From NCBI GenBank assembly GCA_036676395.1, contig JAKFCY010000002.1, positions 2,176,001-2,240,000 on the forward strand: DNA of 64,000 nucleotides, read 5' to 3'. This document shows positions 1 to 64,000 of this stretch, piece after piece (positions within the stretch are counted from its first letter, which is position 1; each line of letters opens with the position of its first letter). The stretch is from Bdellovibrio sp. GTDB lineage: Bacteria > Bdellovibrionota > Bdellovibrionia > Bdellovibrionales > Bdellovibrionaceae. The translations under genes and the position numbers were made by a program. The notes beneath the pieces are model-generated. The model worked only from the letters and a program-made list of their open reading frames with translations, ran no database searches and was not told the origin of the DNA.

Positions 1-301
1 GAAAGCTTCGACGAATACAAATACACCGTATAATTTCGGAGTTAAAATTTCTGATATGACTGATGCTTTAAGACAGGATTATAATCTTGAAGCTTCGGTT
101 AAAAACCCGATGATCACTTGGATTGATCGTGGATCTATCGCAAGCGCCATTGGCCTTCGTGTGGGTGATGTGATTCTTGGTATTAATAAAGTTGAACCAA
201 CAAGCGCAGATCAAGCAATTAAGGCGATTAAAAAGGGTACGAACACAATCCGTGTAGCCCGCGGTCGCGGCATCACCGCTATCACTTTCGACCTTAAGTA
301 G
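1..301 (+). CDS. C-terminal PDZ domain of an HtrA/DegP-family protease (5'-truncated by the window)
   Basis: Frame is open from position 2; PDZ-like GSIASAIGLRVGDVILGIN...VARG. Confidence 0.75.
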   Translation, partial: KASTNTNTPYNFGVKISDMTDALRQDYNLEASVKNPMITWIDRGSIASAIGLRVGDVILGINKVEPTSADQAIKAIKKGTNTIRVARGRGITAITFDLK

Positions 302-311
302 CGCTTGTAAT

Positions 312-602
312 TTATGCGGCTTGTTTAATCGTTAAAACCACATCCAGGACTAAGGCGATCTTTGCTAAAAAGTCTAAGCTCACTTCTGAAACTAGTCCTG
401 ACTCCATACGGGCTATGGCTGGTTGTTTACTGCCCACCATACCGGCAAGCTTAGCCTGTGAGATTTTCTTTTTTAAACGAGTTGCTTTAAGTTTTTCGAT
501 GAGTTTCTTTTTTTGTCGTACAAGTTCCATGTCGATATCAGATAAACCCAGGGCTTTTCCAAAATCAGAGACGCTGCGGTAACGTATGCTTTTTTCTTTC
601 AT
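312..602 (-). CDS. XRE/HigA-type HTH antitoxin
   Basis: ISQAKLAGMVGSKQPAIARMESG HTH; 4-bp overlap with the upstream toxin-like ORF. Confidence 0.85.
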   Translation of the reverse strand: MKEKSIRYRSVSDFGKALGLSDIDMELVRQKKKLIEKLKATRLKKKISQAKLAGMVGSKQPAIARMESGLVSEVSLDFLAKIALVLDVVLTIKQAA

Positions 603-919
603 AGTCCAAAACTCCTTATACGCTGTTTTAAAAGGTCTGCTGTTTGCCGATCTAGTGCTTGCTTCTTTTTGCTAGTTGCGTGGATTACATAAATCGCATC
701 AGACACTTTAACCACATAAAAAACGCGGTATTCTCCGGCACGTCCTGATAGCCTTAACTCATGCAAACCTTTGCTGATCAACGGTAACGGGCGTGAAATC
801 GGCATACTCAGTTTTTTACCTGCGGCCAAGTCATCGAATAGTGCGAACACATCTATCAGAATGTCTTTAGGGGCATCCTTCAATTCGCGTTCGGCTTATT
901 TAATTACGACGACTTCCAC
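599..919 (-). pseudogene. RelE/ParE (Gp49-like) toxin with in-frame TAA at codon 8
   Basis: AAGGAG RBS, then GTG at 919 gives MEVVVIK*AERELKDAPK...; stop at 896-898; downstream GLHELR...YRVFY...HATSKK is RelE-like. Confidence 0.7.
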
Positions 920-936
920 AACGAACTCCTTTACTA

Positions 937-954
937 TATAACGAATCCGTTATA
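937..954. promoter_or_regulatory. Inverted repeat, probable antitoxin operator
   Basis: tataacg-aatc-cgttata just upstream of the toxin RBS. Confidence 0.55.
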
Positions 955-1213
955 ATGTCAAATTGACTTATATAATGGCTTATTTCACTTTAATTCGGCC
1001 TTCGGATCATTCTTGGCGTAAGTAAGTACGTAAGCGTTTTCAGGTTCTTCAATGCAGAGTTGTTACAAGATAGAAACCAAAAATTATGTTCCCCGAACCC
1101 CCGTGGAATTTTAAATAAGTTCTATTTAATATCTCAAACTGTCTCAAAGTGTTTAAGTTTTAGACGACTAAACACTTTGGCGATTTTTTTTCATCTCAGC
1201 GCGTAATTTTTTT

Positions 1214-1241
1214 TAAAGTCTCAAGACCATGGTCCCGATAC
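1214..1241 (+). promoter_or_regulatory. sigma28/FliA-like promoter of spoVG
   Basis: TAAAGTCT-N12-CCCGATAC versus consensus TAAAGTTT-N11-GCCGATAA. Confidence 0.5.
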
Positions 1242-1310
1242 TAGACGTAGATACAGTAAGTCATGAAGGCGCAAGCCAGCACGGCGAAATACGGCTTAAA
1301 GAGAGGCACC

Positions 1311-1631
1311 ATGAAAATCACAGAAGTAAAAATCTTTCCGGTTAACGAGGACAGGTTAAAGGCATACGTAACGATCACCATCGAAAATTGTTTCGTTGTA
1401 CGTGATCTAAAGGTCATCCAAGGGCCCGGCGGATTGTTTGTGGCCATGCCCAGCAAAAAGCGTAAGGATGGCCAGTTTCGTGATATAGCGCATCCGTTAA
1501 ATCAAGAAACACGAGAAACGATTGAAAATTTAGTATTTGAGGCTTATGAAAATGAGCTACGTTCTATGGGAGAAACTCTGACGACATTAAAACGACAGAA
1601 AACTCCGCATACCTATCAAGGTGACGATTAA
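1311..1631 (+). CDS. spoVG: SpoVG nucleic-acid-binding protein
   Basis: MKITEVKI...LKAYVTITIENCFVVRDLKVIQGPGGLFVAMPS...FRDIAHPLN; GAGG RBS before ATG 1311. Confidence 0.95.
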   Translation: MKITEVKIFPVNEDRLKAYVTITIENCFVVRDLKVIQGPGGLFVAMPSKKRKDGQFRDIAHPLNQETRETIENLVFEAYENELRSMGETLTTLKRQKTPHTYQGDD

Positions 1632-1815
1632 GCTTTTCTTTAACGAAAAGTCAGTCTTCTTGGGTAACCGAGATTACTAAAGTCGCCCGATAGGCATGCA
1701 ATAGGGGGAGCAATCCAAGTTTAGATGTGGTCAGAAATATAGCACCTCGTGAAGACACAAGTAAAAAGAAAGACCCTGCTCAATAAACTTTCCAGATACA
1801 CCCCATAGAACACCC

Positions 1816-1855
1816 AGCCCAAGCTTATTCAGTTAAGTTTGGGCTTTATTTTTTC
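1816..1855 (+). terminator. Rho-independent terminator
   Basis: agcccaagctta-ttcagt-taagtttgggct followed by a T-rich tract. Confidence 0.75.
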
Positions 1856-1906
1856 TTGCGCTCGACGCCAAAATTCATTAACTTGTGTTTCACGTCATTC
1901 GACAGT

Positions 1907-1982
1907 TGGGGTATCGCCAAGTTGGTAAGGCAATAGATTTTGATTCTATCATTCGGAGGTTCAAGTCCTCCTACCCCATCCA
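1907..1982 (+). tRNA. tRNA-Gln(TTG)
   Basis: Acceptor stem tggggta/tacccca, anticodon arm ataga-ttTTGat-tctat, T-arm ggaggttcaagtcctcc, encoded CCA. Confidence 0.95.
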
Positions 1983-2009
1983 AATTTTTCTTCTTTTTCA
2001 GGTTTAACA

Positions 2010-2327
2010 ATGAACGACCGTAAATTACCTAAACCTCGCAATAATAAATATCCTGCTGCTAGCATTACTTTAGAGAAGATGGTTCGCGATCTTGTTGAAG
2101 AGTATGGTTGGACTGAACTTGGTCAGAAGATTTATATTCGTTGTTTTAACGAGAACCCGAGTTTGAAATCTAGTTTGATTTTTTTACGTAAGATGGAATG
2201 GGCTCGGCTTGAGGTTGAGGAATTGTATTACTGGCGCTTTGGTGGCGCACCTGAGGGTTGGGTTGGACCTGTTCGTCGTGGTGATGATGGGTATGATCCG
2301 CGCGATGATGGGGATTTTGGGGAGTAG
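2010..2327 (+). CDS. DUF2132/VF530-family DNA-binding protein
   Basis: ITLEKMVRDLVEEYGW...CFNENPSLKSSLIFLRKMEWARLEVEELY. Confidence 0.85.
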   Translation: MNDRKLPKPRNNKYPAASITLEKMVRDLVEEYGWTELGQKIYIRCFNENPSLKSSLIFLRKMEWARLEVEELYYWRFGGAPEGWVGPVRRGDDGYDPRDDGDFGE

Positions 2328-2647
2328 TTCTAATTACACCATCATTTCCTAACAGCACCCAACAATGTGTTTTGATATCATTTTTTCATACGCTTTAATG
2401 TCACTTCAAGCTCCACTCTTTCAATATAATTAATAAAAAATCCATTAAATCTATTTCCAGAATAGTTGACTGTAATATTAAATACTTGATATTCAATATT
2501 ACAGGTCTGGAAATACCCGCCGATCGCGGCTGAAAAGCTAAGGTGAAATTTCCACAATTCATTAAAGGTTTATTACAATACAAACTTTTTAGGGCTGTAC
2601 TTTAAGGCGATCAATAGAACAAATAGTCCGAAAAAAAGGGTGTATCT

Positions 2648-3175
2648 ATGGGCCAACCATCAAAAGAACAAATTAAAGAACGTGCGAAATACCTACGTGA
2701 AATCTTGCGTGAGAAACACAAGATTGAGTTACCACATGGGCATTCGCTTGAAGTGATAGCTAAAGTCTTTGGCTTCAAAGACTGGAATACGGCTTCTGCG
2801 TTTTCAGTAAAGACAAGTGAAGAAAAAACTATCGAAAAACCTATTACAGCTAACTTTCAGAAGGTCGGAGAGCTGAAGAAATTTCTAGATAAGTTTGATG
2901 ATGAAACTAAATTAGTAGTGAATGAATATAGCTGGAGTGACTCTAAAGACTCTACACTACTGGGAAATGTTACTTCGATCTGCTCGCTCACTTACGATTA
3001 CGAAATTCAGAATGAAACCGAACTTTGTCTAGAATTAAAAACGGAATCAGAACACGATCGTATGATTGGAAAAAGTTCAAGTCAGTCTTTCGATAAAACT
3101 TCAGCAGGACGTTCACAACGACGTATAAAATATTTAAATATGTTGAAGCCTCATTTATGGAATCTGAATAAATAA
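2648..3175 (+). CDS. Protein with N-terminal 'glyoxalase superfamily' (Glyoxalase_8-like) helical domain
   Basis: AKYLREIL...HGHSLEVIAKVFGFKDWNTASA motif. Confidence 0.6.
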   Translation: MGQPSKEQIKERAKYLREILREKHKIELPHGHSLEVIAKVFGFKDWNTASAFSVKTSEEKTIEKPITANFQKVGELKKFLDKFDDETKLVVNEYSWSDSKDSTLLGNVTSICSLTYDYEIQNETELCLELKTESEHDRMIGKSSSQSFDKTSAGRSQRRIKYLNMLKPHLWNLNK

Positions 3176-3182
3176 AACCTCT

Positions 3183-3212
3183 ACCACGGCAGCACTCATG
3201 TGTTGCTGTGGT
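3183..3212. terminator. Hairpin between convergent genes
   Basis: accacggcagcac-tcat-gtgttgctgtggt. Confidence 0.55.
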
Positions 3213-3226
3213 TAGTTAAACCCGAC

Positions 3227-6200
3227 TTATTCGGATTTCTTTCTAGATTTCTTTGGCAGAACTAAATCATCAGGTTGCGATTCCCATTCTTGACGAATCT
3301 CGAAAGCTCTCAATAAAAGCTTTCGCTTAACATCATCATCTTCTGTGTGAACAGGAGCTGCATGAGGGCCCAATTTTTCTATTTCAAAAGCTTCAAGCTC
3401 TTTAAAAATGCGCTTCATAGCTTTGTCTCGCGATTTAAAATATTCACTTCCTCGCACCCTAATGAACTTCCATCCTAAGCGCTCGAGTACACTCTGTCGC
3501 TGGATATCATCCACAAGTTTTTCTGGAGGATGATATCGATCGCCATCGCACTCAATGGCGATCTTTTTACCGCCGATGCCCATAACTACTAGATCAATTC
3601 GGTATGCCCCGACTTGCCATTGCGGAACAACTCGATAGCCTTCATTCATCAAATCTTTAATAACAGATTGCTCGAAAATTCCCGAATTGGGATCTGCTTT
3701 TTTTTGTGTCGCTTCAATCGCTAATGACAGCTCACGAGGGTTTTCTGCATGCTTGATTAAACGTAATCTTAAATCACCAGGTTTTAAATCCGTCGCTGGA
3801 TTCAAAGAATGTACAACCCATAATTGATCCTGCGCTCTAGAAGCTGCGACATTAAAAGTTTTCTTAACATCTTCAGCTTGTTTTATGTTAAGTGGCGGAT
3901 CATCACAAGTATCTACCATCGAAAGAAGCATCACACTTCTTTCGTCACCTTGAAACTGCGAAGCATTGCCGCATAGAATTTTATGCTTTTGATAAATGCT
4001 AGCGCCAAGTTTGCGTTGAAGAATTCCATCAATGACCTGCGCCTGCTCAGTACCAACCATCGAAATCACACCAATAGACGAATCCTTATATTGATCGGAC
4101 TCTGCCATAGCTGCAATAATTGACGAAACCTCAGTTGCTTCAACTATATTTATTTTATTAACCGCTGTTGCAGAACTTACCTTATGACAAATCACATGAT
4201 CTGCAAAAGGACTACTTGAAGCTTCACGCAACGGTTTAATTTCACCTGAATATGACAGCTGATTACTAAATTGAATAATGTCCGGCACACATCTGAAATG
4301 TTCAACCAGTCGTATTGTTTCCCCAAACGACAGCTGGGCCAAATCATAGACTGAAGTTTTGCCGTCATAAAGCATCCTATTTGGTACACCTTGAAGTAAC
4401 TCGTTAATTAAAGATTGAATTTTTCCTAATTCCTGCCCTACGGCATAAGGCGTAACCTGCTGGTCATCTCCAACTACAATAACCTGCTTAGCTATCGCAA
4501 ATGCTACCAATGCCGTGATATCACTTTGGCTGGCCTCATCTAGAATTAATACGTCGAACTTCGTATGAACAAGATCAAAGCTATCGAAGACTCTCGACAA
4601 CGGCATGATCCAAACCGGAACGGCATTTTTACAATCTTTTAATGTTTTTTGGGCTTCACGTTTTATCTGCGAATCACGCTTTCCCGTACCTGACTTAGTT
4701 AATTTGCCTTGCAACTTTTCCCAACCATTTAAAGCTGATTGCTCTTTCAAGCCAGTGCGCTTTTTTTGGAATCGCCATGAAAGCTTTTCTACGTATTGAG
4801 CGTTTACATCATTTAATTCATACTTTAGGTTTAAAAGTTTTCGCTGCACAGTGCTGTAGTCTTTTGCCAATCGACGATCTAGCTCTTGTCGCCACTGACA
4901 TAAGTTCCATGCAAGTTCAGCATTACCGGGAATCAAGCTATCGGCATGAACACCTGAACGAGTTTGAACCATAGCAGCCCATGTAGGCGCATACCTTTCA
5001 AGTTTTTCTAAGTGTGCTGTGCGCAAATTATAAAAATGATTTTTACCTTTAAGATCTAAATAGCGGTTGTATGCAGCTTCGTATGCTTCAATATTCAATT
5101 CTGTTAACGCTTTTTGTAAACTCAAGATAAATGATCTCGCACACGCTGGTTTGTTTACGTTTATGCGCAAGATTTGCATTGTATCCTGACGTTTGGATTC
5201 TAAAACTTTTCGGTTTAGCCATAATTTACGAGAATTAATTGCTGGCACAAGTGTCATTTGTGCCATGGTCTCAAGTTGCTCAACATTTGGTTGCGCAGCT
5301 GCAGTAAGCGAGGTTTTTTCTATAACTATTGATAAATTAAATCCCTGAGATTTTAATCCGCTTTCAACATTATTCCAGATTGTTTTTGACCATGTTGAAC
5401 CGATTTTTAATGCTTCGACAAAAGACTTAGCGTGAATTTCTGGTTCTTTCTCTTCTAATGATGGACCTGACGCTGGCACAACCTGACGATGCCACCTGTT
5501 TGTAAGTTCGCGCCGTATTTGCAAAGTTTCGATTAATGCCGAAATTGCTTCAAAATGTTCAAGTTTTGCAGGACGCCCATCATCTACATAACACGTATTA
5601 ATTAATGTTTTCCAAGAAGATTTAAAAGTTAAATCCATAAAACCTATTGGTTTGCCTGATCTAAGATGAAAAATAATTTCATTATTAGCTTTGACGAGTT
5701 CAGGCGTTATCGGCGCACCAAGTTTGGGCCCATGGCTTAAGATGTATTCTTTTCTTTTCGCGATTTTCAGTGATGATGACTCAATCAGTTCAATGAGCTT
5801 AAGCCAAGGATCTAAATGTTCGATACCAAGTCTTGCATCAGCAACAACTTTTTTTATCCACTTGTTTGAACTAAGAACATCCCGACCTTTATTAATATCT
5901 TGAAGAACTTTTTCTAGAACATCTACAGACTGATTTTCATGAATCCATAGATTTGAATGGCTTTCTGCAGTTTCATTATCAACACCATCCAAGTGCTTCT
6001 TAAGATCAGAAACTTGGTGTGGAGTTAAAATCGCTTCAAGCTCAGGTAATACCTCGGACAAACATGATTCATCTTCCAAACTTATAAACCCATTAGTCTG
6101 ATATAGCTCATTTAATTCTTTGTCACTAAGTGGTAGAGGGGCTGACGGTTCAACAGGTTCAATAATCCATCCGTGTTCTAAGTTCAGTTCCGCAACTTTT

Positions 6201-7771
6201 CTTGCGGCCTCAGAAGGTCTTATCGCTTCGCCACCAACTACAATGTCTAGGTATTCATTAGCTCGAATATCTAAAATTTCTTTCTCTAAATTTTTAATAT
6301 CATCTTTAATCTGATTACGACGAAGACCGATCTGATTGATTTCTTTAGTTAATGAATCATGATCTGCGCGTGATAAATACGAAGTAATGCCCTTGACTGA
6401 CTCTTCAAGTTGAGCTTTGCTTTCTGCATCGTTTTCAAGAACTGATACGCATAGTGGGCGTAATCCTGGAACTACTTTCTCACGAACAACACGTAAAGCT
6501 TTAGATGTATGACTCGATACTAATACAGTTTTTCCACTTGCAAGCAGATGACCAATTACATTTGCGATCGTGTGTGACTTACCTGTACCTGGAGGACCTT
6601 GAACTAAAACTGAGCCATTTTTTTCTAAACGTGAAATTACTCTTTCTTGTTCGGCATTGGACGGCTTAGTTAATAAATAATCAATCTCATTGTTATCAAG
6701 TTCCGGTGAAGTCTCAACAGATGTTCCTTCACCATTACCATTGCCCACTAATGGTTTATCCTCAATACCCATCAATCGCATCAATGACTCAGGTACATGT
6801 TCTAAAGTTGGTAATTTTTCAATTAAGTTATCCAATGATTCAGCAAAACCTTGCGATCGATTACCTAAGAAAATTACTGGGTCTCGATATATATTAGCTT
6901 TATTCTTAACTACGTCTGATCTGCTTTCAGAAAAGTGTCCATCAGAAAAAAAACGTTGTATGAAAAATTTAAAAAACTCAGATGATTTGCCGTTTGCCAA
7001 TGGATGGGGGTTCGCTTCAAGAACTCGTTTTTTAACAGCTGAAATACCGCTGCCATCAAGTTCGTGATGTCGTAATAGTGAAGTATATAGCTCCACATCA
7101 TCGTCAGTTTCTCTGATTATGAATTCAGGCGTAACTGAGTCAAATTCAATCTCGACCTTTTTTAATAAAATCGGATGGTCAACAGGCTGAATAGCGCTGT
7201 CCCAGATCAAGTGACCGTCAGCTACAAATAGCTGAAATTTTTCAGATTCTCGTTGTATTTGACCTTGTAGTTTGAATAGATCGGCAAATACGAGAGCTGC
7301 ATCCCGTGCTGGGAGCTCAGCCTCTAACCAATTCTGTCTTTGTATCTGCCATCGCTCGAATGAAGCAACTCGTGATGGATCGTCTTCGAATTTATGGGTA
7401 GTAGCGTGACCAGTTTTCAAGTCTGTTAAATTTTTTGCGTGGATACATTTTGCTTGTCCGTCAATTTTTTCCCAACCATTTTCAAGCCATCCGTCCAAAC
7501 TTGATGGCGGCAAAGGGCACATTGTTTCAACTGGTCGCTTTACGCGAAATATAATTCCGTCAAATTCCTGTTCTGGATCATCCGGAGCATTAAATGTTTG
7601 AATCGTTGGGTATTTCGGGAGACCTGAAAAACGTAATGACCAGTCATAAGACTGCAGTGAGCAAACTGGCGGCGTGCGAAGTTTCGTTAATTCTCTTATG
7701 TAAGTGAAAACTCTTGTTAATCGTTCTTTTCCGGTGTTGTTATTCTGCTCGTCCAAGATGATGTTCCCCAC
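3227..7771 (-). CDS. SF1 (Upf1/DNA2-like, AAA_11/AAA_12) helicase fused to a C-terminal Vsr/MTES_1575-like REase domain; candidate defence protein
   Basis: QGPPGTGKS, LILDEASQ, VGDDQQ, EHFRC, FQGDER, NVAASRA; C-terminal FEQSV...YRIDLVV...IAIECDGDRYH...RQSVLERLGWKFIRV. Confidence 0.85.
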   Translation of the reverse strand: MGNIILDEQNNNTGKERLTRVFTYIRELTKLRTPPVCSLQSYDWSLRFSGLPKYPTIQTFNAPDDPEQEFDGIIFRVKRPVETMCPLPPSSLDGWLENGWEKIDGQAKCIHAKNLTDLKTGHATTHKFEDDPSRVASFERWQIQRQNWLEAELPARDAALVFADLFKLQGQIQRESEKFQLFVADGHLIWDSAIQPVDHPILLKKVEIEFDSVTPEFIIRETDDDVELYTSLLRHHELDGSGISAVKKRVLEANPHPLANGKSSEFFKFFIQRFFSDGHFSESRSDVVKNKANIYRDPVIFLGNRSQGFAESLDNLIEKLPTLEHVPESLMRLMGIEDKPLVGNGNGEGTSVETSPELDNNEIDYLLTKPSNAEQERVISRLEKNGSVLVQGPPGTGKSHTIANVIGHLLASGKTVLVSSHTSKALRVVREKVVPGLRPLCVSVLENDAESKAQLEESVKGITSYLSRADHDSLTKEINQIGLRRNQIKDDIKNLEKEILDIRANEYLDIVVGGEAIRPSEAARKVAELNLEHGWIIEPVEPSAPLPLSDKELNELYQTNGFISLEDESCLSEVLPELEAILTPHQVSDLKKHLDGVDNETAESHSNLWIHENQSVDVLEKVLQDINKGRDVLSSNKWIKKVVADARLGIEHLDPWLKLIELIESSSLKIAKRKEYILSHGPKLGAPITPELVKANNEIIFHLRSGKPIGFMDLTFKSSWKTLINTCYVDDGRPAKLEHFEAISALIETLQIRRELTNRWHRQVVPASGPSLEEKEPEIHAKSFVEALKIGSTWSKTIWNNVESGLKSQGFNLSIVIEKTSLTAAAQPNVEQLETMAQMTLVPAINSRKLWLNRKVLESKRQDTMQILRINVNKPACARSFILSLQKALTELNIEAYEAAYNRYLDLKGKNHFYNLRTAHLEKLERYAPTWAAMVQTRSGVHADSLIPGNAELAWNLCQWRQELDRRLAKDYSTVQRKLLNLKYELNDVNAQYVEKLSWRFQKKRTGLKEQSALNGWEKLQGKLTKSGTGKRDSQIKREAQKTLKDCKNAVPVWIMPLSRVFDSFDLVHTKFDVLILDEASQSDITALVAFAIAKQVIVVGDDQQVTPYAVGQELGKIQSLINELLQGVPNRMLYDGKTSVYDLAQLSFGETIRLVEHFRCVPDIIQFSNQLSYSGEIKPLREASSSPFADHVICHKVSSATAVNKINIVEATEVSSIIAAMAESDQYKDSSIGVISMVGTEQAQVIDGILQRKLGASIYQKHKILCGNASQFQGDERSVMLLSMVDTCDDPPLNIKQAEDVKKTFNVAASRAQDQLWVVHSLNPATDLKPGDLRLRLIKHAENPRELSLAIEATQKKADPNSGIFEQSVIKDLMNEGYRVVPQWQVGAYRIDLVVMGIGGKKIAIECDGDRYHPPEKLVDDIQRQSVLERLGWKFIRVRGSEYFKSRDKAMKRIFKELEAFEIEKLGPHAAPVHTEDDDVKRKLLLRAFEIRQEWESQPDDLVLPKKSRKKSE

Positions 7772-7876
7772 GATGAAATTCTTTATAATTTTATCGGGGT
7801 TTTAAAGGCTTAGCTTGATAATAAATAAAATTTTAGTTGTAAGCTTGTATCAATTCGAAACAATGTTTATTAGCAT

Positions 7877-8845
7877 TCATAATTTTTTTAATGGCGTTAC
7901 TACCAATTTCCGTACGTTAACAGGGCCATCAACGATATCACCTGTCTCATGCTTAAAAAATGTTATTTCTCCCGGGTGAAAGTCTGTTGGATATTTTTGA
8001 ACGACATTGGAGTCACCTATAGCGTGATTAACTTCATCAATAGTTTTCTTTAAACCTTCATGAAAAACATGCAACCTTAATTTAGTCTTTTCTGGTTGGT
8101 CGCAAGTATAGCAATCAATTGGCATTAAATTAGTGCCATTTAATTTTCCAAATACTGAGTAATGCACCAATTCGGTATCAACGAGATCATCTTTAATCCG
8201 TACTCCCATCGCCATTTCAATAGTTCGAGTTAGATCTCGACCAAAACTTTTTAATCTCTCCGTGGGTTTTTCATTCTGCCAACGCCAATGCACCCCTCTA
8301 AACATGCAAACATCCATGCCTTGCGATATCCAGCGAGCAGCGTCTATCCATAAACTGCAATGATAAATCGTTGCAGATGACTTTTTCATGGGAAATTTCT
8401 GAGAATACTCAATAGCTAAACAATGGATTAAGATATGTCTATTTTCTGTCTTGAGATATCTAGCAGTAGCTATGGTAAAGTATGGCATACCTTTATCATG
8501 TACGTGTTTATTTCGATGCTCTAGGGTTTCTTTTAATTGATTTTCAGACAAACTCGGTAATTTATCAAAATATTTATACGCATATTCGTACAGTTTTGCA
8601 GCTAAGGCTATAGCATCATCAAACGTTTTTAGGGGCTTGATTGGCAATAGTCCACTAGGCGATGGCGGCATTCCGACTTTTATTCCCATGTATTCAATGA
8701 ATGCAAATGGTGAAACGAAAAGCTTCATTTCCTGAGGAGGAATTCCAAGATATTTCTTTGCTAGCTGGTTATTAGCTTTATCAAAAAAAGATTCATCTTC
8801 TATAAATTTTCTGAAAAAATTTGTATCAAAGAACAAACTCGGCAT
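7877..8845 (-). CDS. Hypothetical protein with PIN-like N-terminus
   Basis: N-terminal LFFDTNFF; later DDLVDTE and CYTCD acidic motifs. Confidence 0.45.
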   Translation of the reverse strand: MPSLFFDTNFFRKFIEDESFFDKANNQLAKKYLGIPPQEMKLFVSPFAFIEYMGIKVGMPPSPSGLLPIKPLKTFDDAIALAAKLYEYAYKYFDKLPSLSENQLKETLEHRNKHVHDKGMPYFTIATARYLKTENRHILIHCLAIEYSQKFPMKKSSATIYHCSLWIDAARWISQGMDVCMFRGVHWRWQNEKPTERLKSFGRDLTRTIEMAMGVRIKDDLVDTELVHYSVFGKLNGTNLMPIDCYTCDQPEKTKLRLHVFHEGLKKTIDEVNHAIGDSNVVQKYPTDFHPGEITFFKHETGDIVDGPVNVRKLVVTPLKKL

Positions 8846-8938
8846 AAGCTCCTAAGCTGATTCGCTTTTCATTTTTTTTAACTCCATTAAAACCAACGTT
8901 AAGTACTGTTGGCTTTTCGCGAATTCTACTTCCGCAAC

Positions 8939-9145
8939 CTATCTATAACAAAGTTTGATTTTTAAACTTTGAACTTCAGACTTTGTTTTTGCGCCACATT
9001 GAGGCTCTAAACCCCCGGTTCTGCAAAATGCAGAACGTCGACCGCATTGTGAGCCTCTTTTGTCTACATTCCAAGGGCAATTGCACAGGCCAGCAAAGCT
9101 ATTGTCCGTCATAAAAACGACAAAAAGAAATATAAAGTATTTCAT
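8939..9145 (-). CDS. Small secreted Cys-rich protein
   Basis: Signal peptide plus CNCPWNVDKRGSQCGRRSAFCRTGGLEPQC. Confidence 0.6.
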   Translation of the reverse strand: MKYFIFLFVVFMTDNSFAGLCNCPWNVDKRGSQCGRRSAFCRTGGLEPQCGAKTKSEVQSLKIKLCYR

Positions 9146-9148
9146 TGA

Positions 9149-10105
9149 TTAAGCGACATCTGTTTTATTTTTTTCGGCTGTAGCTTCAACAACTGGGCAA
9201 GGTGTTTCAATTGCTTGAGCATTCAATGGTGCAGGTGCCATTGAAATTACCGAAATAGCCTCAACAGTTGCTGGTACATCTTTCTTAGCATTGCTGCGCT
9301 TGGTTTTACGGGTCGCACGTTTTTGCGATCTAATGTACTTATGGAATTCTAAAGCCTTAGTTTCGTTCCAATCTTTGATTGAATCATCTAATCCGTTTTC
9401 TAATAAATTGTACACTTTATCCATTAGCATTTCGTGATTCGCTTTAAACTCGTGTTCACCACGAATTGATTTAGCAATATACTTGATTACATCAACTGAT
9501 AAGATTGCTTTAGATAAAGATTCTGGAGAAAAAGCCATAGCTTCTTTAGCTAATTCAGGCCATTCGCTCGCAGCAAATGTCGATTCATGCAAATCTAAAA
9601 ATTCGTGGCATTGCTCTTCTACCACTTTTTTAGTGCAATCAATTACATCGCTATCAGACTTAATATCAAATGCTGCGAATTCAACCCCGCCGTACTGTGG
9701 TTGTGAAAAATCAAATAGTAACCATTCTGTACCATTTGTTAACATTCCATATTTTACGCCACCTAGACTATGAAGGTATTCACTTAATTGAATTTTTCCA
9801 GATCTAAAGTCAGATTTTCCTAAATCAAAACCCATCTTTTTAACTTCAACTACGAATACTGGCTTATCGTTTTTAGATACGATTAAATCGGGCCGCATTT
9901 TACCTTTAGTTTCTTGCGAACGAATTACATATCCAGAAGCCGCAGTATAACCTAAGCAATTTTTAAGAAAGCTCTGTGCCCAAACTTCAACATTAGACTC
10001 TTTACTCGCGGGGTTTACATCGATATTCTTTAATTCAATCATATGCTCGATAGCTTGATCTAACATATTTCTAACTAATCTGTCTTGTTTGCTCTCTTTT
10101 GCCAT
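9149..10105 (-). CDS. Stand-alone type I restriction HsdR N-terminal-like PD-(D/E)xK nuclease
   Basis: RPDLIV...VVEVKK...QLSEY...GMLTNGTEW; AGGAG RBS. Confidence 0.75.
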   Translation of the reverse strand: MAKESKQDRLVRNMLDQAIEHMIELKNIDVNPASKESNVEVWAQSFLKNCLGYTAASGYVIRSQETKGKMRPDLIVSKNDKPVFVVEVKKMGFDLGKSDFRSGKIQLSEYLHSLGGVKYGMLTNGTEWLLFDFSQPQYGGVEFAAFDIKSDSDVIDCTKKVVEEQCHEFLDLHESTFAASEWPELAKEAMAFSPESLSKAILSVDVIKYIAKSIRGEHEFKANHEMLMDKVYNLLENGLDDSIKDWNETKALEFHKYIRSQKRATRKTKRSNAKKDVPATVEAISVISMAPAPLNAQAIETPCPVVEATAEKNKTDVA

Positions 10106-10370
10106 GGTCTCTCCTGTTTTTTTAACAAGACAAGATCGGTTAGGAACAATCCAGACTAAAATAAAAATTTATTTGTTTCAAAGCGACATACGTAGTGTTT
10201 CATTATATTCCTCAATTGTTCGAATCTTGGCTCGTTATTGACCGAATCACCCCTGATTAGGGGGTCGAGCAATTTTGATTCAATTGTTTTCTAATGTGAG
10301 TGAATTAACATCCTATAGCAATATGATCGAAAAAACGAATCTTCGATCTAGACTTATTGCATTGGAATTA

Positions 10371-11165
10371 TTATGGCTGTCGTTTGCCTAATTTAAATAT
10401 TTCTCCAGATTGCTCATTGAAAATTGCTACACAGGCATCAGTTAAAACAGGCAACACTTCGATGATCTGAAGCGCACTCTTGTTAGAAATTTGAGTAATT
10501 CCTCTCACATCTTTATCAGACTTAATATGTGCACATCGATCTCGTATGTCAATAAAAGTAGATAATGGTTTTCTTGTATATCCAAGCCTATTTAATCTTT
10601 CAGACACAAAGTCTAAACGCTTATGCGCATCAGAGTAATTCCACTTTCCCGCAGTTTTGAAGGTTTCCTCAAGGAATAAAAAAAGTGAAAGAAATCTGTA
10701 TTGTAGTGGAATTCTTTCGTCTTGCGCATCAGCAATTAATTTCAGCGAATGCCGATATTTAAAACTAGATGTAAATGTATCTCTTATAACCCCTGAATTG
10801 GGTGGTCTCAAAACCAAATCTGTCTTAATCGACATTGAGGGTGGCGAGTTTACCTCAACAAAGTTCCACATACTCAATTCAAAATAACCCTGAGGATCAT
10901 AATTCAAGCGGTATATCGATAAGAAATGTTCTTTAGATTCTTGAATAATAGGTAAATATTTTTCAGGCATTATACCATCTTGCGAATTTGGCAGCGTAAA
11001 TCTAAGAGCCGCAGGATGATTATCTTGATATAATAAGAAAGCCATCTTAATCACCGTTAAATCTTTTGGTTTTATATCAACTTCCCAGCTTACAATACTT
11101 TCTGCATCAGAAAATATTTCTCGCATTGGCTCAAATATGAAATAATAATAGCAATTGAACGACAT
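10371..11165 (-). CDS. HEPN-like (ApeA/MauJ-type) protein
   Basis: RFLSLFLFLE helix and RDRCAH (Rx4H) motif; likely start ATG 11165. Confidence 0.55.
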   Translation of the reverse strand: MSFNCYYYFIFEPMREIFSDAESIVSWEVDIKPKDLTVIKMAFLLYQDNHPAALRFTLPNSQDGIMPEKYLPIIQESKEHFLSIYRLNYDPQGYFELSMWNFVEVNSPPSMSIKTDLVLRPPNSGVIRDTFTSSFKYRHSLKLIADAQDERIPLQYRFLSLFLFLEETFKTAGKWNYSDAHKRLDFVSERLNRLGYTRKPLSTFIDIRDRCAHIKSDKDVRGITQISNKSALQIIEVLPVLTDACVAIFNEQSGEIFKLGKRQP

Positions 11166-11175
11166 ACTTATTTCT

Positions 11176-11646
11176 TCAAACCCCAACCACAGCCATCACC
11201 AACACCCGGCCAGCCATATAAATAATAATCAACGAGCCCGGAGTCCAAAACGTCGCCCTAGTATCATGAGTAAACTCTTTCAAATACACAAACGTATGAA
11301 TCAGTCTCGTCACAACATACCCATACATTAAAATCTGCATCGTCAGCAACGATGGCCCCGTAAACATAAATAAAAACCCAGCCATCAGAAAAAACGGAAT
11401 GTTCTCTAAATCATTAAGCTGAATGCGACGAACACGATCCACATAAGGATTCGGATTCAACTGCTCAGGCGAAGGGTTCGGATTTAACGCTGTCTTTTTG
11501 ATATCTTCAGGCGAACGATATCCACCCTTGACCTTCATCATACGTATCACCGTTAACCATGACATACTCACCGCTTTTAAAATCATAATCGTGGCAGCAA
11601 TAACGTAAGTAGAAAAAATCGGATTTGAAAAATTGAATTGTTCCAT
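11176..11646 (-). CDS. MAPEG family membrane protein
   Basis: VDRVRRIQLNDLENIPFF...RLIHT. Confidence 0.9.
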   Translation of the reverse strand: MEQFNFSNPIFSTYVIAATIMILKAVSMSWLTVIRMMKVKGGYRSPEDIKKTALNPNPSPEQLNPNPYVDRVRRIQLNDLENIPFFLMAGFLFMFTGPSLLTMQILMYGYVVTRLIHTFVYLKEFTHDTRATFWTPGSLIIIYMAGRVLVMAVVGV

Positions 11647-11790
11647 TTCTTAACGCTAGCCATAACCATCAAATCGGTCACGGCACTTATAGTTATTCGT
11701 CTTTAACTCATTCTTAACAACTCACCTGCGCCACTCGGCGTAAACCCAAACGGCTCGGGTAATGCTACGGTAAAAAACCCGAGGATAAAA

Positions 11791-13407
11791 ATGGCCGATA
11801 CGCAACAAGACACCTTCGTTAACCTGATTTTGAAATTACTTTCAAACGAAGAGCCTTTAGATACGATTTATAAAAATTTGATCGAGTTTTTTGAAGAACG
11901 CAACCCCGGCGCTATCTGCAGTATTCTATTTTTAGATAAAAATAAAAAACGTTTTGAAAAAGTTTATGCTCCAAGCCTGCCAGCATTTTACAATGAAGCC
12001 ATACCCCACTTAGATATCGGCAGCAGCGCCGGTTCGTGCGGAACAGCCGCTTACTTAGGAAAGCGTGTTATCGTTGAAGATATTCAAAATGATCCGCTTT
12101 GGACACAGTATCGTGATTTAGCAAAAGCCGCAAACTTAGCTTCGTGCTGGTCGCAACCGATTAAATTACCATCGGGCGAAGTGTTAGGAACCTTCGCCAT
12201 TTATCACACCATTCAACACAAGCCTTCTGAACGGCATATTCAAATTATTGAACAAGCCGCTGATTTAGTTTCAATTGTTTTGCAACATTTCGAAACTAAA
12301 AGAATGGTTAAACTGGCTCAAGAACGAATTGCCTTAAGCGAAGCCGATCTGGTTTACGCCCAACACGTAGCCCAACTTGGCAGCTGGAAGTGGGAAGCTA
12401 AAACCGACACCGTTCACTGGTCTAAAGAAATTTATAATATTTTAAATTTAGATCCGAACACTCCGCCCCTGCCATTCGTTGAACAATCAAAGCTTTACAC
12501 CGAAGAATCTTGGAACCGACTTAAAGCAGCCGTCGAACACGCTATGGCGACCGGAGGCTCTTACGAAGTAGATCTTGAAGGCAGAGCCAGCAGCCAAGGC
12601 CCGCGCTGGTTTGTGGCCCGTGGTGAAGTGACTGAACAAGATTCTGAGGGGCACCCCACACGCTTGGCCGGAACTCTACAAGATAACACCGAACAAAAGT
12701 TACTCGAACACAATCTTAAAAGTGCGTTGAATGCCCGCGATGAATTTATTGCCGTTGCTACGCATGAATTAAAAACTCCGTTAACGACGCTGCAATTATC
12801 TTTACACGTGATCGCAAAATCATTAGATGGTGTTATCGATAAAGAAAAAATATTAAGTAAGATTGAAAAAGTAAAACAGCAAGGTGATCGTTTAGAAGCT
12901 TTAATTAAAAACTTGCTTGATGTCACCAGCATTGGCGCCGGGCACATGCGCTTAGAATTAAAACCAAATGTTAACTTTTCTAACTTGGTCGAAAATGTTA
13001 TTAAAAAGTATGAAGATGAAATCACTAAGTCTGGCTCTTCTTTGATTAAAAATATTGAACCAGATATTACCGGCGTGTGGGATGATTTTAGATTAGAGCA
13101 AATCGTAACGAATTTAATATCAAATGCCATTAAATACGGAGACGGTAAACCCATTGAAATTCATCTTCGTCGTTATCATCAAAATGCGCTTTTAGAAATT
13201 CATGATCAGGGCATCGGTATTCCTGAAAACAAACAGAAAAAAATCTTTGAAAGATTCGAACGCGCTGTTAGTGAAACCAGCTATAAAGGTTTGGGTTTAG
13301 GGCTTTGGATTGTAAAAGAAATTGTAACCGCATTAAAAGGCAAAGTTTGGGTGGCTAGTGCACTTAACAAAGGCTCTGTCTTTAGCGTAGAATTGCCAAT
13401 ACAATGA
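11791..13407 (+). CDS. GAF-PAS sensor histidine kinase
   Basis: GAF (GSCGTAAY), PAS (GSWKW), H-box HELKTPL, NLISNAIKY, DQGIG, GLGLGL. Confidence 0.92.
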   Translation: MADTQQDTFVNLILKLLSNEEPLDTIYKNLIEFFEERNPGAICSILFLDKNKKRFEKVYAPSLPAFYNEAIPHLDIGSSAGSCGTAAYLGKRVIVEDIQNDPLWTQYRDLAKAANLASCWSQPIKLPSGEVLGTFAIYHTIQHKPSERHIQIIEQAADLVSIVLQHFETKRMVKLAQERIALSEADLVYAQHVAQLGSWKWEAKTDTVHWSKEIYNILNLDPNTPPLPFVEQSKLYTEESWNRLKAAVEHAMATGGSYEVDLEGRASSQGPRWFVARGEVTEQDSEGHPTRLAGTLQDNTEQKLLEHNLKSALNARDEFIAVATHELKTPLTTLQLSLHVIAKSLDGVIDKEKILSKIEKVKQQGDRLEALIKNLLDVTSIGAGHMRLELKPNVNFSNLVENVIKKYEDEITKSGSSLIKNIEPDITGVWDDFRLEQIVTNLISNAIKYGDGKPIEIHLRRYHQNALLEIHDQGIGIPENKQKKIFERFERAVSETSYKGLGLGLWIVKEIVTALKGKVWVASALNKGSVFSVELPIQ

Positions 13408-13766
13408 CATCAGATATTTTATTAATCGATGACGAGCCAGATTTAAGAGAATGCATCGCCGAACTTCTAGAGGGCGAAGGTTACACCGTCAAACGAACAG
13501 AAAATGGTAAAACTGCACTTGAGATTTTAAAATCAGGTTACAAACCAAAAGTTATTATCCTTGATTACATGATGCCCGTCATGGATGGAAAAACATTTTG
13601 CGAGAACATCAGTAAAGACAGTCAAATCAGTTCTATTCCAATTATTTTATTATCAGCAGCTAATATTCCCGCAGAAACCATTGCAGACATGAAAGTGGCT
13701 GTGCAACTGGAAAAACCTATCCATGTTGATAAATTTTTAAACGCCGTGAAATCGTATATTCACTAA
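13404..13766 (+). CDS. Single-domain response regulator
   Basis: LIDDE, LDYMMPVMDG, EKP; overlaps kinase stop. Confidence 0.92.
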   Translation: MTSDILLIDDEPDLRECIAELLEGEGYTVKRTENGKTALEILKSGYKPKVIILDYMMPVMDGKTFCENISKDSQISSIPIILLSAANIPAETIADMKVAVQLEKPIHVDKFLNAVKSYIH

Positions 13767-14531
13767 TTACTTTTTTAATTCTAAAACCACCGGACAATGA
13801 TCTGACCCATAAACTTCGTTACGGTGGTACGAAGCCTTCAACCGATCACTAAATTCTTCATTCGCCATAAAATAATCTAAACGCCAACCCACGTTTTTCT
13901 CGCGCACGCCAGGGCGATAACTCCACCACGTGTAATGATCGCCGCCTTTTTCAAACTGGCGAAACGCATCGACATAACCCTTCTTGATCATCTCATCCAT
14001 CCAAGCACGCTCTTCAGGTAAAAAGCCTGCGTTCTTTTTATTCGTCTTCGGATTTTTTAGATCGATTTCTTGATGCGCGATATTCCAATCAGCACACATA
14101 ATTACGTTTTCGCCTTTTTTACGTAAGTCTTCGGCCGTTTTTAAAAACTTTTTGCAAAAAGCTAACTTGTAGGGAAGACGCGTGTGTTCGCGCTGTGAAT
14201 TCGGAAAGTATGAATTAATTAAAGTGAATTTCGGGTATTTAACAATCATCACGCGGCCTTCGTTATCAAACTGCGAATCCCCTAAACCCAACTGCACACT
14301 GAGCGGTTCTTTTTTAGAAAAGATCGCTGTGCCGCTGTAGCCTGGCTTGACGGCCGGGTTCCAGATGGCGTGATACTTTAATGGATTTTTTAGATTATCT
14401 TCTAACTGGTCGGGCGTAGCTTTAATTTCTTGCACACAGATGATGTCGGCATTTTCTTTTTCGAACCATTTTAAAAAACCGCCTTTAGCGCAGGCACGAA
14501 TACCGTTTACATTCCAACTGACTAGCTTCAT
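13767..14531 (-). CDS. xth: Exodeoxyribonuclease III
   Basis: SWNVNGIRA, QEIK, YTWWSYR, GWRLDY, SDHCP. Confidence 0.95.
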   Translation of the reverse strand: MKLVSWNVNGIRACAKGGFLKWFEKENADIICVQEIKATPDQLEDNLKNPLKYHAIWNPAVKPGYSGTAIFSKKEPLSVQLGLGDSQFDNEGRVMIVKYPKFTLINSYFPNSQREHTRLPYKLAFCKKFLKTAEDLRKKGENVIMCADWNIAHQEIDLKNPKTNKKNAGFLPEERAWMDEMIKKGYVDAFRQFEKGGDHYTWWSYRPGVREKNVGWRLDYFMANEEFSDRLKASYHRNEVYGSDHCPVVLELKK

Positions 14532-14633
14532 TTAAACTCCCCATCAATATACTTTGAAAGTGTATCATATTTTTCTTGCTGTTTAGTAAGTTCATCTTTA
14601 TAAAAAAAATTCTTTTAACGAGGGGCCCAAACT

Positions 14634-15533
14634 TTGAGAATTTTATTAATCACAATTTCGTTCATGACTCTATTGGCCTGCCAAAACACAACCCAAGAGC
14701 AAAACATCTCGCAAAATAACCTTACCCCTGTCATTGGTGGCGAAGCTGTTTTAGATAAAGCCGAACTTAGCTATAGCATCGTAGGCATCTACGACAGCGA
14801 ATATAAAGCTATCTGTACCGGCTCTTTGATTGCGCCTAATTTAGTTCTTACTGCTGCTCATTGTATAAACCCAGATTCGTCTAAAATGAAAATCATTTTT
14901 AACGTTAATCTAGACAAAGTTATCGGAACAAAAAACCAGCTTATCACGATGTTCTATCAGCGCGATGTGACTGATGCTAAGGTGCACCCCGTTTATCTTG
15001 ATCCTGCCAATGAAGATAAAGAATCTGATGTAGGCGATATCGCCCTGATTAAATTCGCAGGCGATCTACCTGAAGGTTACCACCCAGCTGAAATTTTAAG
15101 CGATGATTCTATTTTAAAACGTGGCGTCGATATCACGGTCGCGGGCTTTGGTGTGTCTGAGGTCTATGCTGAACCGATCGACCCGAAAAAAGTAAAAGAT
15201 CTTCAAGACGCCATCGAATACGGCGAAGTCTACTGTTTTGACGAAGCACTTACAGATTGTGTAAGCGTTGAAATGGGCGGCGATGGTATTTTAAGACAGA
15301 CTCACGCTTTAATTTCTTCGGTGCAAGAAACTGAATTTCAACTTGATGAATCTAAAGGCCATGGCACTTGCAGCGGAGACTCTGGTGGCCCAGCTTACGT
15401 GACTGTTGAGGGTAAACTTTATTTAACGGGCGTTACCAGCCGCGGAAGCGCTTTATGCGACGACGTTGGCGTTTATACTAACGTTGTGCCTTACGCCGAG
15501 TGGATTAGCTTAACTGCGCCGTTGTTGAAGTAA
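14634..15533 (+). CDS. Trypsin-like S1 serine protease (lipoprotein)
   Basis: LLAC lipobox; LTAAHC, DIAL, GDSGGP. Confidence 0.93.
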   Translation: MRILLITISFMTLLACQNTTQEQNISQNNLTPVIGGEAVLDKAELSYSIVGIYDSEYKAICTGSLIAPNLVLTAAHCINPDSSKMKIIFNVNLDKVIGTKNQLITMFYQRDVTDAKVHPVYLDPANEDKESDVGDIALIKFAGDLPEGYHPAEILSDDSILKRGVDITVAGFGVSEVYAEPIDPKKVKDLQDAIEYGEVYCFDEALTDCVSVEMGGDGILRQTHALISSVQETEFQLDESKGHGTCSGDSGGPAYVTVEGKLYLTGVTSRGSALCDDVGVYTNVVPYAEWISLTAPLLK

Positions 15534-15547
15534 TTTATTTTTACTAA

Positions 15548-15937
15548 CTAGCTACGTTTATAAAACATGCCTTGAGATTTCTGTGGCTTTACGAAACCAA
15601 ATTTCTGATAAAGCCAATCCACATCCGCAAAAAGACTAACAACAGCAGACTTAGAAACTTTTTCGTCGATGAATGACATTATTTTTTCTAAAATCTGTCT
15701 CGAATACCCCTGCCCCTGAAATTCGGGGTCAACGGCAATATCAACAACTTGCACATGCAATCCATCTCCTACAACCCGCCCCATGCCGATGAGCTTTTCA
15801 CCATCTCTCAAAGTCACGGCATAAAGAGATTTCGGAAGTCCTGCTTTGGCAGCTTCAACAGACATAGCCGAAAGACCACAAGTAATTCTTAAAGCACAAT
15901 ACTCTGCCGCATCAGGGATTTTTTCTTCGATTTGCAT
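15548..15937 (-). CDS. GNAT acetyltransferase
   Basis: DIAVDPEFQGQGYS, LYQKFGF. Confidence 0.88.
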   Translation of the reverse strand: MQIEEKIPDAAEYCALRITCGLSAMSVEAAKAGLPKSLYAVTLRDGEKLIGMGRVVGDGLHVQVVDIAVDPEFQGQGYSRQILEKIMSFIDEKVSKSAVVSLFADVDWLYQKFGFVKPQKSQGMFYKRS

Positions 15938-15948
15938 AATGCATTTCC

Positions 15949-16359
15949 TTACTTTTTTTCTGTTCGAACGGCAATGGCTTCAATTTCAAAAAGCATTCCC
16001 GGTAACGCTAATGAGTCTACCGGAATATAAGTGCTAGCCGGAAATATTTCAAAGATCTTTTTTTTCTTATTATTAACCGCTTCAAGTCTTTCTAATGAAT
16101 TTCCAACCACCAGTTCTGTGACCTTAACCACGTTGGCGAAGCTCATTCCCGCACTTTGTAAAACTTTTTCCATGTTTTGGTAAGCGAGCTCAATCTGGTC
16201 TGCAAATGATCTTTGGTCGTTAGAAAATAAAATCCCGACTTGTCCTGAAATATATAAAATTTCTTGCGGCGATGTCACCGCTACAGCTTGTGAATATCCG
16301 TATTCACGCGAATCATAACCTTCACTGTAATTAATATCTTTAATCTGTGTTTGGCTCAT
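15949..16359 (-). CDS. RidA/YjgF family protein
   Basis: YSQAV, LYISGQ, FPAST, FEIEAIA. Confidence 0.88.
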   Translation of the reverse strand: MSQTQIKDINYSEGYDSREYGYSQAVAVTSPQEILYISGQVGILFSNDQRSFADQIELAYQNMEKVLQSAGMSFANVVKVTELVVGNSLERLEAVNNKKKKIFEIFPASTYIPVDSLALPGMLFEIEAIAVRTEKK

Positions 16360-16799
16360 AAATCTCCGGCTGGGTATTGATCGTACTTGGCCCAGAATTC
16401 ATATTTTTCTTTGTCACTGGCACCGGCGTATAAATGAAAATTTAAGAAAAAATCTTCGCGTTGAATATTCGGAGTAAAAAGAATTTGTATTTTACAACCG
16501 CGATCGGCCAAGGGTTTAAAGGCATGAATGGTCATCGTCGGGATCACCACAGTTTCGCCGGCTGTAACCACCCGCCAGTCACCATTGATTAAGATGGCGA
16601 TGGCTCCTTCAAGAACATTAAAGATCTCTAACATTTTTTTATGATAGTGGGGTTCGGCTCCGTTCGCTCCGGCGGCGTAGCTCATCGTGTAAAGACCTAA
16701 ACTTGCGTTAGTTAGATCACTAGTTACATCAAATACACCAGTCCATCCCGGATTCTGTAAAGTTTGTTTATCCTGCACTTGTTTTAGTATCGCACTCAT
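16356..16799 (-). CDS. Cupin domain protein
   Basis: PHYH...EIFNVLEG...IPTMTIHAF. Confidence 0.85.
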   Translation of the reverse strand: MSAILKQVQDKQTLQNPGWTGVFDVTSDLTNASLGLYTMSYAAGANGAEPHYHKKMLEIFNVLEGAIAILINGDWRVVTAGETVVIPTMTIHAFKPLADRGCKIQILFTPNIQREDFFLNFHLYAGASDKEKYEFWAKYDQYPAGDL

Positions 16800-16883
16800 A
16801 TTATTTCACTGCCTTTCACATACAGAATAGATTTTGAAAGGTGTAAAATCGTTAACATATGATAAGGTTTTAAAGAAATATTT

Positions 16884-17474
16884 ATGAAAAAGCCCAATTC
16901 ACCCCAACAGAAATTTCTAAACTTCTTAGACCCACTGGGTAAACTCAGTCAGGCCGAGCAAAACCTTTTATTAGATCATTGCGAAATCACTTCGGCTGCT
17001 AAAAATGAACATCTGATCAACATGGGTGACACTGTTACCCATGTTTTATATTTGCTTGAAGGCATTGTTCGCTATTACGTCGTCACCGAAGCTGGCCGCG
17101 AAGTGACGAAGGCTTTTTATAAAGATTCTTTTTTAATTGGCAGTTTTGATGTGACCTTCAACAAAGGCACCAATAAATTTTTTGTGCAAACTTTATCTGA
17201 GGTTCAGTTTCTAAAAATTCCGATCGACAACATTCGTAATTTGCTTGAGACTTCTCACGAATTTTCGAAAGCTTACAATCGTTTTTTGACTTCGGTTTTT
17301 ATCTTTAAAGAAAAACGCGAAATTGAGCTTTTATCAACCACCGGCAAAGAAAGATTTGAAAATTTTCGCCAAGAGTTTTCTCAGATCGCCGATGAAATTT
17401 CTGGAGTAACGCTTGCTAGTTATTTAGGAGTAACCCCGGTGCAGCTGAGCCGCATTAGGCGTGTTATAATTTGA
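16884..17474 (+). CDS. Crp/Fnr family regulator
   Basis: cNMP-type domain plus LASYLGVTPVQLSRIR HTH; divergent from cupin-RidA. Confidence 0.88.
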   Translation: MKKPNSPQQKFLNFLDPLGKLSQAEQNLLLDHCEITSAAKNEHLINMGDTVTHVLYLLEGIVRYYVVTEAGREVTKAFYKDSFLIGSFDVTFNKGTNKFFVQTLSEVQFLKIPIDNIRNLLETSHEFSKAYNRFLTSVFIFKEKREIELLSTTGKERFENFRQEFSQIADEISGVTLASYLGVTPVQLSRIRRVII

Positions 17475-17504
17475 CGATAATTTGTCTTAATAGTCCAATA
17501 GGTC

Positions 17505-18239
17505 ATGGATTCACAAAAACCGCACACTTGGTCTGAAGATTATAAAATTGCCTCTTACTTTGTAAACTTACGCGGACGCGCAGGTCTTTACTCAATACTT
17601 AATTTTATTCAAGACGTCGGTTGGATGCACGCCCGCCAAATGCGGGCTCATCTTGAACCGCACCAAGGCTGGGTTTTTACCCGCCAAAGTTTAACGATGA
17701 ATGCTTGGCCTAAGTGGAATGAGACTATCACCATTAAAACTTGGCTTCGCACGCCGACTTCAGATGTTTTCTTTTTTCGTGATTACGAAATTTTTAACGG
17801 CGATACAAAAATCGGCGAATGCACCAGCACTTTTTCAGTGATTGATATGAACACCCGTAAAATGGTAGCCCCTGATTTAAATAAACTGGGTGCCGTATTT
17901 CGCGATGATCACAATCGCACTGAATTACCTGAAAAAATTCTGTGGCAAGCTGATGTCACCGAGATCGCGCAATTTGAAGTGCGCAACAGCGATCTTGATA
18001 TGAATAATCATGTTAATAACACTAAATATGCTCAGTGGATTTTAGATGCCATCCCGCTTGAGATCTTAAAAGGTGATGTGCAGTTAAAAAAATATGAAAT
18101 TAATTTTTTAGCCGAAACTAAATCAGGCGATAAAGTCATCTTGCAGAAAACTAATGTCCCAGATTCTGCGGTCACGCAGTTTCAAGGCGTACGTGCTGCT
18201 GATGGTAAGCCTGTGTTTACGGCTAGGCTTCATACTTAA
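17505..18239 (+). CDS. Acyl-ACP thioesterase
   Basis: SDLDMNNHVNNTKY; double hot-dog layout. Confidence 0.88.
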   Translation: MDSQKPHTWSEDYKIASYFVNLRGRAGLYSILNFIQDVGWMHARQMRAHLEPHQGWVFTRQSLTMNAWPKWNETITIKTWLRTPTSDVFFFRDYEIFNGDTKIGECTSTFSVIDMNTRKMVAPDLNKLGAVFRDDHNRTELPEKILWQADVTEIAQFEVRNSDLDMNNHVNNTKYAQWILDAIPLEILKGDVQLKKYEINFLAETKSGDKVILQKTNVPDSAVTQFQGVRAADGKPVFTARLHT

Positions 18240-18376
18240 TCCGAAAACCGCATTATTTTCTTTAAACTATCCTTTAATTAAATTTTACGCATAGAAGAAA
18301 CAGGCCCAATACAAGCTATGCATATCTACCTAAAGATACTAGCGTTTTTGAGCTGGTTAACAACTACACAAAAAAC

Positions 18377-18392
18377 TTCCTAAATTTAGGAA
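18377..18392. promoter_or_regulatory. Perfect 16-bp palindrome, probable operator
   Basis: ttcctaaa|tttaggaa about 20 bp upstream of the toxin-like ORF. Confidence 0.55.
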
Positions 18393-18412
18393 ACTGTGGT
18401 AAGGTGGGTTAA

Positions 18413-18706
18413 GTGTTTCGGATATATAAGGCTGAAGTAAGGTTTAACAAGAAATACTGGAGTTATATTTGGATAGATTCTCATTACGAAAAAAAACATA
18501 GCCACTCTATCAATGATGATCTAATCCTGACCTTACTTAGCTGCTTAACAGGCGATAGTGCCGTTGAAGCCAATACTGAATCAGGTGGCTTTGCATATTA
18601 TGAAGTCGATACAGAGTACAAAGGCAAACTTTACCGACTTATTTTAGTCATTCCACCAGACAACAGCTATCTTGGCGTCAGAAATACTTATAGGAGGTCA
18701 AAATGA
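18413..18706 (+). CDS. Putative type II toxin (BrnT/RelE-like size and pattern)
   Basis: 97 aa; YKGKLYRLILV...GVRNTYR; ATGA overlap with the HTH gene. Confidence 0.5.
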   Translation: MFRIYKAEVRFNKKYWSYIWIDSHYEKKHSHSINDDLILTLLSCLTGDSAVEANTESGGFAYYEVDTEYKGKLYRLILVIPPDNSYLGVRNTYRRSK

Positions 18707-19056
18707 AGAAAATAAAAAAACCAAAGTTAATTCGAGTTAGCAAAACACCTCCACCAGGCTGGCCTACCGAAACCCATTGGAAAGAAATTGAAAAAAAGCT
18801 TGGCAAAGGATTAGCTACAAAGATGCTTTCTCCTGACGCTGGCCCCGTAGAGCGCACTAAGCACGAGCTTTGCGAACTGTTTATCCTTTACCGTCGTGAA
18901 ACAGACATCACCCAACGTGAGCTGGCAACACGCTTAAATGTGACTGAAAACAGAGTCAGCGAAATTCTACACTACCATTTTGATACCTTTACACTGGATA
19001 GGCTTATCGAATTGCTAAGTCGAATAAAGCCAAATCTAAAAATAAAAGTAGCGTGA
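18703..19056 (+). CDS. XRE-family HTH antitoxin-like protein
   Basis: ITQRELATRLNVTENRVSEILH...FTLDRLI. Confidence 0.8.
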   Translation: MKKIKKPKLIRVSKTPPPGWPTETHWKEIEKKLGKGLATKMLSPDAGPVERTKHELCELFILYRRETDITQRELATRLNVTENRVSEILHYHFDTFTLDRLIELLSRIKPNLKIKVA

Positions 19057-19140
19057 TATTCAACACTTAAATCCCTGATTACCCTTACCGCTCAATTCAG
19101 TGGTACAATGAAACTATGGCAAATACCTAAGGAGGCATTT

Positions 19141-19257
19141 ATGAATGCATTACTTCTTAAGACACTAAAAGGGCCAATAGCTTTTGCGTTAGCTGTTGGA
19201 TTATTTTGGTTATTTGGCCTAATATTCGCGGTTGTTTACGCGCTTATTCCGATTTAA
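19141..19257 (+). CDS. 38-aa hydrophobic peptide (not in the ORF track)
   Basis: AAGGAGG RBS; MNALLLKTLKGPIAFALAVGLFWLFGLIFAVVYALIPI*; resembles 25377..25592. Confidence 0.7.
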   Translation: MNALLLKTLKGPIAFALAVGLFWLFGLIFAVVYALIPI

Positions 19258-19317
19258 TGAACCCGCTTACTATAAAACAAATAGCCTCATAAAAGCTTAT
19301 GCAGTAATATTCTAACC

Positions 19318-19608
19318 ATGAGCGAAGAAGTAGTAGTAAAACCCTTGAACAAGGTTCAACAAAACATTGCGGCCAACAAAAATCCTCTTGAAGGTATTAC
19401 TCTTGAGACTATGGTTACCGAATTAGTCGAATGCTACGGCTGGGAACGTTTATCTGATAAAATCTCGATCAATAGCTTCTCAGAAAACCCAAGTGTTAAA
19501 TCAAGCTTAAAATTCTTAAGAAAAACCGACTGGGCACGAACGAAAGTCGAACAGCTTTACACTTGGCGCGCGAAGACCGGTTGGGACCCGCGCGATAACG
19601 CTAAGTAA
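19318..19608 (+). CDS. DUF2132/VF530-family protein (second copy)
   Basis: [12 protein letters not shown]...YGW...[25 protein letters not shown]. Confidence 0.9.
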
Positions 19609-19707
19609 GAATTAGCTGTACAAAAAACTGACAGCGACCATAAACGCCGAACCATGAAATAAGGTTTGGTCTTGCCTCGCTATCTCGAATTAATCGCCTT
19701 ACAAGCC

Positions 19708-19723
19708 TGGAACGAAACTAGCT
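19708..19723 (+). promoter_or_regulatory. sigma54-like -24/-12 promoter
   Basis: TGGAACGAAACTAGCT (GG-N10-GC) upstream of the M23 gene. Confidence 0.5.
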
Positions 19724-19756
19724 CTTAGAGTTTGTAGATAACAAACGGGAGCTAAC

Positions 19757-20743
19757 ATGTATAAAAAAATTATCATCAATCTAGCAATGGCAATGGTTAC
19801 GCCACTAGCGTTCGCTAACACTTCATATGACGGTGTGTCGCTGGCTGCCGCTGCAGATTCAAGTTTTTATATAGAGACTCCGGTGGCCGCAAAGCTAACT
19901 TTATTTAATCAAGATGTGACCGGCAATATGTCAGTCAGCAAACAAATCACAGTTCCAGAGAATTCAATCTTAGCGGTGAATTTATCAACGTTTGCAACGC
20001 GCGTGAATAGCGACTGGGTGTGCGGAATTCGTGTAGTCGACGTTCAAGATGAAGATCTTCGTGAATCAGATGTCGCTGACGAAACTGATTTTTGTATTCG
20101 TACTGCAGATGTTAAAAAAGCTGGATTATTAGATAGTTCAAATGGTTTAAATAAAGAAGCCTTTCTTAAATATCAAAAAACGGGTCAGCTTTCTGAATTA
20201 CATGATCTTGGTGCTTTTGCTGCACATATGGCGTCTTCAGAAAACAATTACCAAGTCTTTAAATCAGCTGCGACTAAAAGTAGTAATATGATTAGCCCGC
20301 TTAAAAACTGTAGTGTTGGCTGTTTAGCAGTAACAAGTGAATACGGCATGCGTAAACATCCGGTTCACAAAACTAAACGTTTGCATAAAGGCATAGATTT
20401 ACGCGCAAGAACCGGAACCCAAGTCGTGAGTGTTTATGATGGCAAAGTTTTAGCGACTCGTACTGAGCGTAATGCAAGAACTAAAAAAATGAAGGGCTAC
20501 GGTCATTACGTGATCGTGATCCACCCAACACGTCAGATTGAAACTTTATATGCGCATTTATCTGCATTTAAAACTTCAGCCGGTAAACCAGTAACTCAAG
20601 GTCAAACGATTGCTTTATCTGGTAACACGGGTGTAGGCACTGCCCCGCATTTACATTTTGAAATTCATGTGAAGAAAAATCGCAGCTACGTTCCTGTGAA
20701 TCCAAGATCGTATGTTACTAAAATGTTAAACGTGAATCTTTAA
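19757..20743 (+). CDS. Secreted M23 peptidase
   Basis: Signal peptide; HKGID, YAHLS, GPH-like APHLHFEI. Confidence 0.9.
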   Translation: MYKKIIINLAMAMVTPLAFANTSYDGVSLAAAADSSFYIETPVAAKLTLFNQDVTGNMSVSKQITVPENSILAVNLSTFATRVNSDWVCGIRVVDVQDEDLRESDVADETDFCIRTADVKKAGLLDSSNGLNKEAFLKYQKTGQLSELHDLGAFAAHMASSENNYQVFKSAATKSSNMISPLKNCSVGCLAVTSEYGMRKHPVHKTKRLHKGIDLRARTGTQVVSVYDGKVLATRTERNARTKKMKGYGHYVIVIHPTRQIETLYAHLSAFKTSAGKPVTQGQTIALSGNTGVGTAPHLHFEIHVKKNRSYVPVNPRSYVTKMLNVNL

Positions 20744-21533
20744 TTGAACGGGCTGACACTTCTCTTTGTAGCGAAGCCCATGCATTGATGCACTGATATC
20801 CCCAACAAGTGACTAAAGACTCACGAAAGAATAAGTAATTTTTTGGGGTGCACGAATAACCAGTTTCGAACTCTTGAAATTCGTTAATGCATAAAAAATA
20901 ATTCAGTTCATCTTGCGCACGTTTATAGTTAGTCCATTCTTTATGATCTGCATCGCTTGTTAAAAGTAACATGGCTATTTGATCTTCGAAAATAAATGCG
21001 GCACTTTCAGAACCTAATTCATCAGTAGGATGATCTAACTCGTACAACGCATGCCCAAGCTCATGAGCAAAACAAATAAGATTGCCATATGTTGGCTTAT
21101 TATTGCCCCGAATAACGTACCCAGTACTTCGTGGAAGCGTATAAAATTCGGGACTAGACAAATCCAGCATGGCATTTTCAATCAGAATATTTATTTCAAT
21201 TAGGCGTGGATGGTCTTTTAACAATTCTTTTAAACTAGATTTAAGGTCATTTGTTAGATGTTGTGAAAAAAATAAAGGCGGCTTAAGTGTTGGGGGAAGC
21301 AAACCTAAATTAGCAGAATCCATTAAATTTACTAACTGCGATTTTAACTCTGTTAGCATAGGAAACACCCAGCCTTTTTTAATAAGACTTAACCTTAGAA
21401 TTTCACGGCTTACGAGAACCTCTTTTTCGATGGGTGTTAGTTCGTTTTTTAACCAACGTCTTGGTTCAAATTGCATCTTTTGATACATTTCTTGAATTGA
21501 AACTGAAGTCGCGTAAATCACACAAAACTCCAT
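20718..21533 (-). CDS. HExxH metallopeptidase-like protein (M3/oligoendopeptidase-like core)
   Basis: FAHELGHALYE...SESAAFIFE; overlaps the oxygenase gene. Confidence 0.55.
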   Translation of the reverse strand: MEFCVIYATSVSIQEMYQKMQFEPRRWLKNELTPIEKEVLVSREILRLSLIKKGWVFPMLTELKSQLVNLMDSANLGLLPPTLKPPLFFSQHLTNDLKSSLKELLKDHPRLIEINILIENAMLDLSSPEFYTLPRSTGYVIRGNNKPTYGNLICFAHELGHALYELDHPTDELGSESAAFIFEDQIAMLLLTSDADHKEWTNYKRAQDELNYFLCINEFQEFETGYSCTPKNYLFFRESLVTCWGYQCINAWASLQREVSARSIKDSRLTF

Positions 21534-22060
21534 TCAGATATTAGAGTCAGACGTTCAACTTCTTTAACAACGGGCGAGACGCTGTGAAAAGATTTTTCAG
21601 AAAAAGGCAATACCACAAGTGTATTTGGTTTGGGCTGAATCGTGTTTTCTAAAATAAAGTGTTTGTTATTTTTACTCCAAATTTGAAGGTTTCCACCCAT
21701 TCCAGATCTCCATTCGGTCAAATGTAAAAACACACCTGCATTAAAACCGCAATCTGCGTCAGTATGGATAGGCACACCATTTGTTATTCCTTGGGTACAT
21801 CGCAACTGCGGAACAGAACCTTGATGCCTTTGCACTCTGTTTTTCAATAAATCCTGTAAAACTTGGCGCATATCTTTACCGATCATTTTACGCAGGACTT
21901 CGGTATTACTAACTAATCCATAACGATCGTGATGTTTGGGGTTAGTTTCCCACTGAACAGAGCTTAGGGCTGCTTTTTTAATAAAATGGTAACTCTCTTC
22001 GGAAAAAAAGTTCTCGATAATAAAATAAGGATACGGATTACTGTAGGCTAAGACTTTCAT
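21518..22060 (-). CDS. 2OG-Fe(II) oxygenase
   Basis: HTD...W..GMGGNLQIW...PKPNTLVV...SFHSVSPV...RLT facial-triad pattern. Confidence 0.85.
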   Translation of the reverse strand: MKVLAYSNPYPYFIIENFFSEESYHFIKKAALSSVQWETNPKHHDRYGLVSNTEVLRKMIGKDMRQVLQDLLKNRVQRHQGSVPQLRCTQGITNGVPIHTDADCGFNAGVFLHLTEWRSGMGGNLQIWSKNNKHFILENTIQPKPNTLVVLPFSEKSFHSVSPVVKEVERLTLISEWSFV

Positions 22061-22844
22061 GATCCCCACCCGCTGCTTTCATAATTTTTAGTACTTCTAA
22101 ATTACCGGCATGATTCTTTATCGCCGGAACATAAAGTGTTGTCGAAAAGTTGATTTGAGACTTCAATTGATCGACTTGATCTACGGTATAATAATTTACA
22201 CTCGATTTATCACTTGCTGAGTTAGCGGCTCTAACTAAAGCTATCGGATGATCAGCAGAATAAAACTTTAGCAAATATACTTTAAGCAGATCTAACCGAT
22301 TACCATCGCCTGCGCCTTGATAATCGGCTACTGGATTTGCAACTGAACACACATGATAAAAGAAATGGTCACTCTGTATATTGATCTTATGCTCGAACAG
22401 CAGCGCTCGGTTAATATCAATTAAGCTTGATCCGTTTTCTAGAATATCTAATTCTAATACATTTGCCATAACATCAAAACTAGAAATGCCTTCGAATACC
22501 TGAACTAGCGTTTGCTTTTGACGGCCCCACGTTTCTAAAGCTTTTGTCAAAAACACGCCTAAACGCGGATGACCAGCAACGATGAAACTTACCTGTTCAA
22601 ACTGAGCAACAGTTTTAATGATTGTCTTCATCATGTCTTTATAATTTTCAAGATCGGTGCGGTCAGTTTTGTAATAGGGGTTTAAATTCACCATTACCTG
22701 ATTGCCAGGAACATACTGTTTAATGATCGCTTCCGATGTTTCAATAAAGCAAATAGCTTTACTAGCCTGAATTTGAGCCAGAGCTTCTAAGGTAATTTGT
22801 GTAAATCTTTTAGTACCGATGCCTAGGATATTTAACTTTTTCAT
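22038..22844 (-). CDS. Borosin/OphMA-like SAM-dependent methyltransferase (tetrapyrrole methylase fold)
   Basis: LGIG..QITLEALAQI, NLNPYY..(10)..Y..M, AGHP, GISSFD, LDILENG; start ATG 22844 with GAAGG upstream. Confidence 0.75.
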   Translation of the reverse strand: MKKLNILGIGTKRFTQITLEALAQIQASKAICFIETSEAIIKQYVPGNQVMVNLNPYYKTDRTDLENYKDMMKTIIKTVAQFEQVSFIVAGHPRLGVFLTKALETWGRQKQTLVQVFEGISSFDVMANVLELDILENGSSLIDINRALLFEHKINIQSDHFFYHVCSVANPVADYQGAGDGNRLDLLKVYLLKFYSADHPIALVRAANSASDKSSVNYYTVDQVDQLKSQINFSTTLYVPAIKNHAGNLEVLKIMKAAGGDHESLSLQ

Positions 22845-23083
22845 GATTTGCCTTCTGGTTATAACGAACCGTTTGTCTTCAAGGCTTATTTCAAAGGTGA
22901 TACCAATCCGCATCTATATATAAGTAGGCTATATTTCAGTTCACCTATTTGAATTCCGGGTTTTAAGAAAGTATTCCGAAAATCCGGATAAATTTCGAGC
23001 CAGATCGATTTTATCAAGGCTAGAAATCCGGACAAAGAGGCATAGTACTTGGAATAGTGTTTATCAACTAACAAGGAGTACAC

Positions 23084-23242
23084 ATGAACCATAACCAAAA
23101 CACAGAAACTGAAATCACTGTAAACCAAGCCGCATTAGAGCTTAGAATTGAAACTGAAGGCCCTAGCGTTGTTCGACGTTTACTTAATGTGATTCCAGTC
23201 GACATCGAAGCACTTCTTAAAGAATTAGACGAAGAAGTGTAG
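23084..23242 (+). CDS. 52-aa candidate RiPP precursor peptide (not in the ORF track)
   Basis: AAGGAG RBS at 23073; MNHNQNTETEITVNQAALELRIETEGPSVVRRLLNVIPVDIEALLKELDEEV*. Confidence 0.75.
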   Translation: MNHNQNTETEITVNQAALELRIETEGPSVVRRLLNVIPVDIEALLKELDEEV

Positions 23243-23245
23243 TTT

Positions 23246-23277
23246 TAAAATGGGGATCTGAAAAGATCCCCATTTTA
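23246..23277 (+). terminator. Perfect 14-bp stem with GAAA loop after the peptide gene
   Basis: taaaatggggatct-gaaa-agatccccatttta. Confidence 0.8.
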
Positions 23278-23313
23278 TTGATTTTGGATTCAACGAATAA
23301 TACGGAGAAAAAA

Positions 23314-24606
23314 ATGAAATTTTTTATTAACTCAAAACAGTTTTTACACCTAAGCCTAATTACTTTAATTCAGCAGATGATGGTTGCAGGATCGACTTAC
23401 TTTTTAATTAAACTTACCTCTTCGCAAAACAATCCCGAGAATTTTTTAATTCAGCTATTTGGTTTCTTAGCATGCTTAACGCTGGTCTACTTACCGGTCT
23501 CTCTACAAAAATATTTTCAAGATAAATGGGTTCTTTCAGTTCAGAAAAAATATTTATCTTTATTTAGAAAAAATTACTATGGCCGCATTGATTTACTTGG
23601 AAACGCAAATACTGAAAACGAAAAATTTGGCTTTATGCAAAGAGAAGCTTTTCATGTTATTGATCAAGTCACGTTTTATTGGAGCGATTTACTAACGACT
23701 TCATTAAATGTTGTTCTGAATATTTTAGTTATTGGTGCAGTGCTGGATAAGTCTTTTTTTAGTGCTTACTTTGCCAGTTTTGTAGTTTATGGAATTCTTG
23801 CGACAGTATTTGCTAAATTTATTGAAAAATGGAGCATTGAAAATCAAACGGCTCGTGTTACTCATTCAAGCCTGTTGAATAAAATTTGGCCAACGCTATT
23901 AATTGGCAACCGTATCAATAACGACCAATTATTTAGCTCAGAAGAATCTAAATTTGCTGATTTGAATTCTTCATTGTTAAACAATCGCCGTAAAACTGAA
24001 GCTGTTCAACTTATAACAACCTTACTAACCATGGCTCCAGTCATTGGCTTACTCGTTTATACTATGATTCAAAATTTGCAAAATGCAATGATCTTAGTAC
24101 CCTTGATAGCCACTTTACATCGTCAGGTTCAAATCATTCAACACATCGAAGTTATTGGAACACTTGGCTTACATTATCATTCGATGACGGCTCTGTTAAA
24201 TGGGTTTTTAGCAAGCCTTGAAGCTCCTGAAAAACAACAGCTTAGTCAGCGCATGCAACCCGCACTAATTCGTGTTCAAGAAAATAACGGTCGCACGTTA
24301 GTGACAGGCCCAAATGGTGCCGGAAAATCCACGTGGTTAAAGATCAAAAAAGAAGAACTAGGCGACAAAGCGATTTATATTCCGGCAAAAATGGATATTT
24401 TCTTTAAAGATATTTCTGACGAAATGTCGAGTGGCCAACGTGCTATGGCTATTCTAAAAAATATTGAAACTTCAGATTGCAAAGACCAAGTTTTTTTATT
24501 GGATGAGTGGGATGCCAATTTAGATGCTAACAATCGTGAAGCTTTAGAATTAGTTGTGCAAAAGCTCGCTGAAAACAACAGTGTCTTCGAAGTTCGCCAT
24601 GCCTGA
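23314..24606 (+). CDS. ABC exporter (TM domain plus compact ATPase)
   Basis: Multiple TM segments; GPNGAGKS, MSSGQ, LLDEWD; GGAG RBS before ATG 23314. Confidence 0.8.
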   Translation: MKFFINSKQFLHLSLITLIQQMMVAGSTYFLIKLTSSQNNPENFLIQLFGFLACLTLVYLPVSLQKYFQDKWVLSVQKKYLSLFRKNYYGRIDLLGNANTENEKFGFMQREAFHVIDQVTFYWSDLLTTSLNVVLNILVIGAVLDKSFFSAYFASFVVYGILATVFAKFIEKWSIENQTARVTHSSLLNKIWPTLLIGNRINNDQLFSSEESKFADLNSSLLNNRRKTEAVQLITTLLTMAPVIGLLVYTMIQNLQNAMILVPLIATLHRQVQIIQHIEVIGTLGLHYHSMTALLNGFLASLEAPEKQQLSQRMQPALIRVQENNGRTLVTGPNGAGKSTWLKIKKEELGDKAIYIPAKMDIFFKDISDEMSSGQRAMAILKNIETSDCKDQVFLLDEWDANLDANNREALELVVQKLAENNSVFEVRHA

Positions 24607-25267
24607 AGTATCTATAGAATTTCTACTCGCATTGGGTATAAATGGGTATCAACAAATTACTCCAAAAGCTGAATGCAAACTACGCTTGCAGCAATCAATG
24701 GATCTGATTTATGAGCTGCCGACTGAACTAGTCTGTCTGCAATCACTTTTCACAGATGAACTTAAAGAAGTTATTTGGCTGCAAGCGATAAGTAAAGACA
24801 CTCCGACATTTGCTTCAGCGGCCTATCCAGAAGTACCTGGTAAAGTTTTTGTGACAACAGCATTATTTTATTATGTTCCGCCAACAACAGCTACGCTAAT
24901 TACTAATACATATTTTGCTTTTGAAAATATGATTCATGAATGCCTTCACCATCGTGGTGAAAAAATATTTACCGCATCGCCGCTACTAAGAGACTTAATG
25001 AAAAGCAGTGCTGAAATTAGTGTGTCTTGGCGGGCAACAACTTGGAGTTTTTCTCACGCCATTCAAGCTTACTATGTGTATCTTTGGATATTTAAACTTC
25101 GCCAATGGCGCTCGAACGATGTAAGCGAAAAAATTGAAATTCGCAAAATTCTGTCACAGTCATTGAATGATGTAAGTGTTATTATTAATGAACTTGAAAT
25201 CCAACTAAGCCAGATTTCGAAGGTCTCCCCTATTGAATTTCGTGCTTTACTAGAGAATCAATTTTAG
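24599..25267 (+). CDS. aKG-HExxH-type (HEXXH motif) peptide-modifying protein
   Basis: FASAA..PGKVFV...ENMIHECLHH...VSWR...HAIQAYYVY; ATGCCTGA overlap with the ABC gene. Confidence 0.7.
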   Translation: MPEVSIEFLLALGINGYQQITPKAECKLRLQQSMDLIYELPTELVCLQSLFTDELKEVIWLQAISKDTPTFASAAYPEVPGKVFVTTALFYYVPPTTATLITNTYFAFENMIHECLHHRGEKIFTASPLLRDLMKSSAEISVSWRATTWSFSHAIQAYYVYLWIFKLRQWRSNDVSEKIEIRKILSQSLNDVSVIINELEIQLSQISKVSPIEFRALLENQF

Positions 25268-25376
25268 TTAAACAACTAAAACCTAAATCAAATCACACAC
25301 TTGATTCACCAATTACCTCCTACCGCTGTTTTGTGCTATAATATCTAGTACAGCAGACTTACAGATAGGAGGACTT

Positions 25377-25592
25377 ATGGATTCAATGCGAATACTTATT
25401 GATACCGCAAAAGGACTGCTAGCTCTAGGCTTAATCATGTTAGGATTGTGGTTATTTGGCCAATCATTACTTATTATTTATGCGACCCTAGGAGACAACA
25501 TTGGCTTTCTTGCCTTAATTCCGACTGGCTTAGTGGTAGCGTACTTAATCGGTCACGCGATCACCGCGCAAAAAGATATTACCCACTACTAA
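25377..25592 (+). CDS. Small two-TM membrane protein
   Basis: AGGAGG RBS; two hydrophobic helices; resembles 19141..19257. Confidence 0.75.
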   Translation: MDSMRILIDTAKGLLALGLIMLGLWLFGQSLLIIYATLGDNIGFLALIPTGLVVAYLIGHAITAQKDITHY

Positions 25593-25599
25593 ACACTGA

Positions 25600-26859
25600 C
25601 TAAAACAGATTCCAGAACTGGTTTGCGCTCCAAAATTTCAAATTCACGACGCGTGAACCAGTTCCTACTTTATCAGCAAGCTTATCGTCGGCAAATATGT
25701 TTATGGTGTAGTCTTTTAAATTCGGAGTGCCCGTAAGCTTGTTCATATCACTCTCGACCATTCCGCCATGGTTATCATCGACTTCATACCCGCCTAAGAT
25801 AGAACCTTCTTTAACCCGCTCTAAAAATGTTTCTTTAGGTATTTTAGTAAAATCAATTGAATCATGCGCATAAATTCCCGACACCGGTAAATGAATTGTG
25901 AGTGGCTCTTGGCTTACCAGAAAATGTCTGGTGATAGCGTCTAACTGACTGGTGCGAAGGCACTGGCTGTAAAAACCACCCATCATGATGACCGTGTTAG
26001 TGCTTAATACCGAATGTTCACCATTTTTTGAAAAATAAGCTCTGGTCGGATTTTTATCAGCTAAATACCAAGTTTGATCATGTACTCCGTCATCACTGAC
26101 TAAGTACACCACTGGCAAACCGCGCGATTTGGCGTGCTGAATAGTTGCATCAGCAAAAGTCTTAATCGATTTTTTATCGAAGATAGTTGTCGCATGAGTC
26201 ACCAGAACTAAAGGTTTTGTGATAATTGGGTCATGACCGGCATAAGCTTTTTTATCAAATTCTTTTAAAGTTCCATCTAACAAGGCATTTCTAAATTCAG
26301 CATTTCTATACCATTCAAATTCACGCTTATTGTCTAAGGTGTAATTCACTAATTGATTCAGAGCCATTATCGCATCAGCTTTAACTTGGTAATCGGGCGC
26401 ATTGTAATCTGTATAAATTGAGTTTTTATTTAAATGAAATAATACTTTTTTGAGTTGTGGTAATTCGGGAGTTAAGAATTTTTCTAAGGCCGGGTACACA
26501 ATCGTTAAAGCATCGTTGTCTAATTTTAGACAATTAAATTTGGCCCACATGGCTTTATCATCAATCGTGTCTAAATTAATCGTTAATTCTAAAACGCCCG
26601 CTTGCAGAGATTGATCACAAGTGCTCTTAAAACTGTAGTATTCATGTTTTGTTGAATAATTTAGCCAGAATTCACGTTTACCGTAACGATCGCCTTCAGC
26701 ATCACGTCTTTGGCGATACCACAGCTCATAGGGTTTTAACGGCGCATAAGGCTTGATAGACACTTTTAACACGCGATCCGTTATAACAGCCTTAACCTCA
26801 GCATGAGCTGAGGTAAGCCATAATCCGATCGTTAAAATTGCAAAAATCAAGTGTCTCAT
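25600..26859 (-). CDS. Secreted hypothetical protein, possible isochorismatase-like C-terminal domain
   Basis: Signal peptide; GLPVVYL, MGGFYSQCL. Confidence 0.55.
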   Translation of the reverse strand: MRHLIFAILTIGLWLTSAHAEVKAVITDRVLKVSIKPYAPLKPYELWYRQRRDAEGDRYGKREFWLNYSTKHEYYSFKSTCDQSLQAGVLELTINLDTIDDKAMWAKFNCLKLDNDALTIVYPALEKFLTPELPQLKKVLFHLNKNSIYTDYNAPDYQVKADAIMALNQLVNYTLDNKREFEWYRNAEFRNALLDGTLKEFDKKAYAGHDPIITKPLVLVTHATTIFDKKSIKTFADATIQHAKSRGLPVVYLVSDDGVHDQTWYLADKNPTRAYFSKNGEHSVLSTNTVIMMGGFYSQCLRTSQLDAITRHFLVSQEPLTIHLPVSGIYAHDSIDFTKIPKETFLERVKEGSILGGYEVDDNHGGMVESDMNKLTGTPNLKDYTINIFADDKLADKVGTGSRVVNLKFWSANQFWNLF

Positions 26860-26964
26860 TTTGATACTCTCTAAGTTATTCGTAAACCTAAAGTATACCT
26901 ATGAAAGAATCGTTCCCGTTTTTATGAAAATATAGCGCTGCTCGGGCACTATACCGTGTCGAAC

Positions 26965-28035
26965 TTATTTCATTTCCGGAATTTTATTGGCAAGAACGTT
27001 TAAGAATGCGTTTTGAAAGATCAATGGTTGGCCTGCAAGACTTACGTTATAAAAACTTTCAAGCTGTGAATTCGCATTTCTAAAAAAGTGATCTAAAACA
27101 GGAACTTCTTCGATCTGTACTTTCACTGCACGAGTCTTATTTATATCTGCAGAAAAAGACTGATGTTCTGGCCACTGAGAACCGACAAAATCAGCTTTGC
27201 CTAAAAGCATAAATACTTTAGCTGATGATTTTTTCCAGCTCGGATTCAAATCTAAATCTGCTAACTGCTGCATGTAAGTGAAATGCACCGGAAACTCTAA
27301 ATAAGGCGTTCCAGCTGGATAAACTTGTTTAATTTGAGCGGGAGTTTTTTTACCGATGTAAAATTCTTTTGCCACATAATCGCGAATTTGAATTTCTTGC
27401 GCCACTTGCTGGGCTGTGTATCCTGCTAAATATAACTGACGAATCGTGTTGGTGCGATCATAATCAGACCAACGTTCGGCTAAGGTTCCCATCACGATCA
27501 CCGCATAAGCCGAAACTTTTTCTAATAATAACGGCGCGATCACACCACCGATGCTATGACCAAATATTGAAACGCGGTCTGCGTTTACAAAAGAATAACT
27601 TTTTAACGCTGTTAACCCCGCAACATAGCCTGCCAGTTCGCGGTCAAAATTTTGTTCAGCACAAGGTTTACCTTGGCTATCGCCCATGCCGGTCTTTTCA
27701 ACTCGCATTGTGACAAAACTATTTTTACTCATAAATTCAATAATGTTCTTATAAGACTCGACATGCGGACCCGCCCCCGAAAAATCGAGTGAATAGCAGC
27801 CAAGCCCACCAATAAATAACAAGGCTGGGTGTGGCCCTGTACCCTTTGGCACAGTCACAATCACGCGCTGAAGTTCGCCGGCGATGTTTACTGAACCATA
27901 CTGAACTGTGTGGTCAGCACTGCTTTCTTGAGCCTTCGGAGCACCCAATTCATTCGGAATCTCAGCCGCTAGACTGTTAACTCCAGTTAAAATTACAACG
28001 ATACAAATTAGTTTAGAAAAATTTTTTACATTCAT
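26965..28035 (-). CDS. Secreted alpha/beta hydrolase
   Basis: Signal peptide; GMGDS, GHSIGG, LDHF. Confidence 0.85.
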   Translation of the reverse strand: MNVKNFSKLICIVVILTGVNSLAAEIPNELGAPKAQESSADHTVQYGSVNIAGELQRVIVTVPKGTGPHPALLFIGGLGCYSLDFSGAGPHVESYKNIIEFMSKNSFVTMRVEKTGMGDSQGKPCAEQNFDRELAGYVAGLTALKSYSFVNADRVSIFGHSIGGVIAPLLLEKVSAYAVIVMGTLAERWSDYDRTNTIRQLYLAGYTAQQVAQEIQIRDYVAKEFYIGKKTPAQIKQVYPAGTPYLEFPVHFTYMQQLADLDLNPSWKKSSAKVFMLLGKADFVGSQWPEHQSFSADINKTRAVKVQIEEVPVLDHFFRNANSQLESFYNVSLAGQPLIFQNAFLNVLANKIPEMK

Positions 28036-28145
28036 GGGTGCATAAAACCCTTTTTCAAAGCTTTCTGCTTGGAAAAAATTGCTCTTTAAATTGTAAAGCT
28101 CCTATGCCTGTTGAAACCCCGCACAGATGTGTGTACTGCATAGTT

Positions 28146-28991
28146 ATGAACGATGGCTTTAACCTTCACATTCAAAACCAGTATAATATCAGCACCCTGC
28201 TTAAGGCTGAACTGACCAACTTTACCGGCCAGACAGTTTGTGAAATGCCAGGCCTTGAATATGTGGTACCGTCGAATTTTATTTCTGAAATCCATACCCG
28301 CGGAAACACCATCAAGCCATCGCACAATAAGGTTTTACTGTTTAATGGAACCGAAAGACATACCGAAACTTATCAACAAGTCACTGGGCAAATTCAATCT
28401 GTCGTAATCGCTAAAGATTATTTAAATAAACTGTGTGAACCATTGGGCGTCAATGCTGCTGAAATTCTTTTTGATCCGATCGAACTAGAACAAGGCCAAG
28501 AAATTTCAATGTTAATGAAAAAGATCATTCATTTTTCTAACCCTGCATCTTTAGGAAGTTCATTAACCATTGACTGTCTAGCGACCGAATTAGCCCTTTT
28601 GACGCTGACTCGTTACCAACATAGTGATTCGCTGAAAATTAGCCGCGGCATTGATTCTGGGCATTTTCCGGATTCAATCGATAAAATGAAGCGCGTGATT
28701 AATAACCATGTAGGCGATGTTGAATTTAGCTTAGATAAATTATCAAAAGCAGTTGGCCTTAGCAAATTTCATATGGTGCGCGTATTTCGTAATGCTATTG
28801 GCGTGTCTCCGGCAAAATACCTAGCGCGTATAAAAATTGATTTAGCTAAAGAGCTTTTAAGTTCTACTAATAATACAATTATTTCTATTTCTACTGAACT
28901 TGGCTTTGATCATCTTTCAACTTTTAATAAATCGTTTAAAGCTAATACTGGCTTATCGCCAAGTCAGTTTCGCGCTAATCACAATGCTTAA
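28146..28991 (+). CDS. AraC family regulator
   Basis: LSKFHMVRVFR...GFDHLSTFNKSFK..TGLSPSQFR; start uncertain (28038-28146). Confidence 0.88.
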   Translation: MNDGFNLHIQNQYNISTLLKAELTNFTGQTVCEMPGLEYVVPSNFISEIHTRGNTIKPSHNKVLLFNGTERHTETYQQVTGQIQSVVIAKDYLNKLCEPLGVNAAEILFDPIELEQGQEISMLMKKIIHFSNPASLGSSLTIDCLATELALLTLTRYQHSDSLKISRGIDSGHFPDSIDKMKRVINNHVGDVEFSLDKLSKAVGLSKFHMVRVFRNAIGVSPAKYLARIKIDLAKELLSSTNNTIISISTELGFDHLSTFNKSFKANTGLSPSQFRANHNA

Positions 28992-30144
28992 AAAAATATT
29001 TTTCTATTTCGGCTTATTTTTCACTTTTTCTTCAAAAACTTTAGCTGAAGCTGTAACGATACCCTTTGAATTCGTCGACAATCGAATTTTTGTCTCAATC
29101 AAAATCAATGGCCAAGGCCCGTTTGTCATGGTGTTAGATACAGGGGCTTCAAATATCTTAGATGCGCAAACTGCCGCAAAATTAAATATATCAACTTACG
29201 ATTCATTTAACATCACCGGTGGTGGCGAATTTACGGCAACGGCTTCTTACGGCGATATTCAGCATATGGATATTGCAGGGCTAAAATTTTTAAATCAGAA
29301 ATTTTTAATCGTTGATCTTTCTGGTATGAAAAAAGCCATTGGTTTTAAAAATTTCGATGGCCTGATCGGTTACGAAGTTTTTATGCGTTATGTGGCCGAA
29401 GTTAATTTTGACAAACAGCAAGTAACTTTCACTTCGCATAATCAGTTTAATACAAAGCCTTCGGGTGAAATTATCCCGTTTGTTGGTTTTGATGGTGGTA
29501 TTCCTTTAGTTGAAGCTTCAATTGATGGTGTGCGCGGTAAATTCTGGCTAGACACCGGTGATCGCGCCGCAATGACTTTAACGACTCCGTTTATTCACGC
29601 TAATAATTTAAAAGCCATTTACAAACCCTCATTTGAACTGATCACCGGCTGGGGCATCGCTGGCCCGCTGCACACTCAAATTATTCGCGCTGGCCAAGTT
29701 ACTTTCGGCAATGAAACCTTTATCCGTCCCGTGCTGCGTCTGCCCACCGCTACGAAGGGTGGGATGACGGCAACGACATCAAATGGAACATTCGGCAATG
29801 AACTGCTAAAGCGGTTTAATTTAACGATTAACTATCTAAAGCAGCACATCGTGCTGAATAGAAATTCTTTTTATTCGAACACGCATGAATTCGACCGTAG
29901 CGGTATGTGGCTTATGCTGGATGGCGCAAACTTTAAGGTGCTCGATGTTTTTAGCGGAAGCCCTGCAGATAAAGCTGGCGTTCGCACCGGAGATCTCGTC
30001 ACCGCAGTTGACCAGAAACCCACTGTGACTTTATTTTTACCTACAGTTCGCGAGCACTTATCGAACCCGCAAACTAAGTCTGTCACAGTGAGCATCGAAT
30101 CACGTAAGGTAGTTATTCTTTTAGAAAACCTCTTACAGGAATAA
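28984..30144 (+). CDS. Secreted double retropepsin-like aspartyl protease with PDZ domain
   Basis: Two LDTG motifs; SPADKAGVRTGD PDZ; signal peptide from ATG 28984. Confidence 0.85.
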   Translation: MLKKIFFYFGLFFTFSSKTLAEAVTIPFEFVDNRIFVSIKINGQGPFVMVLDTGASNILDAQTAAKLNISTYDSFNITGGGEFTATASYGDIQHMDIAGLKFLNQKFLIVDLSGMKKAIGFKNFDGLIGYEVFMRYVAEVNFDKQQVTFTSHNQFNTKPSGEIIPFVGFDGGIPLVEASIDGVRGKFWLDTGDRAAMTLTTPFIHANNLKAIYKPSFELITGWGIAGPLHTQIIRAGQVTFGNETFIRPVLRLPTATKGGMTATTSNGTFGNELLKRFNLTINYLKQHIVLNRNSFYSNTHEFDRSGMWLMLDGANFKVLDVFSGSPADKAGVRTGDLVTAVDQKPTVTLFLPTVREHLSNPQTKSVTVSIESRKVVILLENLLQE

Positions 30145-30154
30145 GCAAATTAAC

Positions 30155-30853
30155 TTAACCTAGATCAAACAATAAAAATTCAGAATCAGCACCAGCTTTA
30201 AATTGGATAGCTTCTGCGTTTTCAAATTTCAGTGCATCCCCGGCTTTTACCGTCGCACCATTCACTGTTAAATCACCCTTAACCACTTGAATCCAGGCGC
30301 CGCGTGTTTCACGAAGTTTGAAATCTAAATCATCTCCTGCTTTTAAGCGCGAGATATATAAATCAGCGTCTTGATTAATACTGATCGAACCATCTCGGCC
30401 ATCTTGTGAAATCACGTGAACTAATTTTTGAGTGTTGAGTTCGGTTTCAAAAGATTTTTGCCCGTAACCAGGAGCACTGCCTTTAGCTTTTGGTAAAATC
30501 CAGATCTGAAAAAAGTGAGTCTCATCGGTTGGGTTTGCATTGTATTCAGAATGCACCACCCCCGTGCCTGCGGTCATACGCTGTACTTCGTTCGGGCGAA
30601 TCACCGTTTTATTACCCATCGAATCTTCATGTTGCAAACCACCACTGATGACATAAGAAATAATTTCGACATCACGATGCGGATGCGCCCCAAAGCCTGT
30701 ACCACCTTCGATGCGATCTTCGTTAATCACCCGAAGCGAACGAAAGCCCATTTGTTTAGGGTCATAGTATTCGGCAAATGAAAAAGTGTGAAGTGACTTA
30801 AGCCAGCCATGGTTTGCAAGACCGCGGTCTGCGGATTTTCTGATTTCTAACAT
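30155..30853 (-). CDS. Pirin family protein (YhhW-like)
   Basis: HTFSFAEYYDP, HPHRDVEI, GVVHSEYN, FQIWI. Confidence 0.93.
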   Translation of the reverse strand: MLEIRKSADRGLANHGWLKSLHTFSFAEYYDPKQMGFRSLRVINEDRIEGGTGFGAHPHRDVEIISYVISGGLQHEDSMGNKTVIRPNEVQRMTAGTGVVHSEYNANPTDETHFFQIWILPKAKGSAPGYGQKSFETELNTQKLVHVISQDGRDGSISINQDADLYISRLKAGDDLDFKLRETRGAWIQVVKGDLTVNGATVKAGDALKFENAEAIQFKAGADSEFLLFDLG

Positions 30854-30953
30854 AATAGGCCTCCTTGATATAAAGTACTTTACGGTATTTTTGATTAGCT
30901 GAATAGACGGTTTAATCTAGATTTATTGTTCACTGTATTGTACAATCACCTGC

Positions 30954-31853
30954 ATGGATTTAAATGAAATTGCAATATTCGTCAAAGTCGTAGAATGCGG
31001 AAGCTTCGCTAAAGCTTCATTACAACTAAACATGCCTAAATCAACTGTCAGTACAAAAGTCTCTGCTTTAGAAAAGCGCTTAGGTGTAACCCTTATTCGC
31101 AGAACGACGCGAAAGCTTTTTGTCACTGATGCTGGCCTTGCCTATCACAAACAGTGTTTGCAAGCCTTAAACCAAATTACAATGGCCGATGAGCAAGTGA
31201 CGCAAACTCAAAGTACACCACAGGGACGACTTCGCATCACCGCCCCGGTTGAATTAGGTGGAGCGCTTTTACCTGCGGTGATTGAACAATTTCAAAAAAT
31301 GTATCCGGCTGTGCAGCTTGAAATTATTTTATCTGATCGAACTGTTGACTTGGTCGCAGACGGAATTGATCTGGCCATCCGCGCTGGAGATTTGAAAGAT
31401 TCAAGCTTGATCGCCAAAAAGATCGGCTCTGTCTATTTTGCCCCTTTCGCATCGCCCAAATATATTAAATCTTACGGTGAACCAAAAACCCCAAAAGACT
31501 TACAAAACCACCATTGTGTGCAGTTTACTCCGCTTGGCACTGAAAGCTGGAAATTAAATAGCTCTAAAGGCAGCCAGACTGTCACCATGACTAAAAGTCT
31601 GATGATGAATGATTTAAATTTAGTTAAATCATTGGTCGTAAGCGGATTAGGCGTAGCGCTCATGCCGACTTTTTATTGTTATGCTGAAACTGGTAATAAA
31701 AAACTAGTGCGCATTCTGGATGACTGGAAAAGCGAATCAAGACCTGTGCATTTTGTGTATCCGCACCAAGCCTTTGTGTCTAAAAAGCTAAGTGCTTTTT
31801 TACAAGTAGCTACCGGAATTATGCGCGAGAGCCTTGAGACTTATAATTTCTAA
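30954..31853 (+). CDS. LysR family regulator
   Basis: GSFAKAS...LEKRLGVTLIRRTTR. Confidence 0.93.
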   Translation: MDLNEIAIFVKVVECGSFAKASLQLNMPKSTVSTKVSALEKRLGVTLIRRTTRKLFVTDAGLAYHKQCLQALNQITMADEQVTQTQSTPQGRLRITAPVELGGALLPAVIEQFQKMYPAVQLEIILSDRTVDLVADGIDLAIRAGDLKDSSLIAKKIGSVYFAPFASPKYIKSYGEPKTPKDLQNHHCVQFTPLGTESWKLNSSKGSQTVTMTKSLMMNDLNLVKSLVVSGLGVALMPTFYCYAETGNKKLVRILDDWKSESRPVHFVYPHQAFVSKKLSAFLQVATGIMRESLETYNF

Positions 31854-32457
31854 TCGAGAAGTCGTAATAATACAGTTTATTTTCGGAAAGACCGCGGGCT
31901 ATTAACGATAAAGCTCCGCTTTCAGAAAATCTTAACGTGAAAACTAAAAACTGAAATAACATCTTTGGCAAAACCCAGCCTTTGGTTTCACGCAAGCGAT
32001 GATTTAATCTATAAAGATCGAACTTTTGTTTAAATAAACCCATCGAGCTCAGCGAAAACAACAACGGATAAATTAACAGCACCGGAAATTTATTTTGCTG
32101 GGCTAAATATAATAAAATCACTTCACCATGAATCACAGCCAGCGAACTTACCGACAACGTCGATACAAAAAAAAGTCTGATAAATACCGAAGCTTCAAAG
32201 GCACGTTCTGGATTTGGAAATAGCAGCACCATCAACAGATAAATTGCCGTAAAGGCTAACGTGTAGAGTGAAATCTTAGCTAGCTGCAACAGCGAAAGCC
32301 CCAAATATAAAAAATAAGCGATCGCTCCTACAAATAGTCCACTCATTACCATGGGCTGACTAAAAATAAACAAACTTACTAAAACTAAAAATAAAATTAG
32401 TGCGCTTACCGCCGAATGTACTTTTTCTGGATAAATCAGACGATAATCAAGCTTCAT
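31819..32457 (-). CDS. ECF transporter T component (YkoC-like)
   Basis: Hydrophobic, ARG motif; operonic with ECF A and S genes. Confidence 0.7.
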   Translation of the reverse strand: MKLDYRLIYPEKVHSAVSALILFLVLVSLFIFSQPMVMSGLFVGAIAYFLYLGLSLLQLAKISLYTLAFTAIYLLMVLLFPNPERAFEASVFIRLFFVSTLSVSSLAVIHGEVILLYLAQQNKFPVLLIYPLLFSLSSMGLFKQKFDLYRLNHRLRETKGWVLPKMLFQFLVFTLRFSESGALSLIARGLSENKLYYYDFSIRNYKSQGSRA

Positions 32458-33739
32458 AAAGCTTCCCGTCTTTTAAAGTGAATACACGATCAGCGATGGC
32501 GCTAATAAAGGCGTCATCATGGCTTACTACAATCTGCAAAATATTTTTTTCGCGAAACTTTAACAAACTCTCAGCCACTGAAAATTTATTCTTTTCATCT
32601 AAGCCAAACGTAGGCTCGTCATAAAGTATAACTTTTTTATTCGGATTTAAATGCACTAATAGCGAAAGGCGTCTTTTTTCGCCTTCAGATAATGAAAATG
32701 GCGACACATTTAAATTTTTATCCTGAAAAAATATATTTACTAAATCTTTATCAGTTTCCTGTAATTCCTCTTTGGCCGTATCACAAATAAAATTATCTTC
32801 AGGATTTTGCATCACATAACCGACGTGAGTGGCTTTTAATGTGCCCACTATTAATTTTAATAACGTACTTTTTCCAGAGCCGTTCTCACCTGTGATGGCA
32901 ATGATTTCAGGAGCCTTAACCGATAAAGAAATATCACTTAGTATAGGCTCATTTTTTTTATACGCAAAACTCACCTGATTTAAATTGATTTGATAACCCT
33001 CAGAAATAATCGAACCTGGATAACTTTGTTTAAGTTTTGAAAAATCGAGTGCATCGATGGTAAATCGATCTTGATGCGAAATCCTACCCTGCTGATCAAC
33101 AACTATAAAACTATCCACAAGAGGCTTAACCTCATTAATATGATGATCCACCAACAAAACTAAATACTTTTCTTTCAGCTCAGCAAGCATGACGTAAAAC
33201 AATTCTCGCGCTGGCTTATCCATAAAAGCCGTGGGCTCATCTAGCAGCAACACTTTGGGATTTGTTACAAGCAATGAGCCTAGTAACAACCGCTGCGCCT
33301 GCCCCAGAGACAACTCCGAAGTCTTTTTGTTCCACATCTTAGAAAGCCCGAAAGTGTGTTCGATCGAAGTTTTATGTTGCACAAATTGTTCATAAGAAAT
33401 TTTCTGACTTTCAGCGGTGAAGCAAAATTCCAACTGCGAATTTTGATAAATTATCTGATGAAAGGGATTTTGAAATAGATAAACTATTTCATTTTGTTTT
33501 TTATGAACAAAATATTTATCCACTATTTCATTGTTATACTGAATCTGACCAGTAAACTTACCTGGTGTATAATGCGGGCACAAACCTTTAATTAAACTCA
33601 GCAACGTGCTCTTACCTGAACCCGAAGGACCCGTCAGCAAATGCAATCCCTTTTCAGGCAATGCCAAAGGTGTGGCCAAAGCAAGCGTTGCCTCAACCGC
33701 ACCTGGATAGAAAAATTCAAAAGGCGAAATATTTAACAC
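32447..33739 (-). CDS. ECF double ATPase (YkoD-like)
   Basis: Two Walker A motifs (GPSGSGKS, GENGSGKS) and two DEPT motifs. Confidence 0.88.
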   Translation of the reverse strand: MLNISPFEFFYPGAVEATLALATPLALPEKGLHLLTGPSGSGKSTLLSLIKGLCPHYTPGKFTGQIQYNNEIVDKYFVHKKQNEIVYLFQNPFHQIIYQNSQLEFCFTAESQKISYEQFVQHKTSIEHTFGLSKMWNKKTSELSLGQAQRLLLGSLLVTNPKVLLLDEPTAFMDKPARELFYVMLAELKEKYLVLLVDHHINEVKPLVDSFIVVDQQGRISHQDRFTIDALDFSKLKQSYPGSIISEGYQINLNQVSFAYKKNEPILSDISLSVKAPEIIAITGENGSGKSTLLKLIVGTLKATHVGYVMQNPEDNFICDTAKEELQETDKDLVNIFFQDKNLNVSPFSLSEGEKRRLSLLVHLNPNKKVILYDEPTFGLDEKNKFSVAESLLKFREKNILQIVVSHDDAFISAIADRVFTLKDGKLYEA

Positions 33740-34353
33740 TAAACTGACTGAGTTAAAAAGCGATTTAATAAATTAAGTTTTTTTAACCGCTCAACTAGAA
33801 TACAACTTAAAACACCTGCTAACATCGCCGACGACACCACAAAAGATAAATACTGTGTTAACTGTAATTGAGTCGCCATTTGGCTATAACCATAATAGAA
33901 AAAATCTAAAATAAAACTAGCAGTGGCAGACATCATCGCAGCAATAACGGCTATGGTTAAATTCCATTTGCGGTAACCCGTGGCCGCAAAAACCATTTCA
34001 GCACCCAAACCCTGAACCAATCCCCACACTAAAGCCATCGCGCCCCAGTGAGTAATTACGCCTTCTACTCCGGCTGCAATCACTGAGGCAATAATCGCTA
34101 CAAACGGCCGGCGCACGATCATCGGTGTAAACACTGAAGCAAAAATCCAAAATCCCGCAGCTAAATAATTTAAGCCAACTAGTTTTAGCGCAGGTTTTGT
34201 GATTTCATAAGCGAAAGTCCACCCCCAGAAAGCCACACCTAAGGCCACGGATGAAACGCAAATAAAAACCATCTCAAAGATCGTGTAGTTTTTTAAAAGT
34301 TGTTGGATTGTTGATTGGGTGCGCGTATCACGCACGTGTGACGTCGTAGTCAT
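33739..34353 (-). CDS. ECF S component (YkoE-like; thiamine or precursor uptake)
   Basis: GFW..IVRRP...GLVQGLGAEMVFA..GYRKW; under a TPP riboswitch; start ATG 34353. Confidence 0.85.
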   Translation of the reverse strand: MTTTSHVRDTRTQSTIQQLLKNYTIFEMVFICVSSVALGVAFWGWTFAYEITKPALKLVGLNYLAAGFWIFASVFTPMIVRRPFVAIIASVIAAGVEGVITHWGAMALVWGLVQGLGAEMVFAATGYRKWNLTIAVIAAMMSATASFILDFFYYGYSQMATQLQLTQYLSFVVSSAMLAGVLSCILVERLKKLNLLNRFLTQSV

Positions 34354-34357
34354 TGTA

Positions 34358-34445
34358 TCTTCCCTTCGCAAGCATTATCTTGACAGGTTCATAGGGTGTA
34401 TTCTCAGGCGGCAAAAGAAATTATTTGCAACCACCCCTAGTATTT
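34358..34445 (-). ncRNA. TPP riboswitch
   Basis: Reverse strand: ggggtg...CTGAGAatacaCCCtatGAACCTGtcaagaTAATGCttgCGaAGGGA. Confidence 0.92.
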
Positions 34446-34507
34446 TTGATACAGTTAACAGAAGTTATTCTTAGACACAAGACGTTTTTTAATAAAGGAT
34501 TAACCCC

Positions 34508-35110
34508 ATGCCCAAAGCTATTATCGTAGGCCCATGTAGCGAACCGAAAAATCGTAAACTAAGCTATGATCGCGACACCTTGATAATCTTTGTTGATGGT
34601 GGCCTTAAATACCGCAAATCACAGTTTAAAAAAGCTCTTCACTGGATGAGCATCGGGGATCAAGATTCGGGACAGCATAGCCCCAAGATAAAACTTAAAA
34701 AAAATAAAAATGAATCTGATCTTTATCACGCCTTAAAACTTTTACCGAAAAACATTCACTGGGTTGAAACTTACGGGCTATTTCCAAAAATTAAAGATGA
34801 AAAACGACTGGATCACCGACTTTTTAATTTAGGTGAAATCTACCGCGCAAGCCAAAAAACCGGTTTAACATTTGTGTTAAATGATTTTGAAATCCTGTTA
34901 GCTGCCGGAGACCATGAACTTGATTTTTCAGGAGAGTTTTCTTTAGTCACTTTTGTAAAAACAAAAATTAAACTTACCGGCAAAGTGAAATACCCGCTTA
35001 GAACACCAACTACGATTGACCTCTTATCTTCACGCACATTATCAAATGTGGGCTCAGGCGTAATAAAAGTAAAATGTGAACATCCAGTTCTACTTTGCAA
35101 TATTGACTAA
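34508..35110 (+). CDS. Thiamine pyrophosphokinase (ThiN-like)
   Basis: VDGG, GDQDS, KNESDL, RLDH, C-terminal RTLSN. Confidence 0.75.
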   Translation: MPKAIIVGPCSEPKNRKLSYDRDTLIIFVDGGLKYRKSQFKKALHWMSIGDQDSGQHSPKIKLKKNKNESDLYHALKLLPKNIHWVETYGLFPKIKDEKRLDHRLFNLGEIYRASQKTGLTFVLNDFEILLAAGDHELDFSGEFSLVTFVKTKIKLTGKVKYPLRTPTTIDLLSSRTLSNVGSGVIKVKCEHPVLLCNID

Positions 35111-35136
35111 CTTTGTAATTCGGCTAGGCTAAAAGT

Positions 35137-35463
35137 ATGAAAAAATTAATCCTAGCAACTTTTTTATTATTAGTTACGCAAACTGCATCATCGACAACTC
35201 TAACTTGCGTTGAAAAAATGGCCAACGCCATTACGCAAAAAATAACTGTCGATTTAGATCTTGGCCAACGGGTTTCATTATTTTCTGGCGATGGCAATTC
35301 AAGCTACATCACAGAAAAAAAATCTGGTTTTTTCTCGATGGAGCTTTTCATGGGAAACCGCGAACAGCGTCTTTATTCTGAAGGCCCGATCAGCGAGGCT
35401 ACTCCATTAATTCTTGCAATCTGGACACGCGATGAATTAATCGAAATCGAATGTTCTAAATAA
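35137..35463 (+). CDS. Secreted hypothetical protein
   Basis: Signal peptide; one Cys near each end. Confidence 0.55.
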   Translation: MKKLILATFLLLVTQTASSTTLTCVEKMANAITQKITVDLDLGQRVSLFSGDGNSSYITEKKSGFFSMELFMGNREQRLYSEGPISEATPLILAIWTRDELIEIECSK

Positions 35464-36020
35464 GCTTCGCTAATGACATCATAAGCTGTTTTTAAATATA
35501 AAGCAGCGATAGCAAACCCGATGATCACATCGGGCATTCCTGATCCTGTTAAAGCCACTAAACCGGCAGAGATTAACACGCCGATATTTGCAAAAATATC
35601 GTTGCGTGAACACAACCAGGTCGAACGCATGTTGATATCGGTTTCACGGTATTTAAATAAAAACAGCATGCAAATCGCATTGGCGAACAAAGCCATAAGC
35701 CCAATACCTGTCACTGTTAATGAAAATGGAACTGTTCCAGAGATTGCGCGATACACGGCTTGGCCTAAAACAAAAAAACCAAACATTGCCATCACTAAAC
35801 CTTTAAAAAAACCGGCACGCACATTCCACAAAGGCCCTTGAGTCAGCGCATACCAACTGATCCCGTAGATTGCGGCATCGCCCAATAAATCTAATGAATC
35901 GGCCATTAGCGCCGTTGATTTAGAATAATAACCACAGATAAATTCGATAAAAAAAACCGAATAATTGATCCACATCACTTGTTTAAGAATTTTTGCGGTT
36001 TCATATTTAGCTGCTTGCAT
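35373..36020 (-). CDS. Cation diffusion facilitator-like transporter
   Basis: STALMADSLD..GD, NMRSTWLCSRND. Confidence 0.85.
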   Translation of the reverse strand: MQAAKYETAKILKQVMWINYSVFFIEFICGYYSKSTALMADSLDLLGDAAIYGISWYALTQGPLWNVRAGFFKGLVMAMFGFFVLGQAVYRAISGTVPFSLTVTGIGLMALFANAICMLFLFKYRETDINMRSTWLCSRNDIFANIGVLISAGLVALTGSGMPDVIIGFAIAALYLKTAYDVISEAYLEHSISINSSRVQIARINGVASLIGPSE

Positions 36021-36124
36021 AGCGAGTAAAACCCTATGTCACAAGCAAAAGTAAAGTCATGATTGGAATAATATTTCCAGCCAATTGAAAACTAGGTGCA
36101 AGCCAAATGTTCACCTAAAAAAAC

Positions 36125-36157
36125 ACCGATAGTCCAAGGCCCCTCATGACTATCGGT
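36125..36157 (-). terminator. Terminator after the csbD-like gene
   Basis: accgatagtc...gactatcggt followed by a T-tract on the minus strand. Confidence 0.55.
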
Positions 36158-36178
36158 ATCATTAAGTTTAAACAATTC

Positions 36179-36439
36179 TTAATTCAAGCGATCACGCTCA
36201 TTGGATTCACGTAATTTATCTTTAGCGTCTTCAGCCGTGTTTTCAAACTTACTGTAAACTCTATTTAATCTTTCTGAAGCTTGCTCTTTAGTTAAACCGA
36301 ATTTTTGCTGGATCAATCCAGAGATGGATTCCATGTTACCTTTTGTTTGTTCGATTTCATCATCTGTTAAATTACCCCAGGCTTTTCTGATTTCGCCTTT
36401 AATTTCTTTCCATTTTCCGGCTATTTGAGATTGGTTCAT
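36179..36439 (-). CDS. CsbD/YjbJ family stress protein
   Basis: IAGKWKEIKGEIRKAWGNLTDD...GLIQQKFG. Confidence 0.9.
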   Translation of the reverse strand: MNQSQIAGKWKEIKGEIRKAWGNLTDDEIEQTKGNMESISGLIQQKFGLTKEQASERLNRVYSKFENTAEDAKDKLRESNERDRLN

Positions 36440-36457
36440 AAAATACTCCTCTTGTTG

Positions 36458-37063
36458 TTAAAAACTTATCGGAAAACTTACACTGGCCACTAAGCCAGAT
36501 TCAGTTAACTCGATACTGTCTTGTGCATTTACATTGTTAAAAGGTCCTACCTGCTCTAATTCGGTCGATTTGTATTTCACATCTTGATATTCAATATTCA
36601 CACTAAACATCGCCACGTGAATACCGGCCCCGAGCCGATAACCTTGGGCTTTGGTAAACTTTAAATCTACGCTTTGATCTTCTTTAGGATCTAGATTTCC
36701 GTCGACAATATATGATCCCCACAGACGCAAACCCGCAATCGGCATTTGTAAGCCCAACACCACACCGTAATTTTGGGCTTTTGCGTCAGCTTCAAAGTTA
36801 CTGTCTTGATATTTCGGCTGAGAATATCGCAGATCGGCTGCCAGAAAAACTGTGTCTAACACATGCCCTCCGGCGCGAAGCCCCAAGCCCGTGCCTTTAA
36901 TCTCGCCTGATGAATCACTTAAAAAAGTATTCGGATATTCGATATCTGCTTTCATATTTTGATAAGTAATCATCGGTTCAAGAAAAAATCCACTTTGGGC
37001 ATGTATTGTCGGAGTTAAAAAAAATCCTCCTAAAAAAATCATAAATGTTAAAAAATGTTTCAT
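36458..37063 (-). CDS. Outer membrane beta-barrel protein
   Basis: Signal peptide, alternating beta pattern, C-terminal Phe. Confidence 0.75.
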   Translation of the reverse strand: MKHFLTFMIFLGGFFLTPTIHAQSGFFLEPMITYQNMKADIEYPNTFLSDSSGEIKGTGLGLRAGGHVLDTVFLAADLRYSQPKYQDSNFEADAKAQNYGVVLGLQMPIAGLRLWGSYIVDGNLDPKEDQSVDLKFTKAQGYRLGAGIHVAMFSVNIEYQDVKYKSTELEQVGPFNNVNAQDSIELTESGLVASVSFPISF

Positions 37064-37097
37064 ATAAACCTCGATGAATAATTCTGTTTATGACAAA

Positions 37098-37113
37098 AGC
37101 AACCATCACGCCA
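37098..37113 (-). promoter_or_regulatory. sigma54 -24/-12 promoter
   Basis: TGGCGTGATGGTTGCT on the minus strand. Confidence 0.65.
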
Positions 37114-37187
37114 TAATGATAAAGCTTTAAAGCGCTATAGAATAATTTGAAATTTAAGTTTTGGGGTATATTAGAACGTAAACAAGG

Positions 37188-37907
37188 TTAAGCTTTTGAA
37201 CGTTTGGCTTTGATCTTTTTTAATTCGTCATAGATCTCGGTGTAGTTTTTTATCACCTTGTGATAGTAAGGATGCGCTGATACATCTTCTGCCGGTGTGC
37301 GCGCTAGCTTTCCAATTCCCATATTATAGGCGTTCACATAACGATTTGATTTTGAGTTTAAAGTCTTTTTTAAATATTTAAAATACAGCGCGCTGATTTT
37401 TACGTTATATTCAGGGTTTTTTAAAGCTTGCGCACCTTTCCATTTAACGCCTTTTTTCTTACAAATCCATGCAGCGGTATCTGGTTTAATTTGCATCAGA
37501 CCAATCTCGCCGGCAGTGCCAATGGCTTTTTCGTTAAACTGACTTTCGGTTTTAATCACGGCCATTAAAAAAATAGGATCATATTCGTATTGTTTACTTT
37601 CAGCGATCACGGCTTTTATAAAACGATCAGAACTTAATTTCGGGTTAGCGGCTTGCAGATAGGATTTCATATACACGGCAAATTCTTTATCGCCAGAAAA
37701 CTCTTTAAAGTTAGCTGCATTGTATTTTGATTTTAATAATTCTTTAGCATGCTTTTCGCGAATTTTTTCTGAGATCTGCATATCTGGATCTATAGCCTTG
37801 TGGTTACAGCTCACAGAAAAGTTAGAACAGTAAATAACTAAAAGTAAAGAAAGTAATTTCTTTGAGTTTCTTAAAATAAAGCAATGCCTGATTTTTGTAA
37901 AATCCAT
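37188..37907 (-). CDS. Lytic transglycosylase (SLT domain)
   Basis: AVIKTESQF, GLMQI, AYNMG. Confidence 0.9.
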   Translation of the reverse strand: MDFTKIRHCFILRNSKKLLSLLLVIYCSNFSVSCNHKAIDPDMQISEKIREKHAKELLKSKYNAANFKEFSGDKEFAVYMKSYLQAANPKLSSDRFIKAVIAESKQYEYDPIFLMAVIKTESQFNEKAIGTAGEIGLMQIKPDTAAWICKKKGVKWKGAQALKNPEYNVKISALYFKYLKKTLNSKSNRYVNAYNMGIGKLARTPAEDVSAHPYYHKVIKNYTEIYDELKKIKAKRSKA

Positions 37908-38017
37908 AGTAGAAATAGGTTCAATTTGAAGACCAAAACACCCCTCTTTGTAACCTGTGGTAATGACAGGGTTCTTAGAATGAGATTTCTATATTGCAGC
38001 TGAAAAAGCCTACGTAA

Positions 38018-38049
38018 TATCAGTGTCTAAAAGTTTTTAGACACTGATA
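38018..38049. repeat. Perfect 15-bp inverted repeat
   Basis: tatcagtgtctaaaa-gt-ttttagacactgata. Confidence 0.8.
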
Positions 38050-38215
38050 AAAAGTTCGTCATTCACAGTGAAACGAATAATTTTTCGTCAAGAATTTGTG
38101 TATTTTTTGAAAGTTAGAACTGCGCTTCAAAATAGAGCGACCGGGGCACATTGCCCAGCAACACCTATGCCCCAATTTTGCATCTCATAAATACTCTAGT
38201 GTAAGGGAGGCTTTT

Positions 38216-38425
38216 ATGCGCCATTCATCAACCTACGGCAATCTTCGAAAAGAACGCAAATTCGCGCGCCAATTGTATTTCGGGATTGTGTTAACCGTAC
38301 TTGCGGCGATGGTCTTAGTGTATGTCGTAAGCCAAATGAAAGCGCTCTATCCTTACTTACCCGGCACAACTCCAGCCAACGTAGAAGAAACCCAACCAGC
38401 TCGACCAATGGAACCTACTCAATAA
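38216..38425 (+). CDS. Small single-TM protein
   Basis: GGAGG RBS; one hydrophobic helix. Confidence 0.6.
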   Translation: MRHSSTYGNLRKERKFARQLYFGIVLTVLAAMVLVYVVSQMKALYPYLPGTTPANVEETQPARPMEPTQ

Positions 38426-38436
38426 GCGGAGCCAAT

Positions 38437-40113
38437 ATGCACAAATTAGTTTTTATGTTCATGGTGACCTGCCTAATCACCGCCTGCAGCAAAGAAGAAA
38501 CACCCCAGCCAAAGCCCAGCGATTTAGACCCGCGCGGCGTCTTGCGCCCGTTAGACAACGAAACTGATCCCAATAAAATTGAAAACTGGTTCACGAAAGG
38601 CCCCAAAGATAACGTTGAAGGTGTTGATATTGAACGCGCTTTAAAAAATTTAAATTTAAATGCAAAAGCTAAGCAAATTCTTGTCGCGGTAATTGATGGA
38701 GGTTTTGATTTAAATCATCCCGATCTGCAAGGCCGCATGTGGGTCAATGAAAAAGAAGCCCAAGGCCTTGCTGGCGTTGACGACGATCAAAATGGTTACA
38801 TCGATGATCTCAATGGCTGGAATTTTTTAGGCGGCCACGATGAACACGGCCGCGCCGTGCATGTGAATCACGAACGCTTAGAAAGCACACGCGAATTAGT
38901 GCGCCTTAAAAGATTGAAAGCAAATCTTATTATAACAGGCGCTCTGCTTTCAAAATTTGACCAGGCTTATTACGAAAAATTAAATTATGAAGTCACTGGC
39001 GATCGCACCGTTATGCGCATCCAGCTTAAATACACCCAAGCTGCCATTGACCGTTTATTAGAATATTACAATAAAATTGGGGCGCGCATTAATATTCCTT
39101 TCGAACATTTAACTTTAGAAGCCGTCGAAGCCTTCAAAGCGGCCGACGAATCTGAACAGCAGGCCAAAGAAGAACTCCTCATCGAATTTAATTCTTCATT
39201 TGCAAAATCTGTAGAACGTCTGCAAACCCGCGTAAATACATTTAAGGTCGCGCTTGAAACAGCTTTAAATGAAAGTTTTGACCCGCGCGCACAAATTATC
39301 AAGGATGACCCAAATGATTTCACCAATGGCAATTATGGCAATAACGATGTTATCGGCCCCGATGCACTCCATGGCACGCATGTGGCCGGAATTATCGGCG
39401 CCCTTCGCAATAATGGCCAAGGTATTAACGGCGTTTCGCCGTACGCAAAAATTATGGCCTTACGAGCCATACCAAATGGTGATGAGTACGATAAAGATAT
39501 TTATTTCGCGGTCAAATATGCCGTCGATAACGGCGCAAAAATTATTAACATGAGCTTTGGCAAAAGATATTCTCCACATAAATCAAAACTAGATGAAATT
39601 TTTAAATACGCCGCCGACCGTGACGTAATTTTAGTTCACGCCTCGGGAAATTTTGCACACAACAACGATAAAGGACAACATTTTCCGAACCGTTATTTTG
39701 CAAGCCCTCATAGTGAAGCTGAAATAAAAAATTGGATCGAAGTCGGAGCATCTTCAAAATACAATACCCAGGCCTTAGTCGCCACTTTTTCAAATTACGG
39801 AAAAAAAAGCGTCGATATTTTCGCACCAGGAAATGAAATCACATCGACTTCACCGAATAACACTTATTCAATTTTAAGCGGCACGAGCATGGCTGCCCCC
39901 ATGGTGAGCGGAGTTTTATCAGTGCTCTGGGCCCAAAATCCACGCCTTTCGGCGCATGAAGTTCGTCAAATTTTATTACGCAATGGTCGCCATAAAAGTT
40001 CATTGCAAGTGCTAAAACCTGGATTTGGAGAATTAGTTAACTTAGATCAACTTTGCCGAACAGGATCAGTTGTCGATAATTATAAAGCTTTAGTAAAGAT
40101 TTTAAGCTTATAG
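38437..40113 (+). CDS. Subtilisin-like S8 protease (lipoprotein)
   Basis: VAVIDGG, HGTHVAG, GTSMAAP; ITAC lipobox. Confidence 0.93.
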   Translation: MHKLVFMFMVTCLITACSKEETPQPKPSDLDPRGVLRPLDNETDPNKIENWFTKGPKDNVEGVDIERALKNLNLNAKAKQILVAVIDGGFDLNHPDLQGRMWVNEKEAQGLAGVDDDQNGYIDDLNGWNFLGGHDEHGRAVHVNHERLESTRELVRLKRLKANLIITGALLSKFDQAYYEKLNYEVTGDRTVMRIQLKYTQAAIDRLLEYYNKIGARINIPFEHLTLEAVEAFKAADESEQQAKEELLIEFNSSFAKSVERLQTRVNTFKVALETALNESFDPRAQIIKDDPNDFTNGNYGNNDVIGPDALHGTHVAGIIGALRNNGQGINGVSPYAKIMALRAIPNGDEYDKDIYFAVKYAVDNGAKIINMSFGKRYSPHKSKLDEIFKYAADRDVILVHASGNFAHNNDKGQHFPNRYFASPHSEAEIKNWIEVGASSKYNTQALVATFSNYGKKSVDIFAPGNEITSTSPNNTYSILSGTSMAAPMVSGVLSVLWAQNPRLSAHEVRQILLRNGRHKSSLQVLKPGFGELVNLDQLCRTGSVVDNYKALVKILSL

Positions 40114-40983
40114 CTAAGCTTGCAATAGATCAGACAAAATCTGATCTCGACAATTTAACAAAATTGAATAATGGCCTTCAGCTTCAAAGTAATTTAAAGT
40201 CGCTTGCGGTAAATAGCCTTGCATATCTTGCGCAAAACGCAAGTGCACCACATCATCAACTCCGCCATGCCATAAAGTAACCGGGCAAGTGACTTCGTGA
40301 ATCGGAAATCCCCAGTTTTTAGCTAAAATTTTAATATCATGTAACACACCTGCTGGCCCTTGTTTTAAAGCCATGTGCGTAGATTCTAATAATACGGGCT
40401 GAATTTCAGGATCCATAAATACTTTACGATCGGGCTCAGAAAAATCGGCAGTAAATAGCGTCTCATCTAATTTATCTAAGCCCTGGGCCCACACACGATT
40501 CATACCAAAGTGCAATACACGATCTGGAATAAACTGCTGTGCAAACCAAGTTTTCTTTTGCACACGATTCATGTACTTAAAATTTTTGAAAGTTAACGGA
40601 GCTATCCCACCTACCGAAGTCAGTTTTAAAACCTGCTCTTTCATTACGTAAGCTAAAGCTAAAGCATAGGGTGCACCACCGCTGACTGAAATGATTGAAA
40701 ATTTATCAATATTTTGTTCTTGAAAAAGGTTTCTGATTTGGCTGGCAAATTTTAAAAACGTTAAGTTTTTTTGCACTGTTGATTCACCGTAGCCGGGACG
40801 ATCTACAGCAATAAGGCGAAAGGATTTCCATAATGGAGACGTTGAAACAAGTTTGCCATGTTCGGAACAGCCGGGAAACCCATGCACTAAAAAAAGTACG
40901 GGCTTATCCAGTGCGCCCCATTCTTTAACAAGCATTTCATAACCAGGCTCACCGAAAAAATAACTGCGATCACATTGTCTCAT
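40114..40983 (-). CDS. Alpha/beta hydrolase
   Basis: HGFPG, DRPGYGES, SVSGGAP, EGH. Confidence 0.85.
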   Translation of the reverse strand: MRQCDRSYFFGEPGYEMLVKEWGALDKPVLFLVHGFPGCSEHGKLVSTSPLWKSFRLIAVDRPGYGESTVQKNLTFLKFASQIRNLFQEQNIDKFSIISVSGGAPYALALAYVMKEQVLKLTSVGGIAPLTFKNFKYMNRVQKKTWFAQQFIPDRVLHFGMNRVWAQGLDKLDETLFTADFSEPDRKVFMDPEIQPVLLESTHMALKQGPAGVLHDIKILAKNWGFPIHEVTCPVTLWHGGVDDVVHLRFAQDMQGYLPQATLNYFEAEGHYSILLNCRDQILSDLLQA

Positions 40984-41037
40984 AGAAGGGCTATCTTAGC
41001 TTCGAAACCAGATAGCCGTCTACGGCAATCTTAAATA

Positions 41038-41496
41038 TTACTGGCAATCGTCAATATGACGCTTCGGTAGTTCGATTGAACGATCATGAATGAATTTAAA
41101 TCCACGTACAGTTGTTGCAACGGTCTCAACTAAGTAAACAGCGCACGTGTTATCAGTCGTATTCGGGTAAAGCAGTTTCTTTTGCACGATTTCAAAATCA
41201 TGAATTTCTTTTGCTGGATTACCTTTAACGACATCTTCAACAGCAAAAGTCTCGTAAGTAGCTAAGCATGGCGCACTTTCGCCTTCGTTGCGGTGGTTTA
41301 ACATAGTTTCTTTAGCTAAACCTGGAACCAAAATCTTAACAAAAAATGTATCGCCGTAACCTAAGTTACTAGAGCGGATGCCCGTTGTTGAAAGATCAAC
41401 TTCTAGCTGAACCGTTTTTTTAGAGATGATTGTCTCGCCTTGTGCGTAAACTGTTGTTGCAGCTGATAAAACCGCAGCTAAAATAAATTTTTTCAT
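41038..41496 (-). CDS. Secreted hypothetical protein
   Basis: AAGGAG RBS; signal peptide. Confidence 0.65.
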   Translation of the reverse strand: MKKFILAAVLSAATTVYAQGETIISKKTVQLEVDLSTTGIRSSNLGYGDTFFVKILVPGLAKETMLNHRNEGESAPCLATYETFAVEDVVKGNPAKEIHDFEIVQKKLLYPNTTDNTCAVYLVETVATTVRGFKFIHDRSIELPKRHIDDCQ

Positions 41497-41512
41497 ATAA
41501 AACTCCTTTTTT

Positions 41513-42184
41513 TTATTTTGTTAATTTTCTGATTTGAATATTAAACTGACCAACGGGATGTAGCTGATCAGTGCGCTCTTTAAAATCTACAATCACTTTT
41601 TCTTGGTCTGCCGCACTTAAATCCTGAAGAATTAAATCTTTGCTATTTAAGTCATGTCCGGCAAAATACATCTGCGTGATTAATTCACGGTGACGTAACG
41701 CTGAAATCTTAAAATGTATATGCGGCGGACGATCCCAACCTGTATCTGCAGGATAAGCCCCCGGAATAATTGTTCTAAAACGATAAAACCCTTTTTCATC
41801 AGTAATGGCTTTACCCCAGTATTGAAAATTTGGGTCAAGCTCTGCTGTATTTGGATCGGCAGCATGATTGTATCGTCCGGTATGACAAGCTTGCCAAATT
41901 TCAACCAGGGCATTTTTTACCGGCGTGCAGTGTTGATCGGTCACAATACCTTCAACAATCACGATTTCACCAAGAGCCTGAGCAGAACTTCCTTTAATGT
42001 AAACTAAATCGCCGTCTTTATCGACCTGATCCACAGTGGGATAAAATGGTCCTTCAACTTGTTTTGGTGTTAATCCATTAACGCACATCACATCCTCCGC
42101 TTTAACAACGCGAGCGAATGCAAATACTGATAAAGAAGATAACAGGCCATTTCTAATAAGTTCACGTCTTTTCATTTTGAACAC
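41513..42184 (-). CDS. Intradiol ring-cleavage dioxygenase-like protein with Tat-like leader
   Basis: KRRELI; EGPFYP, EIWQAC..GRY, RPPHIHF. Confidence 0.88.
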   Translation of the reverse strand: MFKMKRRELIRNGLLSSLSVFAFARVVKAEDVMCVNGLTPKQVEGPFYPTVDQVDKDGDLVYIKGSSAQALGEIVIVEGIVTDQHCTPVKNALVEIWQACHTGRYNHAADPNTAELDPNFQYWGKAITDEKGFYRFRTIIPGAYPADTGWDRPPHIHFKISALRHRELITQMYFAGHDLNSKDLILQDLSAADQEKVIVDFKERTDQLHPVGQFNIQIRKLTK

Positions 42185-42264
42185 TTCCTTCTTAAAATTA
42201 GAAGTACTGAAAAAACAATAATAAATATAATGAAAGTTATGTTTAGATATGATAACTAATATTA

Positions 42265-43107
42265 ATGATTAACCAAACCGACCTTAAATACTTTTTAGAA
42301 CTGTCACAAACCCTGCACTTAACCAGAGCCTCTGAGCGCTTGGGCATTACCCAGCCAGCATTAAGCCACTGTGTAAAACGTTTAGAGTCAGATTTAAACT
42401 GCCAGCTTTTTTTACGTTCTAAAAAAGGCGTGCAGCTTACTCCTGCCGGCACAAAGTTAAAACAATCGGCTAACTCGATGATTCAACAATGGGAAAATCT
42501 CAAACAAAATATCTCGGATGATATCGAAACTCCACAGGGAGTTATTAAACTTGGGGTTCATTCAGCGGTCGCGCAATATTCGCTGAGTTTTCTGGGCTCT
42601 TTCTTGAAAAAAAATCCGGCGATTGAAGTGCAACTGACTCACGGCTTATCGCGCTATATGACCGAACAAGTGGTCAGTTCGGTATTAGATACCGCATTTG
42701 CGGTGAATCCGGCGCCCCACCCCGATTTGATTATTAAAGAGATTTGTCGCGATGAAGTTTGTTTATGGAAAGCCAAGAACTGCCAAAATGATGATGTGTT
42801 GATCATCGAACCGAGTCTTTTACAAACCCAGGATATTTTGCAAAAATTAAATAAAAAGGGTTTCAACTTTAAACGCGTTATCGAATCGTCTAGTTTAGAG
42901 GTTATTGCCAATCTTGTGGCTCATGGCGTTGGTTGCGGCATCGTTCCAGAACGGGTTTTACAAATTTATGAACAGCAAAGCTACGAAAAAGTTAAAGGCG
43001 CACCGCAGTTCTCTGATAAGATCTGTTTGGTTTACAAACAAGAGTTTCGTAAAGTCAAACGCGGCCAGATTTTTATCGAGAGCATTTTACACAGTCTAAA
43101 GGAATAA
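42265..43107 (+). CDS. LysR family regulator
   Basis: LTRASERLGITQPALSHCVKRLE. Confidence 0.92.
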   Translation: MINQTDLKYFLELSQTLHLTRASERLGITQPALSHCVKRLESDLNCQLFLRSKKGVQLTPAGTKLKQSANSMIQQWENLKQNISDDIETPQGVIKLGVHSAVAQYSLSFLGSFLKKNPAIEVQLTHGLSRYMTEQVVSSVLDTAFAVNPAPHPDLIIKEICRDEVCLWKAKNCQNDDVLIIEPSLLQTQDILQKLNKKGFNFKRVIESSSLEVIANLVAHGVGCGIVPERVLQIYEQQSYEKVKGAPQFSDKICLVYKQEFRKVKRGQIFIESILHSLKE

Positions 43108-43110
43108 CCC

Positions 43111-43917
43111 ATGTCACAAAAATATATTCACGGTTTTGAAAAAAAAGAGCAGGATCGCTTAATTCATCAGGCTGATTTTTTAGAACCCTATATATATCAA
43201 GGTGTTGATTTAGAATTTACTAAAAACCTATTAGAAGTCGGTTGCGGTGTCGGCGCGCAAACCCAAATTCTTTGTCGTCGGTTTCCGAAATTACAAATCG
43301 ATGGCATTGATTTATCACAAGCACAGTTAAAAACAGCCAGTAAATACCTAGCCAAAGAAATTAAATCAGGCCGTGTTACCCTACAACAGCAAGACGCACA
43401 AAAAATGAAACTCAGCAAAACTGATTACGATGCAGCTTTTGTCTGTTGGTTCTTAGAACATGTTCCTGATCCATTATTGGTTTTAAAAAATGTCTATAAA
43501 AATTTAAAACCGGACGGCAAAGTTTATATCTCTGAAGTTTTTAACCACAGTCTATTTATGGAGCCCTATTCACCGGCGTATTTAAAATATTGGTTTGAAT
43601 TTAATGATTACCAATGGGAAATCAAGGGCCACCCGTTTGTCGGCGCCCAATTAGGCAATTTATTAAAAGCTTCTGGTTTCAAAAATATTAATGTTGAAAT
43701 TCGGCCATTTCATTTCGATGCCCGCGAACCTGAAAAACGAGCGGCCTTTATCGATTTTTTCTTTGATATTCTATTAAGTGCTGAGCAAACACTTATCGAA
43801 AAAAAGCGCGTAAGCCCGCAATTAATCAAGCAAATGAAATCTGAAGTAGAAACTGTAAAAAAATCTAAAAATTCAGTCTTCTTTTATTCTTATGTGCGAG
43901 CTACTGCGACAAAATAA
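43111..43917 (+). CDS. Class I SAM methyltransferase
   Basis: LEVGCGVG, GIDLS, FLEHVPDP. Confidence 0.88.
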   Translation: MSQKYIHGFEKKEQDRLIHQADFLEPYIYQGVDLEFTKNLLEVGCGVGAQTQILCRRFPKLQIDGIDLSQAQLKTASKYLAKEIKSGRVTLQQQDAQKMKLSKTDYDAAFVCWFLEHVPDPLLVLKNVYKNLKPDGKVYISEVFNHSLFMEPYSPAYLKYWFEFNDYQWEIKGHPFVGAQLGNLLKASGFKNINVEIRPFHFDAREPEKRAAFIDFFFDILLSAEQTLIEKKRVSPQLIKQMKSEVETVKKSKNSVFFYSYVRATATK

Positions 43918-44004
43918 GCCGTAGCGTTTCGCCTCAAAATTCAGGAATTTCACCACAACTAGTTTTGTGAAGTACACCTCTTGCGCTTTAAGCGGCAAAG
44001 GCTT

Positions 44005-44020
44005 TGGTTGCGCACTTGCA
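44005..44020 (+). promoter_or_regulatory. sigma54 -24/-12 promoter
   Basis: TGGTTGCGCACTTGCA. Confidence 0.6.
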
Positions 44021-44065
44021 ATCACATAAGAGACCGTTCAACTAAAAATCTATTGGAGGTACCTT

Positions 44066-44248
44066 ATGTTAAGAGCCGCAATCACATTCTTTGTGTTGGC
44101 TTTAGTGGCCATTCTTTTTGGAGCTACTGGTTTTGCCGGGGTTTCTATGGAAATCGGACGCGTATTACTGGCTGTTTTCCTAATTCTTGCTGCAATCAGC
44201 TTTGTTGCGAGTCTCATCGGCGGAAGACGTCAGGATTACCTTCCTTAA
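44066..44248 (+). CDS. DUF1328 (UPF0391/YtjA) small membrane protein
   Basis: MLRAAITFFVLALVAILFGATGFAG; GGAGG RBS. Confidence 0.88.
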   Translation: MLRAAITFFVLALVAILFGATGFAGVSMEIGRVLLAVFLILAAISFVASLIGGRRQDYLP

Positions 44249-44335
44249 TATCCACTTCCCCACAGGGATATGATTCATGCAACCTCTCTTGTATGGATCA
44301 TATCCCTGTCATTTACTCTCTATAAGGAGACCGCT

Positions 44336-45325
44336 ATGCGTTCTTTAAATGATCATATCAATTTAAATTTTACTGTAATTGCTTTGTTCTACGTGCTGAT
44401 TAGTTTTTCAGGGTGTGCGAATAAAGCTCATCGTGTTCAATTTCCTGAAGGCACAAACCCAAGTGTTGAACTGAGTCGCTTAGAAGCTGATATTCAGCAA
44501 GGTGAATTAAATCAAGTTGATATCAGCTCACCAAACTATTTCGCAGTGGCTAAAAGAAAATTAGCCGAAGCCCGTAAAATGGAGACTGAAGGTAAATCAG
44601 AAAAGAAAATCCTTGAAACTGTTGGCGATGCGCGCGGAAATCTAGAGTACGCCCTTAGCCAACAACAAGAAGCACGCGGTGAAATCAGTGGTATTCTAGA
44701 TGCCCGCAAAATGGCGTTAAAAGCCGGCGCTCTTGAAAATTCTCCGAGCGAGTTTCAACGTATTGACTGGGAACTCAAAGAAGCCATTAAAGATCATAAA
44801 CCAAATAAAGAGTATTTCTCTTTTAGTGAAAACCAAGCTTTTAAAAACAAATACTACAGTCTGCAAAGCCGTGCTATGGCCGCGCGGCAAAATACTGACC
44901 CGACAGCGGCAGCCCTTGCAGAACTTAATTTCGATCCAAAAATGGCTGAAGTCATGCGCGACGGTGAAAAAATCGTGGTGCGCTTAATCGGCAGCAACTT
45001 TGCTCCGGGCCAAGCTAAAATTTCTGACGAAGTCATGCCTGCTTTAGACAAAGTAAAACAGATTTTAACTTCGATGAATCAAGAGCAAGTTAAAATCGAG
45101 GGCTTTACAGATTCAACAGGCAATGCCGAGCTAAATCAAAAAATTTCTGAGGCCCGCGCTGAAGCGGTCGCAGATTATTTACTTTCAGGCGAAGCCATCA
45201 CGCAGGATCAGATTGAATATCAAGGTTTAGGTGCCACCAATCCAGTGACCTCTAATTTAACCAAAGAAGGCCGCGCGGCGAATCGTCGTGTTGATATTAT
45301 TATTACTCCAACAAGAGTGGAATAA
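44336..45325 (+). CDS. OmpA-family peptidoglycan-binding protein
   Basis: IEGFTDSTG..N..SEARAEAV...NRRVDI; AAGGAG RBS before ATG 44336. Confidence 0.85.
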   Translation: MRSLNDHINLNFTVIALFYVLISFSGCANKAHRVQFPEGTNPSVELSRLEADIQQGELNQVDISSPNYFAVAKRKLAEARKMETEGKSEKKILETVGDARGNLEYALSQQQEARGEISGILDARKMALKAGALENSPSEFQRIDWELKEAIKDHKPNKEYFSFSENQAFKNKYYSLQSRAMAARQNTDPTAAALAELNFDPKMAEVMRDGEKIVVRLIGSNFAPGQAKISDEVMPALDKVKQILTSMNQEQVKIEGFTDSTGNAELNQKISEARAEAVADYLLSGEAITQDQIEYQGLGATNPVTSNLTKEGRAANRRVDIIITPTRVE

Positions 45326-45327
45326 AC

Positions 45328-45612
45328 ATGAAAACTGAAATGGATATTCCGAAAGAAGCTATCCTTAAATATTTAGAGCGTCGCTTTACCGACATCGAAA
45401 ATTGCCGGATAGCTTTACAGCGAGGCGACTTATCAGTTTGTGAAACGGTCGGCCACCAACTTAAAGGCAACGGGTCAACATTCGGTTTTCCTGAAATTTC
45501 AACGGTTGGAAAATCTTTAGAACTTGCGGCGAAAGCCCATGATAGCGATTCGGCTTCGCACTTGGTTGATGAATTAGAAAGCATTGTCAAAAAAACCACG
45601 CTACATCATTAA
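45328..45612 (+). CDS. Hpt phosphotransfer protein
   Basis: GHQLKGNGSTFGF. Confidence 0.85.
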   Translation: MKTEMDIPKEAILKYLERRFTDIENCRIALQRGDLSVCETVGHQLKGNGSTFGFPEISTVGKSLELAAKAHDSDSASHLVDELESIVKKTTLHH

Positions 45613-45696
45613 AGTCCAAATTCTCTCTATAACGGGGAATTTTTACTGCTTAAATTCATTTAAACTCATAACTGCAAAGGTAAACTTTCTTACGGC

Positions 45697-45712
45697 TGGC
45701 TCGGCCTTTGCT
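45697..45712 (+). promoter_or_regulatory. sigma54 -24/-12 promoter
   Basis: TGGCTCGGCCTTTGCT. Confidence 0.7.
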
Positions 45713-45751
45713 TATTCTAGTGGGTACCAGAATTTTCAGAGGGGTGAAAAA

Positions 45752-46228
45752 ATGAATCAGTTAACGCACGTGAATGCGACTAAGATAGTCCATCCACGTC
45801 AAGGAAGAGTCTTAATCGTCGAAGACGATCGCGATCTAGCAGAAGTATTAGCAGACAAATTTGCATTCGATGGTGCCTATGTCGAAGTCGCCAACGACCC
45901 ATACGAAGCCTTAAATCAAATGTCTGAACATCATTTTGATTTAGTCATTATGGATTGGGAATTACCTGATATGACCGGCGGTGAAACGCTCAAACAAGCC
46001 GACCGCAACGCGATGATTGATCCGTTAGCTTCAGAGCAATGGAACATGAAAAAAACGCCAGTGGTCATTTTATCTGCTCACAAAGCACGTGAATGCAGAA
46101 CCAATAAAAATAATACTTATCGTGTGGTTTCATACATCAGTAAACGACAGCCATTTGCGAATATCTTGAAAAGCCTTAGAGACGTTCTACAATCAGCAAT
46201 TAGCCCGGCTTTAGTCAAAGCCGTCTAA
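45752..46228 (+). CDS. Response regulator receiver protein
   Basis: LIVEDD, MDWELPDMTG; likely start ATG 45752. Confidence 0.85.
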   Translation: MNQLTHVNATKIVHPRQGRVLIVEDDRDLAEVLADKFAFDGAYVEVANDPYEALNQMSEHHFDLVIMDWELPDMTGGETLKQADRNAMIDPLASEQWNMKKTPVVILSAHKARECRTNKNNTYRVVSYISKRQPFANILKSLRDVLQSAISPALVKAV

Positions 46229-46245
46229 TACAATTGTTAACCACT

Positions 46246-46285
46246 AATAAAAAAAGCATCGCTAATAACGATGCTTTTTTTATTT
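46246..46285. terminator. Bidirectional terminator
   Basis: aaaaaagcatcg-ctaataa-cgatgctttttt. Confidence 0.8.
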
Positions 46286-46302
46286 CAGCAGTAGTTTTAA
46301 AA

Positions 46303-47760
46303 CTACTGCTGTAACATATTTTCTGTTTTTTGCATAGCTGCCAGTTTTCGGTACAACGTTTTGCGGTCGATACCTAATTCTTTAGCTGTCTTTTCTTTTG
46401 ATTCATTATTTTTACGTAAAACTTTTAAGATATAGATCTGACATAATTCTTCAAGTTTCAGCGTACGTTCATTCATGACGATTTTTTCTAAGGTCATCTC
46501 GGTGGTTAACTTCGGCGGAGCCGAAACCACTGGAAGAGCCGCATCCACGACATCTTCTGTGCTCACCTTTTCAAAGTCCACTAAGTCTTTACACTCAATG
46601 ACAGGGCCCGTGGCTAAGACCACGGCCCGTTCTACAGTGTTTTCCAACTCGCGCACATTTCCACGCCACGTATTGTTTAATAAATGGTCGGTCGCTTCAC
46701 GCGAAAAACCACTTAAAGATATGCCGTTGAGTGCTGAATATTTTTTTAGAAAATATTCAGCTAAGGGAAGGATATCTTCTTTACGTTGGCGTAATGGCGG
46801 AATACGAATCGGAATAACATTTAAACGAAAGTATAAATCTTCGCGAAAACGGCGTTCTTGCACTTCAAAGCGCAAATCTTTATGAGTCGCTGCAACGATG
46901 CGTACATCGATATTGCGCTGCTGGTTTTCACCAATACGACGAATCTTTTTTTCTTGCAGCACGCGAAGTAATTTGGCTTGTAACTGCAAGGTCATATCCC
47001 CGATTTCATCTAAGAATAGAGTTCCGCCTTCAGCTTCTTCAAATAGACCCACCTTTTTATCAATGGCGCCGGTAAAAGACCCCTTGGCATGACCAAAAAG
47101 TTCTGACTCTAATAATGTTTCAGGAATCGCCGAGCAATTGATCGTCACAAACGGTTCTTTACTGCGAGGACCCATTTGGTGTACAGCTTTTGCGATCACT
47201 TCTTTACCCGCACCAGATTCTCCGGTGATCAGGATATGCGCTTGGCTTGACGCTACTTTTTTCGCTAAATCCAGCGCCTGGCGAAAGCCTGCAGATTTAC
47301 CGATGATACCTGTTACACCGGTACCTTCTTTGTTTTGAATCACTGCTTTTAGAACTTTGTTTTCACCACTGACTTTACGGTAATGCATTGCTCTTTGAAC
47401 AGAGGTTAATAAATTAGGAAATGGAATTGGTTTTAAAATAAAATCATAGGCACCGACTTCAACTGTTTGCACAGCTAAATCAACATCGTTATGCCCAGTC
47501 ACTAAGATCACGGGAATATCTATGTCTTCATCATGTAACCTTTGCGTGAATTCGATTCCAGAAAGTTCGGGCATCATTAAATCGGTAATGATAACATCGA
47601 AATTTTCTTGGTTTTTTTTTAAGCTCGCTAAAGCATCGAGCGGTGTGGAAAATGTCGTTACGTCAAAACCGCGTGGTTTAAAAAACGCTTCAATCACTTC
47701 TGACATATCTTGGTCATCTTCGACTACGGCTAAACGCCCAGTTGCATTCAATGATTTCAT
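46303..47760 (-). CDS. NtrC-family sigma54-dependent response regulator
   Basis: REC domain; [35 protein letters not shown]; Fis-type HTH. Confidence 0.95.
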
Positions 47761-48224
47761 TATACAGCTCCTGTTGCAGCATCTCTGGTATGATGCGCGT
47801 GATGTTCGTGTTTTTCTCTTCTGTTGTTCACAAAATCTGTAATTAATACCGCTAATGCGTCTTCAATCGGCGAGTGCGCTCCGTGAATAACTTCAGACGG
47901 TTTTACGGCGTGCTCTTTTCTTAAATTTGCGACCACCAAAAATACAATTCCTAGAACACAAATTCCCAAGCCACCAGCTGCTACCGCAGATAACAAGAAG
48001 TAACCTTTTAAATCATAAGTAGATAAAGTATTAAAAAATGAAACTAAAAAACCAGTCAGCAGTAAGATAATTCCTACTAAACTCAGAGCTGCAGATTGGG
48101 CCATCACTTTGACCCGAGCTAAAGCATAGTCAACAATCACTTCATATGGAATCTGCAACATGCGCTTACCAAATAAAAATGATCCAATAAAACGAAGAAT
48201 TTTAAACATAGCTCTGGCCCCCAA
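47760..48224 (-). CDS. Two-TM membrane protein (YqjE-like position)
   Basis: Two TM helices; follows the DUF883-like gene. Confidence 0.55.
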   Translation of the reverse strand: MGARAMFKILRFIGSFLFGKRMLQIPYEVIVDYALARVKVMAQSAALSLVGIILLLTGFLVSFFNTLSTYDLKGYFLLSAVAAGGLGICVLGIVFLVVANLRKEHAVKPSEVIHGAHSPIEDALAVLITDFVNNRREKHEHHAHHTRDAATGAV

Positions 48225-48266
48225 AGAAAAAAGGCCCTGGTAAGTCAGAGCCTGTTTTTAAAAAAA

Positions 48267-48587
48267 TTAACTTGAACGACGACGGCCAAATAGCAGGCCG
48301 GCGATTACGCCCACACCAACTGCGGCACCTAACCAGGCTGCCGGATTACGGCGAACCGCTGAGATTGATGTATCGTAGGCTTCGACTGATCTAGTTCTTA
48401 AACCAGAAAGTGCTTCAGACATACGTTCTGCAATTGGAGTTTCTAAAAACTCTTCACCGGCACGACGTGCGCGATCTACTGCATGAGATGCTTTATCACT
48501 GATTTTTTCAGCTGCGTGAGACGCTTTATCACTGTATTTATCAGCTTTTGAATTAAATTGATTTTTGATATCAGAAGTCGTTTCCAT
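48267..48587 (-). CDS. DUF883/ElaB/YqjD-like protein
   Basis: VRRNPAAWLGAAVGVGVIAGLLFGRRR tail anchor. Confidence 0.8.
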   Translation of the reverse strand: METTSDIKNQFNSKADKYSDKASHAAEKISDKASHAVDRARRAGEEFLETPIAERMSEALSGLRTRSVEAYDTSISAVRRNPAAWLGAAVGVGVIAGLLFGRRRSS

Positions 48588-48680
48588 TTTTTCTCCTTGG
48601 CGTTTCAAACACCTTATTTGTTTTGATTAATCGATCCAAATGCAGACCGGGTTCGTGAATTATTTTAAACTTGTCGTTAA

Positions 48681-49232
48681 CTACTTTTTTGTGAAAATCA
48701 TCAATACTGCTTTAGAAGCCTGCCCCTTTTCACCAAATAAGCCAGTTTCAGAATCTTGCACCGGAGCAGCCCCCGCCACTTCAGTCGTTTTTTTAACGCG
48801 CGCATCTTTTGTATTTAAAAATTCTTTTAATGCTCCAGGGCGCTTGGCCATGTTAAATCCTGAAACGTCTTTAATCTTTAAATCACTTTTTAAAAAAGCT
48901 TTTACAGTTTCGATTCTTCGTTTAGCTAAAGTTACATTAGCTTTACTTTGTGAAGTTTTACTGGCTGGATATTCTTGGTCTGACCAAGCTAAGACATTTA
49001 TATAATCGAGCTCACCTTTTTGGCGGGCTTCATCAACGACATTGCGAATTTCTGCCCGACTCTGATCAGTTAAGGCATCAGAACCAGCGACAAATTCAAT
49101 TTCACCTAAGTTTGCAGCACCTAAACTAGTAGCTGCTTGGCGAGTTTGCTCTGAGATCATTGCCAATGCTTCAATGGCAAACAATGAGCCCACTAACGAA
49201 ATAACGACAAGACAACGCAAAAACAATTTCAT
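48681..49232 (-). CDS. Secreted protein with OmpA-like fold
   Basis: Signal peptide; IEFVAGSDALT...LAWSD...LAKRR. Confidence 0.55.
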   Translation of the reverse strand: MKLFLRCLVVISLVGSLFAIEALAMISEQTRQAATSLGAANLGEIEFVAGSDALTDQSRAEIRNVVDEARQKGELDYINVLAWSDQEYPASKTSQSKANVTLAKRRIETVKAFLKSDLKIKDVSGFNMAKRPGALKEFLNTKDARVKKTTEVAGAAPVQDSETGLFGEKGQASKAVLMIFTKK

Positions 49233-49266
49233 ACCATTCCCCTAATCCTGTGATTTGTTTGATGTT

Positions 49267-49282
49267 TGCAATGACTGCGCCA
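49267..49282 (-). promoter_or_regulatory. sigma54 -24/-12 promoter
   Basis: TGGCGCAGTCATTGCA on the minus strand. Confidence 0.7.
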
Positions 49283-49348
49283 CCAAAAATACAGAGTTAA
49301 GTCGTATGTGTTTATTCTTGCAATATCACTGAGGGGCGTTTCGCCACG

Positions 49349-50029
49349 CTAAAGAGCAAAATGTCCCATCATGATGTCTTCAAAAAATGACCCGCGCTGT
49401 TTTTGATCGTCGACAATATGAATTTCTAAAACCCAAATATTTTTAACAGGACTTTGTTCGTACTCAAAAAGTTTATGTTTTGAATAAAGTTGATGCGGAA
49501 AATCACCAAGGCGGTGCCCGGCCATTCGGTGATCTAAACGATAACCAAGTTCACTGGTTTTATTCTGGGCAAATTCAAATAATTTAATTCCGGTAGCACC
49601 CGTTTGTTGCCAGTGCTTTTCTGTTTCACGAAAAATCAATTCACTCGCGTTAGCTAGCTTTACATAATTTGTATCTAACTGAGCACCTGCTTTATTTAAA
49701 ACTACAGTTCGTCCAAAATCTGCTTCGTGATTATCTATGATTGGGCCTATATCAATAAAAACTAAATCTTGATCTTGGCATTTTAAATTCTCATCAGGTA
49801 AGTCACGAAAAGTTTTTGTCGTGTCGCTACACATGCGAAATTTTGTCGGATGCCAGAACTTAAGTACACCTAAGTCTTTAAACACATCTTTAACAAGAAT
49901 CTGCCCGTCTTTTTCAGTCATTCCAATTTCGATACGCGAAATGATTTCATCAGCTGCTTTTTGACAAATCATGCGCGCATTTAAAAAAGTTTCTAAATTA
50001 AATTCAGGTCCTAACTGTTCATGATTCAT
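49349..50029 (-). CDS. M24-family peptidase-like protein
   Basis: IDIGP...EADFGRT...GHRLG...LEIH..FFED. Confidence 0.75.
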   Translation of the reverse strand: MNHEQLGPEFNLETFLNARMICQKAADEIISRIEIGMTEKDGQILVKDVFKDLGVLKFWHPTKFRMCSDTTKTFRDLPDENLKCQDQDLVFIDIGPIIDNHEADFGRTVVLNKAGAQLDTNYVKLANASELIFRETEKHWQQTGATGIKLFEFAQNKTSELGYRLDHRMAGHRLGDFPHQLYSKHKLFEYEQSPVKNIWVLEIHIVDDQKQRGSFFEDIMMGHFAL

Positions 50030-50834
50030 AAGAACTTCCTACACAGGCGGCAATAACTAAGGCCATGGCTGTAAATTGAATTATATCTAAAGTTTCATGT
50101 AAAAATACAAATCCGACTAACGTAGCCACCACGGGCTCAAAACTCATTAGAATCCCAAAAGTTTTCTCTGGAATCTTTTGCATCGCTTTTAATTCTAAGC
50201 TGTACGGTAAAGCACTTGATAAAACGGCTACACCTAAGCCTGCTAACCAATAATTTGGATTTATGACTTGGGTTGTATTTATATATAAACCTAAAGGCAA
50301 AGCCAAGACGGCGGCAAAACACATTCCCAGACTAGAAACAATTAAACTGGCATGGCCGCTACGAACCGCTTTTTTACCAAAGATAATATACAATCCCCAA
50401 AAAAATGCAGCCACTAAGGCTAAAAACATGCCGAAGTAATCAATTTTCGCTTCACCACTGTGATAGAATAAAATTCCAATCCCGGCGGCAGCTAAGATCA
50501 CCCATAAAATATCACGCCATTTACGCGAATATAAAACAGATACGGCTAGTGGCCCCGTAAATTCTAAAGTTACAGCTAAACCTAAGGGAATTTTCTGTAT
50601 CGAAAAGTAAAAAAATATATTCATTAACCCCAACGATAATCCATAAACTGCGATCAACCCCAGTTGTGCACGGTCAGCAATAATGCTTTTGAAGATGGAT
50701 TTGTTTTTAATGGGGTTAGCAATCGCTACTAATATAAGGGCTGCGAAAAATACGCGTAACGCTGTCGTCCCTGCAGGGCCTAAATCAGTAAATAAACCCT
50801 TGGCCACTGAAGCACCGAATTGAATTGAAAGCAT
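50019..50834 (-). CDS. EamA/RhtA-type DMT exporter
   Basis: SIQFGASVAK, PLGLAVTLEFTGPL, LPYSLEL. Confidence 0.9.
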   Translation of the reverse strand: MLSIQFGASVAKGLFTDLGPAGTTALRVFFAALILVAIANPIKNKSIFKSIIADRAQLGLIAVYGLSLGLMNIFFYFSIQKIPLGLAVTLEFTGPLAVSVLYSRKWRDILWVILAAAGIGILFYHSGEAKIDYFGMFLALVAAFFWGLYIIFGKKAVRSGHASLIVSSLGMCFAAVLALPLGLYINTTQVINPNYWLAGLGVAVLSSALPYSLELKAMQKIPEKTFGILMSFEPVVATLVGFVFLHETLDIIQFTAMALVIAACVGSSYES

Positions 50835-51053
50835 CGCAATGACTAAGGCTAAATATGAAGAAAAAATTAAGGCGCTCCTTGGTTGAAAAAATTTGTCTAT
50901 TTTTTTTACTCTATTTTAAAACTAACTATCTAACATTTAGTCAAAAAAATGCACCTTTGTAAACCCCTGTATTAAGTGGAGATTTTAAGGTTTTAAATGT
51001 GTAGTTTTCACAGAATTCGCCGAAACTGAACCTAGATTGACAAGGAGTCAAAA

Positions 51054-54047
51054 ATGACTGTTTTTAACAAAATCGCCCTAATTGCATTACTTGCAGTAAG
51101 TATTTCAAGCTGTAGCCCTAAGAGTGGCGGTCCAGCACCTGCTTCGGTAACTGATGCGAATCGTGATTTCTCAAACACTAGCTTTGCCGTAAGTGGCCCA
51201 GATATTCCATCTGATTACGCCAACTGTTCATTCAACGGCCAAACAGTCTTACATGGCTCATCTGTAACTGGCTATCAAAACTCTACAGTACTTTACGGTT
51301 CAACCTGCGTTTCGCAGATTAGACGCTGTAATGATGGTGTGTTAGCAGGAAGCTATCAATATGCATCATGTACTGTCGCAGGCCCGGCAAGTTGTTTATT
51401 CAACGGTCAAACAATTGCCCACGCCTCTTCAGTAGAAGCATTTCAAAATTCAACTGTAGCTTACGGCTCATCGTGTGTCTCTGAACAGCGTACTTGTAAT
51501 AATGGTTCATTATCAGGTTCAAATTCGTACGGATCATGTGCTGTAGATGCAGCGGCAAGTTGTTTATTCAACGGTCAAACTGTAGCACACGGGTCTAACG
51601 TAAGCGCCTTTGCAAATTCAACTGTAGCTTACGGCGAAACTTGTACAGCTGAACAACGTTCTTGTAATAACGGAGTGTTATCAGGTTCAAATTCTTTCGG
51701 CTCTTGCACCGTAGATGCAGCGGCAAGTTGTTTATTCAACGGTCAAACTGTAGCACACGGGTCTAACGTCAACGCCTTTGCAAATTCAACTGTAGCTTAC
51801 GGTGAAACTTGTACTGCTGAACAACGCTCTTGTAATAACGGAGTGTTATCAGGTTCAAGTGCCTATGCTTCTTGTAACGTTGATGCGGCAGCAAGTTGTT
51901 TATTCAACGGTCAAACTGTAGCGCATGGATCTCAAGTTAATGGTTTTGCGAATTCAAGTGTACCTTACGGTCAAACGTGTACTGCAGAAACAAGAACTTG
52001 TGATAACGGAATTTTATCAGGTTCAAGTGCTTATGCATCTTGTAATGTTGATGTACCACAAAGCTGTTTATTTAACGGCGAAACAATTGCTCACGGTCAA
52101 TTAATCACAGCATTTCAAAACTCGACGGCTGCTTACGGCGGATCATGCGTATCTGAACAACGTTCTTGTGAAAACGGCGTAATGTCTGGAAGCTTTCAAT
52201 ACGGTTCATGTAATGTTGATTCAGCGAAAAGCTGTCTATTCAACGGTCAAACTGTAGCGCACGGTCAAAGTGTTGAAGCTTTTCCATCTTCAACAGTAAA
52301 TTTCGGTGATATGTGTATCTCTGATACTAGAACTTGTGATAACGGAATTTTATCAGGTTCAAATCAATACGCTTCTTGTAGCACAACTCAGGCCGCAAGC
52401 TGTTTATTCAACGGTCAAACCATTGCTCACAATCAAACGATTCAGGCTTTTGCTACATCGACAGTTGGTTTTGGTGAATCATGTGTGGCCGAAGAAAGAT
52501 CTTGTTATAACGGAGTATTAGATGGTTCAAGCCAATACGCTTCTTGTACTGTAGCGCAACCAGCGAGCTGTTTAATTAACGGTTTAACAATTGCCCACGG
52601 TCAAAGTACGATTTTATTCAAAGAATCTAATGTAGGTATCGGCCAAACTTGTGAATCAGAATCTAGAACTTGTGCCAACGGTACATTATCAGGTTCATAC
52701 ACAAACGGATCATGTGAAGTTGAACAAGCAAAAACATGTTCTTTCAACGGCCAGACTTTAAAAGATGGCGAATCAGTTCAAGCTTACTCGTCTTCTTCAG
52801 TCGGTTACGGTCAAATTTGTAAATCAGAAACTCGCACATGTTCTAACGGCGTGTTATCTGGTTCAAACACTGTAGCAACATGTTCTGTAGAAGAAGCTAA
52901 AACTTGTTCTTTCAATGGTGCAGTTGTAGCTCACGGGGCAAGTGTACTAGCTTTCACAACTAATTCAGTGGCTTACGGTCAAACTTGTAAATCAGAATCT
53001 AGAACTTGTGATAATGGTGTCTTATCTGGTTCAAACACTTATAGTTCATGTTCAATTGAGTCTGCTAAATCATGTTCTTTCAACGGTTCAGCTGTACCTC
53101 ACGGCGGAAGCGTTCAAGCTTGGGCCACCAACTCTGTGGCTTACGGTCAGTCATGTAAATCTGAAATCAGATCTTGTTCTAACGGAGTATTATCTGGTTC
53201 AAACACTTATAACTCTTGTTCTGTAGAACCTGCTAAGTCTTGTACTTTCAACGGTCAAGTTGTAGCCAACGGGGCAACAGTTAAAGCTTACTCGTCAAGC
53301 CAAGTGCCTTACGGTCAAACTTGCCAATCTGAAAATCGCACTTGTTCTAATGGTGTGTTATCAGGTTCAAATACGATTGCATCATGTACTGTAGCTCCTC
53401 CAGTAATAGTAACTCCGCCGAAGTCTTGTACTTTCAACGGTAAAACGATTGCCAGTGGAGCAAGCGTACAAGCTTTCAAATCATCAAGTGTTGGTTATGG
53501 CCAATCTTGCCAATCAGAAACTAGAACTTGTAACAATGGTATATTATCAGGTTCAAACACTGCAGCAACTTGTGTTGTTGAAGGCCCTAAATCTTGTAAG
53601 ATTTTATTCGGTCTAATCACGATTCCGCACGGGTTCACTCTATGGGCGGCTGCACACACTACGGCGGGTGCAGGTTCACGTTGTGAAGCTGAAATCACAT
53701 TATGTAATAACGGTAAATTTGTGATTGATCCAAGTTTAACTTGCCAACACGGCACGAAACCTCCGGTTACAATTCCGCCGCCAAAACCTGGAGAAGAACA
53801 ATGTGAAATCGATGTTAAATCTAACAACGGTAAACATTTAGGAGTAAACCACGACGGTAAACATGTAGACTCTGGTTTACACTTAGGTTGGTACAAAGAT
53901 AAAAAGCCTTGTAAGCCAAAAGATCCGGTGAAACCACCGACTCCACCGAAACCTGATCCAAAACACCCTTGCGAACATAAGGACAAACACAGAAGTTCAA
54001 AAGACAAAGACGATTGTGATAAAAAGAAAAAAAATAAGAAAAAATAA
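51054..54047 (+). CDS. Large Cys-rich repeat lipoprotein
   Basis: ISSC lipobox; 14 full plus 1 degenerate 56-aa repeats; Pro/Lys-rich tail. Confidence 0.85.
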   Translation: MTVFNKIALIALLAVSISSCSPKSGGPAPASVTDANRDFSNTSFAVSGPDIPSDYANCSFNGQTVLHGSSVTGYQNSTVLYGSTCVSQIRRCNDGVLAGSYQYASCTVAGPASCLFNGQTIAHASSVEAFQNSTVAYGSSCVSEQRTCNNGSLSGSNSYGSCAVDAAASCLFNGQTVAHGSNVSAFANSTVAYGETCTAEQRSCNNGVLSGSNSFGSCTVDAAASCLFNGQTVAHGSNVNAFANSTVAYGETCTAEQRSCNNGVLSGSSAYASCNVDAAASCLFNGQTVAHGSQVNGFANSSVPYGQTCTAETRTCDNGILSGSSAYASCNVDVPQSCLFNGETIAHGQLITAFQNSTAAYGGSCVSEQRSCENGVMSGSFQYGSCNVDSAKSCLFNGQTVAHGQSVEAFPSSTVNFGDMCISDTRTCDNGILSGSNQYASCSTTQAASCLFNGQTIAHNQTIQAFATSTVGFGESCVAEERSCYNGVLDGSSQYASCTVAQPASCLINGLTIAHGQSTILFKESNVGIGQTCESESRTCANGTLSGSYTNGSCEVEQAKTCSFNGQTLKDGESVQAYSSSSVGYGQICKSETRTCSNGVLSGSNTVATCSVEEAKTCSFNGAVVAHGASVLAFTTNSVAYGQTCKSESRTCDNGVLSGSNTYSSCSIESAKSCSFNGSAVPHGGSVQAWATNSVAYGQSCKSEIRSCSNGVLSGSNTYNSCSVEPAKSCTFNGQVVANGATVKAYSSSQVPYGQTCQSENRTCSNGVLSGSNTIASCTVAPPVIVTPPKSCTFNGKTIASGASVQAFKSSSVGYGQSCQSETRTCNNGILSGSNTAATCVVEGPKSCKILFGLITIPHGFTLWAAAHTTAGAGSRCEAEITLCNNGKFVIDPSLTCQHGTKPPVTIPPPKPGEEQCEIDVKSNNGKHLGVNHDGKHVDSGLHLGWYKDKKPCKPKDPVKPPTPPKPDPKHPCEHKDKHRSSKDKDDCDKKKKNKKK
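51222..53720 (+). repeat. Intragenic tandem repeat, about 168-bp unit
   Basis: Unit SCLFNGQTVAHG...VAYGETC..EQRSCNNGVLSGS...SC.V. Confidence 0.9.
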
Positions 54048-54049
54048 AA

Positions 54050-54074
54050 AAAGGGAGCTTAAAAAGCTCCCTTT
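54050..54074. terminator. Bidirectional terminator
   Basis: aaagggagctt-aaa-aagctcccttt. Confidence 0.8.
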
Positions 54075-54097
54075 CTCTTTTTTACGGCTTCGATTAA

Positions 54098-54853
54098 TTA
54101 CTGAACCGGATTAATCGTTTGCACTGGCACAGTTTTTTTGCGTAAGCGCATATTTAAAAGTTCTACGGCTAACGAGAATGCCATGGCGAAATAGATGTAA
54201 CCTTTAGCAACATGGCCGCCCATGCCTTCTACTGTTAACATCACCCCGATCAATAATAAGAACGATAAAGCTAAGATTTTAATTGTTGGATGACGTTCCA
54301 CGAAACTACTGATCGAAGCTGCTGAAACAAGCATAATCACCATTGAAATTAACATCGCTACAACCATAATAGAAATTTGATCAGCCATACCCACTGCGGT
54401 AATAACTGAATCTAAAGAAAACACGATATCTAACATTAGAATCTGAATTAAAATTGAAGTCGCATTAGCATAGATCTTTTTCATATTGCTGCTGCCTTCT
54501 GTCGATGGACCGGCGTCATCACCTTCAACTTTATGATGAATTTCATAAGTCGCTTTGGCCATCAAGAATAATCCCCCGCCCAGCATAATTAAATCGCGAC
54601 CTGAAAAAGATTTTTCCATAATAGAGAACAATGGATCTTTTAGGCCCATGATCCAACTTAATGAAAATAACAACCCGATACGAATAACGAAAGCCAACAT
54701 CAAACCGGCATTTCTAAGTTTAGCCTGTTTTTCTGGAGCCACTTTAGCGACAAGGATTGCGATAAAAATAATATTATCGATTCCTAATACGGTCTCCATA
54801 GCAGTCAGTGTAAATAATGCGATTAAAGCTTCGGTTGTTAAAAACGATTCCAT
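54098..54853 (-). CDS. TerC family membrane protein
   Basis: ETVLGIDNIIFI, DIVFSLDSVITAVGM. Confidence 0.93.
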   Translation of the reverse strand: MESFLTTEALIALFTLTAMETVLGIDNIIFIAILVAKVAPEKQAKLRNAGLMLAFVIRIGLLFSLSWIMGLKDPLFSIMEKSFSGRDLIMLGGGLFLMAKATYEIHHKVEGDDAGPSTEGSSNMKKIYANATSILIQILMLDIVFSLDSVITAVGMADQISIMVVAMLISMVIMLVSAASISSFVERHPTIKILALSFLLLIGVMLTVEGMGGHVAKGYIYFAMAFSLAVELLNMRLRKKTVPVQTINPVQ

Positions 54854-54871
54854 GATTGGTGTTTTCCTTTT

Positions 54872-55441
54872 TTATTTATTTAATGATTGGCAAAGACTTA
54901 AAAAACTAGCTTGCGCTGCAGCCAGATTTTTTTTCCAGTCTTTTAAAGTATTTAAGTCTGAAGAATCAGTGATGAATTTAAAACTATGAAATGGAATTCC
55001 TAAGGTCTCACTCACTTGGGCAAATGCTAAAACTTCCATGTCCATGATTTGATATAAATTATTTGGCGACTTTTCAACTTCAACAAAATCTGCTGTTCCG
55101 CAGATCGCTTTAGGAAGTTCAGAAAATGTAGTGATTTTTTTTCGCTGGCGCATAAAAGAAACAACACTTCCGCGTTGGATCACGCCGTCCACTTCAACCA
55201 TAGTGCCAGGCTCTAAAGTGAAACTTCCTGCAGTGCCTAAATTAATAATACGATCTGGTTTTAGCTTAACGCCAATTTCGGTCAATTTTGAGGCGGCATT
55301 GACCATTCCGAGCCCGCTGTAATGGACCTGAAAGCCATGCTGTTCAAGCACTCCGCCTGACTCTTCCCGAAGTGCCATTACGATAAGCACTTGTTCATTA
55401 GGAAATCGATTAAATTGATTCATCAAAGTTGCCACTGGCAA
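54872..55441 (-). CDS. MTA/SAH nucleosidase-like (PNP_UDP_1) protein
   Basis: GLGMVNAA, INLGTAGS, DME, KFITD. Confidence 0.8.
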   Translation of the reverse strand: MPVATLMNQFNRFPNEQVLIVMALREESGGVLEQHGFQVHYSGLGMVNAASKLTEIGVKLKPDRIINLGTAGSFTLEPGTMVEVDGVIQRGSVVSFMRQRKKITTFSELPKAICGTADFVEVEKSPNNLYQIMDMEVLAFAQVSETLGIPFHSFKFITDSSDLNTLKDWKKNLAAAQASFLSLCQSLNK

Positions 55442-55465
55442 TGATTATCGCTATGAAATGTCTGT

Positions 55466-56140
55466 ATGACAAGCTCGAATGAATTGTTAAATCGATACCC
55501 CCAAGAATGTGCGCATATTCTTGAGATCTGTAAACGCCTGCATGACCGCAATATGCTCTCGGCTGCTGACGGAAACATCAGTTTGCGGGTTGAACCCAAC
55601 ATCGTTTTATTTACGCCATCCGGCATAGCAAAAGCTTTTATGAAGGCTTCAGATATGGCCGCGGTCACATTAGACAACCAAATCATCTGCGGAAACCCTT
55701 CATCAGAGCGTTTAATGCATTTAGAAGTTTTTCGCCAATGCCCTGAGGCCAAGGCTGTCGTGCATGCGCACCCGACCACGGCCATTGCTTGGTCGATCGC
55801 CCGTCCACATCTTAAAAAATTACCGTCAGATTGTTTATCAGAAGTGATCTTAGCCACCGGAGATATTCCGTTTGCTGATTACGCCCGCCCCGGTACACAA
55901 GCTATGGGCGATGTTTTAAAGCCGTTTTTACCTCACCACCGGGCGATGATTTTAAAACGTCACGGCGCTTTAACTTGGGGTTTAGATCTTGAAGAAGCTT
56001 ACCGCGGCATGGAACGTATCGAAAATTCAGCGCAGATATTAGCGCAAGCTCAGGCTCTAGGTGGATTAAATCCATTACCACCAGAAGAAGTGGCTTATCT
56101 TTATGAACTACGATCTAAAATCGGAAATATTTTATTATGA
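55466..56140 (+). CDS. Class II aldolase/adducin family protein (Ald2/MtnB-like)
   Basis: DGNIS, TPSG, PSSE..MH, VHAHP, HG. Confidence 0.88.
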   Translation: MTSSNELLNRYPQECAHILEICKRLHDRNMLSAADGNISLRVEPNIVLFTPSGIAKAFMKASDMAAVTLDNQIICGNPSSERLMHLEVFRQCPEAKAVVHAHPTTAIAWSIARPHLKKLPSDCLSEVILATGDIPFADYARPGTQAMGDVLKPFLPHHRAMILKRHGALTWGLDLEEAYRGMERIENSAQILAQAQALGGLNPLPPEEVAYLYELRSKIGNILL

Positions 56141-57132
56141 TTTCTTGTATCTCATTACCACTTCGATTCACAGAAACAAAATTTGAAATTCTAGATCAAA
56201 CACTACTTCCACACGTCGAAAAATGGATTGTCATTGAATCAACTGAACAAATGATTGAAGCCATTAAAATGTTACGCGTACGTGGCGCTCCGTTAATTGG
56301 CGTCGCAGCGGCATTACAAGTGGCGCAAGCCGCCCTGCAAGGTTTTACAAAAACTGAATTACTACAAAAAGCGCAGGCACTTTATGAAGCCCGCCCGACG
56401 GCTGTGAATTTAATGAACTGCATTGATCGCATGAAAACTGTGATTGAAGCTGGCAGCGATAAAAATCAAATTTTACAGGCAGCTGTTGAAATTTTTAATG
56501 AAGATGTAAAACTTTGCGATCGTATCGCAAGCTTTGGCGCAGAATTAATTCAAGACGGCGACCAAATTCTTACTCACTGTAACACTGGCGGTCTTGCGAC
56601 GGTTGGCGTGGGCACGGCCTTAGGAGTCATTCTAAAGGCCCATCAACAAGGTAAAAAAATTCATGTCTGGGTCGATGAAACACGCCCGCTTTTACAAGGT
56701 GGAAGGCTTACGACTTGGGAATTACAAAAACATAAAATCCCAATGACTTTAATCACTGACAACATGGCCGCTCACTTAATGAGCGAAGGCAAAATCACTA
56801 AAGCCATCGTTGGCTCTGATCGTATTGCCCAAAACGGAGATTTCGCGAACAAAATTGGAACTTATTCTGTAGCCGTGAACTGTAAATTTCATAATATTCC
56901 ATTTTATGTGGCAGCGCCTTTTACAACAGTTGATTTTAATTGCGTCTCGGGAAAAAACATTCCTATCGAGCAGCGTGCGGCTTCAGAAGTTATTAGCACG
57001 TGGGCACCAGCGCAAAGTAATGTGTACAACCCGTCATTCGATGTGACTCCGGCAAATTTAACTACCGGCTGGATCATGGACACTGGCGTTTACACGCAAA
57101 AAGATATTGAACTAGGCATTTTTAAAAAATAG
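56137..57132 (+). CDS. mtnA: Methylthioribose-1-phosphate isomerase
   Basis: VRGAPLIG, RPTAVNL, THCNTG, DETRPLLQG, NKIGTY. Confidence 0.95.
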   Translation: MISCISLPLRFTETKFEILDQTLLPHVEKWIVIESTEQMIEAIKMLRVRGAPLIGVAAALQVAQAALQGFTKTELLQKAQALYEARPTAVNLMNCIDRMKTVIEAGSDKNQILQAAVEIFNEDVKLCDRIASFGAELIQDGDQILTHCNTGGLATVGVGTALGVILKAHQQGKKIHVWVDETRPLLQGGRLTTWELQKHKIPMTLITDNMAAHLMSEGKITKAIVGSDRIAQNGDFANKIGTYSVAVNCKFHNIPFYVAAPFTTVDFNCVSGKNIPIEQRAASEVISTWAPAQSNVYNPSFDVTPANLTTGWIMDTGVYTQKDIELGIFKK

Positions 57133-57142
57133 GAGATAGCGT

Positions 57143-57985
57143 ATGATCGCAGTTATTGGCGGATCAGGTTTTGAAAAATTTGACGAATTCACAACGGTAG
57201 AAAAAATTTCGATCGAAACACCTTTTGGCCCACACTCTTCGGGCCTGAAAAAAGTTAAAGTCGATGGCACAGAATTTTTATTTTTATCTCGCCATGGTGA
57301 ACACCATGAACTTTTACCTTCAGAAATTAATTACCGCGCTAACATCTATGCTTTTAAAAAATTAGGCGCTTCAGCGGTTGTTTCATTCAGCGCCGTGGGC
57401 TCATTACAAAAAGATTTAGCTCCGGGTGATATGGTTGTGCCCTTTCAATATATCGATCGCACTAAAGCGCGAGTACACACGTTTTTAGGCGGAGGCTTAA
57501 TTGGCCATGTTTCATTAGCAAAACCAATCTGTGAAACTATGGCAAAACGTTTACAAGAATTAGTAAAACCCTTAGAGCACACTTCATTTTTTGGCCAAAC
57601 ATATGTTTGTATCGAAGGTCCTTATTTTTCGACAAAAGCTGAATCGCACACTTACCGCCAAATGGGCGCTAATATCATCGGGATGTCGAACTTTCCTGAA
57701 TACGCGTTAGCGCGTGAAGCGGGCCTTCCGTATTTACCATGTTGTTTTGTAACTGATTACGACTGCTGGGATGATTCAATTCCACACGTAACTGTTGAAG
57801 AAGTTATTAAGGTGATGAAAAACAACAATCAAAAAGCATTTAACGTTTTAAAAACAATCTTAAAAGCCGGCGATCTTGCCGAAGGCAGCTATGCTTATGA
57901 TGGTGGATTAAAAACAGGTTTATTCATGCCTAAAGAAGCTATCCCTAACGATAAACTTTCTTGGGTGAATGTTTTATTAAACTAA
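57143..57985 (+). CDS. mtnP: Methylthioadenosine phosphorylase
   Basis: IGGSG, RHG..H, NYRANI, EGP.FST.AES, TDYDCW. Confidence 0.92.
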   Translation: MIAVIGGSGFEKFDEFTTVEKISIETPFGPHSSGLKKVKVDGTEFLFLSRHGEHHELLPSEINYRANIYAFKKLGASAVVSFSAVGSLQKDLAPGDMVVPFQYIDRTKARVHTFLGGGLIGHVSLAKPICETMAKRLQELVKPLEHTSFFGQTYVCIEGPYFSTKAESHTYRQMGANIIGMSNFPEYALAREAGLPYLPCCFVTDYDCWDDSIPHVTVEEVIKVMKNNNQKAFNVLKTILKAGDLAEGSYAYDGGLKTGLFMPKEAIPNDKLSWVNVLLN

Positions 57986-58675
57986 ATTTTTGATCGCGTA
58001 ATGATTCATTAAATCTTCAACGATACTGTTGATACGGGATTTATGACTTTTTTGCAATTGCGTGAACTCTAAGCCAAGCACCGTTGTGCCATTGGGTTTA
58101 CGCATGATAAAACGAACAATTGCATCACAGACAACATCTGCACGTTTAAAAATTTGATACTGAATACGAATTTGATCACCCTTATTAATACTTAGGGTTA
58201 ATTTGGGAACTTCAAAACGACAACCGTTATATGAAATATCAGTCACTTTTGCCGGGTTTTTAATTTTCAATTCTATCGACCAAACTGCGGCTGTTTGATT
58301 CCATTTTTCAGGAATATTATAGCGCGGCTCTTTACGACGTCGCAGCTGAACTATCTTGGCACTTTGATCAAAACAAATCTGATCATCAAGAACTTCTAAA
58401 GTGGTTTTAATAAAGTACACTTCAGTGCCAATAAAAAATTTAATTGAGGTTAAACCAAGATAGGTCGCAAGCTTATCAGTTTGAGTCGTTTCTAAAAATA
58501 TTTTCTTATCGGCAAAAAAACCGATCTTTGCAGATATTGGATGAGTTGGATCCGCTTCATTTTTTAGAATTAAATCAGAATTTAAAGTAAAACAATTATG
58601 CAACGCTAAGAAGGCATCTTTTTCTTCTAGCTCAATTAAAAATTCACCTGCATTTGCTGTATTGGCTGCCGACAT
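57977..58675 (-). CDS. PilZ-domain c-di-GMP receptor
   Basis: RRKEPR and DISYNG motifs. Confidence 0.85.
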   Translation of the reverse strand: MSAANTANAGEFLIELEEKDAFLALHNCFTLNSDLILKNEADPTHPISAKIGFFADKKIFLETTQTDKLATYLGLTSIKFFIGTEVYFIKTTLEVLDDQICFDQSAKIVQLRRRKEPRYNIPEKWNQTAAVWSIELKIKNPAKVTDISYNGCRFEVPKLTLSINKGDQIRIQYQIFKRADVVCDAIVRFIMRKPNGTTVLGLEFTQLQKSHKSRINSIVEDLMNHYAIKNLV

Positions 58676-58734
58676 TTATCTATCTATTTAACCAATGATT
58701 AGGATTTTTAACAATCAGCCTATATAGACTTAGA

Positions 58735-59721
58735 CTAAGGTTGATATGAATCGATAGCTAACAAGACCTTATGAAGGTAATCATCTAACCAGCGTCTGCC
58801 GAACGGGCCGCTCTTATGTTTCGAAATGTATCCCATATGCCCACCGTGATCGATAAAGGTTGTGTGCGTCTTATCGTTCCAACTCGCCGCTTTATAATCA
58901 TCAAAGGCAATAAAAGGGTCATCTTTGCTGGTTAAAACAAAAGTAGGTACAGCAATGCGATCAAGGTACTTGTAGGTACTGCACTGGGTATAATAATCAG
59001 CGCTATCAACAAAGCCAGATTTTATCGAAGTAAATAAGTCATCGATCAAACGTGTGTTCGACACAATAGGTAGACCAATTTGTGGCTCTGTTTTACGAAT
59101 TAATTTGCGCAGCATAAAATAAAATCGCAAATCATACAGACGTGAAAAACCATTGATTAAATGATCACTCGCTTTTTGCAGGTTAATCGGCGCATTCACA
59201 ACAACCGCATAATCTGGTAAATGCTGACCGTAACGTTGGGTCACTAAATTTAAAACCACACTGCCACTTAATGAAAAGCCGATAAAAATTTGTTTTTCAT
59301 TAGGAAAAATTTCGCGAAGTTTAAGGCTGACTTCTGAAGCATCTTCACCGCGGCCTGAATGGTATGGTTTTTTGGCCATGCCTTCAGCTAAACCTGCACC
59401 CCTGTGATCAACTGTCACAACTGAATAACCTAAATCAAAAGCCACCTGAGCTGTGCGTTGCACGTAATCTGAAGTGTGGTCTCCGGCTAAACCATGAAAT
59501 ACGGTGACGACAGCGCTTTTTTTGTTGGCTGATTTATTTTCAAAAATTTTAAGACTCATTTGGTCGCCATCCGGCAGAGTCAAAAACATCTGCCGATGTG
59601 GTTCATTAAAGTTTTTAGATTTAATCACATGACCTAGAATAGTTTGTGAGTGTGCCGTTTCGATTTTTAGAATCGGCACAAAAGGGCGTAAATCTAATTT
59701 AACTTGCGATAGGTTTACCAA
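58735..59721 (-). CDS. YheT-like alpha/beta hydrolase
   Basis: HGLAG, GFSLSG, DDPF, GGHMG. Confidence 0.88.
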   Translation of the reverse strand: MVNLSQVKLDLRPFVPILKIETAHSQTILGHVIKSKNFNEPHRQMFLTLPDGDQMSLKIFENKSANKKSAVVTVFHGLAGDHTSDYVQRTAQVAFDLGYSVVTVDHRGAGLAEGMAKKPYHSGRGEDASEVSLKLREIFPNEKQIFIGFSLSGSVVLNLVTQRYGQHLPDYAVVVNAPINLQKASDHLINGFSRLYDLRFYFMLRKLIRKTEPQIGLPIVSNTRLIDDLFTSIKSGFVDSADYYTQCSTYKYLDRIAVPTFVLTSKDDPFIAFDDYKAASWNDKTHTTFIDHGGHMGYISKHKSGPFGRRWLDDYLHKVLLAIDSYQP

Positions 59722-61751
59722 ATTTGGATTCTTTCTTTCTCGGATAAGAACAATTTATTATTCGATTTACAGGCAAAAGCTTCAGTAAAACCAGGTTGAT
59801 GTTTTACCTGCTCATTAATACGCGCATAACCTAAAGCGTGCGGATCAGTTTTTAATAACATTTCTTTCATTTTATCGCGGGCGACACCACACCATAAACG
59901 ACCGTAAGCGACGAAGAATTTCTTTTTATCTTCGATTGAGCCTTCGCCTTTTGGAAAAGCCGCTCTGTAAGCGAATGTTAACCCCACTAAGTCAGCTGTG
60001 TTTTCACCTAAAGTTAGCTCACCGTTGTGACCAATTTTATTAAATTGATCTGTCATACGCTGGCCACGCTCTTTAAATGTCTTCACATCTTCATCAGTCA
60101 TCCACTGTTTAAGACGACCTTTATCATCAAATTTCGAACCTTCGTCATCAATTGCATGCCCTAATTCATGAGCTACGACTGCACCAACGGCCCCAAGATT
60201 TTCGATCACATCACCTTCTGGAACAAAAAATGGATACTGCAAAATACCGATCGGCATTACAAATTTGTTTTTATCCGCAGAATAGTAAGCATTCACTGTT
60301 AAAGGGCCCATTCCCCAAGCTTCTTGGTTTACGCCTTCTTTAAATTTTTTCAAACTTCTTTTAATTCCCTGTGTCGCCAAAAGTTTACCGTTATGATAAG
60401 GCTTTTTGTCAGAGTATTTTTGAATAGGTTTAAAATCCCATTCTTTGTCGGTGTACGGCTGAATCAACTGTAATTTGGCTTGATCGATTTTGGCAATCGC
60501 TCCCGATTTACCTTGTGCGGATAACCAAGTATTCGATTTTAAACCATCAATAATTGATTGACGTACACGTTCTGCAACGACTTTCATTTTCTCTTTCGGA
60601 AAATGCGGAAACAAACGCGGTAACATTTCTAAATCAAGCTCGCGGTTGAATGAGCCCATCACAGAAGTTGTGCAACGCTCTTGGCGATCCGGACGCGATG
60701 GCGCTCCGCCTAAGTATTTATGGCTGAATTCCATGCGCTTTTTAAATAATTCAGGGTATGCATCATCCATAAACCCGCGGGCCGAACGAAAGAAATACGT
60801 GTCTTTTAAAACTTGTAAGTTTTCATTTTTAAGTTCTTTTTGCACAAATTCAAAACTTTCCGGAATAAAATCACGAATCAAAGTTTTTGCCGGAATATTC
60901 TTTTTGATAAAATCATCTAAGCCAATAGCTGAGGTGCGTTTTAAAAATTCTTCACGCGTTACGTAACGAGGCTCTGTCCAACGTTTTCTAAATTCTGCTG
61001 GCATCGGGTAAGTGGCTTTGAAACGAGCTTCAAAATCAATCATGTTTTGAGCACGTTTTTTAAAATCGTCTTTATTACCTTCTGGATATACAGCCATAAA
61101 AAACTCAACAACTAGATCACGGTAAGCCGACATTAATTCTTTGTTATCATAATAGCTGTGCTCGGGTAAAAACATTAAGCCCACGTCAAACATCAGATCA
61201 TAAATTTTTGGATTATCGATATTTGGACCCATGTCATAATTAACAAAAGACCATTTTTCGGTGACCATATTTTCTTTATTGAATTTAACGAAATCCTCAA
61301 TTGATTTCAGTTTATCAATATCCGTGCGTAATGCGGCAACCAGCTCATGCTCTTCAGCTATGGCCCCAGCTTCATTCATACAGGCTTTGTAATACTGTTT
61401 CATTTGCAATGAACGCGGGTTTAATTTTTTCTCGCTATCAATGTTTTTAAAAAAAGTTTTTTTCTTTTCTAATAAGCGCTCATCTGAGTCTTCAAAGGCG
61501 AAAAAGTGGGCACTGCGATCTTCACGTAATTTAAATGAAGCTTCGACATTGCTACAGACGTACTTATGAAAATCATCACAAGGATTTGCTTTGTCATTGA
61601 GCGGGTATTCACGTTTTTCTGGAATTTCAGAAGACGGTGCAACGTTAGATTGTGCAGTTTGTGCGGCGTAAGTGATGGGAATAATGGTTAAAGCCGATAA
61701 AATTACACCAATTCCTATAGTCGAAGACTTAATCTTCATGAAACCCTCCAT
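59715..61751 (-). CDS. M13 (neprilysin/PepO) metallopeptidase
   Basis: PCDDFHKYVC, VNAYY, HELGH, GENTAD. Confidence 0.93.
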   Translation of the reverse strand: MEGFMKIKSSTIGIGVILSALTIIPITYAAQTAQSNVAPSSEIPEKREYPLNDKANPCDDFHKYVCSNVEASFKLREDRSAHFFAFEDSDERLLEKKKTFFKNIDSEKKLNPRSLQMKQYYKACMNEAGAIAEEHELVAALRTDIDKLKSIEDFVKFNKENMVTEKWSFVNYDMGPNIDNPKIYDLMFDVGLMFLPEHSYYDNKELMSAYRDLVVEFFMAVYPEGNKDDFKKRAQNMIDFEARFKATYPMPAEFRKRWTEPRYVTREEFLKRTSAIGLDDFIKKNIPAKTLIRDFIPESFEFVQKELKNENLQVLKDTYFFRSARGFMDDAYPELFKKRMEFSHKYLGGAPSRPDRQERCTTSVMGSFNRELDLEMLPRLFPHFPKEKMKVVAERVRQSIIDGLKSNTWLSAQGKSGAIAKIDQAKLQLIQPYTDKEWDFKPIQKYSDKKPYHNGKLLATQGIKRSLKKFKEGVNQEAWGMGPLTVNAYYSADKNKFVMPIGILQYPFFVPEGDVIENLGAVGAVVAHELGHAIDDEGSKFDDKGRLKQWMTDEDVKTFKERGQRMTDQFNKIGHNGELTLGENTADLVGLTFAYRAAFPKGEGSIEDKKKFFVAYGRLWCGVARDKMKEMLLKTDPHALGYARINEQVKHQPGFTEAFACKSNNKLFLSEKERIQIW

Positions 61752-61880
61752 GGTCCAGTTAAGAAGATACTATTTTGACAGTATTTACCTCTTGCGTGAA
61801 GCTTTTTTTCCACATCGTGACATGAGTCCAACTTCTGGTGCATAATATCGATTATCGTTTCACTCTAGCAGGAGGCTATT

Positions 61881-63011
61881 ATGTCTGTTCCATTTATCGA
61901 CTTAAAATCTCAATACAACGCATTGAAAACTTCAATCGATGCACGCATCCAAAAAGTTTTAGACAGCGGTGCCTATATCAATGGTCCTGAAGTCGCAGAA
62001 TTAGAACAAAAACTAGCAGCGCACACTGGATCAAAGTACTGTTTAGCCGTAGCCAGCGGCACTGATGCCTTAGTTATCCCGTTAATGGCTTTAGGTGTCG
62101 GCCAAGGCGACGAAGTGATTACCACTGCGTTTTCATTTATCGCAACAGCTGAAACAATTGTTTTAGCCGGCGCCACACCAATTTATGTAGATATTGATCC
62201 TAAAACTTTCAATATCGATCCTAAAAAAATTGAAGCAGCGATCACACCTAAAACAAAAGCCATCATGCCCGTTTCTTTATACGGCCAAGTTGCAGACTTA
62301 GATGAAATCAACGCGATTGCAAAAAAGCATAACTTGTTTGTTATCGAAGATACGGCGCAATCTTATGGCGCAAAATACAAAGATAAAAAAAGTGGTTCAA
62401 TGACAACGGCTGCAGGAACTTCATTCTACCCCGCTAAACCTCTTGGTTGTTACGGTGACGGCGGAGCAATTTTCACAAACGATGAAGCTCTATTAAAAAT
62501 CATGAAAGAAATTCGCGAGCATGGTTCTGAAAAACGCTACTACCACACGCGTCTTGGCGTGAATGGCCGCTTAGATACAATTCAATGTGCGATTTTATTA
62601 TCAAAACTTGAAAGATACGACTGGGAAGTTGAAGCACGTAACAAAATCGCTCACAACTTTTCAACTTCATTCGCTGGTTTAGAAAAACATGATCCATTGT
62701 TTTCTACTCCATTAGTAAAAGCAGGTAATGAAAGCGTTTGGGCCCAATACACAGTAACTGTGACAAACCGTGATGTTTTCCAAAAGAAATGCCAAGAGCT
62801 TGGTGTACCAACGACAGTTCACTACCCGATGACAATGGCTGATCAACCTTGGTATGCTAAAAACACGCCGCAACGCCATGATATCACGCACTCTCGTTGG
62901 GCGGCTCAACACGTGATTTCGTTGCCGATGTTTCCAGATATGACTGCAGAACAACAAACAAAAGTAATTGCAGCAGTTAAAACCGCTGTCGAATTCTCAG
63001 TGAAGGCCTAA
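61881..63011 (+). CDS. DegT/DnrJ/EryC1/StrS nucleotide-sugar aminotransferase
   Basis: SGTDAL, EDTAQS, SFYPAKPLGCYGDGG. Confidence 0.93.
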   Translation: MSVPFIDLKSQYNALKTSIDARIQKVLDSGAYINGPEVAELEQKLAAHTGSKYCLAVASGTDALVIPLMALGVGQGDEVITTAFSFIATAETIVLAGATPIYVDIDPKTFNIDPKKIEAAITPKTKAIMPVSLYGQVADLDEINAIAKKHNLFVIEDTAQSYGAKYKDKKSGSMTTAAGTSFYPAKPLGCYGDGGAIFTNDEALLKIMKEIREHGSEKRYYHTRLGVNGRLDTIQCAILLSKLERYDWEVEARNKIAHNFSTSFAGLEKHDPLFSTPLVKAGNESVWAQYTVTVTNRDVFQKKCQELGVPTTVHYPMTMADQPWYAKNTPQRHDITHSRWAAQHVISLPMFPDMTAEQQTKVIAAVKTAVEFSVKA

Positions 63012-63012
63012 C

Positions 63013-63876
63013 ATGATTAATTTAGTAAATGAATTTAAACCCTTAACAAAAACTGTTACGCTTGAATCAAAATACGGAAACATCACCTGGGGTGATGGCA
63101 AAAGTTTCGTGCTATTTGCTGGCCCTGATATTATCGAAGACGAAGGCATGGTGATTGAAACCGCAAAAGAAATTAAGCGCGTAACAACTGCATTAGGTAT
63201 TCCTTGGATTTTAAAATGTTCATTTGATAAGGCCAACCGTCAAAGTTTAAAAAGCTTTCGCGGCCCAGGCATGAAAGAAGCCTTAGCTTCTTTAGAAAAA
63301 ATCAAAGTGTCTGTAGGTTGTAATTTTATCACTGACGTTCACGAAACGATTCAAGTTGAAGAAACAGCTCAGTACGCTGAAGTTATTCAAATTCCTGCGT
63401 TCTTGTCTCGCCAAACCGACTTAATGGTGGCCGCAGCAAAAACTGGCCGCGTGCTTCATATTAAAAAAGGGCAATTTTTAGCTCCTTGGGATATGAAAGC
63501 TATTGCGCAGAAGGCCGTACAAACTGGCAACGATAAACTTTTACTTTGCGACCGCGGAACAACATTTGGTTACAATCGTTTAATCAACGATATGACGGGT
63601 TTAGTAGAAATGCGTCGTTTGGGCTTTCCGGTGATCATGGATTGCACACACTCAACGCAATTGCCTGGCGCAACTGGCGAATCTAGTGGCGGTCGTGGCG
63701 ATATGGTGTGGCCATTAGGTCGAGCAGCTGTTGCTGTCGGCGTTGATGGGATCTTTTTAGAGACTCATCCAGATCCAGAAAAAGCGCTTTGTGATGGGCC
63801 GACGTCATTGCCACTTCACAACTTAGAAGCTGTGCTTAAAAACCTTAAAAATATTTTTGATACTCACCAAAAATAG
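63013..63876 (+). CDS. kdsA: KDO-8-phosphate synthase
   Basis: FDKANR, QIPAFLSRQTDL, KKGQF, DCTHS, FLETHPDP. Confidence 0.93.
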   Translation: MINLVNEFKPLTKTVTLESKYGNITWGDGKSFVLFAGPDIIEDEGMVIETAKEIKRVTTALGIPWILKCSFDKANRQSLKSFRGPGMKEALASLEKIKVSVGCNFITDVHETIQVEETAQYAEVIQIPAFLSRQTDLMVAAAKTGRVLHIKKGQFLAPWDMKAIAQKAVQTGNDKLLLCDRGTTFGYNRLINDMTGLVEMRRLGFPVIMDCTHSTQLPGATGESSGGRGDMVWPLGRAAVAVGVDGIFLETHPDPEKALCDGPTSLPLHNLEAVLKNLKNIFDTHQK

Positions 63877-63891
63877 TGGCAACGTAGGGGG

Positions 63892-64000
63892 ATGCGAATC
63901 ATCCCTGCAAGCCTGAAGAATTATCTTCGCCCAGTTATAGCTTTTATACTGTTATTACTAGTTTTAAAATTGGGGCTTATTGATTTAGAACAGCTAAAAC
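63892..64000 (+). CDS. 5' fragment of a membrane protein (runs off the window)
   Basis: GGGG RBS-like sequence, ATG 63892, open hydrophobic frame MRIIPASLKNYLRPVIAFILLLLVLKLG... Confidence 0.5.
   Translation, partial: MRIIPASLKNYLRPVIAFILLLLVLKLGLIDLEQLK

Follow-up and report, generated by a model that had tools for sequence, protein, structure and literature searches.

A candidate RiPP gene cluster of Bdellovibrio centred on a borosin-like methyltransferase with Asp at the catalytic Arg site

The 64,000-nt stretch of Bdellovibrio sp. DNA analysed here (the window) contains a six-gene cluster that likely constitutes a RiPP pathway, in which a borosin-like methyltransferase (MT) with Asp at the catalytic Arg site (Asp-type), oxygenases, a peptidase and an exporter would act on a 52-aa peptide. 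The first-pass annotation had described a complete pathway; the RiPP-type cluster stands, but it is one variant of a far larger modular family. This family is widespread and apparently undescribed, and some of its enzymes may already stand among the accessions tabulated by Cho, Imani and Lee. In the literature searched we found no publication on Asp-type MTs with motif peptides, none combining a borosin with HEXXH, and none on Bdellovibrio RiPP gene clusters with an N-methyltransferase; the available parts of the supplementary material of PMC11395268 and PMC8429565 gave no match.

Organization of the gene cluster

The six ORFs and a hairpin were found as first annotated, and all six genes are intact (Table 1; gene starts were refined from relatives and start context). 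The genes overlap by 23 nt (MT/2OG oxygenase), 16 nt (2OG oxygenase/peptidase-like) and 8 nt (ABC/HExxH). A contig from an independent study spans positions 19500–25253 unbroken, with 141 letters different, so the cluster is not an assembly artefact and is real. A flanking M23 gene and a 71-aa gene were rejected as cluster members, being missing in loci L004–L006.

Table 1. Features of the gene cluster (window coordinates).
Feature	Coordinates	Strand	Description
Peptidase-like gene	20718..21533	-	271 aa, start uncertain
2OG-Fe(II) oxygenase gene	21518..22060	-	180 aa
MT gene	22038..22844	-	268 aa, stand-alone SAM methyltransferase
Divergent intergenic region	22845..23083	.	239 nt; contains ribosome-binding site of the peptide gene
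Precursor peptide gene	23084..23242	+	52 aa; AAGGAG upstream
Stem-loop	23246..23277	+	14-bp stem, 3′ of precursor gene
ABC-exporter-like gene	23314..24606	+	430 aa
aKG-HExxH-like gene	24599..25267	+	222 aa

The divergent intergenic region has no promoter signal above chance; the promoter scan gave 9 sites, below the 22.7 expected. The hairpin exceeds chance (z −3.49, equalled by 1 of 200 shuffles), and three relatives also have one 3′ of the peptide gene, with differing sequences. It may be a partial terminator, or may stabilise the mRNA, and in this way provide an excess of precursor.

The precursor peptide

The 52-aa peptide has a variable N-terminal half, followed by the segment R32-L-L-N-V-I-P38 and an acidic C-terminal helix. 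It is kept in loci L004–L006 and L112, and is under purifying selection: when four genomes are compared two by two, its last 23 codons differ by 10–13 synonymous and 0 non-synonymous changes. In the wider family the segment takes the form R-(C/L/Q)-(L/M/I/Q)-x-x-(V/I/L/A)-P, with R32 and P38 unchanged across 26 aligned precursors, the shortest family members being 35 aa long. No NCBIfam family matched these 26 precursors (best E 0.14).

An HMM built from 19 Cys-type motifs missed the window peptide at E ≤ 1. A substitution-matrix profile ranked it first among 426,019 sequence windows (29 versus 23 for the runner-up), and a profile built without its clade placed it at the top of 2,547,424 windows from its own genome (29.3 versus 25.9). 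The kinship of the peptide to the motif family is real but distant, the peptides of L026, L059, L063 and L112 being intermediates that bridge the two. Other precursors are multi-core, the motif sometimes standing in tandem, with two to four repeats (L096, L069–L072, L075, L082, L087, L088, L090 and L091), as is also known for type V borosins from the accessible part of the literature. Nothing but R-x-L-x-x-V-P is left in the shortest repeats, locating the functional element in this stretch. We consider it very probable that the 52-aa peptide is the substrate of the pathway and rather probable that the R...P segment, and not the N-terminus, forms the modified core, the acidic helix being an optional follower.

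Recurrence and variation of the cluster

Five of the six genes were found again in three related genomes, and the six-gene set recurs as a single operon in another genus, in a locus of 61 % GC and at 26–32 % identity. The first-pass annotation had staked its RiPP reading, with the peptide as precursor, on the co-occurrence of homologues with a small ORF elsewhere; in 59 of 71 loci (a partly redundant set, with redundant loci counted) the MT has a motif peptide no more than 6 kb away, which bears that reading out. The motif pattern was unmatched in the remaining 12, namely L066, which carries an MFS-MT fusion, and others where the MT is incomplete or the DNA upstream is scant. In L061 and L062 the motif peptide was recognised by inspection. 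A motif peptide was also present beside the MT in all four further loci, and in a reciprocal scan of the genome collection an Asp-type MT lay directly downstream of 13 of 25 motif matches.

The MT is the sole enzyme present in every locus, other members substituting radical-SAM, PRMT-like or MFS genes. The linkage of the genes holds across phyla. The family is large, its best 150 matches falling into more than 100 clusters at 50 % identity; a metagenome scan with a single MT as query returned no match. Cultured hosts are Bdellovibrio sp. HCB337 and HCB-110, B. bacteriovorus Bd16, Serratia liquefaciens FG3 and Amycolatopsis vastitatis H5.

Tailoring genes follow the residue after the motif Arg: the HExxH gene occurs in 7/7 Leu groups and 0/13 Cys groups, and the radical SAM gene in 6/13 Cys groups and 0/7 Leu groups. 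The Cys loci with radical SAM form one clade, so that their correlation counts once; the Leu type requires three to four changes, of which just two are forced.

The invariance of the peptide's C-terminal part within its clade, as for a binding surface, would also suit a small regulatory protein that is modified in place. This reading, or a chance assembly of genes, seems highly improbable given the transporter (ABC or MFS) in most loci with sufficient flank, the multi-core precursors, the linked peptidase, the swapped tailoring enzymes and the return of the six-gene set in the distant, GC-rich locus.

The methyltransferase

The MT matches PF00590 and aligns with OphMA over residues 10–263 (E 3e-16). 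Its family profile finds borosins with E values of 1e-29 to 1e-37 over ca. 255 positions, versus 3e-8 or weaker over ca. 130 positions for other TP methylases; identification as a tetrapyrrole methylase or YabN was rejected (NCBIfam, 65 bits versus a cut-off of 525). Its best PDB sequence matches are the fungal enzymes OphMA, dbOphMA and MroMA (5N0S, 6MJF, 7TWK), which are fused to clasp and core, whereas the window MT is a stand-alone protein. These fungal enzymes retain Arg72 and Tyr98 (numbering as counted on the OphMA alignment).

As closest system for comparison we took SonM/SonA, the type IV split borosin of Shewanella oneidensis (PDB 7LTC; PMC8429565, PMC10549244). Both have a stand-alone NMT of about 265 aa from the same fold family and a short precursor encoded separately, and the active-site Tyr pair (SonM Y58/Y71) is retained as Y58 and Y68, at sites that keep Tyr in 167 and 166, respectively, of 172 MT domains. 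In contrast, the catalytic Arg site (SonM R67, OphMA R72) is D64 in the window MT, and the SAM-site Tyr (SonM Y93, in YGHP) is A90, in AGHP. Across the 172 domains the former position is Asp in 128 and Arg in 33, and Asp-type sequences have mostly lost the SAM-site Tyr, replaced by Pro, Ala or others. In L058, a broken locus, the Arg site of an MT fragment is occupied by Lys. Against the MT family profile, the SonM R67A entry scored 109.6 bits versus 109.3 for the wild type. The window cluster further differs in adding oxygenases, a peptidase and an exporter, in the Arg...Pro motif of its precursor and in apparently having no five-helix borosin-binding domain (BBD): none was seen, judged by length, in either the MT (268 aa, no extra domain) or the 52-aa precursor. 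The BBD of SonA covers residues 1–53, in comparison with 52 aa for the whole window precursor and as few as 35 aa for family members.

As in those split borosins of Legionellales that lack a BBD ("class 4" in the accessible parts of PMC11395268 and bioRxiv 10.1101/2024.01.09.574750), NMT and precursor are separate in the window cluster, with no BBD seen and a transporter as neighbour. Two Legionella plasmid NMTs, taken as examples of this class independently of its published list, unlike the window MT retain Arg and YGHP, have unrelated precursors and fall on the opposite side of the tree, the Asp-type enzymes forming their own branch; we thus rejected placing the window MT in that class. Overall, the first-pass label of split-borosin MT holds for the borosin fold and not for the canonical type, given the Arg to Asp and Tyr to Ala replacements and with no BBD seen, and the enzyme is borosin-like and not a canonical split borosin.

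In the available text of PMC8429565, SonM R67 is essential, R67A being inactive with substrate binding retained and R67K reduced about 100-fold; Y93 is of lesser weight (Y93F, 1.6-fold), both Tyr grip the substrate backbone, and the amide deprotonation step is called elusive. Since R67A is inactive and the window family lacks that Arg, canonical chemistry cannot be assumed. Backbone α-N-methylation is nevertheless the reaction that we predict as probable. Side-chain methylation within the same RiPP pathway seems unlikely; its most plausible target would be the invariant Arg's guanidino group, for which Asp64 would act as counter-ion. Such a reaction would suit an invariant substrate Arg standing opposite an invariant enzyme Asp, and PRMTs use acidic residues as counter-ions to Arg. 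It also fits the absence of the Arg that in SonM organises methylation of the backbone (PMC8429565, available text), but both backbone-binding Tyr are retained, borosin MTs in the accessible literature act on the backbone, and a separate PRMT-like methyltransferase in nine loci provides another candidate for methylating the Arg side chain. As to how backbone methylation could proceed, Arg32 of the peptide might be bound by Asp64 and substitute for the missing catalytic Arg, a doubtful proposal drawn from co-conservation.

The MT could instead be a catalytically dead, peptide-binding scaffold, holding the precursor for the interchangeable radical SAM, 2OG and HExxH enzymes, as a stand-in for a recognition element. 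Two residues important in SonM are replaced, the inactive R67A still binds substrate according to the accessible text, and the radical SAM enzymes of the family, at about 200 aa, are short and have no match to a recognition domain. We regard this as improbable: GxG, GHP, SSFD and both Tyr positions are 80–99 % conserved over the domain set, fitting continued SAM chemistry, and the Arg site does not vary freely but holds a fixed Asp.

The oxygenases, peptidase and transporter

The 2OG-Fe(II) oxygenase was correctly named at first pass: it scores above the cut-off for both PF13661 and PF13640 and has the motif HxD...H...R. Its match to the RiPP oxygenase family YhhC is weak (33 bits, cut-off 150).

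The rightward HExxH protein has the motif HECLH...WR...HAIQAY, with H113, E114, H117, R145 and Y161 invariant in 13 aligned sequences; the downstream WR...(H/Q)A-Y stretch is what we take to be the canonical aKG-HExxH form. Its only family match is TIGR04267, at 18.6 bits versus a cut-off of 40. The same family is matched by 4/7 close homologues (best E 1.7e-6), and wider homologues reach 32.2 bits at best, still below the cut-off. PDB searches, including one with the 13-sequence profile, found no match, and no significant similarity emerged when its profile was compared with a bona fide TIGR04267 member or with the leftward HExxH protein of the cluster. It resembles the aKG-HExxH oxygenases ChlH, PflC/PosC and PesO (TIGR04267; PMC12636437 and PMC13060819, in their accessible parts) in having HExxH followed by WR...HA-x-Q/H-A-Y and in being stand-alone within a peptide cluster, and differs in its score below the cut-off and in having no PDB sequence match. 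The gene was not found in two of three close relatives (G008 and G027), and the peptide core is shared by L004 and L005, which have no HExxH gene. The first-pass assignment to aKG-HExxH is thus supported by the motif and the sole family match, yet the protein scores below the cut-off and is accessory and aKG-HExxH-like.

The leftward peptidase-like protein has the motif HELGH...SE, with H157, E158, H161 and E176 invariant in 12 aligned sequences. Its AlphaFold2 model (pLDDT 90) is mostly helical and best matches 2h1j (Z 15.4, rmsd 3.6, 257 residues aligned), which supports the M3-type fold proposed at first pass, with no Pfam peptidase match for the protein and PF01432 matched by 0 of the 12 sequences. 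A second aKG-HExxH oxygenase was rejected for this protein, because the model gives Z 5.2 with the aKG-HExxH fold (8s5f) versus 15.4 with the M3-type fold. Foldseek with this model gave a best E of 2.7e-3, with none at or below 1e-3; the nearest named cluster in the ESM Atlas was M3 (0.92, on 15 % of members), and a profile comparison with OpdA was not significant. It shares the predicted fold and the HExxH+E ligands with oligoendopeptidase F/M3B, M32 and ACE gluzincins (PDB 2H1J, 3AHM), but is 271 aa long versus about 500–600 aa, at about 10 % identity and with no Pfam M3 match. We predict from the model a half-size M3-type (oligoendopeptidase F fold) gluzincin, likely the releasing peptidase; locus L083 lacks the small peptidase and has a full-length M3 oligopeptidase.

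Motifs and hydropathy divide the ABC protein into an N-terminal membrane part and an ATPase domain that is very short (Walker A at 332, SSGQ at 372, Walker B at 395, H at 429), with just 40 aa from Walker A to the signature. All ABC matches are below cut-off (PF00005, 18.8 bits versus 25), and no peptidase domain and no curated family match were found. The protein is ABC-exporter-like in its motifs and membrane part, with the very short ATPase domain and the lack of a curated family match as reservations about the first-pass name. Homologues with 24–29 % identity adjoin most Cys-type MTs.

Proposed pathway and implications

In the pathway that we propose, the Asp-type MT would methylate one or more backbone nitrogens within R32-L-L-N-V-I-P38, the two iron oxygenases (2OG and HExxH) would hydroxylate the peptide, and the small M3-type peptidase would serve for its release and the ABC protein for its export. 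The HExxH enzyme might act on Leu33 or a neighbouring residue, a tentative assignment; an HExxH target was identified earlier by similar co-occurrence logic (PMC13060819, accessible part). As to the role of the product, our guess is an exported antagonistic or signalling peptide.

More broadly, and speculatively, these clusters could represent a new RiPP family on an Asp-type sister lineage of borosin MTs, in which the precursor Arg would complete the active site in trans and the charge swap would replace the BBD in substrate choice and set the methylation site. In Bdellovibrionota, Chlamydiota, Actinomycetota and Enterobacterales alike, a common short R-x-L-x-x-V-P scaffold would then be decorated by interchangeable enzymes: radical-SAM on Cys cores, aKG-HExxH on Leu cores, and 2OG and PRMT-like enzymes of bacterial type.

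A natural lineage with Asp fixed at the borosin Arg site and a conserved Arg in the substrate bears on how the amide nitrogen is activated, and in this family aKG-HExxH, short radical-SAM and PRMT-like enzymes occur together with a borosin-like one. For some of the 733 orphan NMTs given in the available part of Lee et al. (bioRxiv 10.1101/2024.01.09.574750), the motif peptides are a candidate class of precursors. A seven-residue recognition motif in place of a 53-residue BBD would, if true, provide a compact handle for site-specific N-methylation.

Organization of the cluster

The six ORFs proposed for the cluster in the first-pass annotation are all present in the window, and their starts were refined using relatives and the start context. 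Neighboring genes overlap by 23, 16 and 8 nt, and hairpins unrelated in sequence to that of the window occupy the same position in three relatives. The GC content of the cluster is 36.8 %, versus 39.6 % for the genome.

Coordinates in the window of the genes and hairpin of the cluster
Feature	Coordinates	Strand	Basis
Peptidase-like protein (HExxH)	21533-20718	minus	ORF, start from relatives/context
2OG-Fe(II) oxygenase (2OG)	22060-21518	minus	ORF, start from relatives/context
Methyltransferase (MT)	22844-22038	minus	ORF, start from relatives/context
Precursor peptide	23084-23242	plus	ORF, start from relatives/context
Hairpin	23246-23277		z -3.49
ABC protein	23314-24606	plus	ORF, start from relatives/context
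HExxH protein	24599-25267	plus	ORF, start from relatives/context

A single contig of a separate study covers positions 19500-25253, and contigs from sequencing run X10 diverge to dissimilar sequence at 20744 and 25361, as they might if a related strain had different DNA there, within the same flanks. In a related strain from run X6, the precursor N-terminus has an in-frame deletion of 6 nt (23087) and the end of the HExxH gene has 666 different letters (25253-25286). Elsewhere, the window contains possible defence genes (3227-10105), whose products are an HSDR_N protein and a helicase of 1514 aa bearing a REase_MTES_1575 domain. A gene pair that includes an HTH_37 protein gene (18413-19056) resembles a toxin-antitoxin module, and a gene for a VF530 DNA-binding protein (19318-19608) has a paralogue (46 % identity) ca. 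17 kb upstream in the same contig.

The MT belongs to an Asp-type branch

A PDB search with the MT returned borosins as top matches; that it methylates a side chain is an unlikely alternative to backbone N-methylation. Residues Y58, D64, Y68 and A90 align with those that, counting along the alignment, we take to be Y66, R72, Y76 and Y98 of the fungal fused borosin OphMA. By spacing, their counterparts in SonM, the type IV split borosin N-methyltransferase (NMT) of Shewanella oneidensis, are Y58, R67, Y71 and Y93. Entries of SonM scored 109.6 (R67A), 109.3 (wild type), 108.0 (Y93F) and 105.4 bits (Y58F) against the family profile, which is the order expected from this putative equivalence. The R67A variant of SonM is inactive, according to PMC8429565. 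The MT had been annotated as split-borosin-type, and the cluster does appear to work like a split borosin; however, we do not class it as such because the MT lacks the catalytic Arg.

With Asp at this site the MT could be a dead scaffold, which we consider quite improbable. Asp occupies the site in 128 of 172 domains and Arg in 33, with linked changes at eight more positions, in a sample biased toward the query (174 proteins, comprising 25 homologues and the best 150 of 2,585 representative hits). In a quick tree (103 rows), a branch of length 0.63 (SH-aLRT 99) separates all 42 Arg rows from the 49 sampled Asp rows, which share their side with three others. The careful tree, with 31 rows, unites 17 of the 18 Asp rows (support 98/92); the one left out is a degenerate domain, the second of an Arg-type protein. 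Both trees lack a non-borosin root. Unlike the window MT, the Legionella plasmid enzymes, which occur with MFS transporters and short precursors, retain the Arg and lie outside the Asp branch. Seven Arg-type proteins (P0044, P0095, P0100, P0125, P0127, P0130 and P0160) contain two MT domains, the second having lost the active-site residues. Additionally, L066:1478-3577 (P0098) codes for a natural fusion of an MFS transporter and an Asp-type MT, and no motif peptide was seen upstream of it.

A conserved R...P motif in the precursor peptide

The 52-aa precursor contains the segment R32-L-L-N-V-I-P38, and its last 23 codons show only synonymous differences across four genomes. In more distant loci, the MT gene is preceded by a short gene that has its own ribosome-binding site and encodes R-(C/L/Q)-(L/M/I/Q)-x-x-(V/I/L/A)-P, mostly with x-D/N-I-E-E-L after it. 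When the window's clade was left out of the profile, the window peptide ranked first among 2,547,424 windows of its own genome; an HMM from similar seeds did not recover it. The co-occurrence with a small ORF predicted in the first-pass annotation was borne out, since 59 of 71 loci, a set with several duplicates, have the motif no more than 6 kb from the MT. Among the 12 loci lacking the motif by pattern, it was recovered by other means in L061 and L062, and L058 is a broken locus holding a motif fragment. In four others the MT match has less than 100 nt of sequence ahead of it, in another four it covers just the 3′ part of the MT, and the last locus encodes an MFS-MT fusion. A reverse scan of the genome collection gave 25 motif hits, 13 with an MT directly downstream and 12 with none in the locus, where a rough estimate predicts ca. 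10 chance hits. A non-RiPP role for the cluster appears very improbable.

Several precursors carry the unit two to four times, and the shortest repeats, of ca. 15 aa, lack the acidic helix; we infer that the R...P segment is the core and the acidic helix an optional follower. The precursor from the Serratia liquefaciens FG3 plasmid NZ_CP033895 (L096:4714-8665) has three copies, adjoining genes for an Asp-type MT, HExxH, 2OG and MFS proteins; this cassette, which includes locus tags EGO53_RS29010 and RS29015, adjoins a Tn3 element, the plasmid is conjugative, and six metagenome loci (L069-L072, L080, L081) contain near-identical copies. In the broken member (L058:7900-8609) the precursor match ends after HPKLLNIV and the MT lacks a start, with the peptidase, HExxH and 2OG genes retained. 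Gln-type precursors (named, as the Cys and Leu types, for the residue after the motif Arg) are multi-repeat, with R-x-V-R-Q-L-x-x-V-P (L090:921-5231, L091:5054-9320, L088, L062), and share their loci with a PRMT-like enzyme and a member of the Asp/Asn beta-hydroxylase family (PF05118).

Partner proteins

The leftward HExxH protein, annotated as peptidase-like, is indeed predicted to adopt a half-length oligoendopeptidase F fold (pLDDT 90; Z 15.4, 257 residues), compared to Z 5.2 with an aKG-HExxH structure; Foldseek found the same fold, yet with E above 1e-3. The 2OG oxygenase passed the Pfam cut-offs. As to the rightward protein, proposed to be an aKG-HExxH protein, its sole resemblance is to that family (TIGR04267), but it scores below the cut-off, and a PDB search with it gave no match. 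The ABC protein has a full set of ATPase motifs within ca. 100 residues. This short-ATPase family also adjoins other peptide-modifying genes (L032:10669-12758, L083:230-1609), one of them a true TIGR04267 member (54.9 bits), and may be a general marker of RiPP clusters.

Partners were compared in 52 loci that have the motif plus one or more partners, merged at 60 % MT identity into 21 groups; the labels were entered by hand, and some loci end early. HExxH occurred in 7/7 Leu groups versus 0/13 Cys groups, and radical SAM in 6/13 Cys groups versus 0/7 Leu groups. The Cys type with radical SAM is a single clade, sister to that of the window (97/93), and the Leu type requires 3-4 changes on the tree. 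This distribution indicates that the window combines the ABC protein found in the radical-SAM clade with a set of partners (2OG, peptidase and HExxH) that occurs mostly with MFS transporters. Nine loci (L026:3198-4043, L031:8804-9685, L083, L086, L090, L091, L118, L119, L028) include bacterial PRMT-like methyltransferases, with eukaryotic PRMTs as top PDB matches (L026, E 3e-6); these are candidates for RiPP Arg side-chain methylation.

Distribution and variants

The MT was found in 3/61 relatives, 11/182 family genomes and 11/401 sampled phylum genomes (counts including the window's own), and the cassette is therefore patchy. The layout of peptide, MT, 2OG, peptidase and ABC genes is kept in three Bdellovibrio sp. 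genomes with differing flanks; of these, HCB337 has the HExxH gene, and no such gene was found in the remaining two, which are 90 % and 99 % complete. G151, a genome of another genus, carries the full set of six and an extra 2OG gene in one operon (26-32 % identity; locus 61 % GC), with the precursor motif GPSIIRRLLNTVP.

The commonest variant, from Bdellovibrionota and Chlamydiota (L014:7832-10742, L017:7834-10738, L007, L011 and others), comprises a PRC(L/M) precursor of 35-105 aa, the MT, a short-domain ABC protein and a radical SAM protein of only ca. 200 aa; in L009 it sits between rplL-region genes and rpoB. A large actinobacterial version (L031:2939-11853, from Amycolatopsis vastitatis H5, and L028) contains precursor, 2OG, small peptidase, MT, PRMT-like enzyme, LLM oxidoreductase and MFS-like genes and, by eye, P450-like and reductase-like ORFs.

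Proposed pathway

Our preferred reading, with a probability of about 0.6, is a RiPP pathway whose backbone N-methylation would fall within the R32-P38 segment. Both iron enzymes (2OG and HExxH) would hydroxylate the peptide, which the small peptidase would release for subsequent export. From their co-conservation, it is possible, although doubtful, that Asp64 captures Arg32 of the peptide and that this Arg would then take over the role of R67.

Neither the Asp-type lineage nor the R...P motif is mentioned in the available portions of Lee et al. (10.1101/2024.01.09.574750), Imani et al., PMC8429565, PMC12636437, PMC13060819, PMC11395268, PMC10125368, PMC10549244 and PMC11285071. Family members may already be catalogued as orphan NMTs in Cho et al. 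(2022) or in the accession tables of Cho et al., Imani et al. and Lee et al. From sequence comparisons, this is a real family of borosin-like RiPP clusters, with a predicted chemistry, that is apparently undescribed so far, and S. liquefaciens FG3 offers a handy model in culture.

Follow-up and report, generated by a model that had tools for sequence, protein, structure and literature searches.

A small peptide gene conserved beside a divergent borosin-like methyltransferase in a putative six-gene RiPP cluster of a Bdellovibrio-type genome

The 64-kb stretch of Bdellovibrio sp. DNA analysed here (the window) carries, within an accessory island of this Bdellovibrio-type genome, a short peptide gene flanked by two divergent sets of larger genes. 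The features that matter for what follows are listed in order of position.

20718..21533, minus strand: HEX1, a zincin-like HExxH protein of 271 aa, with HELGH and a downstream SE...E
21518..22069, minus strand: 2OG-Fe(II) oxygenase of 183 aa (PF13661, PF13640)
22038..22844, minus strand: stand-alone borosin-like SAM methyltransferase with a TP-methylase fold, 268 aa, divergent from the peptide gene
23039..23053, plus strand: GGCAT-N5-TTGGA element found by pattern match, a possible sigma-54-type -24/-12 promoter
23073-23078, plus strand: ribosome-binding site AAGGAG, 5 bases 5' of the ATG at 23084
23084-23242, plus strand: open reading frame of the putative precursor peptide, 52 aa, from ATG 23084 to a TAG stop
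23084..23158, plus strand: residues 1-25, the variable, acidic, leader-like N-terminal part, as delimited from alignments
23159..23242, plus strand: the invariant part G26-V52 and the stop, with the motif R32-x-L34-x3-P38-x2-I41 and an amphipathic helix (I41/L44/L45/L48)
23246..23290, plus strand: intrinsic-terminator-like hairpin with a U-rich tail, between the peptide gene and the ABC-like gene
23314..24606, plus strand: ABC-like exporter of 430 aa, with Walker A GPNGAGKST, signature SSGQ and Walker B LLDEWD
24554..25267, plus strand: HEX2, similar to aKG-HExxH-type oxygenases, its start uncertain (TTG 24554 or ATG 24599)

The frame at 23084-23242, which is included in a plain list of open reading frames of at least 40 aa, translates into a peptide with an acidic N-terminus, a central stretch PSVVRRLLNVIPVDI and the tail EALLKELDEEV. 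An earlier note on this DNA had described this 52-aa frame with its AAGGAG site, acidic N-terminus and tail, and all of these are present; AAGGAG or AAAGGAG is found at all four orthologous loci. The GGCAT-N5-TTGGA element likewise occurs in the intergenic region of 4/4 orthologous loci, and the pattern has two matches in the window where 0.19 would be expected by chance. The consensus for sigma-54 has GC in the -12 element and the element here reads GG, so that its assignment as a sigma-54-type promoter of the peptide gene is uncertain.

Three bases after the TAG stop, at 23246-23277, lies a perfect 14-bp stem closed by a GAAA loop and followed by a T-rich tail, as the same note had it, and the ABC-like gene starts 37 bases past this hairpin. 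The structure has a minimum free energy of -22.5 kcal/mol against a shuffle mean of -10.2 (z = -4.5), and none of 200 shuffled sequences folds as well. A strong stem-loop with a U-tract occupies the same place in 4/4 close loci, with stems unrelated in sequence, and a comparable stem-loop stands 3' of the peptide gene in 20 of 25 distant loci, a count made without a shuffle control. A scan of the hairpin against Rfam returned two matches only, both far under threshold (23.3 bits where the gathering score is 228.9, and 18.3 bits where it is 80.4). The element 23246..23290 is probably an attenuator. It had been suggested to let precursor mRNA exceed enzyme mRNA; its position after the peptide gene does hold throughout the family, but the methyltransferase, 2OG oxygenase and HEX1 genes are divergent, on the minus strand, and therefore unaffected, so that the hairpin can throttle read-through only into the ABC-like gene and HEX2.

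Copies of the open reading frame in the same synteny are present in three other Bdellovibrio-type genomes, and over the last 27 codons each pair among the four genomes differs at 11-16 codons with only 0-2 amino-acid changes. The frame 23084-23242 is thus a conserved coding sequence under strong purifying selection. Peptide matches at E 1e-13 or better were found in 3/61 related genomes, and these three are the same genomes that carry the methyltransferase, 3/52 within the genus. Seven further matches, with E from 0.07 to 0.75, fall inside long open reading frames (68-1016 aa) of other genomes and were treated as chance. The segment V30-D49 is identical across 12/12 close alignment rows, nine database proteins beyond these genomes have it unchanged, and R32 and P38 are invariant in 26/26 rows of the family alignment. 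Residues 1-25, on the other hand, differ in sequence and length across both the 12-row and the 26-row alignments. We read G26-V52 as a putative core together with a recognition helix. The putative core is then the constant part and the putative leader the variable one, the reverse of many RiPPs.

Beyond the close relatives, the family shares the motif R-x-[LMQ]-x3-P-x2-[ILV], with an amphipathic helix after it. A locus search with the single protein gave three close loci only, and distant relatives were gathered by an alignment-based metagenome scan and a phylum search; the family profile then matched 41 protein clusters (E limit 0.01). A combined peptide-profile and motif search placed a motif-bearing small open reading frame at most 600 nt upstream in 34/40 distinct methyltransferase relatives, a count made up of 33 loci and locus L039. 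As background, the pattern occurs in 74 of 3631 small open reading frames in these loci, and about 50 of these hits come from the upstream peptides. Nine loci have two to three tandem units in one open reading frame (L021, L024, L031, L036, L037, L041, L042, L044, L045), and locus L038 has two peptide genes. The open reading frame therefore belongs to a small-peptide family almost always encoded beside one divergent clade of borosin-like methyltransferases, and the earlier claim of a precursor-type peptide, which hinged on conservation beside homologous enzymes, is borne out in this respect. None of 26 family peptides has a convincing Pfam or NCBIfam family.

The methyltransferase matches PF00590 with 36.1 bits (cut-off 27.8), and a search of solved structures (E up to 0.01) gave 25 matches, every one a borosin N-methyltransferase; OphMA stands at 4.4e-16 and SonM at 5e-4, and the top match is the Y98A variant chain 5n0s, which has AGHP like the clade. 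The methylase half of YabN (NF052436) is matched at E 4.9e-18, far below its own cut-off and as strongly as OphMA, so that the family similarity by itself is ambiguous. At an E limit of 1e-30 the clade comprises 149 representatives; its invariants are Y58, D64, N67, Y68 and GHPR94 (numbered on the 268-aa protein starting at ATG 22844), Y58 and Y68 being nearly universal. Of 172 aligned sequences, 137 have D at position 64, 18 have R and 11 are gapped there. The active-site residues studied in SonM are Y58, R67, Y71 and Y93, and the R67A variant is reported to be essentially inactive and R67K about 100-fold down (PMC8429565). As mapped by motif spacing and a canonical Legionella enzyme rather than by direct alignment to SonM, only Y71 is kept in register (Y68); the others correspond to N55, D64 and A90, and the enzyme's own invariant Y58 sits three residues after N55, the place of SonM Y58. 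The published antiSMASH borosin rule is described as using the motifs YGHP and DCLFAD (bioRxiv 10.1101/2021.12.24.474128), for which the clade reads [A/P]GHPR, here AGHPR, and SSFDVMAN. With D64 for Arg, A90 for Tyr and both motifs altered, backbone N-methylation by this enzyme is not assured, though the new invariant Arg94 (of GHPR) or Arg32 of the substrate could compensate for the missing enzyme arginine.

Compared with three controls, of which the best reached 0.00, a model of the peptide with the methyltransferase, a check proposed in the earlier note, scored 0.63, 0.63 and 0.59, in support of binding. That mark was reached by 116/157 solved complexes and 2/215 mismatched pairs, a calibration only roughly valid here given custom alignments and a 2+1 stoichiometry. 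The partner pLDDT was at least 53 and at least 75% of contacts agreed between runs, bearing in mind that resemblance to borosin complexes already solved can be enough for such a prediction to pass. The predicted interface consists of peptide residues 27-39, 41-42, 44-45 and 47-48 in the enzyme cleft, all in the invariant 27-48 segment, and residues 1-25 lie outside it. The Val/Ile/Leu/Asn/Pro segment earlier singled out as a plausible core is thus, with the acidic helix behind it, both the invariant part and the part modelled in contact with the enzyme. In the models the invariant C-terminal half engages the methyltransferase itself and no borosin-binding domain takes part: the helix bearing I41, L44, L45 and L48 is predicted to dock on two enzyme helices, at about 65-76 and 101-109, and the R32-P38 stretch to lie in the active-site cleft beside Y68, G96-L99 and N145. 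No borosin-binding domain (five-helix bundle) was recognised in the 52-aa peptide or in the enzyme, a bare 268-aa catalytic domain, and a peptide profile search of solved chains up to E 10 did not retrieve SonA, in agreement with what had been noted from the sequence alone. The accompanying suggestion that recognition may differ from known split borosins stands in so far as no such domain is detectable, but it would not be wholly new, as split borosin clusters lacking the domain have been published.

The remaining genes fit a cluster that tailors and exports a peptide. HEX2 was modelled with a mean pLDDT of 82.8, and Foldseek matched the model to the HExxH domain of ChlBH (8s5f; E 5.3e-6, probability 1.00, TMq 0.67); its score against TIGR04267, 18.3 bits, is below the cut-off of 40, and the motif ENxxHExLHH is invariant in 8 rows. 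Enzymes of the aKG-HExxH type are reported to hydroxylate residues of RiPPs (PMC12636437). The 2OG oxygenase exceeds the cut-off of 27 for both PF13661 (35.5 bits) and PF13640 (34.8 bits), and it matches the model of the RiPP oxygenase YhhC (NF041706) over nearly its full length, at a sub-threshold 33.4 bits (cut-off 150). In HEX1, HELGH and the downstream SE...E are invariant in 7 rows. Its model (mean pLDDT 76) has its best fold matches, all weak, among M3/M32/ACE2-type metallopeptidases, of which the top one is 3sks (E 1.2e-3) and none reaches E 0.001, making HEX1 a weak candidate for a peptidase that trims the precursor. Sequence searches gave no solved relative for either HExxH protein, and kinship of the two as paralogues is not supported (BLASTP E 0.26). 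The ABC-like protein combines a hydrophobic N-terminal part with a short nucleotide-binding domain; its family matches are weak, under curated cut-offs, and in many related loci a homologue of it lies after the methyltransferase gene. No other small conserved open reading frame was seen between cluster genes, either here or in the related loci inspected. A plasmid of Serratia liquefaciens carries a matching set of genes for peptide, methyltransferase, HExxH-like protein, 2OG oxygenase and transporter. The cluster is mobile, being found on Serratia plasmids and only patchily (3/52) within the genus.

We suggest, with a probability of about 0.7, that the open reading frame 23084-23242 encodes the precursor of a six-gene RiPP cluster whose product would undergo putative methylation, hydroxylation, leader trimming and export. 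The methyltransferase operon, presumably driven by its own divergent promoter, would supply an enzyme that uses SAM to methylate backbone amides in the R32-V36 stretch or close to it. Side chains may be hydroxylated by the two oxygenases, 2OG and aKG-HExxH, with the conserved Asn35, or the Asp/Asn two residues past Pro38, as candidate sites. HEX1 could then remove the variable N-terminal leader and the ABC-like protein export the product, while the hairpin would let the peptide mRNA outnumber that of the exporter and oxygenase. We also considered a bolder form of this proposal, in which the catalytic arginine has moved from enzyme to substrate. The invariant Arg32 would pair with Asp64, and a unit of about 20 residues (R-x-L-x3-P and one amphipathic helix) would act as a self-sufficient, repeatable methylation tag with no docking domain, yielding with the two oxygenases a hydroxylated, N-methylated peptide of undescribed kind in a predatory bacterium. 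This version is speculative and, in our estimation, unlikely.

The alternatives differ mainly in what they make of the enzyme and of the constant half of the peptide. The peptide may be a genuine RiPP precursor bound by the methyltransferase while the Asp64 clade performs other chemistry, for example on the side chain of Arg32 or Asn35, or on the N-terminus after cleavage, so that the product would not be a borosin. Of the four SonM residues studied, three are unmatched in register, the clade is large and consistent in this (D64 in 137/172), and its scores against solved borosins, 4e-16 and 5e-4, compare poorly with 1e-37 and 4e-35 for the canonical Legionella plasmid enzyme. Yet every solved relative it has with E up to 0.01 is a backbone N-methyltransferase, the near-universal Y58 and Y68 are retained, and the predicted pose, like borosin complexes, leads an extended hydrophobic stretch past Y68 and the GHP loop; an arginine at position 94, or that of the substrate, could moreover replace the missing one. 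On balance we hold other chemistry to be fairly unlikely.

The constant core and variable leader would also fit a pure docking role, in which the small protein would be a regulatory or adaptor subunit of the methyltransferase, for instance inhibiting it or taking the place of the missing docking domain, and the real substrate would have its gene elsewhere. The perfectly conserved C-terminal half beside an N-terminus free to vary, and the tight predicted binding, agree with this, and the genome-wide look for other precursors consisted of one search for peptide homologues. Two to three tandem units in one frame and a two-gene locus, however, are typical of multi-core precursors and would be pointless for an adaptor; the terminator right after the gene fits a high precursor stoichiometry; and the cluster has tailoring oxygenases and an exporter, yet no other small conserved frame was seen between its genes. 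We therefore regard an adaptor as very improbable. That the frame is open by chance, with the hairpin ending an untranslated transcript or nothing in particular, is hardly credible at all, given the nearly exclusive synonymous substitution over 27 codons in four genomes, the conserved ribosome-binding site, the recurrence of the motif beside related enzymes and the lack of any Rfam family near threshold.

Read as a precursor and its methyltransferase, the pair resembles the type IV split borosins SonM/SonA of Shewanella oneidensis (PDB 7LTC, 7LTE), which likewise have a separate small precursor gene and a stand-alone enzyme of about 265 aa with a TP-methylase fold, and in which, as predicted here, the peptide lies in the enzyme cleft. 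Unlike in SonM/SonA, neither partner has the five-helix borosin-binding domain, docking is predicted to occur through a short helix on the C-terminal side of the putative core rather than through an N-terminal domain, and the enzyme, similar to SonM only at E 5e-4, has Asp for R67, Ala for Y93 and the Y58 register shifted. The fused borosins OphMA, dbOphMA and MroMA, to which the enzyme is closest in sequence among solved structures, carry a C-terminal clasp/docking domain and core, whereas the enzyme of this cluster has no such extension and a gene of its own encodes the core. Split clusters lacking the binding domain have been described as 'Class 4', with methyltransferase and core peptide separate and, by that description, no such domain in the cluster (PMC11395268), and split borosins of Legionellales are reported to have conserved short sequence motifs in its place (bioRxiv 10.1101/2024.01.09.574750). 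The locus here shares their split layout and their lack of the domain, a likeness drawn from the published descriptions. The Asp64 clade also takes in a partial methylase of Legionella feeleii (P0035); the one Legionella plasmid enzyme inspected is canonical (R, YGHP, DCLFAD), has no motif peptide and is unlike this clade. HEX2, for its part, shares with the aKG-HExxH RiPP oxygenases (ChlBH, BpmH, PflC/PosC) the fold, the HExxH motif and a RiPP-type cluster setting, but its score remains under the cut-off of the family model (TIGR04267 / IPR026337). The literature searched has no paper with both 'borosin' and 'Bdellovibrio', and none pairing 'borosin' with 'HExxH', that is, such an oxygenase with a borosin-type methyltransferase.

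Backbone N-methylation makes peptides protease-resistant and membrane-permeable, and the borosin enzymes are, to our knowledge, its only ribosomal route; all of those studied, so far as we are aware, depend on a large docking domain and on a conserved arginine. The locus described here apparently represents a little-studied borosin-like branch, in which, on the evidence of alignments and models, a short conserved helix replaces the usual docking domain and the enzyme does without the arginine thought essential in its studied relatives. As the clade differs at both motifs of the detection rule, such clusters may be under-counted. The clade appears to recognise a motif of about 20 residues directly, which, if the enzyme is active, would be a much smaller recognition tag, and an active Asp64 clade would test what the arginine really does.

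In the window sequence AAGGAG (23073-23078) precedes an ATG at 23084, which opens a reading frame closed by a TAG whose last base is 23242; its translation is the 52-aa peptide MNHNQNTETEITVNQAALELRIETEGPSVVRRLLNVIPVDIEALLKELDEEV. All of the elements listed in the earlier note, a ribosome-binding site, a 52-aa ORF, a GAAA hairpin and a downstream gene, were found in the sequence. The surrounding genes are as follows.

Genes around the peptide ORF (23084-23242, plus strand)
20718-21533, minus strand: HEX1, an HExxH protein of 271 aa
21518-22069, minus strand: 2OG-Fe(II) oxygenase, above two Pfam cut-offs
22038-22844, minus strand: methyltransferase of the TP-methylase fold, 268 aa, divergent from the peptide gene
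23314-24606, plus strand: ABC-like protein of 430 aa, 3' of the hairpin
24554-25267, plus strand: HEX2, a second HExxH protein, 3' of the hairpin

Judged by named relatives, the window comes from a Bdellovibrio-type genome. The three minus-strand genes overlap, and G+C is 0.34-0.38 over the cluster versus 0.39-0.43 in the flanks. As the methyltransferase occurs in just 3 of the 52 genomes of the genus, and as the related loci lack homologues of the flanking genes, encoding an M23 peptidase and a 419-aa protein, the cluster looks like an accessory island. Upstream of it, at 18413-19056 (plus strand), lie two small overlapping ORFs of 97 and 117 aa, arranged like a toxin-antitoxin or phage-type pair.

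Three genomes of the genus, the same three that carry the methyltransferase, gave peptide matches with E-values of at most 1e-13, and the peptide is also present in Bdellovibrio sp. HCB337; in each of these genomes its gene has the divergent methyltransferase on one side and the ABC-like gene on the other. Nine more database proteins match it. V30-D49 are identical in all 12 rows of the resulting alignment, but neither sequence nor length is constant over the first ~25 residues. Pairs of genomes have different codons at 11-16 of the final 27 positions, with only 0-2 amino-acid changes, and the ribosome-binding site is kept in 4/4 loci. Judged by this comparison the ORF is a real gene, presumably expressed, and its reading as a precursor is well supported genetically.

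Distant relatives of the methyltransferase were gathered from 33 metagenome loci and, within the phylum, from 11 of 401 genomes, and the peptide was sought near them by peptide profile and motif search. Both point to a small ORF directly preceding the enzyme gene, mostly on the same strand, with the motif R-x-[LMQ]-x3-P-x2-[ILV] and, after it, hydrophobic residues in an i, i+3, i+4, i+7 pattern. Conservation beside homologous methyltransferases, which the earlier note had named as a check, was borne out, with a motif peptide accompanying 34 of 40 distinct enzyme sequences, 33 of them in one search and L039 in another. Four of the six misses are cut-off enzyme ORFs (L019, L048, L049 and L050) and another, L020, has merely 161 nt of upstream sequence; no motif peptide was found at L046/L047, the most distant enzyme relative, and this absence is genuine. 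The motif occurs in 74 of the 3631 small ORFs in the gathered loci, about 50 of these being the upstream peptides themselves. R32 and P38 are invariant in 26/26 aligned family members. Whole units repeated two or three times in tandem within a single ORF (9 loci) and a second peptide gene (L038) are a hallmark of multi-core precursors. The precursors of one subgroup (L023, L027, L033 and L039) are ~100 aa long; their N-terminal half is basic and rich in Pro and Arg, and a degenerate second copy of the motif stands ahead of the PRCMTALPEN unit. A family profile search found 41 protein clusters, and no model in Pfam or NCBIfam covers the family peptides.

All 25 solved chains that match the methyltransferase at E-values up to 0.01 are borosin backbone N-methyltransferases, among them OphMA (4.4e-16), dbOphMA, MroMA and SonM (5e-4); the YabN model, through its methylase half, is as good a match to the enzyme as OphMA. 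In alignments with OphMA (ungapped) and with a canonical Legionella plasmid enzyme (multiple), the latter itself matching dbOphM at 1e-37 and SonM at 4e-35, Asp64 takes the place of the Arg of the R-x3-Y motif, Ala90 that of the Tyr of YGHP, and SSFDVMAN that of DCLFAD. By alignment, then, this methyltransferase clade is divergent from the solved borosin enzymes. Mapped by spacing, Asp64 and Ala90 occupy the positions of SonM R67 and Y93, and SonM R67A is described as essentially inactive and R67K as ~100-fold down (PMC8429565). The antiSMASH borosin rule is described as using two motif models, YGHP and DCLFAD (bioRxiv 10.1101/2021.12.24.474128). An exhaustive profile search puts the clade at 149 representatives at E-values up to 1e-30 and 939 at up to 1e-10. 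Of 172 aligned sequences, 137 have D at position 64, 18 have R and 11 a gap; almost all share Y58 and Y68, and 100 have R94 (GHPR). A partial Legionella feeleii methylase falls in the Asp64 clade. Some longer proteins contain the clade's methyltransferase domain once or twice and may be fused or duplicated forms: P0145 (684 aa), P0176 (540 aa) and P0193 (768 aa), the latter two with two matched stretches each, and P0069 (593 aa), which shares a 90% cluster with a 43-aa family peptide.

The earlier note had recognised no borosin-binding domain, and indeed none is detectable in the peptide, nor does the enzyme have an extra domain. Complex prediction with the methyltransferase was also proposed there: two enzyme copies and one peptide, each given as an alignment, scored 0.63, 0.63 and 0.59 versus 0.00 for the best of three controls, although the score may partly reflect likeness to solved borosin complexes, which exist. 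In calibration, 116 of 157 solved complexes attained this mark, as did 2 of 215 mismatched pairs, counts that are only roughly valid here. Partner pLDDT was at least 53, and the runs share at least 75% of contacts. On the peptide side the predicted interface comprises residues 27-39, 41-42, 44-45 and 47-48, the invariant half, and the tightest pairs join I41, L44, L45 and L48 to enzyme residues 65-73 and 101-106, and L33-V36 to G96-L99, Y68 and N145. The model supports a putative docking via a short C-terminal helix, with the R32-P38 stretch placed in the cleft.

Split borosins free of docking domains are published as 'Class 4' (PMC11395268), Legionellales split borosin clusters without a docking domain are reported from custom motif models (bioRxiv 10.1101/2024.01.09.574750), and Legionellales enzymes are reported to diverge from other borosin enzymes (bioRxiv 10.1101/2021.12.24.474128); our comparison of these clusters with the present family is by their published descriptions. 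Among the papers searched, none pairs 'borosin' with 'Bdellovibrio' or with 'HExxH'. Since the test was negative for three of the five features that define borosins, we suggest by analogy that the cluster works like a split borosin, and do not call it a member.

Backbone N-methylation and hydroxylation of the peptide are the modifications we infer. The HEX2 model (pLDDT 82.8) resembles ChlBH, an aKG-dependent oxygenase, in its HExxH domain (8s5f; E 5.3e-6, TMq 0.67), and ChlBH-type enzymes are reported to hydroxylate RiPPs at Asp, His or Gln (PMC12636437). In the window, as in HCB337 (L014), HEX2 comes after the ABC-like gene; the HEX2 query had no match in L012 and L013, the loci of two congeneric genomes. 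HEX1 keeps HELGH and a downstream SE...E, and its fold is weakly like M3/M32/ACE2-type zinc peptidases (best E 1.2e-3, none below 0.001); it may act as a leader peptidase. The ABC-like protein, whose homologues come after the enzyme in many related loci, scores under every curated ABC cut-off; in its translation the nucleotide-binding part is unusually short, at ~130 residues, and extends from Walker A, past the signature and Walker B, up to a terminal His.

Three bases past the peptide stop lies the hairpin (23246-23277), with a perfect 14-bp stem, a GAAA loop, a T-rich tail and an MFE of -22.5 kcal/mol versus -10.2 for shuffles (z = -4.5). Strong stem-loops with a U-tract directly follow the peptide stop in 4/4 close loci, their stems without sequence relation, and among the 25 distant loci with the peptide ahead of the enzyme on the same strand, classified by eye, 20 show a stem-loop between the two genes at -14.7 kcal/mol or below; the remaining five, with short intergenic regions, reach -8.6 or weaker. 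The order precursor, hairpin, next gene is thus a family trait. The placement proposed earlier, after the precursor and before the ABC gene, holds; the idea that this hairpin sets precursor above enzyme mRNA fits the window less well, where it precedes the exporter/HEX2 operon and the methyltransferase operon lies on the opposite strand. The ABC-like gene begins at 23314 and has a GGAG site of its own; as the 37 bases that separate it from the hairpin showed no promoter-like site, it is likely transcribed by read-through past the hairpin.

In 4/4 orthologous loci (window 23039-23053; L002, L003, and L014, where HCB337 has TGGCAC-N5-TTGGA), GGCAY-N5-TTGGA precedes the peptide ATG by 30-60 nt, and the pattern has 2 matches in the window versus 0.19 expected by chance. 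It resembles a sigma-54 -24/-12 promoter, a putative one, but with GG where the sigma-54 consensus has GC in the -12 element. The divergent intergenic region also holds a near-palindrome, TCCGAAAATCCGGA, and a second CCGGACA (22975-22988 and 23019-23030); HCB337 has GTCCGAAATCTCGGAC at the place aligned with the near-palindrome, and CGGACA is kept in 4/4 loci; these repeats may represent an operator.

One peptide subgroup resides on a conjugative Serratia liquefaciens plasmid, p2-125 (L062; NZ_CP033895.1 107848-116669), in a related cluster with a three-unit precursor, annotated as a hypothetical protein, a SAM-dependent methyltransferase, a HEX2-like hypothetical protein, a 2OG-Fe(II) oxygenase and an MFS transporter. 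A recombinase and a Tn3-family transposase adjoin this cluster, and the family is therefore horizontally mobile. Of most interest is that the enzyme carries Asp in place of Arg and that each substrate unit has an invariant Arg.
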